From UHGV virus genome UHGV-0212008: a stretch of 36,778 bases of DNA; one strand, given 5' to 3'. Below the pieces are notes generated by a model that was given only the letters and a program-made list of their open reading frames with translations, did not search any database and had not been told where the DNA came from. This DNA is from a virus. The translations under genes and the position numbers were made by a program. This document shows, one piece after another, positions 1 through 36,778 of this stretch. Numbering within the stretch: the stretch's first letter is position 1; the number at the start of each line of letters is the position of its first letter.

Positions 1-33
1 CTGGAGGAAAAAACCTCCGTGAAAAGGAAAAAA

Positions 34-399
34 ATGAAAAATCCAAGAATTGATTTTAAAGAACTCGATTATTTTTTAAAGGCGTTAGCCGCCTTCGACT
101 TTAGCACCGATAGACTAATGAGCGCTCTCTATTATTACTGTGACGCCCGTCAAGACCTCGGCTATGCTGCCCGCCTGTATGTTGTTATTTGGAAAAATTG
201 CAGCGATGAACAAAAACAATACTTTAAAGATTATTTCAAGGTTTATAAAAAAATACCAAGCTTTGATTACCTATGGAATTGGTATTTTCACCACAATACC
301 GCAGATCAGTCCTTCGAGCTTAAAGCATCCAAAGCCCTCTTTAACTTGCTCATTAATGACATCACGCTTTGCAATGACCTAATCGACTCCACCAACTAA
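34..399 (+). CDS. hypothetical protein (121 aa), probably early-expressed
   Basis: ATG at 34 after AAAAGGA; lies downstream of the promoter at the window's far end if circular; followed by a terminator. Confidence 0.7.
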   Translation: MKNPRIDFKELDYFLKALAAFDFSTDRLMSALYYYCDARQDLGYAARLYVVIWKNCSDEQKQYFKDYFKVYKKIPSFDYLWNWYFHHNTADQSFELKASKALFNLLINDITLCNDLIDSTN

Positions 400-424
400 C
401 CTCAACCAGCCCAACTCACCATTT

Positions 425-449
425 AGCCGCCACGATCTGGCGGCTTTTT
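425..449 (+). terminator. intrinsic terminator
   Basis: AGCCGCC-acgatct-GGCGGCT followed by TTTT. Confidence 0.75.
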
Positions 450-465
450 AATTCCGCCACAACAC

Positions 466-652
466 AATTTGTAAATCGTTTTCAAATTCAAACTGAAATT
501 GATAATCATTTTCAAATTGACAACCCCTAACCGCCAACTTATTACAACACAAAACAGCCCAACTACTAATTTACTACTAATTTGCTACTAACTTACTACC
601 ACCTACAATTTGTAAATCATTTTCAAATTGGTATTCAAAAATGAAAATCAAG
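466..652. promoter_or_regulatory. cluster of Fur-box-like operators
   Basis: TGATAATCATTTTCA (500-514) is 1 mismatch from the 7-1-7 Fur box TGATAATnATTATCA; related copies at 470-484 and 611-625, partial copy at 642. Confidence 0.55.
562..600 (+). repeat. 11-bp tandem repeat (ACTACTAATTT), about 3.5 copies
   Basis: ACTACTAATTT ACTACTAATTT GCTACTAACTT ACTACC. Confidence 0.8.
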
Positions 653-675
653 CAATTAATCCCCTTTCTATATAT

Positions 676-702
676 TTAGCAGACATTTGCCCCGAGTGCT
701 AA
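676..702. promoter_or_regulatory. CIRCE-like element (HrcA operator)
   Basis: TTAGCAGAC-N9-GAGTGCTAA versus consensus TTAGCACTC-N9-GAGTGCTAA: 16/18 match, exact 9-nt spacer. Confidence 0.65.
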
Positions 703-1087
703 CCCCTCGAATGTCCCAAAAAATACCCAATGGCGCCGCCCTCAGCCCCACCGCTCCCGCCATGCCGTGCCGTCCGCCGTCAGTCGTTTAAATGGAACCA
801 AGGAAGGAAGCAACAGGGGGGGGCATAAAGGGGGTACGGGTGAAGGGAACGCCAAGACTAAAAGCTATTGCCCAAAACACAGGGGGTATAAAAAAAGGGG
901 GGTGTTGATAATCACGGGGATATTAATCACAGGGTGATTTGAGGGTGTGAGGGTGTGTGATAAGGACGGATTGAGGTCGGATAGCGTGGGTTAAGATTAA
1001 GAATCAGAGAAGTATTTTGGAGTGATTTAGGGGGTGTTTTGTAGCCGATTTTCCCCCCGTTATATGGGGTATTTTGAGGTCAGAATG

Positions 1088-1473
1088 AACTATGTCCTAG
1101 GCATATAACAAAATAGCGATTTAGTAAAGAAAAAGCATAGTTTTTAGGACATAGTTGGACATAGTACAGATAATACAGATATCTCACAGTATGAGATAAA
1201 GTACATAGTTAGGACATAGTTAGGACATAGTTTGAAGGGACAACTATGTCACAAAAAAAGCTAGTATTCATCGGCACTTTTTGCATTTAGGACATAGTTG
1301 ACATAGTTTTTCCATAAACTATTATCAAGAAAAAAAAAGTGTATAACAATATAGTATATATGTAAAGAATATAGGGGATATATATAGAGAAAGATTTAAA
1401 AAAGGGTGTCAAGTGTGTCCACTATGTCCGAGAATGAGGTGGTTTAGGGTGTATTTGGGGTGTTAGGATAGTT
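1088..1473. repeat. iteron-like array (TAGGACATAGTT; core ACATAGT), putative replication origin
   Basis: About 10 copies in both orientations (+ at 1145, 1156, 1201, 1210, 1221, 1288, 1300; - at 1088, 1242, 1421) around an AT-rich tract at about 1310-1403. Confidence 0.7.
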
Positions 1474-1563
1474 GCGTGTTTAGTAGGTTGTCCGAGGGTT
1501 TATAATAAGGCGGTAAGTAATCCGTGGGTTAATCCGTGGATTAAGTAAGGAGGACACACATAT

Positions 1564-2229
1564 ATGGCGGTTAAGAATAAGAAGAAGGTTACCCGTAAGG
1601 GTGTTGTCGGTGGTAAGTCCGAGGCAAGCGGAGAGGATGTCCGCACGGACACACAGTCCAGAGCGGGAGAACAGTCCAGAGCGGACGCACAGATCCAGGT
1701 GGTGTATGGAAGGAAGTTGCCAGAGGGCGAGGTTGTCGACGGGATACTGAGGCTTCGTGGCGAGGGTATCCCGTTGAGGATGATATGTGGGAGATACGGG
1801 ATATCGAGGACTAGGATGGACAGGTGGATGAGCCAGGGCGAGGAGGATGTGGACGAGGGGAAGGACACCCCGTGTTCGAGGCTGTATGTTGGCATGGCTA
1901 AGGCTGAGACGGCTGTTGCGGAGAGATGCATGGGCGGTATATTGAAGGCTGGCGAGGCTGATGGCGGGAGGAACTGGGCTGCGTTGGCGTGGATAATGGA
2001 GAGATGCTTCCCCGAGGAGTACGGACTCGCACGCCGTGCGGATGTCGGCGAGAAGGAGGCGTCGGTGCGTGTCGTCATGGGCGGACAGGGCGGAAGCGTG
2101 CCTCACGAGCCTGGCAGGGTTATGGGCGTGGTGGATGCCCGTGTCGAGGAACACACGGTGTCCGAGTCTCCGAGTGGTGAGAGTGGTGATGACAGTGATG
2201 ATTCCCACACGGATGGGAGCGGTGAGTAG
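1564..2229 (+). CDS. probable terminase small subunit
   Basis: Immediately upstream of terL; HTH-like segment (LRMICGRYGISRTRMDRW) and WAALAWIMERCFPEEYG motif; AGGAGG RBS. Confidence 0.65.
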   Translation: MAVKNKKKVTRKGVVGGKSEASGEDVRTDTQSRAGEQSRADAQIQVVYGRKLPEGEVVDGILRLRGEGIPLRMICGRYGISRTRMDRWMSQGEEDVDEGKDTPCSRLYVGMAKAETAVAERCMGGILKAGEADGGRNWAALAWIMERCFPEEYGLARRADVGEKEASVRVVMGGQGGSVPHEPGRVMGVVDARVEEHTVSESPSGESGDDSDDSHTDGSGE

Positions 2230-2231
2230 CC

Positions 2232-3734
2232 ATGGGATTGAGATACGATAAGCCGAGGAAGGGGCAGGAGAGGATACTGAACCTCTCCGAGCTGTGCGGA
2301 TACGGATACGACACGGAGCTGTTCACGAACGCATACTGGCTGCACAACCCGTGCAGGTACAGGGCGAATGTCGGAGGGAGAAACACGAAGAAGTCCACGG
2401 ACATGCTCGGACTCGAGCCGTTGTTCAAGATAATGTCGAACGAGTACAGGAACATCGTGATGATAAGACAGAACGACAGCGACAACCTCACAAGCACATA
2501 TGCGAGACTGAAGGGCATAATCGAGGAGCTGGCGATAGGCGACTTGTTCAAGGTGATGGTGAATCCGAGGCAGATAGTGTACAGGGAGACAGGACAGAAG
2601 ATAATGTTCAAGGGGTTCAACAACCCGACTGGCATAACCTCGGTGGCTGTGGAACACGGGGTGTTGAGCGATGCGTATATGGAGGAGATGTATGAGATGA
2701 GCGACTACGATGCGTTCAGAAAGCTCGATGGTTCGTTGCGTGGCGAGTTGCCGCCTGGCGTGCAGATCCAGATAACGATGGCTATGAACCCTTGGAGCAG
2801 GAAGCACTGGGTGTACGAGAAGATGTTCGCTGGAAGGCTCGACCCGAGTTTCGAGCAGTTGGAGAAGAATGCGTATCTGGACTGCTACGACAGGGATTTC
2901 CAGCTTGGATTCGGAAGAGGCTTGTACCTGCACCAGAGCACATACAGGGTGAACGAGTTCAGGACACCAGAGTACGATGCGAGCATGGAGTATATGCGAG
3001 ACCACGCACTCGAGATATACAAGGTCGAAGGACTTGGGATGTGGGGAAACAGTACGGAGCGTGTGTATCCCGAGTTCGTGCATAGCAGGAACATAGTGAG
3101 TGTCGAGGATGTGATGAGGATGCGTTTCAGGGCGTTCTCGATAGGGATAGACACAGGACTTAGCAACGGGGAAGGGCATATAAGGAAGGATGGTCGTGTT
3201 AAGAGTGCGACGACAGTGCAGTTGGTTGGCTTGACCTCGGACTGCCAGAAGATAGTTGCGATAGACGAGTGGTTCCATAGCAACGACGGGGAGCTGAAGC
3301 CGATGACGCAGGACGAGGAGGTTCGTGCGTGCGTGAATGTGATAAAGCACTGGCAGGATGTGGTGTGGAAAGGACATCCAGACTTGTTCAACGGAAGGAT
3401 GATACCCGTGTACATCGACTGTGCGGATATCGGATTCCGTGATGCGTTCATAAAGGAATGCGGAAGACAGCTTTTGTACAGGGCGCAGGCGACTGGAAGC
3501 ACGAAGATGGGGATACAGACCCGAGTTGATTTCATAAGGTGGCTTCTCGGATATGGGGAGTGCCAGATATGTGGAAAGTGCCAGAACCTCATAAGGGAGA
3601 TGGACGAGAGCCGAAGAGGCGACAAGGGCGAGACGAGGGAGAACCTCAACGACCACGCACTGAACGCCTGGGAATATGCGTGGACACCATTGAAGGCTTA
3701 CTTGATGGCTTGGGGTCAGTTCAAGCAGAGATGA
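2232..3734 (+). CDS. terL: terminase large subunit (PBSX/Terminase_3-like)
   Basis: Walker A-like GGRNTKKS, Walker B AYMEE, coupling motif MNP, GLGMWG, nuclease IGIDTG and C-terminal NDHALNAWEY. Confidence 0.92.
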   Translation: MGLRYDKPRKGQERILNLSELCGYGYDTELFTNAYWLHNPCRYRANVGGRNTKKSTDMLGLEPLFKIMSNEYRNIVMIRQNDSDNLTSTYARLKGIIEELAIGDLFKVMVNPRQIVYRETGQKIMFKGFNNPTGITSVAVEHGVLSDAYMEEMYEMSDYDAFRKLDGSLRGELPPGVQIQITMAMNPWSRKHWVYEKMFAGRLDPSFEQLEKNAYLDCYDRDFQLGFGRGLYLHQSTYRVNEFRTPEYDASMEYMRDHALEIYKVEGLGMWGNSTERVYPEFVHSRNIVSVEDVMRMRFRAFSIGIDTGLSNGEGHIRKDGRVKSATTVQLVGLTSDCQKIVAIDEWFHSNDGELKPMTQDEEVRACVNVIKHWQDVVWKGHPDLFNGRMIPVYIDCADIGFRDAFIKECGRQLLYRAQATGSTKMGIQTRVDFIRWLLGYGECQICGKCQNLIREMDESRRGDKGETRENLNDHALNAWEYAWTPLKAYLMAWGQFKQR

Positions 3735-3799
3735 GCTGTTGTAGTTTATAATTTGTGTGTATCCGTGAACGGATATGGGTGGGTGGCGATATTGGGAAT

Positions 3800-3823
3800 A
3801 ACACGGGGAGACCCGTGTTTTTT
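3800..3823 (+). terminator. intrinsic terminator after terL
   Basis: AACACGGG-gaga-CCCGTGTT followed by T run. Confidence 0.8.
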
Positions 3824-3827
3824 ATTA

Positions 3828-3870
3828 TTTTATAAAAAAGTGTTGCATAATTTTACAAAAAGCGTATAAT
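3828..3870 (+). promoter_or_regulatory. sigma-A-like promoter with twin TTTTAYAAAA boxes
   Basis: TTGCAT(3843)-16-TATAAT(3865); boxes at 3828 and 3851. Confidence 0.75.
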
Positions 3871-3894
3871 TTGAGATGTCAGGAGGATACAAAG

Positions 3895-4263
3895 ATGGAA
3901 GATTGGGCGAAGGCAATAAGTGATGTGAGAAAGAAGAAAGGTTGGACACGGGTAGAGCTTGCTAGGAAGATGAGGGTAAGCACCGAGTCGATTATGAAAT
4001 GGGAGAAGGGGTATGTGGAGCCTAGTATGAATTCGAGGAGGAAGCTCAAGGAGGTACTTAATGAAGACAGGGATGAGGAGATAATGAGGCTCATATATAT
4101 CTTGATGAAAAATATCCCTGCTAACAAGTTCAACGATGAGAGAATGTATATATTGGATTCGAAGGCAGGCAAGGGCTGTAGCACTCTTAAGGAATATATC
4201 AATGAGAGGATGAAGGCATTGTTCGGCGTGATTGTGGAATGGGGGGCGGAAAAGAAAGGATGA
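3895..4263 (+). CDS. XRE-family helix-turn-helix protein
   Basis: ISDVRKKKGWTRVELARKMRVSTESIMKWEKGYVEPS is a typical HTH_3 pattern; AGGAGG RBS. Confidence 0.88.
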   Translation: MEDWAKAISDVRKKKGWTRVELARKMRVSTESIMKWEKGYVEPSMNSRRKLKEVLNEDRDEEIMRLIYILMKNIPANKFNDERMYILDSKAGKGCSTLKEYINERMKALFGVIVEWGAEKKG

Positions 4264-4640
4264 AGGAACTGGAAAAGGAAATCAGCACGAGGAAATGGAA
4301 ATCGGAGTGTCTTGAAAAGTTTGTGATGTTCCTGAAGGAGCTGTACAAGAATCCAAATCATTACAAGAGGATAGTGATAAATTCCGATCTGGAGGATAGC
4401 GAGACAGGAAACCTCAAGCGTGAGGCTGAGTGTGTCGAATATGAGGACACGGATATTAGGAAACAGCTGGATTATGTATGGGGTATCGTTGCATCGCTTA
4501 TGAAATGCAATGTATGCAGTTATGCCGAGAACGATGAAGAGCTATGGTTTTGTTTCTGTGATGACAGCAGGCTAGGCGAGAGGGAAATCATATGTATGAG
4601 TTGCTATAAGGCTGAATGGGAGGCTAGGGAAAATGCGTGA
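4260..4640 (+). CDS. hypothetical protein
   Basis: ATGA overlap with the XRE gene; paralog of the interrupted frame at 5054. Confidence 0.75.
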   Translation: MKELEKEISTRKWKSECLEKFVMFLKELYKNPNHYKRIVINSDLEDSETGNLKREAECVEYEDTDIRKQLDYVWGIVASLMKCNVCSYAENDEELWFCFCDDSRLGEREIICMSCYKAEWEARENA

Positions 4641-4953
4641 TTTCAGCAAGTGTTTCAATTTGGACTATATGATGAACAATGTGAGGAAGATAGTGGTTGT
4701 GAAGAAGTGGTACTTGGATGGCAGCAGCACCAAGGTGATTGATGTGGATGCCAAAGTATTTGATAGGGAATGCACCAGTTCTGATGATTTCAAGAGGGAT
4801 ATGGCGTTCATATTGGGTGCAATGAGTATGTTGAAATTGTCTAGAGGCGTTGTACACGAGGCGACAGGAATGCTTATATTCGATTTCGATGCTGTGAATA
4901 CGGACAAGCGAGGAAGACAGTTGAAGGTAGAGATGTACTATATGGAATATTGA
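4633..4953 (+). CDS. hypothetical protein
   Basis: Overlapping operon arrangement, purine-rich RBS. Confidence 0.7.
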   Translation: MRDFSKCFNLDYMMNNVRKIVVVKKWYLDGSSTKVIDVDAKVFDRECTSSDDFKRDMAFILGAMSMLKLSRGVVHEATGMLIFDFDAVNTDKRGRQLKVEMYYMEY

Positions 4954-4967
4954 GAGGTGATAGGGAT

Positions 4968-5057
4968 ATGAAAAGCGATGATAAAAAAAAGAAGAATGCT
5001 GATTATAGTGTAATCATAAGAGGAAGAATTTTTATCAAGGGGGAAGCGGATAAATGA
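4968..5057 (+). CDS. small hypothetical protein (29 aa)
   Basis: GAGGTG RBS, ATG 4968, ends in ATGA overlap with the next frame. Confidence 0.4.
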   Translation: MKSDDKKKKNADYSVIIRGRIFIKGEADK

Positions 5058-5386
5058 AATTAGTGGAAATGAAGAAGCTTGATGATTTCGTTAAGTTTAA
5101 GAGACTTTTAAAGGAGTTTGTGAGGAATCCGAAATAGTATGACAGGATAGTCATACGAACTGATTTTGTAGGTGCTAAGCGTGGTTATTGCACTCGTAAG
5201 ATGTTTGATGGCAGTGAGGCTATCTGGGAACACTATAATGAGATATTGGAGACTATGACTTCGTTGTTGCTCACATACGATATTTCCGATTGTCTTGAGG
5301 GCGAATATATGACTGCGACTTGTTTCAATGATGACAGCGATGTCGACCATAAGAAAATTATTAGCGTGTTTTGTTTCAAGAATTAG
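5054..5386 (+). pseudogene. hypothetical gene interrupted by in-frame TAG at 5135-5137
   Basis: Frame reads LKEFVRNPK*YDRIVIRTD, aligning across the stop with LKELYKNPNHYKRIVINSD of the 4260 protein; continuous with ORF 5201..5386. Confidence 0.65.
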
Positions 5387-5412
5387 GGATACATAGGAGG
5401 ACACTAGGGATT

Positions 5413-6102
5413 ATGAGAATATGGAATTTGTTCGAGCAGAGCGGACATTTCAAGGATGTAGAGGCTGAGATGGGATATGATGGAATAGATGTCGATTGTG
5501 TGAAGACAGATCATACGGACTATGTGATGGACTTGCTTGCCGAGATGGACAAATGGGAGAAGGGCGAGGAATCGATATTTGATGAGATAAAGCAGGATGA
5601 TTTCGTGTTCAGCTTCTTTCCTTGCATAAGATTCGAAAATATGGCAGATATGCTGATTCAAGGACACAATTATCCAGACATATACAAGCCTATGGTAGAC
5701 CGCTTGGACATAAGTCGAGAGAGAGAGAGAGAGAGAAGTATGTGGTATGGATACTTTTGCCTCTTTTGCGAGATTATGCTGGTGAAAGGTGTGAGATGTG
5801 TGATAGAGAATCCGTATTTGACCACACACTATTTGACAAGATACTGTCCATTGAAAGCTGATTATTTCATTATGGATAGAAGCAAGTATGGAGACTATTT
5901 CAAGAAACCCACTCAGTTCTGGTTCTTGAACTGTGAGCCTAGGAATGGCTTGGTGGCTGTGAATTATGATAGCAAGCCAGTCAAGAAGATAATAAATGAG
6001 AGGGGCATAAATCGAAGTCTTATAAGCAAGGATTTCATAAGGGTGTTTCTTAGCGAGATAGTGGATTTGGAAGGGGAGGCAGTGAATAAGAAATATGAGT
6101 GA
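5413..6102 (+). CDS. putative DNA cytosine-5 methyltransferase-like protein
   Basis: Degenerate motif I (LFEQSG), catalytic FFPC, IENP (motif VI), KKPTQFW; contains a (GA)10 tract. Confidence 0.7.
   Translation: MRIWNLFEQSGHFKDVEAEMGYDGIDVDCVKTDHTDYVMDLLAEMDKWEKGEESIFDEIKQDDFVFSFFPCIRFENMADMLIQGHNYPDIYKPMVDRLDISRERERERSMWYGYFCLFCEIMLVKGVRCVIENPYLTTHYLTRYCPLKADYFIMDRSKYGDYFKKPTQFWFLNCEPRNGLVAVNYDSKPVKKIINERGINRSLISKDFIRVFLSEIVDLEGEAVNKKYE
5717..5736 (+). repeat. (GA)10 simple sequence repeat inside the methyltransferase
   Basis: Ten perfect GA units encoding RERERER. Confidence 0.95.
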
Positions 6103-7078
6103 CAGGTACGGACTGCCATATATGGGTAGCAAGTCGAAGATAGCGAAATGGGTTGTCGAGAGACTTCCTGAGGGCGATACATTGTACGATGTGTTCTGTG
6201 GCGGATGTGCGATAACGGACTATGCGATGAGGGCAAGGAAGTACAAAAGCTATGTGGTGAACGACATCACGAACATCGGATATGTGTTTAAGAAGGCACT
6301 GGATGGGGGATTCAAGAACGAGACAAGGTGGATAGACAGGAAGACATATTTCGAGAATCTTGAAGACCCATATGTGTATCTGTGCTTCTCGTTCGGGAAC
6401 AATCCAGTGTGCAGATATGCGTATGCTGTCGAGCTTGAGCCTTGGAAGAAGGCATTGCACTGGTGCTATGTGTTCAATGACCCAAGCTTGATGCACGAGT
6501 ATGGAGTCGATATCCCAGTATGCGATGACAAGGCAGGATACAGGAAGTGGATAAGGAACAACGAATCATACATAAGGGAGCGATATTGTGCGTGGGTGAA
6601 CGCACACAGGGATGAGATAGAGAACACGACAGGCTTGAGAATACGCCTTGAACGCTTGCAAAGCCTGGGGCATTTGCAGAAACTATAGCGGCTGAAAGAC
6701 AGTCTCCATATATTCCAAGGCGACTATAGGGATGTCGTGATTCCCAAATCCAGTGGTGTGGTGTATTGCGACCCTCCATATCGTAATACGAGGCAGTATT
6801 ACGATATGGAGGGTGGGGAGAAGCGAGACCTTACCAAGACATTCGACTATGATGGATTCTATGCTTGGTGTGAGTGGCAATCATACGAGAACAAGAATCA
6901 AGTGTTCGTGTCATCGTACGATTTGCCAAGCGACAAGTTCCGCCGAGTAGCATCCGTGGACAAGGGCTCTAACTTGCACGGAGGTGCAAATTATTACGAT
7001 GACAAGATAGAGGGCTTGTATGTGCCTAAGGAGCAGGCGTGCGATCTGGTGGATTATGTGCAGGTCAAGTTGTTCTAA
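6095..7078 (+). pseudogene. Dam/D12-class DNA adenine methyltransferase interrupted by in-frame TAG at 6686-6688
   Basis: LPYMGSK and DVFCGG (SAM binding) lie before the stop; GDYRDV and YCDPPY (catalytic) lie after it in the same frame. Confidence 0.8.
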
Positions 7079-7105
7079 GTTTGGGGAAATCCCCAAACTT
7101 TTTTT
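7077..7105 (+). terminator. intrinsic terminator closing the methyltransferase cassette
   Basis: AAGTTTGGGGA-aa-TCCCCAAACTT followed by T run. Confidence 0.85.
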
Positions 7106-7168
7106 ATATGTCGAGTGGCTATATAATGTTTTGTCTTATAATACTTGATATATGGAGGTTTGACACAA

Positions 7169-8869
7169 ATGAACCCTAACAACAGGATGTATGTGAGCAA
7201 CGAGGAAATGCTCAGACTTGGAGAGATAATGGAATACACCACTTGGTACAACGGAAACTCGAGCGAGCTTCTTGAGTTCTACACCGAGTCTATGAGTACA
7301 TATTTCACAAGCAACCCAATATATCTCAGAAACAGGATGCAGTATTTCTGGGCAAGATCTGTGAATTCCAAGAAGGCATTCAGAAGAACGCACGACAATC
7401 TCTTTGCTGACATCATAGATGTGCTTACCAATGTCGTCGGCACTCCCACCATCGTTGGCAAGGAGAAGAAGCTTGCCGAGGACTTGGAGGAATCCACAGG
7501 TCTTTTCCATATCGTGAATCAGAAACAAATTCCCTTGACTCTTGCACAAGGCACGGGATGCTTCAAGATTTCATCCAGTCCATACGAGAGTACTCCGAGC
7601 CTTGACTACTACACAGCGGACAGGGTTCGCTATCACGCAAGGGGCGAGCATATCACTGGCATTGATTTCATCGACTATTTCAAGGATGACAAGGGCTTGA
7701 AGTATATGCTTGTGGAGAAGAGATACCTTACCAAGAGCGGAAAGGATGGAGGCGGAGATCTGCATATAGACTTCCATCTGTATCGTTGGGTGAACTGGCA
7801 GGACAGCGGAAACACCGAAGTAGGCTTGGACACTCTCGAGGAGACAAAAGGTTTGAATCCTTCGATTGTGCTTTATGGCATAGGCAAGCTTTTCGCTGTT
7901 CCCACAACAATACTTATGGACAAGCGAGGCGGTCTCTATGGTCGTTCCATCGGCGAAGGAAAGCTTGACCTTCTCGATATGGTCGATGAGGCTTGGAGCA
8001 TAGAAGGTCGTGCGGTGAGACTGTCTACACCTCAGACATACATACCCGAGAGCTTGCTAAGAACCACCGAAGTCCCAGTGGTCGATGGATACGGGAATCG
8101 TGATATAAAAATCGAGCGTGTCGAACCCGATGAGTTCGACAGGGATTTCGTTGTCACGAACGATGATGTGATTCCCAATGGCGATGGGAGACTCCAGAGC
8201 GGTGGGATAATGATAGACCAGCCTCGTATGGATGTAGACCAGTACGACAAGACAAGAAGGCGTGCAATCATAGAAATCCTCAATGGCATAATGTCGGTAG
8301 CCACATTGGGCGTGACATTGAATCCAGGGATGAACGAGCCTATAGAGAGCCGAGAGCGTGAGAAGATAACAACACTTACCAGAAACATCATAGTAGCCAA
8401 GGAGAAGACCATACTCGAGAATGTCCTCACGGACTTGATGGATATGGCTGACTACAAGCGAAACGGATATTTCTTCCTAAGAGCCGAGAAGGACAAGTCT
8501 AGAGTCGAGGTAAGATTCAGCGAGTTCGCAAATCCATCGTTGGAGACCGAACTCAAGGTTCTTGGTTCGGCTTGGAGTTCGGGGCAAATATCCACCGAGC
8601 TTTATGTGGAGAACCTATGGCGTGACAGGTTGACCGATGAGGAGAAGCAAGCCGAGAAGGAGAGACTCGAGCAGGCAAGACACGAGGCATTGCTTGCACC
8701 TGCGGTATACGAGGGAAACAATGTCGAGAACATAGAAGAGGTCTTGAGGAATGGAATTAGCGACAGCACTGCGAAGGACAGCGGAAAGCAAGAGGGCGTT
8801 TCTAAGAAGAGCAAGAACGATGGTGGCGGAGATGTCGGCGATGACATACGCCACAAGGACAAGCAATGA
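7169..8869 (+). CDS. portal protein
   Basis: Size, position at the head of the capsid module, SPP1/A118-like features (VEVRFSEF, ISTELYVENLW...EEKQAEKERL); GGAGGT RBS before ATG 7169. Confidence 0.8.
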   Translation: MNPNNRMYVSNEEMLRLGEIMEYTTWYNGNSSELLEFYTESMSTYFTSNPIYLRNRMQYFWARSVNSKKAFRRTHDNLFADIIDVLTNVVGTPTIVGKEKKLAEDLEESTGLFHIVNQKQIPLTLAQGTGCFKISSSPYESTPSLDYYTADRVRYHARGEHITGIDFIDYFKDDKGLKYMLVEKRYLTKSGKDGGGDLHIDFHLYRWVNWQDSGNTEVGLDTLEETKGLNPSIVLYGIGKLFAVPTTILMDKRGGLYGRSIGEGKLDLLDMVDEAWSIEGRAVRLSTPQTYIPESLLRTTEVPVVDGYGNRDIKIERVEPDEFDRDFVVTNDDVIPNGDGRLQSGGIMIDQPRMDVDQYDKTRRRAIIEILNGIMSVATLGVTLNPGMNEPIESREREKITTLTRNIIVAKEKTILENVLTDLMDMADYKRNGYFFLRAEKDKSRVEVRFSEFANPSLETELKVLGSAWSSGQISTELYVENLWRDRLTDEEKQAEKERLEQARHEALLAPAVYEGNNVENIEEVLRNGISDSTAKDSGKQEGVSKKSKNDGGGDVGDDIRHKDKQ

Positions 8870-9695
8870 CGATCTGATTTCGAGGATACGCTATGAGGCG
8901 TTCCGAGGACTCTACAGTGGCGAGCCTTGGCAGATAGACCTCACGGATGACAAGCCGATAGACAGGAATGTCTATTACGGATTCGAGCGTAAGGGCTATG
9001 GATTCGTTGGGATTTCGGCGACAGGGATGGGCTTGTTCATCCCAAGGCTTGTGGCGACCCTTCCGCATATGTTCGAGAAAATCATAGGCGGTAGGAATCT
9101 CAGCTCTCTGAACGACAGGGAGAGGCTAAGGATAGCCACCGAGTGCTATCAAGGCGGAATGGCTATGGTGTGGGATGCATCACAGCACTACGATGGCGAG
9201 AAGAGGCAGGAGGCGGTGAAGCGTACGCTCGATGATGCAAGATACAGCCACCGATACATATGGCTGTGTTCAACACATGGAGACCCAGCTGTAGGACACA
9301 GGGACTACCAAGGGAAGTACTATGTCGATGAGAACGCACCGAGGGATGTACTCGAGTATGCAAGAATCAAAGGTCTCAAAAGCTATCAGTGGGTAATAGA
9401 CAGTCCAGTGTACATGATTACGAGACCTAACTGCCGACACTATATGACATCTTTGCCGATGGACTATGTGATGAAGACAGACCCGAACACCGCCTTGAGC
9501 GAACTGCATATGCGATACGATGAGGGAAGGCGAGGTTCGTTTCAGACATTGCCACCTAGGACACCGAAGGAGATAAGGCAGGAGGCATACAGGAACAGGC
9601 TGTATTTCCATATGCGTGCATACAAGATGCGACCGAGTGCTGAGCTTGCAGGCTTGATTGAGAAGGACAAGCTTTTGCTTTCGTATAGCCTATAA
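8751..9695 (+). CDS. minor capsid / head morphogenesis protein
   Basis: CSTHGDPAVGHRDYQGKYY and RPNCRH motifs; follows portal; start uncertain. Confidence 0.8.
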   Translation: MELATALRRTAESKRAFLRRARTMVAEMSAMTYATRTSNDDLISRIRYEAFRGLYSGEPWQIDLTDDKPIDRNVYYGFERKGYGFVGISATGMGLFIPRLVATLPHMFEKIIGGRNLSSLNDRERLRIATECYQGGMAMVWDASQHYDGEKRQEAVKRTLDDARYSHRYIWLCSTHGDPAVGHRDYQGKYYVDENAPRDVLEYARIKGLKSYQWVIDSPVYMITRPNCRHYMTSLPMDYVMKTDPNTALSELHMRYDEGRRGSFQTLPPRTPKEIRQEAYRNRLYFHMRAYKMRPSAELAGLIEKDKLLLSYSL

Positions 9696-9753
9696 GGTGT
9701 TTTACAAAAATGTTGTATAATAAAAATCACTAAGAAACGAGGATACAGTTCAA

Positions 9754-10371
9754 ATGTTTATTAAAAACTTAGAAATCAAGAAGGAAGAGCCGACAGCCGA
9801 GGAGAAAGTCGAGACACCGAAGACCGATGAGAATGCCGACAAGGGCGGTTCTGTGGAACAGCAGGATGTCAAGCCCGAGCAAACCGCCGAGAAATCAGCA
9901 GCCGAGGAGAAATCCACACAAGCCGAGAAGACCATAGCCGAAAAGGCAACAGCCGAGAAGACTTTCACACAAGCCGAGCTTGACAGCATAATCCAAAGCC
10001 GATTGGGCAAGGTATATGCCAAGCTTGGTGCGAAGAATGCGGATGAGTTCGAGCAGAAGCTGAACGAGTCCAATTCGAAGCTTGCGGAGACCGAGACCAA
10101 GCTGAAGCAAATCGAGAGGGATACAGCTCTCAAGGACAACCATATCAATCCAGATCGTGTTAAGGATGTCGACATATGGTTCAAGGGAACTGGCACGGAG
10201 TTCAGTGCATCGGCATTGACCGAGGCTGTCAAGACACATCCCGAATGGGTTTCCAAGGTAGTTGTTCCCGAGGTGGGTTCGCATACAAGCGGAACTGCCG
10301 AGGCAGATTCGAGAAGAGACAATGAGAGTAGAATAGCCGAGGCATTGGGATATTCCAAGCTGGTAGGCTAA
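9754..10371 (+). CDS. capsid scaffolding protein
   Basis: Acidic low-complexity N-terminus, KTFTQAELDSIIQSRL motif, coiled coil; precedes major capsid gene. Confidence 0.85.
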   Translation: MFIKNLEIKKEEPTAEEKVETPKTDENADKGGSVEQQDVKPEQTAEKSAAEEKSTQAEKTIAEKATAEKTFTQAELDSIIQSRLGKVYAKLGAKNADEFEQKLNESNSKLAETETKLKQIERDTALKDNHINPDRVKDVDIWFKGTGTEFSASALTEAVKTHPEWVSKVVVPEVGSHTSGTAEADSRRDNESRIAEALGYSKLVG

Positions 10372-10407
10372 GTAGTATGTTCATCTTTAGGGGGATATAG
10401 ATAGATT

Positions 10408-11670
10408 ATGAACATTTCAAATGAGACCATCAAGCTATATCAGAAAGCATTGGACACAGTGTTCGTACACGAATCCAAGACCGATATCTTGAGAGAGTAT
10501 GCGCCTGCTGCATATGCAACAATCGAGCCAGATTTCAACAGAGCAGGAGTCATCAAGTTGCCTAAGGGTTCCTCAGGCGGACTTGCAAACTACAAGGCGG
10601 TAAACCAATCCACACCTGCAGCCGACTATGTACATTACCAGACAACTGGCGGTGATGGATACAAGAGAAACGATGCCAAGCTCGAGTTCGAGGAATTCAA
10701 CCTACAGTGCAACCGTGGTGTCGAGTTCCAAATCGACCGTGTAGAAGGAAAGAAAATCGATGATTTGCTTTTGACCTATGTCGTATCACAGTTCCCTCGT
10801 GAATCAGTCGTACCCGAGGTCGATGCATTCCGTTTCGCATATCTTGCATCCCGTGCCAACTTGTCCTATGGAAACTTGGTCACCGAGACACCTACCGCCG
10901 ATGGCGGAGACCAAGACATCTTCACATTGCTCAGCAATGCCCTTGCCAAGCTCTTCGATATGGGCGTACCCGAGGAGAAACAAGTCATCTTCGTGAATCC
11001 CGAGATTCACAACTTGCTTGTCAATTCCGCCAAGATTACTCGTTATTTGGGAGTCTCCGAAATCGACTATGGTGGACTCAAGGTCAAGATTGAGACATTC
11101 CTTGGAAGACCTTTGATTAAAGTTCCTTCAAGTCGTTTCTTCAACAAGATTACACTTACCGACAACGGGTACGCACCTGCCGATGGAGCAAAGTCCATCA
11201 ACTATATGGTAGTATCCGCCGACACCACATTGATTTTCGACATCTTGGGCAGAATGCATGTCTATGATTCCGACAGTGTACATCTCGGATTCGATGGATG
11301 GGCAGTAGACTACCACCTCTATCACGGAATCTATGTACCCGACAACAAAGTCCCTGGAGTCTTCGTATCATTGGGTACAACCTTGAAGGCATCCTCAGCT
11401 GGCAGATTGTTCGTTGCCACCAAGGCTGGTTCTGCAACTGGAACAACCGCAGTCGAGTCCTTCTTGACCTTGCCTGGAAACTTGCTTGTGACCCAGATCG
11501 GATTCGATACTGCTGACCACAACTATGGTGTCAAGCTTTCTAGCGACAAGATTAAGCCTATCGGCGATGATATTCCTGTGACTGGAAGCACCTTGAGATT
11601 CTTCGGATGCGATTCCAACGGATTGATTATCGCCAAGACCGATGGTGCAGTAGCTGTCAACAAGAAGTAG
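10408..11670 (+). CDS. major capsid protein with probable C-terminal extra domain
   Basis: IKLPK..GLANY, RGVEFQIDRV, VVPEVDAFRFAYLA, YHGIYVPDNK motifs; follows scaffold; strong terminator downstream. Confidence 0.88.
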   Translation: MNISNETIKLYQKALDTVFVHESKTDILREYAPAAYATIEPDFNRAGVIKLPKGSSGGLANYKAVNQSTPAADYVHYQTTGGDGYKRNDAKLEFEEFNLQCNRGVEFQIDRVEGKKIDDLLLTYVVSQFPRESVVPEVDAFRFAYLASRANLSYGNLVTETPTADGGDQDIFTLLSNALAKLFDMGVPEEKQVIFVNPEIHNLLVNSAKITRYLGVSEIDYGGLKVKIETFLGRPLIKVPSSRFFNKITLTDNGYAPADGAKSINYMVVSADTTLIFDILGRMHVYDSDSVHLGFDGWAVDYHLYHGIYVPDNKVPGVFVSLGTTLKASSAGRLFVATKAGSATGTTAVESFLTLPGNLLVTQIGFDTADHNYGVKLSSDKIKPIGDDIPVTGSTLRFFGCDSNGLIIAKTDGAVAVNKK

Positions 11671-11723
11671 TATAATTAGAGCGTTGGATATTCAGTGTCC
11701 TAGTATCCAACTTACCTAATTTG

Positions 11724-11760
11724 TGCCTTGTGTGCAAAAAGCACAAGGCATTTTTATTTT
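11724..11760 (+). terminator. intrinsic terminator after major capsid gene
   Basis: TGCCTTGTG...CACAAGGCA followed by T run; extra hairpin GTTGGATA/TATCCAAC at 11683-11711. Confidence 0.8.
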
Positions 11761-11799
11761 GCAAAAATCTCTTGACTAATTTTATAAAAGTAGTATATT
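11757..11799 (+). promoter_or_regulatory. sigma-A-like promoter with twin boxes
   Basis: TTGACT(11772)-16-TATATT(11794); TTTTGCAAAA at 11757 and TTTTATAAAA at 11780. Confidence 0.7.
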
Positions 11800-11805
11800 A
11801 GTGTG

Positions 11806-11870
11806 CGTGGGGATAAAACCTCAAAATGTGCAAGTCCATACTTTTTGTGGTGAGAAGTATGGATTTTTTT
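11806..11870 (+). ncRNA. putative ~65-nt small RNA
   Basis: ORF-free unit between the promoter at 11772-11799 and terminator AAGTCCATACTT/AAGTATGGATTT plus T run. Confidence 0.5.
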
Positions 11871-11892
11871 ATTTGTTAGTGGTAATATAGAG

Positions 11893-12118
11893 CAGTGAGG
11901 TATCACTCCTTTCTTTTAATACGATTTTCATAAAGTAAACGATAGATATTCTTGCAGAGTCATTTTACTCCTTTAAAGCAGATGGATGCCTTTCTGATAC
12001 CTCCTACACGATATGCCATACTTTTCTTGATAATTGATAAAAGTCTTCTTCCGAGTGGCATATGCATGTAAAAAATCCCTAGTCAAGCCCCTTATAACAA
12101 GAAATAAGGGGCTTTTTT
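11893..12118 (+). ncRNA. putative structured RNA with multiple anti-Shine-Dalgarno segments
   Basis: Stems GAGGTATCA/TGATACCTC and ATATGCCA/TGGCATAT; CTCCTTT tracts in the loop; terminator AAGCCCCTTAT/ATAAGGGGCTT. Confidence 0.55.
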
Positions 12119-12156
12119 GTCTTATAATAATTTCATACATACGGAGGATTAGAAAG

Positions 12157-12729
12157 ATGGCTGAAGACATAAAAACATTTGGCGGAGCTGAGAACGAGAT
12201 AGATGACAGGACAGCATATACAGTCAAGGGAGCTGATGCCACATTCATAAAGAAGACCGACATCAAGACTCCGAACGGAATGGACTTGAACCGACTTCTC
12301 GTATCGCCCGAGGAGTTTCAGCAGTACACTGGCATAAACCTCGTGTTCCGTTTGGTCGAGGAGAATATGGTCGATGGAGACTCTCATGCAGCAGCACAGG
12401 CGTTCATAGAGCGTATCCAGAGAAGACTCAACAACTACATAGACACGCATTTCTCAGGTGGCATAGGGAAGTTCTATTCCAAGCCCTCGGACAACCAGAG
12501 ATACCACTACAAGCTTGCCGTGATAGAGCAAGTACTCTACATATTCAGCAATACTGCGATAACCGAGAGTATGGGCTTGAACGATGATGGATACCCGATA
12601 TTGAGCAAGAACGACATAAGACAGCGTGAGATAGGCATAGAGTGCCAGCGTGAGCTTGAGCTTGCTGGACTGTGGACTAGAAGTCTCAATTCTGGAATGG
12701 GGTTCTATTCGTTCTGGTGGAGGTTCTAG
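12157..12729 (+). CDS. probable head-tail adaptor/connector protein
   Basis: First gene after major capsid; YKLAVIEQVLYI...ELELAGLW resembles SPP1 gp15-like adaptors; GGAGG RBS. Confidence 0.6.
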   Translation: MAEDIKTFGGAENEIDDRTAYTVKGADATFIKKTDIKTPNGMDLNRLLVSPEEFQQYTGINLVFRLVEENMVDGDSHAAAQAFIERIQRRLNNYIDTHFSGGIGKFYSKPSDNQRYHYKLAVIEQVLYIFSNTAITESMGLNDDGYPILSKNDIRQREIGIECQRELELAGLWTRSLNSGMGFYSFWWRF

Positions 12730-12732
12730 CCT

Positions 12733-13101
12733 ATGGATTTGAGACAAAACTACAACTCATACAATGAGCTTTTCGAGGTTCATAAGCAGGACAAGAAAAA
12801 CTCGAGGGGTGCAAGGCTGAAATGGAACAAGGAAGCCGATTCCTATATCAAGGCGAAGATATACAGGAGTGTCGAGTCCGAACCCGATATGGTGGATGGA
12901 ACATTTCAGACAGTGCTTCATACCCTTGTGATAAAGACACCCGACAGAACCGATGTCGAGATAAACGACAAGATGATTCAGTCATCCACTGGGATGACAT
13001 ATATCGTTGTGTCTATTTCCCAAGATTTGGCTAAGAGCAAGTTCAAGGGAAGATATGACAAGTTGAGGACTTGCGACACATACATAACGCTTAGAGGCTA
13101 A
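12733..13101 (+). CDS. probable head closure (stopper) protein
   Basis: Size, beta-rich pattern (VEINDKM...YIVVSIS) and synteny. Confidence 0.5.
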   Translation: MDLRQNYNSYNELFEVHKQDKKNSRGARLKWNKEADSYIKAKIYRSVESEPDMVDGTFQTVLHTLVIKTPDRTDVEINDKMIQSSTGMTYIVVSISQDLAKSKFKGRYDKLRTCDTYITLRG

Positions 13102-13106
13102 TCATT

Positions 13107-13706
13107 ATGGCTAAGGAATCTAAGACATACACCGAGGGAAACTTCAGCACAAGCTATGGCGAGAAGTACAAGGGCGGATACCAGGATGTGTCGATAAGCT
13201 ATGGCGATGGTGGGTACACCTCTGGGAAGTTCAAGGTAGACAAGGAAGTACTCGTAAAGAGGCACTATTCGAAGGCTTGGGCTAAGTTCGGATTTCCACC
13301 GCTGAACGAGCTTGCAAGCGAGATAGCCGACACGATGAGGAAGAGATTCACGATGGCACACGACAATTCGTACATAGGGAAGTCGATAGTCGCCAAGGGT
13401 CAGACAATACAGATCTCCGCACCGAAGTATAACATGATTGGATTCCTCAAGGGCGATGAGCTGAAGTTTGACAGCTCGAAGTCCTACGCATCCGAGCTTG
13501 ATGAGATAGGAAGCGTGATAGCGGTGAAGAGGCAGAGACAGCGCAAGAGCAAAGCCACTGGCAAGTACACTGGATATGGCGAGGAGATAGCCTGCAGGGT
13601 ATATGTAGGCAATTGGAAAGGCTATGTGGACAAGTTCATCGTTGATGGTGTTGTAGAGTGGGCTGTGGAACACAAGTTGCATATAGAGAATCTGACAGCC
13701 AGATAG
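13107..13706 (+). CDS. hypothetical virion morphogenesis protein
   Basis: Basic protein in the neck/tail-completion position. Confidence 0.5.
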   Translation: MAKESKTYTEGNFSTSYGEKYKGGYQDVSISYGDGGYTSGKFKVDKEVLVKRHYSKAWAKFGFPPLNELASEIADTMRKRFTMAHDNSYIGKSIVAKGQTIQISAPKYNMIGFLKGDELKFDSSKSYASELDEIGSVIAVKRQRQRKSKATGKYTGYGEEIACRVYVGNWKGYVDKFIVDGVVEWAVEHKLHIENLTAR

Positions 13707-13719
13707 GAGGATTTGGATT

Positions 13720-14508
13720 ATGGCATATGAGAACGAGACAATGGGGCTGATATTCACATGGGTGAAGGATGTGGCTTACAGGATGCATCCAGAGCTTAGT
13801 GTCGAGGTATTCGATGAGCGTGCGTTTGCCGATGCTACAAGCGATGAGGATGACAACAAGATATTCCTATCCGTGCATTTCAAGTCGAGCAACACGGATA
13901 CGAAATCCACAGTGCTTGAGGCATCCATAAGCTTGCTTTCGGAGAAGGATGACTTCACCAAGGCATTGGAAATCATCCGTATGGTAGTCAGCGAGCATAT
14001 GCTCAAGCCTTTGAGCATAGGCGGATATTCCGTGTTCAGCACCCCTTATCTATCAGAGAAGTTCGTAAGTCACGAGGACTCGTACAGAGCCGAGATTTCA
14101 ACCGAGGCATCGTTCGTAATCTCGCCTGGCATAAGCAATCTTGCTGTGAATGCCGATGGCGAGGATTTGTTCGTGTTGCAGTCCTCGGTGGGCTTGGCTG
14201 GAAGCAACGATCCCGTGGTATTGGGTACTACAGGCACATCAAAGTCAAGAATCGCATACTATACGAAGACATTGTCTATGAAGCTCTATGCCGATATGAC
14301 CTCCACATTCGTACGCAAATGTTTCGATGTATGGAACTTTCCGACAAACAATCCTGCTGTCGATGGTGTGTTCAATATGTTAATCGACTATGGCAGTGGC
14401 GTGAAAGCAAGAAAGAAGATGGTGCTTTCCCAATTGGTTCAGCAGTCCTCGATAGGAGCTGTGTCCACTGTCGAGTTGTCGTTCCTGGAGGCTGATGAAG
14501 ATGTCTAG
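13720..14508 (+). CDS. putative tail completion / tail structural protein
   Basis: Synteny; AGGAGG RBS; appears two-domain. Confidence 0.45.
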   Translation: MAYENETMGLIFTWVKDVAYRMHPELSVEVFDERAFADATSDEDDNKIFLSVHFKSSNTDTKSTVLEASISLLSEKDDFTKALEIIRMVVSEHMLKPLSIGGYSVFSTPYLSEKFVSHEDSYRAEISTEASFVISPGISNLAVNADGEDLFVLQSSVGLAGSNDPVVLGTTGTSKSRIAYYTKTLSMKLYADMTSTFVRKCFDVWNFPTNNPAVDGVFNMLIDYGSGVKARKKMVLSQLVQQSSIGAVSTVELSFLEADEDV

Positions 14509-15076
14509 CAAAGAGGTAAGGGTATCCATAACTGGAAAGGTCGTGGAGGTCGAGAAATCGTTCAAGTACACCTCCATAAGCAACAAAATCATCCAGCCCG
14601 AGAAACCAGAAGCCAAGCCATCCGAGCAGGTGGAGAGCATAGAGGCTATGGAGGGAAACGATGGTTCACCTCTTGGGGCGTTGCAGAGACTCGTGGCTAG
14701 CAATGGTTCTGGAAACAACTCCGCAAGCATAGTCAAGAGCTTGGTGGAGGAAGGTGTGAAGGAGTGTGACTACTGGCTTAACCGCACATTGCAGGCTACG
14801 GACAACTACCAAGGGCAGAGAACGATAGCCATAGCCAAGAGCCTTGGTTCTTGGACACAATCCACTGGAATGAAAATCATCAACGGATTTGCCACTGGCG
14901 GTCCTGTCGGTGGCATCATTGCGACAGCGATGGCTGTGGTGGACACTGGCTTGAGCATATACAAGAACTACAACGAGGAGCAGTTCAAGATAGAAGTCCA
15001 GAACACCGAACTCGATATGACTCGTGTGAGAGCTGGATATTCGCTCACGAGTGGCTCTATAGGAGGAGACAAGTAA
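14501..15076 (+). CDS. putative short tape-measure / DNA-pilot-like protein
   Basis: Helical; Gly/Ala-rich hydrophobic segment GGPVGGIIATAMAVVDTGLSIY; precedes the large tail gene. Confidence 0.4.
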   Translation: MSSKEVRVSITGKVVEVEKSFKYTSISNKIIQPEKPEAKPSEQVESIEAMEGNDGSPLGALQRLVASNGSGNNSASIVKSLVEEGVKECDYWLNRTLQATDNYQGQRTIAIAKSLGSWTQSTGMKIINGFATGGPVGGIIATAMAVVDTGLSIYKNYNEEQFKIEVQNTELDMTRVRAGYSLTSGSIGGDK

Positions 15077-18000
15077 ATGAGTGCAATAGACTACAATGTA
15101 ATCAAGATAGCGTTCGAGAAAGCACGATTCGCCAAGTACGAGTGTGTCTTGAATGTCCCGTACAGCGATGAGTACAGCGAGACCTTGGACTCAATGAGCG
15201 TGGTTATAAAGCATATCGATTTCAAGCTTGACATAAACCCCTTCGATGTCGTGTATATCTATCGTGGAGTTGCCATAGGTGGCACTATCCAACATCCTAC
15301 ATACACCGATATAAAGTGGAGGGAGATGCTCGTGGACAGCGTGAGCATGCTCAGAAAACGCTATGGGAACAACACATACTACGAGTACACTCTCAAGCTT
15401 ATGAGCGAGACCAAATGGCTTGAGAAAATCCAGCTTCCAAACAGGAGCTTTACTCACGCACTCGGCGGCGAATTGCGAGATGCGTACGAGACCATAAAGG
15501 ATTTGATGACATATGTCCCCAAGGTGATACGAGACAACAAGGAAACCCCCTTGATAACCATTTCCGAGGCTGTCGAGGGGAGATTCCTAAATCACGGCAT
15601 GAAGGATATGTCCTTGAGCAAACCTACGCTCAGACAGGCACTTACTGCTGTGATGAGCCAGTTCGGATGCATTCCAGTGGTAAACAACAAGCAGTTGGGA
15701 TTCATCGATTTCAACAGATCGCAAGGGAATATCACGGAAGAGCAAATAAAGAATATGGACAGCGAGTCCTATTCGAACTCATCGGACAGCTATGTGAACA
15801 CGCTCATGACCGATGCATCCCAGGTGCTTGGCGATGACAAGTATCTTGTTGTCGAGCGTGGAGTCGGATTCAGAGACAGGGATACTGGCTTGATTAAGCA
15901 ACAGGAGAATCTCAAGTTGCTTACCACATATCCGATATACAAGGTGAAGAACCTCACGATAAATATGAATCTCAGCACATATCCGACCATCATCGTGAAG
16001 GTGTACAACATAGCCGATGCGGACTATTTCATACTGCCTTCCTCGAATCCAGAGGGGGATTTCAATCCAGTCCATATATACGACAATAGTACAAGCGAGT
16101 ATGTTGTAAAGGTCTATTGTGGCGGTCATCAGATGATAGATTTCAGCAATTGGGAGTTCAAGATTCTTGAAGTAATCAATCCATCCACAGATGGTTTTGC
16201 GTGCGAGGGATTCAAGACATCATCCGTAAAGATAGGCATATCGAAGCCTGCCCAAAGTCAATGGGCAGGCGGAACCATGTATACATTCAGCATTCCCAAG
16301 AGCGGAATGGTCAGACCCGATGGCACAGTCGCATATCTCTTCATCGCAAACATAAGCGGTGAGGACAAGCATATCGTGTGGAACACATATGTTGAGGATA
16401 ATGGAAACGATACAGTCATATCTGGAATGTACAAGGAAATGGATATAGGCATCGTGTACAGGAAGGTCAGCGTGGACATAACCAGTCTCGTGAAGACCGC
16501 ACAGGAGAGGAAGCTTCTCTCGTATGACTACACCACCAATGAGTTCAAGAACGGGCAAGGCAACATGGCTGTGTATTCGAAGTACTACTACACCACTGTG
16601 CAGTACAAGCTCGGAAGCAACGAGATAAGCGGATGGAGCGACACATACACGAAAGCTCAAGGGTGGTGGGGTGAGAACAAGACCACCATAGAGAACATAG
16701 TCAATAAGTCATTTTACGAGAATGAATTCCTCGACAAGCGTTATGACAACATCTTCAGCGAGGAGGACATACTTCCGTATCCATCTTGGTTCTATTCGTA
16801 TCAATATGTAGATGGAAATGGCAACAAGCATCCAGTGGCAGTCAAGAGCATATTCAGCAGAGGATGGGTTGATGATATGTTCGGAAGCTACAACTATCCA
16901 TCGAGAATCAGCTTCGACATCTCGTATCAACCACTCAGCGATCTGAACATTGCGACAGTGAAGAGCGGTTTCGACTATCCGTTGGCACAGCTCGACAGCA
17001 GAGACAACGGACTTGTGGATTTTGGCAATTTCAAGAAAGTGGAGCAGGACAAGCTGGACAGACTCGGAAACGGAGTCCATATCCTTTCCAAGCGATATTT
17101 TGCCAAGAATGACACAATAGACCTTGAGAGCGAACTCATACCATTGGGAGCTGTCTATGTGGATACTGGCGAGGTCGTGTTTAAGCGTACCATATCGTTC
17201 AAGAACAACTATATCGACATAGCCTACTATCTATGCAAGGACTATGTGATAGCGAACTACAGCACATCCATAACAACGAAATATCGTGCTTATCAGTATG
17301 TCGACTACTCAAGCTCCACTTTCAGAAACGAGAACAGGATTTCCTATTTCACGATAAGCGAGATGGATAATTCGAAAGTCGATTACAAGGAAAATGATGT
17401 CCTAGGTGTTGTCGAGAAGTATTGGGGCGGTGTCGCTACAATGGGCGACAACAATCTCGATTATCTATGCTCGGGAATGATATTCGCTCCGTTCCTATAC
17501 AACAACAATGTGAGAAGCATGAATATGGGATATAGGAGAGTCAAGAGTACCGCATACTCGAACGACAATCCAATAGTCAGCTATTCCGTGTTTCAGCAAG
17601 CTACGAACCACTATGTGTATGATTATGGGCTTGTGGTAAGCTTCAAGTACTGGGATACTGTCAGCCCTGGAATAATGCTCGAGTCCAATGTTAGAGCCAC
17701 TGGACTTCCACAGCATCCGTATATGTACGATGACAAGTCGAGCATAGTCAAGTATGCGAAAGAGCAGGACATAGGACTCATGGCTGTTCCAAACGACAAC
17801 GGATGGACTTCCCAAGCTGAATCATCGGTTGAGTATGCACAGATATATCCTGCAATCGATGACAATGAGATATGTACTAACAGCTTGATAAACATAGCCT
17901 ATATGAGCTTCGACATTTCGGACATAGTCCAAGACCAGAGCGAGCTTATGGGCTTCACGATGCAAGTCGAATACAGATCGCTCACGAACAATGTCGTTGT

Positions 18001-18286
18001 GTTCAAGGACATATCCAAGGTTGCAAGGATATTCAACGATGATGAGAACCCCTCGTACACTTATCGTGGAGGGTTCTGTGGCACATATGGCGAAGCCAGT
18101 GCATACACAGGTCCAGTACTAAGATATGGCGATGTACTCAGTGCTTTCGACAACAAGATAATCGTGAAGAGCGATGTCACCATATACTATGGAGACACTC
18201 CGCTGATTTCCATGAGAAAAGGCACTTATTATGTAAGGCTAAGCAAGTATAATAAGAAAGTAAATATAATACATATAGGAGGATGA
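15077..18286 (+). CDS. large tail/baseplate hub protein (1069 aa)
   Basis: Size and position; TLRQALTAVMSQFGCIPVV resembles hub-domain segments. Confidence 0.6.
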   Translation: MSAIDYNVIKIAFEKARFAKYECVLNVPYSDEYSETLDSMSVVIKHIDFKLDINPFDVVYIYRGVAIGGTIQHPTYTDIKWREMLVDSVSMLRKRYGNNTYYEYTLKLMSETKWLEKIQLPNRSFTHALGGELRDAYETIKDLMTYVPKVIRDNKETPLITISEAVEGRFLNHGMKDMSLSKPTLRQALTAVMSQFGCIPVVNNKQLGFIDFNRSQGNITEEQIKNMDSESYSNSSDSYVNTLMTDASQVLGDDKYLVVERGVGFRDRDTGLIKQQENLKLLTTYPIYKVKNLTINMNLSTYPTIIVKVYNIADADYFILPSSNPEGDFNPVHIYDNSTSEYVVKVYCGGHQMIDFSNWEFKILEVINPSTDGFACEGFKTSSVKIGISKPAQSQWAGGTMYTFSIPKSGMVRPDGTVAYLFIANISGEDKHIVWNTYVEDNGNDTVISGMYKEMDIGIVYRKVSVDITSLVKTAQERKLLSYDYTTNEFKNGQGNMAVYSKYYYTTVQYKLGSNEISGWSDTYTKAQGWWGENKTTIENIVNKSFYENEFLDKRYDNIFSEEDILPYPSWFYSYQYVDGNGNKHPVAVKSIFSRGWVDDMFGSYNYPSRISFDISYQPLSDLNIATVKSGFDYPLAQLDSRDNGLVDFGNFKKVEQDKLDRLGNGVHILSKRYFAKNDTIDLESELIPLGAVYVDTGEVVFKRTISFKNNYIDIAYYLCKDYVIANYSTSITTKYRAYQYVDYSSSTFRNENRISYFTISEMDNSKVDYKENDVLGVVEKYWGGVATMGDNNLDYLCSGMIFAPFLYNNNVRSMNMGYRRVKSTAYSNDNPIVSYSVFQQATNHYVYDYGLVVSFKYWDTVSPGIMLESNVRATGLPQHPYMYDDKSSIVKYAKEQDIGLMAVPNDNGWTSQAESSVEYAQIYPAIDDNEICTNSLINIAYMSFDISDIVQDQSELMGFTMQVEYRSLTNNVVVFKDISKVARIFNDDENPSYTYRGGFCGTYGEASAYTGPVLRYGDVLSAFDNKIIVKSDVTIYYGDTPLISMRKGTYYVRLSKYNKKVNIIHIGG

Positions 18287-18290
18287 ATAT

Positions 18291-18836
18291 ATGGCTAGTT
18301 ATGTTTATTATGACAAGTCTGGCATAATCCGTGAGCTGATAACAGCCGACTATCCTGCAAGGCAGGGAATGGCATATGACATATTCATGTATTTCGATGG
18401 CGTGGATTCCACACCTGGCAAATACAATGTTACTTGTAGGAAACCAGACAAGGAGACAGGACTTCTTACCACATTGTCTTGGGAAGATGCTACAGTCCCG
18501 TACTCCGCCGAGAGAAAGCTCTCGAACTTCGAGTACTATAGAACATATCATATGTTGCATATAAAGGTCTCGAGCTTGGATAAGGGCGGTCTATGGCAAT
18601 TCACACCGAACATCGATGACAAGGCAGGTGCGTTGTTCAATCTCTTCGTTGACAGCAACACGAACGAGGTTGTGGACAAGGCTTTGAGCTTTGCGGACTA
18701 TCAAAGCCTCATGGACAAGCTTACCGAGCTTGAATCCAAGATTGACAGTCTCGAGGCGGTCTCGACTGCAAGCAACGATGCACAGGCATTGGACATCACC
18801 GAGGAAAACGGAGTGGTGTCGATAAAGAGGACTTGA
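18291..18836 (+). CDS. putative baseplate upper (BppU-like) protein
   Basis: Beta-rich N-terminus with CRKPD, then short coiled coil; synteny. Confidence 0.4.
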   Translation: MASYVYYDKSGIIRELITADYPARQGMAYDIFMYFDGVDSTPGKYNVTCRKPDKETGLLTTLSWEDATVPYSAERKLSNFEYYRTYHMLHIKVSSLDKGGLWQFTPNIDDKAGALFNLFVDSNTNEVVDKALSFADYQSLMDKLTELESKIDSLEAVSTASNDAQALDITEENGVVSIKRT

Positions 18837-19099
18837 TTGATATGTGTTTGTGGAACAGACAAAAGCGTATCGACAGACTGGTGTGCGAGAGCGTGATAGT
18901 GATAGAGCAGACCTATTGCGTGTATCACAGGTCGACTTGCACACCGCACGATGCGGAAGAGGCTAAAAGTCGTTGTATGATAATCATAGACTTGGGCTTG
19001 AACAATCGAGACAGGAGATGGCTTGAGAAGCACAAGGACAAGGACTGGTTGTCTAGGCGAGTCGAGTATTGGGTTTGGAAGATAAAGAATGGGGGCTGA
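18833..19099 (+). CDS. hypothetical protein
   Basis: Fills the operon gap; Cys/His-containing; start may be ATG 18842. Confidence 0.55.
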   Translation: MIDMCLWNRQKRIDRLVCESVIVIEQTYCVYHRSTCTPHDAEEAKSRCMIIIDLGLNNRDRRWLEKHKDKDWLSRRVEYWVWKIKNGG

Positions 19100-19101
19100 G
19101 T

Positions 19102-19611
19102 ATGGACAGCATAGATGTTTATTCCAAGGGCAAGGTAGATGAGTTGATACGAGACAAGGTAGACAAGGATAGAGTCGACACGATAGAAGGATATGTCGAG
19201 AGGAACACGAACGACATAGCCGAGCTTAAAGCCGAGAAGGACAAGCTTGCTGTGATGCAAGCCGACATAGATGAGCTTAAGAGCAAGCCTGCTATGTCGG
19301 TGGTCGGCAAGGTCGCATACAAGCATAAGCTCAGTGGCGAATGCGGATATATGGGAGCTATCGAGAAGTATCCGTACGAATTGGAGTTCGATGCGGATTT
19401 CGATGGTGCGATAGCCGACATAAGCAACCTTTCGAGCATGCTCGACAGCGATGAACACATAAGGAACATACGATTCCGTGTGTTCAACGGGGCAACCGCC
19501 ACATTCGTGAATGCCACCATAATGTTGCAGAACGGATATATTATGCTTGTAGGCGACTCGATGTATGTCGTAAGTTCGGTCAATGGCGATGAGATAACAA
19601 CAAGGAGCTAG
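19102..19611 (+). CDS. putative tail-associated protein
   Basis: YSKGKVDELI fibre-type motif followed by coiled coil. Confidence 0.55.
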   Translation: MDSIDVYSKGKVDELIRDKVDKDRVDTIEGYVERNTNDIAELKAEKDKLAVMQADIDELKSKPAMSVVGKVAYKHKLSGECGYMGAIEKYPYELEFDADFDGAIADISNLSSMLDSDEHIRNIRFRVFNGATATFVNATIMLQNGYIMLVGDSMYVVSSVNGDEITTRS

Positions 19612-19619
19612 AAACTAAA

Positions 19620-21230
19620 ATGGCAAACGATGCAAACTTTTATCTCTTCAAGATACTCACGGAAGATTTGGGTGACAAGAGATACTTGAAGAAATCAGAC
19701 TATGAAAAATATACGCTTCCCATAGCCACACACACAACACTAGGTGGTATCAAGGTAGGAAGTGGCTTGAGCATAGACTCAAGCACTGGAGTGTTGACAG
19801 CGAATGTGCAGGCTTGGAGTTCCTTGACTGGCAAACCCTTCTCGAGCGTAAATTCCACAGACTTTACAACCACAAGCGGAATACTCTCGATAAACAATGC
19901 CACCTGGGCTAAGAAGTCCGATGTGTCCAACAGCTTGAGCGGATACTACACCAAAGGACAAGTAGACAATCTTGTGAGCAATTTGAAGAAGGCAACCATC
20001 ACAGTTGTTCCAACACTTCCTGCGACTGGTGAGGAGGGTATCATATATTTGGTAGGTACTTCCGCACCATATGAGCAGTATGTATGGGAGGGCAGTGCAT
20101 GGATAGACTTGGGTTCCACCGAGATAGACTTGTCGAACTATGTGAACACCACAGCCACGCTTACAGCAAATCAGATCGTGTTGGGCGATGGTACCAAGAA
20201 GGTCAAGGCAAGCGGAAAGACCATAGCAAGCTCCGTGACCAACGATGCCAACAGCGTTCCCACATCTCATGCGGTCAAGACATATGCGGATACCGAGCTA
20301 GCCAAGAAGCAGGACAAATTGACTCAAGCACAGATGAATGCGGTGAACAGTGGTATCACAGCCTCGAAGGTCGCAGCCTACGATGGATATGCGGATGGAA
20401 AGCAGGACACGCTTACCGAGGCACAACTGAACGCTGTCAATTCTGGCATCACTGGTGCCAAGGTTGCTAAGTACGATGCATATGCGACAAATAAGCAAAA
20501 TATATTGAACACCAATGGAAGTGCGGTACATATTAATGATGAGGATTCAGTATTTCTCAGCTCAAAACTTACTGGAATGTCCAACATTACTATTGTGAAT
20601 TGTCAACCCCTAGGTACTACAGGAGATTTCACAGGATTTATCACAAATACTTTGATTGTGCCTAGCTCCGAAGATGGGCAAACAATGTTGGATATTTATG
20701 CAGGAGAGGGAATAACAATCAGTGCTGATACATTGGCTACCAGTGTCGAAAATGCCTTCAATGTTTGGATAAATCAATGGCTAGATGCTCAAAGCACACA
20801 AGGCGCTTATATAACAGCTATAGCTGAAGCGACAATGGGTTGGCATGGATTCCACTTTCCTCAATTCATAAACTGGCAAGACTGGAGAATAAGATACAAT
20901 ACAACTACATTGTCTAATGGTAACACTGGCAGTGGCATCGTGTTCAGACTTAGTTCCGCCAATGTCAAGACCGATGAAAGCGGAAAGGTATCCTATCAAG
21001 CCGAAATCAACCTATTCGATATTTTGGAAGGCGAATATGACACGGAGCAATTGTGCATAAATGCCATAGCCAATTTCTTGGCACACGAGACAGGCGATAC
21101 TGTCGACAATGCCAAGCTCTATGCGAAATCGGCATATTTGAAGATAAGACTGTCATTCACATATCAATACGATGCACACGATATAATCAATGTGAAGCTC
21201 AATTCCAGCTTATATGTAATGCCAGATTAA
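19620..21230 (+). CDS. tail fibre / receptor-binding protein
   Basis: YTLPIATHTTLGGIKVGSGLSI, YYTKGQVD, LPATGEEGIIYLV...YEQYVW, DLSNYV and KQDKLT fibre motifs; 31-aa repeats. Confidence 0.8.
   Translation: MANDANFYLFKILTEDLGDKRYLKKSDYEKYTLPIATHTTLGGIKVGSGLSIDSSTGVLTANVQAWSSLTGKPFSSVNSTDFTTTSGILSINNATWAKKSDVSNSLSGYYTKGQVDNLVSNLKKATITVVPTLPATGEEGIIYLVGTSAPYEQYVWEGSAWIDLGSTEIDLSNYVNTTATLTANQIVLGDGTKKVKASGKTIASSVTNDANSVPTSHAVKTYADTELAKKQDKLTQAQMNAVNSGITASKVAAYDGYADGKQDTLTEAQLNAVNSGITGAKVAKYDAYATNKQNILNTNGSAVHINDEDSVFLSSKLTGMSNITIVNCQPLGTTGDFTGFITNTLIVPSSEDGQTMLDIYAGEGITISADTLATSVENAFNVWINQWLDAQSTQGAYITAIAEATMGWHGFHFPQFINWQDWRIRYNTTTLSNGNTGSGIVFRLSSANVKTDESGKVSYQAEINLFDILEGEYDTEQLCINAIANFLAHETGDTVDNAKLYAKSAYLKIRLSFTYQYDAHDIINVKLNSSLYVMPD
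20307..20498 (+). repeat. 93-bp (31-aa) tandem repeat in tail fibre
   Basis: KQDKLTQAQMNAVNSGITASKVAAYDGYADG / KQDTLTEAQLNAVNSGITGAKVAKYDAYATN / KQ; starts at 20307, 20400, 20493. Confidence 0.9.
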
Positions 21231-21273
21231 GTTTTAGTCTTATAATAATATATGGGAGGTTAGATAACCGACT

Positions 21274-21705
21274 ATGAGCTACAGAGACTGGTCTTATGTC
21301 GCTTATGCTGTAATTTGTATCTTGGCTGTCACCGCTTCCGTGATTATCAAGATTTGCGAGAGCAAGTTTGGTAAGGAAAAGGTTGCGGAGACTCTTACCG
21401 AGGCTGACAAGTATAGAAAAGCCATCACCGAGGCAATCACTTCCGCCGAGGAGATGTTCCCTGGTGTTGGCACTGGAAAGCAGAAGAAGGTAGTTGCCAC
21501 TCTTGCTGTTTCCAATGCTGTCAACGCTCTTAAGAACTACAAACCTACAGCTGAGCAAATCTCGAGCGATATCGATACTGCGGTTGCGATTACCAAGGAG
21601 GTAAACACTGGCTATGCCAGCAACTCCAAAAGTGTTGCAAGGATTGCTGAGGTCAAGCTTGAGACAGCTAACGATGCAGATCCTAAAAATGCATCCTTGA
21701 AATAA
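21274..21705 (+). CDS. holin, LL-H-like
   Basis: Single N-terminal TM helix, AITSAEEMFPGVGTGKQKK and IDTAV motifs. Confidence 0.7.
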   Translation: MSYRDWSYVAYAVICILAVTASVIIKICESKFGKEKVAETLTEADKYRKAITEAITSAEEMFPGVGTGKQKKVVATLAVSNAVNALKNYKPTAEQISSDIDTAVAITKEVNTGYASNSKSVARIAEVKLETANDADPKNASLK

Positions 21706-21728
21706 GCAAGGTTGCGTGATTGGGGAAA

Positions 21729-21752
21729 GGAGGGCTAAAAGCCCTCTTTTTT
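21729..21752 (+). terminator. probable intrinsic terminator
   Basis: AGGGCT-aaa-AGCCCT followed by T run. Confidence 0.6.
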
Positions 21753-21788
21753 GGTTTATAATAGGTAATATTGGGAGGACATAGGAAG

Positions 21789-23000
21789 ATGGCAAACTCA
21801 GCCAAATACAATGCATACAAGATACCTGCGGAAAATGAACTCGATGACAAGTATGTCGATTTCTCATCGGCACAAAGTATCACAGGAACAAAGACATTCA
21901 ATACGATAAAGGCGACTACGCTGTACATAGACGACTGTTTATCGTGGCATATCAGCAACTACACCAATCACGGAAAGGCTTGGGAGTTGCTTGCACCTGA
22001 CAATCAAGACTATTCCATACAACTTGGTGATTGTGGATTCACAGTGGATACCAGAGAAGACTACAATATGTTCCAAGTCGATAATGCTGGAGTGCATATA
22101 GGAAGAGGCAGACTTGATGACACTGATTATCCTGTGGACAATATAGTCAATTCCATAGATTCAAGCTCGACCGACAAGCAACTTGCTACAGCCAAGGCTA
22201 TATTCTCGCTTTTGCAATCCGCAGGAGGCGATTTCAAGAAGTTCAATTTTATTCAATCCAAGCCTACGGATGCCGAGAACAGAAGGTCTGGATATTACAT
22301 AGTTGATAGTGCGGTTGCCAAATTCGGACTTCCATCGGATGCATACCAATGGGGAACCATTGTCCAATATTACAATGATAGTACTGCCACAGCCACAAGC
22401 GGTGGAGACAACAAAAGCTTTGCCCAGATGTATTTTCCCGACAATCAAAATTATTTCTATGTCCGTTCGTTCTTCGGAAACGAGAATGCCTGGCTTTCAA
22501 AATGGAATGTATCCAACGGAGCTACGGGAAACATCACTTGGGGTTGGCACAAGATAAGTGCAAGCTCCAATGAAATCAATATGGGCAGTGCCTTGCCATT
22601 CTCAAATAGCACAACGGGTACGATGTACATACCTGCTGGGTTCAGCTCGATCGACATTTTGCACCATCTCAAGATAATGCAGGGACCAGGATACGATATG
22701 ACACCAAGCTCAAACTCCACTAGGAGTTCCTATATCCAGATAGGAAACATACTGATATGCTGGGGTATATGTCATCCTGACTCGGTGGGAAACGACACGA
22801 CCACAACAGTATCGTTCCCCAAATCGTTCTACTGGTATCCGACCGTGGTTATGCAGAACACGAACAAGATGAATTCAATCGAGTACAGAAATAACCAGGT
22901 ACTCACAGGTGTGAATGGGAGCAGTTTCTCATACTACAATTCGGCAAATGAGATAAGCAGCATATTGTGGATAGCAATAGGAAAGGCACAAAGCTTCTAA
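21789..23000 (+). CDS. second tail fibre / receptor-binding protein
   Basis: AQSITGTKTF, SGYY...LP..AYQWG...Q.YF...YVR pattern, C-terminal GNILICWG...VSFPKSF...WIAIG (gp53-like) domain. Confidence 0.8.
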   Translation: MANSAKYNAYKIPAENELDDKYVDFSSAQSITGTKTFNTIKATTLYIDDCLSWHISNYTNHGKAWELLAPDNQDYSIQLGDCGFTVDTREDYNMFQVDNAGVHIGRGRLDDTDYPVDNIVNSIDSSSTDKQLATAKAIFSLLQSAGGDFKKFNFIQSKPTDAENRRSGYYIVDSAVAKFGLPSDAYQWGTIVQYYNDSTATATSGGDNKSFAQMYFPDNQNYFYVRSFFGNENAWLSKWNVSNGATGNITWGWHKISASSNEINMGSALPFSNSTTGTMYIPAGFSSIDILHHLKIMQGPGYDMTPSSNSTRSSYIQIGNILICWGICHPDSVGNDTTTTVSFPKSFYWYPTVVMQNTNKMNSIEYRNNQVLTGVNGSSFSYYNSANEISSILWIAIGKAQSF

Positions 23001-23004
23001 AATT

Positions 23005-23439
23005 ATGGAAACAAAAAACTTTTATTTCAGGAAGGACACGGGCAAGCTCGAAATAACTCCGTTCTACGATGATTTTGCCGAGAAACCATCCAAGGATAAA
23101 TCGAAATACAACATAGCCATTCTCACATATGATGAGTGGATGAAGTGTTCCGTTTGCGAGTATGGGAAGATGTGGAGGTACGATATCAAGACACACGAGA
23201 CAACATATGAGGACGATCTGGAGCTTCAAGCCACCGATGAATACAAGTCCTATGTCAGAAAGAACAAAATATCCGAGGACAAGAAATATCTTTCCGACAC
23301 GGACTATGTTATAGCCAAACTGAACGAATTGAAGCTCGAGGATGACTCAAGCTACGAGACCGAGAAGGCAAGGTATCAAGATGTCTTGGACAAGCGTAAG
23401 CAATGTAGGAACGAGATAAACGAGCTTGAGAAAGAATGA
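23005..23439 (+). CDS. putative tail fibre assembly/chaperone protein
   Basis: LSDTDYVIAKL...KRKQCRNEINELE C-terminus typical of genes following fibres. Confidence 0.6.
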   Translation: METKNFYFRKDTGKLEITPFYDDFAEKPSKDKSKYNIAILTYDEWMKCSVCEYGKMWRYDIKTHETTYEDDLELQATDEYKSYVRKNKISEDKKYLSDTDYVIAKLNELKLEDDSSYETEKARYQDVLDKRKQCRNEINELEKE

Positions 23440-23606
23440 GGCTTTTCCTTATGTTGAAATTCATAAAAGTATGCATATCCATAATATCGGCAATAGTATC
23501 AATAGTCGTGATACTGGCTATCATCTTGGCTTGCTGGTATGGTTGGAACTGGGCTAGCAAGTACTTGTTGCCAGCCACCCAGACAGTATTGCATCTAATC
23601 CGCTGA
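23436..23606 (+). CDS. small membrane protein (56 aa)
   Basis: ATGA overlap; long hydrophobic run VCISIISAIVSIVVILAIILACWYGW; not in ORF track. Confidence 0.6.
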   Translation: MRLFLMLKFIKVCISIISAIVSIVVILAIILACWYGWNWASKYLLPATQTVLHLIR

Positions 23607-23622
23607 AAATGCGGATTTTTTA
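23598..23622 (+). terminator. intrinsic terminator ending the late module
   Basis: AATCCGC-tgaaaat-GCGGATT followed by T run. Confidence 0.75.
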
Positions 23623-23625
23623 TTT

Positions 23626-23668
23626 TTTTATAAAATCGTGTTGATTTATTTTATAAAAAATGTATAAT
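23626..23668 (+). promoter_or_regulatory. sigma-A-like promoter with twin TTTTATAAAA boxes
   Basis: TTGATT(23641)-16-TATAAT(23663); boxes at 23626 and 23649. Confidence 0.75.
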
Positions 23669-23695
23669 CTAAATCGTGGAAAGGACACAAGAGAA

Positions 23696-24082
23696 ATGAC
23701 AAACAAGGAGAAGAGAGAAAAAGTAGTAGATGAGCTGATTAGAAGGAAGAAAGTCATCGAGAATCATATGGATATGGTTTTCAAGCCTAGTGAATTCCAT
23801 ATTGCGAAGTTCGGATACTGTGTGGATATGATTTCATTCATAGAGCAGACATTGTGCAACATAGGAATGAACGATGGATACGATTATTCGATTCCTAAGC
23901 TTTATATTATGTCGGTAGGAGAAAGTCATATGAAATCTTGCAAGACTTGTCAAAAGGAAGGCGAGATTGTCCATCACGGATGCGACAAGTTCTATGCTTT
24001 CATTGCAAAAGTCATCGAGGATATCAACAGCAATATCTATCCAGACAACTATTACAATGTAATCAATACTGATTGGAGGTAA
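23696..24082 (+). CDS. hypothetical protein
   Basis: First gene after the promoter; AAAGGA RBS; CKTC motif. Confidence 0.7.
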   Translation: MTNKEKREKVVDELIRRKKVIENHMDMVFKPSEFHIAKFGYCVDMISFIEQTLCNIGMNDGYDYSIPKLYIMSVGESHMKSCKTCQKEGEIVHHGCDKFYAFIAKVIEDINSNIYPDNYYNVINTDWR

Positions 24083-24087
24083 AGAAA

Positions 24088-24435
24088 ATGAAAGCAAGAG
24101 TAACAAGTCTTAATAAAGACAAAGGATATATGGAGATAGACCTTATCAACAGCAATAATGTTGCGTGCCTACATACGCAGGTATGTTGCAGAACACCTGT
24201 GGACATAAGGATATATTACATATCAGCGAGCAACTGCTGTTACTATGATTTGAAAAAGCAAAGATGTGTCTTCGTTAAAAACATTGGAAAAGTCATAGGC
24301 AAGGCATGCTTGATACTCGGGTATGATGAAAGCGAGATTGAATCCATTGTATTCAACAGAAGCGAGCATAAGCTTGAATATGCATCAATAACATTTAGAA
24401 AGGACAAGGGAAATGGAGCAGACATTGACAAGTAG
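24088..24435 (+). CDS. hypothetical protein
   Basis: GGAGGT RBS; operon packing. Confidence 0.7.
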   Translation: MKARVTSLNKDKGYMEIDLINSNNVACLHTQVCCRTPVDIRIYYISASNCCYYDLKKQRCVFVKNIGKVIGKACLILGYDESEIESIVFNRSEHKLEYASITFRKDKGNGADIDK

Positions 24436-24832
24436 GAAGAAAGACTATTTCGGTAATCCTATATTTAGATTCACAAATAGGAACAAGCAGGGCAAGACAA
24501 TAAGGACAGCGTGTGTCGCTTCCAAGATGTTCCAAGGCTATGGGGGAAACATCGATGTGTGCATATACACGAGAAGCAATCTGAAGGAATACGAGCTTGT
24601 GGAGATAGCGTTGGAGAACGCTATGACCACTGTGGAGGCATTGGGATACAAGGGGTTCGGAGTCCAAAATGTGAATGTCTCATACGATGAGACAGGCTAT
24701 CCAAGACTCGTGAAAATCATATACACTGGCATATTGGGCGACTTTGCAAAGGACACATACGCACACCAGAGTGCTAGCGAGAACGACACCATATCGGAGG
24801 TTATCGAAGATGAGAAGAAACAGCAGGCTTGA
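24413..24832 (+). CDS. hypothetical protein
   Basis: Operon packing; genome-typical codon use. Confidence 0.7.
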   Translation: MEQTLTSRKKDYFGNPIFRFTNRNKQGKTIRTACVASKMFQGYGGNIDVCIYTRSNLKEYELVEIALENAMTTVEALGYKGFGVQNVNVSYDETGYPRLVKIIYTGILGDFAKDTYAHQSASENDTISEVIEDEKKQQA

Positions 24833-25028
24833 TGAGGTTATCCCCACATTCGAAAGCAAGGGATTCATCAGCTTGCTTTGCGAGGGAAACGCTATGTTCG
24901 ATGGGAATGCGTTCCAGCTGTCAAGTAGCAAGATAAAGCCTTACTATAACTGGATAGTCAAATCCGTGAAGAAGAATATGTTTCCTACGAACTGCGTGTA
25001 TTATGTAAACTTGAAAAGAAAGGATTAA
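24810..25028 (+). CDS. hypothetical protein
   Basis: GGAGGT RBS before ATG 24810. Confidence 0.6.
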   Translation: MRRNSRLDEVIPTFESKGFISLLCEGNAMFDGNAFQLSSSKIKPYYNWIVKSVKKNMFPTNCVYYVNLKRKD

Positions 25029-25033
25029 GGAAA

Positions 25034-25405
25034 ATGGTAAAAATTACAGATTTAATAGAATTGGATTTGAGCGGTGATAATGTGATTGTCGATGATTCGA
25101 ATTTCTTTGTTGGTGAAAATTGTGTAACTGTAGCTTTATTCAAGAATATGGGAGATGGAGAGGGATGGAAGAAGTTCTACGAGCAAACATTTGAGGGAAT
25201 GCATGATTTCTGTGCAGGCATAACAGGTATATTGACCTCATTGAAGTTTATCAATTTCAAAATGGTTGGATATGCGGTCTTGCACGATTCAATTAAGATT
25301 CTTGACTTGGAGAATTCTACAATAAAAGCCAAAATCCGCTTGGTGATAAACGGATTCAAACCCGACTTGAATGACTTGAAAGACATATACAATGAGGCTG
25401 TCTAA
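25034..25405 (+). CDS. hypothetical protein
   Basis: AAGGA RBS; operon packing. Confidence 0.7.
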   Translation: MVKITDLIELDLSGDNVIVDDSNFFVGENCVTVALFKNMGDGEGWKKFYEQTFEGMHDFCAGITGILTSLKFINFKMVGYAVLHDSIKILDLENSTIKAKIRLVINGFKPDLNDLKDIYNEAV

Positions 25406-25406
25406 T

Positions 25407-25592
25407 ATGGGATTGCAATATCAATTGGCTGATTGCTACATTGTCAAGTACACGGACAACGAAGGACTCGTGCATACAGTTCCGTACTTGTACAAGAAGC
25501 AAGCTGAGCAATACAGAGATGCGATGAGATGCGTATATGGAAATGCCGAGATAGTGCTTGAGAAGACTTTCAAGTCCACCAAGGAATACTAG
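25407..25592 (+). CDS. hypothetical protein
   Basis: GAGG RBS before ATG 25407. Confidence 0.6.
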   Translation: MGLQYQLADCYIVKYTDNEGLVHTVPYLYKKQAEQYRDAMRCVYGNAEIVLEKTFKSTKEY

Positions 25593-25616
25593 GAAAGGGG
25601 AGGAGGAAAATACACT

Positions 25617-25712
25617 ATGGATAACACGAGAATGATATTCGTATTCTACCTTGTGGCAGTGTTCGGACTGCTCGTGCTTGTAGTGTATTTCATAAACAAC
25701 AGAAAGCGATGA
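25617..25712 (+). CDS. small membrane protein (31 aa)
   Basis: GGAGGAGG RBS; MDNTRMIFVFYLVAVFGLLVLVVYFINNRKR; ATGA overlap with next gene. Confidence 0.65.
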   Translation: MDNTRMIFVFYLVAVFGLLVLVVYFINNRKR

Positions 25713-26032
25713 AAGTATATTTGAAGCAATACGAGGTCAAGATTTACGGAGATGAGTTCGAGAAGGTGTACAAAGACCACATATATTTCGACAGTGCGAA
25801 GAAGGCGATAGATTATATGAAACACTTTGTGAAATACCACAGATTCAACAATCTTACACTCACGCTGAACGAGTACAGATCCACGCTCGAGAGAGTGGTT
25901 CATCTTGGTGGTATGGACAAGGATTTGACTCAAATGGATTTGAGTATGACAATGGGATTCAGCAAGGTGAATCACAACAGCCTTCTTGTGCGATATGACC
26001 AAAGGAAAGGGGAAATGGAGATAATCAAATGA
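25709..26032 (+). CDS. hypothetical protein
   Basis: ATGA overlaps at both ends. Confidence 0.7.
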   Translation: MKVYLKQYEVKIYGDEFEKVYKDHIYFDSAKKAIDYMKHFVKYHRFNNLTLTLNEYRSTLERVVHLGGMDKDLTQMDLSMTMGFSKVNHNSLLVRYDQRKGEMEIIK

Positions 26033-26361
26033 GCAAGTTTGCAGAGATAAGCGATGAGATAGATAAAAGAATGGGTGTCAAGGATAGAGATTTGGAAGAC
26101 TACGAGAATTACATAGAGATTAGGGAAAAGCTCGACAACGGCAAATCCAAGGTGATTTGGGAGCATTCCGAGAACGCAGGAGAGACAGCCGATTTGGATT
26201 ATGAGGATGAGCTATACTGGGTAAGTATGCAACTCGAGAAATACGAGAATGAGACAGGGAAGGCAGTCGAGATTGTCGAAAAGAAGAACTGGACTTGGGT
26301 AGTCGAAATCGATGGGAAGACCTGCCTTGTGCTATGGACTTGGAGGGATGACCGCATATGA
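26029..26361 (+). CDS. hypothetical acidic protein
   Basis: ATGA overlaps at both ends. Confidence 0.7.
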   Translation: MSKFAEISDEIDKRMGVKDRDLEDYENYIEIREKLDNGKSKVIWEHSENAGETADLDYEDELYWVSMQLEKYENETGKAVEIVEKKNWTWVVEIDGKTCLVLWTWRDDRI

Positions 26362-26675
26362 GGATGTGCTATGTCGATTATGTGGAGAGCGACATACACG
26401 ATGACACGGAGGAATTCAGCATAGTCGAGACTCATAGGTCATCCGTGTATCTTGGGCTTAACAACAGCTTGAACACATTCTACAGATACAAGAAGGAGCT
26501 TGTGGAGCGTATCACGAAGAGGCGATATGCCGAGCCTAGAGCAACGCTTAATTCATTGTCATACATCTACAAAACAAGCGACTTTGGGGCAGTGCTGTTC
26601 AGATACAAATTGTTGGATTCGATAAACAAGAAGCAATACGAGATTATAATAAGGAAGGAGGACAAGACAAAATGA
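26358..26675 (+). CDS. hypothetical protein
   Basis: ATGA overlaps at both ends. Confidence 0.7.
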   Translation: MRMCYVDYVESDIHDDTEEFSIVETHRSSVYLGLNNSLNTFYRYKKELVERITKRRYAEPRATLNSLSYIYKTSDFGAVLFRYKLLDSINKKQYEIIIRKEDKTK

Positions 26676-27073
26676 GGCATTATGAAGTTGTGGAGACTAT
26701 CTACAAACGATTTGATACAACGGACAAGGTGCTGTTCAAGATGACAAGAAGATTCCAATACATCTATGATTTGAACAGCTTGGAGAAAGCTGACGATATC
26801 TATGTGCAGATCATCAGCAATTTCAAAGAGATAGCAAAGAAACAAAATGGCGTGATAAATGAGTATCCTGTGAATAGTCGAGAGGGTGATTTGTTGAAAA
26901 AGCTTAGGGCAGACAAGATGGCGGAAATGATATCTGACAATGTCCGCTATGTCGTGATATTGAGTACAGTTGATGACAAGATAGACACAATCGAGTTGTG
27001 CGACAAACCAGGAAGAAAGCCAATCGAGACCAAACCTGAAAAGGTTAAAATAAACAAACAGAGGAGGATTTAG
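26672..27073 (+). CDS. hypothetical protein
   Basis: GGAGG RBS; ATGA overlap. Confidence 0.7.
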   Translation: MRHYEVVETIYKRFDTTDKVLFKMTRRFQYIYDLNSLEKADDIYVQIISNFKEIAKKQNGVINEYPVNSREGDLLKKLRADKMAEMISDNVRYVVILSTVDDKIDTIELCDKPGRKPIETKPEKVKINKQRRI

Positions 27074-27075
27074 AT

Positions 27076-27420
27076 ATGAGAAAAAGCATTAAGACATTGT
27101 TAGCCATAGGGATGATTCTTTTGCCCTTGACTGCTTGCAACACTACAATGAAGGCAAATGAAACGAAGGAGGGGGCATCGTATCCAGTCATATCCGCACT
27201 CAGCAAAAACCACACATACACACTCACAAACTATGACTTTCTAAAGATTTCAACGGATACATATCAGAACAACAATGGTAGAATATACAAGTTCTCGATA
27301 GATGCAAATAGTTCCTATGTTGTGGAGAACATAGGCAAGAAAGACTATGGGGAATATTACATATGGTACTATTCCCCTTGCACCCCTTGGAGCATAGGAA
27401 GCTCCTACAGCATCAAGTAA
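27076..27420 (+). CDS. putative lipoprotein
   Basis: MRKSIKTLLAIGMILLPLTA-C: basic n-region, hydrophobic h-region, lipobox LTAC. Confidence 0.75.
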   Translation: MRKSIKTLLAIGMILLPLTACNTTMKANETKEGASYPVISALSKNHTYTLTNYDFLKISTDTYQNNNGRIYKFSIDANSSYVVENIGKKDYGEYYIWYYSPCTPWSIGSSYSIK

Positions 27421-27460
27421 ACAAATTCCAATATTTATTCATATTTCTAACATTCCATGA

Positions 27461-27489
27461 AAAAGGACTAGCGTGATGCTAGTCCTTTT
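27461..27489. terminator. bidirectional terminator between convergent genes
   Basis: AAAAGGACTAGC-gtgat-GCTAGTCCTTTT. Confidence 0.8.
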
Positions 27490-27805
27490 CTATTATCGCC
27501 ATAGCCTCATCGACAGTGTACGCTGTTCCAACTCGATAGCCGAGCGATCTGAGAAGTTCCTGCCTCTGAAGCTGAATCTTTGTGGGTTTCCTAGGATGTA
27601 TCTTCGTTTCTACAAAACACGCTTTTCCATCGTTCCTCAGCACCATAAGGTCTGGAAATCCCTCTGGGATTCCGCTGTCCATATATCTGTCGTTTCCGTT
27701 GGGGTCTATAAGCACACCTTTGAACACATTCATACGGATTACGACATATCCACGCTTGGAGCATTCCAAACGGACTTGATTCATCAGCTTATGCTCTGGT
27801 GTCAT
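27479..27805 (-). CDS. VRR-NUC domain nuclease (putative junction resolvase)
   Basis: GIPEGFPDLMV...FVETK...PTKIQ PD-(D/E)xK VRR-NUC motif. Confidence 0.9.
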   Translation of the reverse strand: MTPEHKLMNQVRLECSKRGYVVIRMNVFKGVLIDPNGNDRYMDSGIPEGFPDLMVLRNDGKACFVETKIHPRKPTKIQLQRQELLRSLGYRVGTAYTVDEAMAIIEKD

Positions 27806-28110
27806 TTGATTTCGTTCTTTTCCTTTCTACGCTTGGCAAGATTCACGCATCTTGCAAGATTGTTTATCTCGTGTTGCAAGTTATCGGAGAGCTTGACCTT
27901 CGTTCCCTCCACCTTCACAGGAAAGAGCTTGTTTGATTTGGTCTCGATATAGTACTTCCCATCTCTGTACATGAACAGCTTTCCATCGAGATGGAGATAC
28001 CCCCTATCCTTGATTTCCTCCGCTGTCTCCTTTGATATAATCCATCTGTGATACGATGCGTTCTTGTTTAGGAAATAGCTGTCCTTCATTGCATCCCAAT
28101 CATTTTTCAT
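27802..28110 (-). CDS. hypothetical protein
   Basis: GAGGT RBS on minus strand; ATGA overlap with VRR-NUC gene. Confidence 0.7.
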   Translation of the reverse strand: MKNDWDAMKDSYFLNKNASYHRWIISKETAEEIKDRGYLHLDGKLFMYRDGKYYIETKSNKLFPVKVEGTKVKLSDNLQHEINNLARCVNLAKRRKEKNEIK

Positions 28111-28146
28111 AATTCAAAAACCTCTATATGATTATAAGGCATTTTG

Positions 28147-28175
28147 TTGACATTAAGTTTCCAATCAATTATATT
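28147..28175 (+). promoter_or_regulatory. near-consensus sigma-A promoter driving an ORF-free unit
   Basis: TTGACA-17-TATATT. Confidence 0.75.
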
Positions 28176-28181
28176 ATTTGC

Positions 28182-28372
28182 GAACAAGTTGGCATACTGC
28201 TTAGCAAGTGGATGGGAAGCGTTACTGTGCTGTACGACCACCCAACGACCGAAAGGTTCGATTGGGTCGACCACTACTGAAATGAAAAGATAAAACTGGG
28301 GAGCAGCCTTTGAGCCAGCTTGTCAATGTGATTCACATAAATAGCACCTAGAATCGATTAGGTGCTATTTTT
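28182..28372 (+). ncRNA. putative ~190-nt rod-shaped structured RNA
   Basis: Nested stems ACAAGTTGGC/GCCAGCTTGT, CTGCTT/GAGCAG, AGTGG/CCACT, CGACC/GGTCG capped by ACC-GAAA-GGT; terminator AAATAGCACCTA/TAGGTGCTATTT. Confidence 0.65.
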
Positions 28373-28376
28373 ATTT

Positions 28377-28419
28377 TTTTTTAAAAAATTATTGTATTTT
28401 TTTATAAAATGTTTATAAT
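28377..28419 (+). promoter_or_regulatory. sigma-A-like promoter with twin boxes (replication operon)
   Basis: TTGTAT(28392)-16-TATAAT(28414); boxes at 28377 (variant) and 28400. Confidence 0.7.
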
Positions 28420-28444
28420 AGCAAGCGTTAGGAGGATTAAAAGA

Positions 28445-28687
28445 ATGGGTAGAAAAGCCAAAGAAAGAAAAATCACAGACAAGTTGCTTATCAAGATTTC
28501 CAAAGATATGAAATCGAAAGATTTGACCTTGATTCAGTACGCTGTCAATGTTCTCGACTGCACGCCTCAGACTCTTACCAACTGGTTTAGAGAAGACCGC
28601 ATCCCTTCGTTCAAGAGAAAGGCAATCGAGGCTAGATTCAAGAGAAAATCAATCAACAAGCTTATCGATGAAATCAAGGGGGAATAG
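28445..28687 (+). CDS. Cro/XRE-like helix-turn-helix protein
   Basis: LTLIQYAVNVLDCTPQTLTNWFREDRIPS; AGGAGG RBS; first gene of the replication operon. Confidence 0.65.
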   Translation: MGRKAKERKITDKLLIKISKDMKSKDLTLIQYAVNVLDCTPQTLTNWFREDRIPSFKRKAIEARFKRKSINKLIDEIKGE

Positions 28688-28689
28688 CG

Positions 28690-29577
28690 ATGAAGTACAC
28701 AAACAAGGATTTCCTCCCCAAGCAGATCATAAATGCTTGCATGGAGGATGATGCCCACAATCCTGTGGACAATGTGTACCATGTCACCGAGCTGATAAAG
28801 CCTTGCAAGGCTTCCGTGCTTGAGAGAAGACACTGGGATGAAATCGAAATCGATGCATCCGACTGCGTGTGGCTTGTGTTTGGAAAAGCCGTACACGAGG
28901 TTCTCCAGTATGGAAACATGTCTCATTTCATGCAGGCTGAGAAGTACATCGAGCGTGAGATAGGCGACGAGTACGGAACCAAAATCGTGGGAAGAATGGA
29001 TTTGTACGACCCCCGATGGAAGACAGTCGTGGATTGGAAGACAGCGACTGTCACCAAGGTTCTCAAAGGCGACTATTCCGAGTATAGAAGACAAGGACTC
29101 GAGTATGCGTGGATACTCAAAGCCTATGGGAAGACAGTATCCAGACTCAAGTTCACTATGTTCCTAAAGGACTGGAGCAAGGGACAGAAACGACTTGCGG
29201 CAATCCAAGGAAGACCATATCCCGAGAGTGCGATACATGTATGGGAATACACGATAACGGACTCGGATATGGAGGAGATAGACCAGTGGATTAGGGAAAG
29301 AGTCACCACCATAAAACGATATGAAACTATGGCGGACAACGATATTCCTATATGCTCCGAGGAAGAGAGATGGGCATCGCCTACCTTATATGCTGTGATG
29401 AAGCAAGGAAGGAAATCGGTGGTCAAGATATGCTCCACAGCCGAGGAGGCACAAGCCTTGATAGACACTGATTCCGAACATCTCTATCTCGAGGTGAGAC
29501 CAGGCGTGTCGAGAAGATGCGAGGACTATTGTCCAGTTGCACAGTTCTGCAACTGGAAGGAAAGGACACAAAATTAA
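28690..29577 (+). CDS. PD-(D/E)xK exonuclease, Cas4/RecB-like
   Basis: HVTELIKPC, GKAVHE, GRMD, DWKT, QGLEYA and C-terminal CEDYCPVAQFC. Confidence 0.85.
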   Translation: MKYTNKDFLPKQIINACMEDDAHNPVDNVYHVTELIKPCKASVLERRHWDEIEIDASDCVWLVFGKAVHEVLQYGNMSHFMQAEKYIEREIGDEYGTKIVGRMDLYDPRWKTVVDWKTATVTKVLKGDYSEYRRQGLEYAWILKAYGKTVSRLKFTMFLKDWSKGQKRLAAIQGRPYPESAIHVWEYTITDSDMEEIDQWIRERVTTIKRYETMADNDIPICSEEERWASPTLYAVMKQGRKSVVKICSTAEEAQALIDTDSEHLYLEVRPGVSRRCEDYCPVAQFCNWKERTQN

Positions 29578-29580
29578 ACT

Positions 29581-30258
29581 ATGGGAATGGTAGTTGCAGT
29601 AATGGGAGCTAGCGGTTCTGGCAAGACAAGCTCCCTTAGGAAGTACAAGCCAGGAGAGATATTCATATACGAGGTGGCGGGAAAATCATTGCCTTTCAAA
29701 TCGGCAGGAATGAAGAAGTACATCATGGAGACTCACGACTATGGGAAAATCGAAAGCACTATGAAGTCCATGAGTTCCAAGTGCAAGACATTCATAATCG
29801 ATGACAGCCAGTATCTTATGGCATTCGAAAGCTTCGACAAGGCAAAGCAGGTAGGATACGAGAAGTTCACAACGATGGCATTCAACTTCCAAAAGTTGCT
29901 AAGATTCGTAAAGGATGAGCTGTCCGAGGATGTGATTGTGTTCTTCCTGCATCATGTCTCCAAGGATGATGATGGATTCATGCATCTTAAGACATTGGGT
30001 AAAATGTTGGACAATCAGTTGACCATAGATGGATTGTTCACAATCATCCTATACGCTTGTAAGAATCAAAAGCAGTATGTGTTCGAGACATCAGATCCCG
30101 ATGGATTGACAACAGCGAAGACACCTATAGGAATGTTCGATGAGCAATACATAGACAATGATTTGAAACTTGTTGAAAACACGATTAGAGACTATTACGA
30201 TATTAAGCTGACAACCAACGATGAAAAGAAAGAGGACATAGCAAATGAAAAGAATTGA
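29581..30258 (+). CDS. AAA_24 / Sak4-like ATPase (recombination)
   Basis: GASGSGKTSS, IIDDSQYLM, GYEKFT, LKTLGKMLD, AKTPIGMF. Confidence 0.88.
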   Translation: MGMVVAVMGASGSGKTSSLRKYKPGEIFIYEVAGKSLPFKSAGMKKYIMETHDYGKIESTMKSMSSKCKTFIIDDSQYLMAFESFDKAKQVGYEKFTTMAFNFQKLLRFVKDELSEDVIVFFLHHVSKDDDGFMHLKTLGKMLDNQLTIDGLFTIILYACKNQKQYVFETSDPDGLTTAKTPIGMFDEQYIDNDLKLVENTIRDYYDIKLTTNDEKKEDIANEKN

Positions 30259-30853
30259 TAACTGGGACACATTCGGAAACAGCGAGGAAGGTGAGAGAAT
30301 AGCCCCCCTTCCTTGTGGTGTATATGCGTTGAAGATAGTCGATGCGATAGACCATCCAGAAGAGTCTGGAAAGGAATATCTCGAACTGCATTTCGACATC
30401 GTGAGAAGCGAGAATGCCGAATACTTGAAATATTTCTCAAAGACCAGCACCAAGGAAAAATGGAACTTCCAAGGAACTACAAGACTGTACTACTCGGTCA
30501 AGGCAATGGGCTTGTTCAAGTCGAGAATCGTGGCTATCGAGAAATCCAACAAGGGATACTCCTTCGCAAAATCCAACTTTGATGAGAAGACACTAATCGG
30601 GAAGTTCTTCATAGGTGTGTTCCAGGAACACGAATATGTGAACAAGGAAGGACTTGTCGCAAAGGCTGTGAGATTGGAATCTATGAGAAGCACTGAGGCT
30701 TGGCAAGATGAAAAATGCAAAGCCGATATGGAAAAGCAAGCTCACAAGCTTATCACTCTCGAAGACCAGAAGAAAGAGAGACCAGCCGAGCCTGCACCCG
30801 AGCAGAAGAAGACAGCATCCGCAATCGAGGATGATGACGACTTGCCTTTCTAG
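30245..30853 (+). CDS. single-stranded DNA-binding protein-like (DUF669-type)
   Basis: LPCGVYALKI N-terminus and acidic DDDDLPF C-terminal tail; follows Sak4-like ATPase. Confidence 0.75.
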   Translation: MKRIDNWDTFGNSEEGERIAPLPCGVYALKIVDAIDHPEESGKEYLELHFDIVRSENAEYLKYFSKTSTKEKWNFQGTTRLYYSVKAMGLFKSRIVAIEKSNKGYSFAKSNFDEKTLIGKFFIGVFQEHEYVNKEGLVAKAVRLESMRSTEAWQDEKCKADMEKQAHKLITLEDQKKERPAEPAPEQKKTASAIEDDDDLPF

Positions 30854-30926
30854 AAGTAGATACGAAAGAAATTAGGTAATCGGAAGACAGCTGAGAAAGC
30901 TGTCTTTGAAAAGGAGACAATGGCAT

Positions 30927-33320
30927 ATGAGAAAACTTTGGAGCGATGGCATACCCGAGATTCTTAAGCAGTATGGAATGTTCTGCCTCAACAAGAACAA
31001 AGTTCCGTACAGGGTCAATGGTGAGCTTGCAAGACCAGATGTGATAGGTGATTTCACATCCTACACGACCGCCAAGCAGTTCGTGTCAAACGGATACGAT
31101 GGAATCTCATTGGGCTTGTTCACAGCCAAGAGCGGACTCAACTTGTGTGCTATCGACATCGACCACTGCATAGACAGCAACGGAAACATCAATCCGAACG
31201 CTATCGAGATAGTGGACAAGATAGCCTCATATGCGGAATACAGCCCAAGCAGGACTGGCATCCACATTGTCTTCTATTCAAAGACAACTTGGGACAAGGA
31301 TTCGTACTACACCAACAAGAGACAAATAGTCGATTCCGATGGGGTTGTAATCGAATGCGACAATACCCCAATCGGATTGGAGATATACAACTCTGGAATG
31401 ACTCACAAGGTCATAAGAATGAGCGAATCCCCCATCCCCAACACAAACTACGACATGAGGGAAGTCGACATCCAATGGTTGCTCGACAAGTACATGAAGA
31501 GACAAGCTCCGACACCCGTGTATGCCGATGAGAGGATACCTCAGTTCAAGGGTGGAATAGATGAATTCATAAGGCGTGATAAACGATTAGCCGAGCTGTA
31601 CAACAACACCGAACACGATGAGATGATTGGTGATTCACAATACGATATGTCTTTATGTTGCAAGCTTGCATTCTGGACTGGCAAGAACGAGAGCGAGATA
31701 GACAGGCTTTTCAGACTATCCCCCTGGTTTCAAAGCAAGAACGAGAGGCATGTAAAGAAGTGGATTGACAGGAAGGACTACCGAGTCACAACGATACGAA
31801 AAGCCTGCTCCCTTGTGCATTACAACAGCAAGAACACCGATGAAATCCAGGATGATTTTTCGGCATACTACACATATGATGACGTAGGAAACGCACACAG
31901 GTTCATCGACTCGTTCGGTTGCGATCTTCGTTGGAATGTCGAAAATAAAACCTGGATGATTTGGAACGGAGATTACTGGCAGTCCGATATGGTCGGCAGG
32001 GTAAGGACTCTCGTGGACAAGATGGTCGCAAAGATGCAGATAGAGGCTGACGACTTCGCCGACAAGGAAATAAACGGAAGGACTGAGGAGAATCCCCCCT
32101 CAGAAGCATCCGTGAGGAAATACAAGTCGATGATGAAGAACATCTCGTATCTTCGTTCCAAGAAAGGCAAGGACAACTGTCTTTCCGAATCCCAGACAGT
32201 AGGCGAGACTCCAGTGGTCAATTCCATGTTCGACCAGAATCCCGACCTGCTATGTACGAAGAAAGGCACATATGATTTGAGGACAGGCGAGGTCAAGGAA
32301 AACGACAGACTTGACTATTTCACAAAGTGCGTTCCATATGCACCAGACTTCGAGAACAAGCCGACTCAATTCATCAAGTTCTTGAAGAATGTCCTCAAGA
32401 ACCACCCCGAGACATATGACTATGTTCATAGAATGCTCGGATATTCGATTACCGATGAGACAAGGGAACAAAAGATTTTCTTTCTCTACGGAGATGGAAA
32501 CGATGGAAAATCCGTTCTCCTCGATACTGTCAGCAAGGTATTGGGCGATTATGCAACCTCGGCGAAGAAAGACTTGGTTATGGATGGATACAGTTCAAAC
32601 AACAACGACAATTCACTTGCTAGAATCAAGGCTAAGAGACTAGTATGGATTGATGAAGTCGGAGCTAGAGACAAACTGAACGAAGGTCTTGTGAAGAACA
32701 TCACCAGCGGAACGGGCGAAATCACTGCCCGATACCTCTATGCGAACGAGTTCAGCTACAAGTTCACGAGCAAGGTTATTATCACCACAAATTACGAGCC
32801 TAGAATAACAGGAGTCGACAAGGGCATATGGCGAAGAATCATCGTGCTTCCGTTCGATTTAGGTCTCAAAGAATCCGAGGTGGACAGGCATCTTGGCGAG
32901 AAACTAGCTGATGAATATCCACAGATCCTTGCGTGGCTTATCGATGGGGCAAAGATGTATTTCAAGAAAGGTCTTGCGGATATTCCTCAGTGTTCACTCA
33001 ATTTGACTAACGAATACAAGGAAGAATCCGATGAGATTCAGATATGGCTTGATGAATGCACGGATACAGCTCCCGAGGATTTCCCCAACACAGCAAGCGA
33101 ACTGTACAACAGCTTCATCACCTGGGCTTTGAAGGAGAACCAGCCCAAGCTATCCCAGACTATCTGGGGAAAGTCGATGCGTAAGAAGTTCAAGAAGGCA
33201 AGAATCAACCATATGACTGTCTATTTCGGACTTAGGCTTGCAAACAAGTCTATCGACAGGAACAAGGCACAGATGGCTAGAGCAATGGCGGAGGACACAA
33301 ACGATGAGAACGAAATCTAA
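30927..33320 (+). CDS. NrS-1-like primase-polymerase fused to D5/P4-type SF3 helicase
   Basis: AEP motifs IDIDHC and EYSPSRTGIH; helical bundle DMSLCCKLAFWTG...IDRLFR; D5_N DVGNAHRF...WNGDYW; Walker A GDGNDGKS; ITARYLY, GIWRR. Confidence 0.9.
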   Translation: MRKLWSDGIPEILKQYGMFCLNKNKVPYRVNGELARPDVIGDFTSYTTAKQFVSNGYDGISLGLFTAKSGLNLCAIDIDHCIDSNGNINPNAIEIVDKIASYAEYSPSRTGIHIVFYSKTTWDKDSYYTNKRQIVDSDGVVIECDNTPIGLEIYNSGMTHKVIRMSESPIPNTNYDMREVDIQWLLDKYMKRQAPTPVYADERIPQFKGGIDEFIRRDKRLAELYNNTEHDEMIGDSQYDMSLCCKLAFWTGKNESEIDRLFRLSPWFQSKNERHVKKWIDRKDYRVTTIRKACSLVHYNSKNTDEIQDDFSAYYTYDDVGNAHRFIDSFGCDLRWNVENKTWMIWNGDYWQSDMVGRVRTLVDKMVAKMQIEADDFADKEINGRTEENPPSEASVRKYKSMMKNISYLRSKKGKDNCLSESQTVGETPVVNSMFDQNPDLLCTKKGTYDLRTGEVKENDRLDYFTKCVPYAPDFENKPTQFIKFLKNVLKNHPETYDYVHRMLGYSITDETREQKIFFLYGDGNDGKSVLLDTVSKVLGDYATSAKKDLVMDGYSSNNNDNSLARIKAKRLVWIDEVGARDKLNEGLVKNITSGTGEITARYLYANEFSYKFTSKVIITTNYEPRITGVDKGIWRRIIVLPFDLGLKESEVDRHLGEKLADEYPQILAWLIDGAKMYFKKGLADIPQCSLNLTNEYKEESDEIQIWLDECTDTAPEDFPNTASELYNSFITWALKENQPKLSQTIWGKSMRKKFKKARINHMTVYFGLRLANKSIDRNKAQMARAMAEDTNDENEI

Positions 33321-34101
33321 AAAACCAGCACCAAGCGAGATAATAAACAAGGCGGTGGCGACAGCGAGCGACTATCCACACAAGGAATTGTACGATGTGA
33401 AAGCTGTCGATTATATGATGCCTCGATACAGGACTATGGGCGAGAGGTTCTTGGCGAGAAATGACTACACCTATCCGAACTCGCTGGTGAAATTCACTGA
33501 CTATCCCTACCCTTTCAGGAACAACCTCATGAACTATCTCAACGGGATGATTTCTTTCAGGCTGCTCGCACAGATCACGATGTATCCGAATCCTACCAAT
33601 CTTACCTGGTTCAAGCATTTTCTCAACGATTTAGGTATAAAGATTTGGTACAGCTACGAGCTGATAGTCAACAACGGGGTGGATGACTGCTTCGACAGCT
33701 TCACAGAGCTTGCATCCGCATTGGGTGTCGAATACAATCCGCAAACGGACAACAAGGAATTCTATGACTTCAAAAGACAAGTCAACCAATACTGCTATCT
33801 CGACGAGAACGGGGTATCCGTTTGGAGCGGAGGAGCGAGAGACTACCACGCTGTGATAAACGGAAAGGAATCTTCCTATTCCTCGTTTGAGTCGCTTGTC
33901 AAGGAAACACATGTATCCAAATCCCTGCTTCAGAACTATCTCAAGTTCGACAGTCAAGGACTGGCATTCACAAGGGAGATAAACATGTATGTGAACTGCA
34001 CGAACTACCGAATAAGCAAGATAGCGAAGAGCCTCGACAAGAAGAAGGTCATGGAAGACCTCAAAGCCTCAGTCGATGTCGAATCCGAGATAATCGGATG
34101 A
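33304..34101 (+). CDS. hypothetical protein with two NUMOD1-like DNA-binding repeats
   Basis: FDSFTELASALGV and YSSFESLVKETHVSKSLL segments; GGAGG RBS. Confidence 0.55.
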   Translation: MRTKSKKPAPSEIINKAVATASDYPHKELYDVKAVDYMMPRYRTMGERFLARNDYTYPNSLVKFTDYPYPFRNNLMNYLNGMISFRLLAQITMYPNPTNLTWFKHFLNDLGIKIWYSYELIVNNGVDDCFDSFTELASALGVEYNPQTDNKEFYDFKRQVNQYCYLDENGVSVWSGGARDYHAVINGKESSYSSFESLVKETHVSKSLLQNYLKFDSQGLAFTREINMYVNCTNYRISKIAKSLDKKKVMEDLKASVDVESEIIG

Positions 34102-34105
34102 ATGT

Positions 34106-34134
34106 ATGGATTCCGCAAATGGAATCCATTTTTT
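34106..34134 (+). terminator. intrinsic terminator ending the replication operon
   Basis: ATGGATTCC-gcaaat-GGAATCCAT followed by T run. Confidence 0.8.
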
Positions 34135-34204
34135 ATATCCTGCTGACACGAATAAACACATCCCCCCCTCTTGCTTTCCACATGATGTTTCTATAAAATA
34201 CATA

Positions 34205-34303
34205 TGATGCTTTCAGGCATCAGAGTCATAGCATATCCAGGATTTTCTAGATTCCTGGATAGCTTCCTTTCGGCGGAGTTCCTTCCACGGAACTCCGTTT
34301 TTT
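34205..34303 (+). ncRNA. putative ~100-nt three-hairpin small RNA
   Basis: Promoter TTGCTT(34171)-17-TAAAAT(34194); stems TGATGC/GCATCA and ATCCAGGA/TCCTGGAT; terminator CGGAGTTCC/GGAACTCCG plus T run. Confidence 0.55.
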
Positions 34304-34709
34304 GTTTTCGAAATATCCCCCCCTCAAAACAAGCGATTCTAGGCACATAATTCCATTTAGGCATATTTATACCTCTCGGATAATCTCGTGGCTAAAACAA
34401 GGCGAAAATCAACGATTATGGGCTGTTTAGGATAATCACGGACAACAACTTCAGGTATTTCAAAATCCGCACCCCACTTTTTCATACCCCCCCAGATGTC
34501 AACAACTGCCAGAGATGGATATTTTATTGTCGTGATGTACTGTCTTCATCGAATATACGCATACGATGAATTTCATTTTTCCGCCTATGTGCGATTTTGG
34601 GGCTGAAATATCGCCAAAATTAGGTTTTCCGAAAACTGATAGGGACTTTTTGGCGATCTGTAAAACCTTACATATTTTGGAAAATGTAAGAAACAAAAAA
34701 ATAAAATAA

Positions 34710-34752
34710 TTTTGTAAAAAACGCTTGACTTTTTTCCAAATAATGAGACAAT
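34710..34752 (+). promoter_or_regulatory. sigma-A-like promoter with twin boxes
   Basis: TTGACT(34725)-16-GACAAT(34747) with extended TG; TTTTGTAAAA at 34710, degenerate box at 34732. Confidence 0.55.
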
Positions 34753-34817
34753 TAGGACGCTTGAAAGGACAAGCTTAAAGGATGTAAAAAGCACCCAGAA
34801 AAGAAAGAGGCATATTT

Positions 34818-35060
34818 ATGGAAAAAACCACATTAAAGAAGATTATTAAAGCAGTTAGAGATTTAGAGGTAAAAGAGAGCAAAAATGATTCGCAATTCGA
34901 GTTTTACCAGAAGAAAAAAAGAAGAATAGAATACAAAGAGAGGAGAATGTTAACAGAATTGAGTAATTATTGGGATGAAATCAGCGATTACAATGAAGAG
35001 CGTAAAAAGTTAACGATAAATCAAGACAATTATAAATATATGTACATGAAACAGGATTAA
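34818..35060 (+). CDS. hypothetical protein
   Basis: AGAGG RBS; charged helical protein. Confidence 0.65.
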   Translation: MEKTTLKKIIKAVRDLEVKESKNDSQFEFYQKKKRRIEYKERRMLTELSNYWDEISDYNEERKKLTINQDNYKYMYMKQD

Positions 35061-35065
35061 AAATC

Positions 35066-35260
35066 ATGAATAAAGAAATTATAATCAGCATCACGAAGAA
35101 CGGCATTACCTCAAAGCTAGGAATGTACGAAAACTATTACGAGAACATGATAACTCAGTTAATGAATAACAACTATTGTTATTTGTGGCAAGCTGAGACC
35201 GATACACTTCTGATGCTTAATCGCCACACAGGCGACAAGATAGAATTTAAAATCTTATAA
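35066..35260 (+). CDS. hypothetical protein
   Basis: AGGA RBS; followed by hairpin AAGCCATGA/TCACGGCTT. Confidence 0.6.
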   Translation: MNKEIIISITKNGITSKLGMYENYYENMITQLMNNNYCYLWQAETDTLLMLNRHTGDKIEFKIL

Positions 35261-35313
35261 AATTAAGCCATGATATTTCACGGCTTTTATTAAAAAAATT
35301 AGGGGGCTAAAAT

Positions 35314-36687
35314 ATGAATCTAGTTTTAAGAAATTATCAAAATATAATTATAAACAGCTGTAGAGATGCCTTTAAAAACGGATATAAAAAACTCTGCTGC
35401 GTCTTGCCATGTGGAGCAGGAAAAACCGCTATTTTTTGCTATTTGGCATATCTCAATACGATTAAAAAGCCAGACAACAGAGTACTTATTTTGCTACATC
35501 GTAAAGAGCTGTTAAAACAAACTGAAGACGCTTTTAAAAGCTTTCAAATAAATACAGATCATATTGTTATAGCGATGATTCAAAGTTTTAAAAACACGCT
35601 TAAAACGGAGCTAAAACCTTATTCTTTAATAATAATAGATGAATGCCATCATGCCACATCTAACAGCTTTAAAGCGGTCTTAACCACCTATGGAAAAACC
35701 TCCTTAGTAGGATTTACCGCCACCCCTGCCCGACTAGATGGTAAACCCCTCGGCGCCATATTCGACCGATTAATAATTGGTGTAGATTATTCCTATTTAA
35801 TCCAGAATAAATACTTAGTCGATTACGATTATTATTCCCCCGACCTCAATTTTGATTTTTCAAAATGGAAATTAAAAAGCGGCGATTTCGACATGGTCGA
35901 CAACGCTTTACATCTTGACAAAAAAGCTATTTACGGGGATATTCTCAAATATATCGACCTTAGCAAAAAAACGATTATTTATTCTCCTACTGTCGATTAT
36001 TCGAAAAAACTAGAAGCACAGATCAACGAACATTTTAACGCCAGAATATCCGCTGAATTCAACGGCATGACCCCCCAAAATGAACGGAATCGAATTATAG
36101 ATGATTTTAAAAACGGAAAAATAAAAATCCTTATCAATGTCGACTTAATCGGAGAAGGTTTTAATGTTCCCAGCTGTGATTGCGTATTTCTTCTTCGTGC
36201 CACACAATCATTAACGCTATTTATTCAACAGTCAGGAAGAGCCTTACGAGCAGACCCAAGCAACCCCAGCAAAAGAGCTTCAATCTTCGATTTTGTCGGC
36301 AATATTTACCGCTTTGGCTTTCCAGATGCCCCCCGTGCCTGGAGCCTCTCCAGCACGATAAAAAACACGCATAAACACGAGACAGTACACGATTCATTAT
36401 TAATTAAGACATGCCCCCAATGCCTCCGATCTTTCACACCTGCCCAGATGCTGCCTAATCGGTTATGCCCGTTTTGTAATGCCCCCCTCCCGCTAAATGT
36501 CCGAGAAATCCAGATTCAGCAAAAAAAGGAACTGGCTCTTATTAAAAAATCCCAATTAATCGAGAATCGGCGCCAGTGTGGACACTGTCGGAGCTTCCAG
36601 CAATTAAAAAAACTAGGTGAGGAAAAAGGCTACGCACATCCTGCCCAGTGGGCATATTATGTCTTAAAAAATCGAAAACAAATATAA
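35314..36687 (+). CDS. superfamily 2 (DEAD/DEAH-like) helicase with zinc ribbon
   Basis: LRNYQ, PCGAGKT, IIDECHH, GFTATP, GEGFNVP, QQSGRALR, CPQC...CPFC. Confidence 0.93.
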   Translation: MNLVLRNYQNIIINSCRDAFKNGYKKLCCVLPCGAGKTAIFCYLAYLNTIKKPDNRVLILLHRKELLKQTEDAFKSFQINTDHIVIAMIQSFKNTLKTELKPYSLIIIDECHHATSNSFKAVLTTYGKTSLVGFTATPARLDGKPLGAIFDRLIIGVDYSYLIQNKYLVDYDYYSPDLNFDFSKWKLKSGDFDMVDNALHLDKKAIYGDILKYIDLSKKTIIYSPTVDYSKKLEAQINEHFNARISAEFNGMTPQNERNRIIDDFKNGKIKILINVDLIGEGFNVPSCDCVFLLRATQSLTLFIQQSGRALRADPSNPSKRASIFDFVGNIYRFGFPDAPRAWSLSSTIKNTHKHETVHDSLLIKTCPQCLRSFTPAQMLPNRLCPFCNAPLPLNVREIQIQQKKELALIKKSQLIENRRQCGHCRSFQQLKKLGEEKGYAHPAQWAYYVLKNRKQI

Positions 36688-36691
36688 AATT

Positions 36692-36734
36692 TTTTATAAA
36701 AACCCCTTGCTTTTTTTACAAAAACAACTATAAT
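36692..36734 (+). promoter_or_regulatory. sigma-A-like promoter with twin boxes, reading across the window junction
   Basis: TTGCTT(36707)-16-TATAAT(36729); TTTTATAAAA at 36692 and TTTTACAAAA at 36714. Confidence 0.75.
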
Positions 36735-36778
36735 ATAGGCAGTTAGAGAAACTAACTAGGTCTCGAACCTAAAGAGAC

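Follow-up and report, generated by a model that had tools for sequence, protein, structure and literature searches.

The c4 antisense RNA of phages P1 and P7 is structured and its loops pair around the ribosome-binding site of the phage's own ant mRNA, as outlined in PMC12197685. The same account describes PreS and VpdS, trans-acting phage small RNAs that promote replication through their effects on host mRNAs; both are Hfq-dependent, belong to Gram-negative hosts and are presented there without variable loops (PMC12197685). CU-rich anti-Shine-Dalgarno (anti-SD) small RNAs are known from low-GC Gram-positive bacteria, and the relevant passages of PMC4132741 name LhrC, RNAIII, RsaE, SprD and FsrA. 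The cuckoo RNAs of Alphaproteobacteria are summarised in PMC4615179 as two to four hairpins with fixed CCUCCUCCC loops and variable stems, and the Racr RNA anti-CRISPRs, as summarised in PMC10651486, are small phage RNAs directed against host immunity, which mimic CRISPR repeats and bind Cas proteins. The phage RNAs covered in the corresponding part of the review have either fixed seeds or targets among the phage's own genes (PMC12197685).

The locus described here was found in a viral genome of 36,778 nucleotides, the whole of which is referred to as the window. A 225-nt small RNA is predicted on the plus strand at 11894-12118, its ends being inferred from the sequence, and consists of stem P1 with loop L1, stem P2 with loop L2, a linker and a terminator. 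Like c4, it would be a phage-encoded structured RNA with loops predicted to pair around a ribosome-binding site, and its loop alleles differ, as the specificity of c4 differs between related phages; unlike c4, the phage itself showed neither a target nor an antirepressor, and the c4 family model was not among the Rfam matches. Several pyrimidine tracts in G-poor loops that are predicted to cover an SD recall LhrC. However, the motifs of LhrC are short and redundant, whereas here one hypervariable loop spans an AUG and about nine codons, and the loops of the window contain no UCCC motif. Adjacent stem-loops displaying anti-SD-like loops are shared with the cuckoo RNAs, but here the stems are fixed and the loops (23-76 nt) are variable and lack CCUCCUCCC.

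With respect to Racr, the element matched no Rfam repeat family. A type I toxin-antitoxin pair carries a conserved small hydrophobic toxin ORF on the opposite strand; the length and frame of the opposite-strand ORF here differed among alleles. A promoter and terminator of its own and the lack of a conserved ORF, all as predicted, are the features of a trans-acting antisense small RNA. Rfam gave no matches in the window, the best local score being 22.4 bits against a threshold of 90, and no published description of such an RNA was returned by a keyword search of mostly open-access literature. The candidate RNA is regarded as real and apparently uncatalogued, with a fixed scaffold and fast-evolving loops.

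The phage and the gap behind its capsid gene

The window represents a tailed, gut-type phage of ∼37 kb with a terminase, portal, major head protein, Sak4-like protein, primase and helicase, and the complete-class genomes of two close relatives measure 35.3 and 36.4 kb. Its cluster has some 200-340 members, and relatives at 50-70% occur in Logan. The nearest named relatives of the terminase and helicase belong mostly to Bacillota phages, at 22-37% identity. Two DNA methyltransferase genes lie between the terminase and portal genes (5371-7078), the adenine methyltransferase being apparently split (6095-6688 and 6737-7078). Two small minus-strand genes at 27479-28110, one of them endonuclease- or resolvase-like, oppose all the others, and a long non-coding stretch ahead of the terminase genes (480-1500), with short repeats and a strong strand skew, is possibly an origin or packaging region.

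A holin-like gene (21274-21705) matched Pfam Holin_LLH with a score under the cut-off, and no endolysin was recognised in the ORFs scanned (27 and 31, in overlapping sets). A holin-like gene without a recognisable endolysin is a hint that the host may be wall-less, with the Bacilli-derived orders RF39, RFN20 and Acholeplasmatales as candidates; MurB was present in 161 of 161 and 5 of 5 genomes of the groups tried for a wall-less lineage. In the search for a host, a relative of the gene downstream of the element was absent from the GTDB collection, and the capsid profile gave distant matches only (best 177 bits, two genomes left unscored); these came from 5 genomes among the 301 around an Oceanobacillus genome and from 43 among the 399 around a Christensenellaceae genome.

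The element occupies part of a 486-nt gap between the end of the major capsid gene (10408-11670, plus strand; PHROG 422 major head protein, E 7.5e-42) and a 190-aa gene (12157-12729, plus strand) that by its position likely encodes a head-tail connector. The 190-aa protein matched no PHROG or Pfam entry and has 10 homologues with 49-97% identity. On the plus strand the gap contains, in order, the capsid terminator, promoter P1, a unit of ∼65 nt, promoter P2, the element, its terminator and the motif TTATAATA. The capsid terminator (11723-11751, plus strand) has an 11-bp stem and a T-run, its loop being altered and its stem kept in relative L044, and it would insulate the RNA cassette.

Promoter P1 is a predicted sigma-A-type host promoter (TTGACT-16-TATATT; 11772-11799, plus strand) and was the sole promoter-like match returned by a scan of 10500-13500, a result that is weak alone because shuffled sequences averaged 5.1 matches, above the real sequence. 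It resembles matches at 23641, 28147 and 36707, and was identical in 9 of the 12 sequences compared, variant in L006 and disrupted in L007 and L045. Promoter P2 (11860-11888, plus strand) was spotted by eye and was not returned by the scan; it combines a weak -35 with a TG extension and the -10 box TAATAT (11880-11888), and would place the RNA start at ∼11894-11895, three bases 5' of the first stem. Its GGTAA.AT was invariant in nine aligned sequences, which differed only in the fourth base of the hexamer, where variation is tolerated. It is these conserved key positions, rather than the scan, that argue for the predicted promoters, and together with the terminators that flank the unit they point to a predicted antisense RNA.

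Between the two promoters a short RNA of ∼65 nt is predicted (11805-11870, plus strand), with a hairpin and U-run end that is terminator-like (11832-11866). It showed zero differences among five genomes and is predicted to be a separate small RNA or a leader. An attenuator fold for this RNA was not favoured among the predicted structures, and an 11-nt complementarity between 11852-11862 and 12016-12026 was discarded as it is lost in L004, L042, L007 and L044. L007 and L045 lack the 65-nt unit, promoter P1 and the TG of promoter P2. In this strain, which is represented by two near-identical assemblies (L007/L009 and L045), an early helicase module of ∼2 kb is inverted and separates promoter P1 from the -10 box of promoter P2, with the 65-nt unit removed; the window equivalents are 11795-11881 and about 34240-36700, and the word GGGGGGATAT is located at both ends of the inverted module. 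The inversion is either a real rearrangement or an assembly error.

An intrinsic terminator after the second stem, as originally proposed, was confirmed by terminator prediction at 12085-12118 (plus strand). In L004 it carries one compensatory change (C-G to U-A), and its loop varies freely among relatives. In some relatives (L006, L007) the loop at 12096-12103 is replaced by its reverse complement, as expected of hairpin-loop inversion. TTATAATA follows at 12122-12129 (plus strand), ahead of the next operon, and also precedes the terminase, portal, holin and 21771 genes. Five of its seven plus-strand copies precede late genes, with none on the minus strand; the late-gene sites (1500, 7136, 12122, 21240 and 21756) have no -35 match, and two of them are directly behind a terminator. 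TTATAATA is likely the late-promoter motif of the phage. The promoter matches of the small RNA are of host type, unlike the motif before late genes, and for this reason the RNA is expected to be made early.

Fixed stems and hypervariable loops

Relatives with the downstream protein at 96-98% identity comprised seven viral and four metagenome contigs, and the element was detected in all 11, with one copy per genome. L007 and L045 are 99.98% identical, so that at most eleven independent sequences are available, the window included. A covariance model detected no homologue beyond this close clade (48 sources, 357 kb), and the capsid-downstream gaps of seven distant prophages contained no such unit.

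The 5' arm of stem P1 (11897-11909, plus strand) has 9 bp and a 4-bp extension and is partnered by 11984-11987 and 11995-12003, leaving a 7-nt bulge at 11988-11994. All nine core pairs were without variation, and the 3' arm with its pyrimidine bulge (11984-12003) contains an invariant CCTTTC. The stem encloses the hypervariable loop L1 (11910-11983). Stem P2, with 16 pairs, and the hypervariable loop L2 (12020-12053), in which TTCTTCC was kept in 12 of 12 sequences, occupy 12004-12070. Both stems named in the original prediction (11897-11905/11995-12003, 9 bp, and 12011-12018/12056-12063) were thus found, the second extending to 12004-12019/12054-12070, as were all the loop words that it quoted.

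In stem P2, 97% of cells were paired, with three pairs varying on one side and one on both. Across nine aligned sequences the consensus fold was paired in 98% of 358 cells, compared with 34-60% in slid controls; covariation was not above the shuffle control (189/500), two-sided changes being too few. The transcript 11894-12118 folded with a z of -2.61, and 1 of 200 shuffles was as stable (terminator included), while the wider segment 11880-12130 reached only -1.43. Several pairs of stem P2 alternate between G-C, G-U and A-U, and as the minus strand would mismatch at these positions this favours the plus strand. Total energy does not: in 8 of the 12 sequences the minus strand folds at least as well.

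The good folding of the minus strand would also fit a short-peptide message on that strand, with the plus-strand RNA as a cis-antisense partner or by-product. The window has a good SD and ATG there, leading into an ATGA-coupled pair of 11 and 20 aa, and an ORF ending in DTSL(L/P)YIT is present in 11 of 12 sequences. These 11- and 20-aa peptides, which the original prediction had named as evidence against itself, were not conserved: the first minus-strand ORF is 11 aa in eight sequences, 26 in two, 15 in one and 37 in one, and the frames differ. The GGAG-to-ATG gap of 2-5 nt argues against translation of the minus strand, and L044 has no GGAG. No minus-strand promoter or terminator was predicted at the element, the coding sequence of the shared end overlaps both the conserved stem and the -10 box, and no membrane-length hydrophobic stretch was read from the sequence. 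A minus-strand product is considered highly improbable. A real plus-strand RNA is considered quite probable. The prediction of a structured RNA on this strand is supported, as is that of stems that are fixed while the loops vary. A 156-nt contig of run X2, which is probably DNA, lies wholly inside the allele-B RNA and ends in the terminator; this is a single contig and was left out of the evidence. A 36-nt AT-rich match in X1/X4 had unrelated flanks and was taken as chance.

The comparison of stems and loops among relatives, proposed with the original prediction, gave mean pairwise identities of 0.95 for the stems and 0.98 for the linker, against 0.76 for L1 (minimum 0.53) and 0.74 for L2. The neighbouring gene has 0.96 overall and 0.91 at third codon positions. 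L005 and L004 agree in 98% of the neighbouring gene, whereas in the loops their agreement falls to 55% and 64%. Twelve sequences contain six distinct versions of L1, falling into three main allele types, and seven of L2; the alleles of the two loops occur in mixed combinations, L1 allele B being found with two L2 types. Among 862 segments spanning 9700-18300 in five genomes, L1 was the second-highest divergence peak (0.43, against a median of 0.055) and L2 was near the 95th percentile (0.21). The other top peaks were a 1069-aa tail-region gene and the scaffold gene. This loop variation could reflect relaxed constraint and recombination.

Unconstrained loops would be expected of a structural or packaging-related non-coding RNA, or of a mere insulator. 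The location in the head module, the freely varying terminator loop and the blank target searches described below are in keeping with such a role. However, the promoter matches are host-type and not the late motif, and the loops outpace third codon positions in divergence yet keep a start-like complement, and we regard a structural role as very unlikely.

The start-like complement of loop L1 and the search for a partner

The segment 11935-11974 (plus strand) is complementary to an SD (11968-11974), an AUG (11961-11963) and about nine codons, and is likely, on complementarity, to be the pairing region. Its reverse complement was confirmed to be a start region reading MTLQEYL. Several antisense start segments had been claimed; one is complete and the others are only pyrimidine tracts. 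In the 5' tract the order is reversed, with the anti-SD on the 5' side of the CAU, and this CAU is missing from L044. The ACCTCCT noted at the 3' arm is present in the window but is specific to it, 11 of 11 relatives having ACCTCTT.

One complete anti-(SD + AUG) segment was found in L1 of 11 of the 12 sequences and was weakened in L044. Reverse-complemented L1 was scored for an SD and ATG with a 9-nt anti-SD probe in six sequences, the feature having first been picked by eye; 0 of 300 dinucleotide shuffles reached the score of the window, four relatives gave P of 0-0.007, and L044 gave 0.02. In reverse complement each of the three L1 allele types is start-like (MTLQEYL, MTIQELI and MTLLQEY), and AGTCATT, corresponding to the anti-AUG and the next codon, is invariant. 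Loop L2 was not start-like, with no SD + ATG score in five of six sequences and P 0.26 in L044. In the predicted ensemble the unpaired fraction of the anti-start segment is only about one half (0.36-0.58). L2 of L004 and L042 repeats a 10-nt word found in L1 at 11935-11944, and the two changes that distinguish allele B from this word (A to G and C to U) keep one target paired through G-U; they are also compatible with a local hairpin.

The gap from GGAG to ATG in the L1 complement is 2-5 nt, which is short for a real start. A real start would need to bulge its spacer when paired, which speaks against the loops being exact copies of starts in the host. The claim that the loops were copied from host gene starts is unsupported so far, given this gap and the lack of any near-exact source in the searches. 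Extended SD pairing is documented in Staphylococcus aureus, as reported in PMC13009471.

The RNA may instead be a generic anti-SD RNA, the pyrimidine tracts of which would resemble the 3' tail of the 16S RNA and bind many starts loosely, or a decoy for a tract-recognising protein, the rest of the loops being free to drift. The invariant loop positions are mostly such tracts (TCCTTT, CCTTTC, TTCTTCC), the loops are G-poor (0.04-0.18), and LhrC is described in PMC4132741 as having three redundant CU-rich sites. Furthermore, GAAAGGA precedes the start of several early/middle phage genes (23679-29560), GGAGG being usual in the late structural genes listed. Against this, AGTCATT is also invariant, in each of the three alleles the CAU is placed next to the anti-SD as in a start region, and the longest matches of L1 in its own genome, at 10-13 nt, were equal to those of shuffles (P 0.10-0.90). 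A generic anti-SD function is therefore given some weight but is considered unlikely.

The original prediction had reported no matching gene start in the phage itself, and this was borne out. L1 gave nothing beyond shuffles, no start in the genomes of the window and G009 paired better than shuffles, and words from the alleles did not recur at phage starts. L2 of G008 paired with an internal site in the primase gene at -32.4, the best of eight shuffles giving -25.6, in this one allele only. A single site appeared to covary with the RNA, in the capsid gene at 11385-11393, and was rejected: L001 has the capsid variant with no change in the RNA, and L044 breaks the pairing.

These results bear on a c4-like immunity or exclusion RNA, the loops of which would pair with a message of the phage itself, a competitor phage or a resident mobile element, with the alleles as exclusion groups. 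c4 of P1 and P7 blocks the ant mRNA at its ribosome-binding site through its loops and underlies heteroimmunity, according to PMC12197685, and discrete, reassorting alleles would fit such a role. However, the sole candidate for covariation within the phage's own messages failed in further relatives, the primase site of G008 is internal and limited to one allele, and a pattern of three blocks identified no start region in unrelated viral contigs (4 of 10 matches being unrelated). An exclusion RNA is considered quite unlikely.

In viral stretches an SD followed by MT[ILM]QE gave 57 matches, 50 of them unrelated and located at diverse genes without extended pairing. The best duplex among these 50 starts was -41.3, compared with -68 to -82 for matches of the phage's own clade. 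A reversed pattern, used as the single control, matched 16, which indicates that these codons are a common natural gene start. The best viral start for allele B (L112, -39.4) is that of a DHHA1-like fragment and was set aside as background. The consensus target MT[LI]QEYRL gave nine matches in viruses, none convincing, and 31 in the GTDB collection with no convincing start (best duplex -37.7 kcal/mol); the latter scan used the reconstructed consensus, the exact complements of alleles A and B lying outside it. An SD with a five-codon pattern was absent from 401 Bacillota genomes, and BLAST of the RNA against phages and plasmids returned chance-level pieces only (E 0.1-6). The blanks among bacteria carry little weight, since no host was found and the groups searched seem to lack wall-less lineages.

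Proposed action on host messages

Loop 1 mirrors a bacterial translation start, from which it follows that the RNA likely blocks a host message. The preferred reading, to which we assign a probability of roughly one half, is an early plus-strand small RNA with its own transcription, the first loop of which pairs with a host mRNA start and blocks translation. That the RNA would act as an antisense to a start region of the host is a plausible proposal. The host polymerase would make the RNA early in infection, and the stems would hold the loops open and protect the RNA ends. By pairing, L1 would then cover the SD, the start codon and the codons that follow in the host message, such that initiation would be blocked, with loop 2 as a second, shorter pairing site. 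Loop turnover would follow target differences between host strains.

A more far-reaching form of this reading, which is unlikely, is a naturally reprogrammable silencer encoded by the phage. Two exchangeable loops would act as guides on a fixed scaffold of two stems; the RNA would be made right after infection and would stop translation of host-strain-specific genes, for example defence genes, the loops being swapped and edited as hosts change. Such an RNA could be adapted for knock-down in Bacillota as a compact scaffold that needs no protein. With a known host, the series of alleles would offer a ready covariation test able to identify the gene that is silenced, which may be a new defence gene. 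Pairing loops that diversify faster than synonymous sites would show an arms race at the level of RNA between a common gut-type phage and its host.
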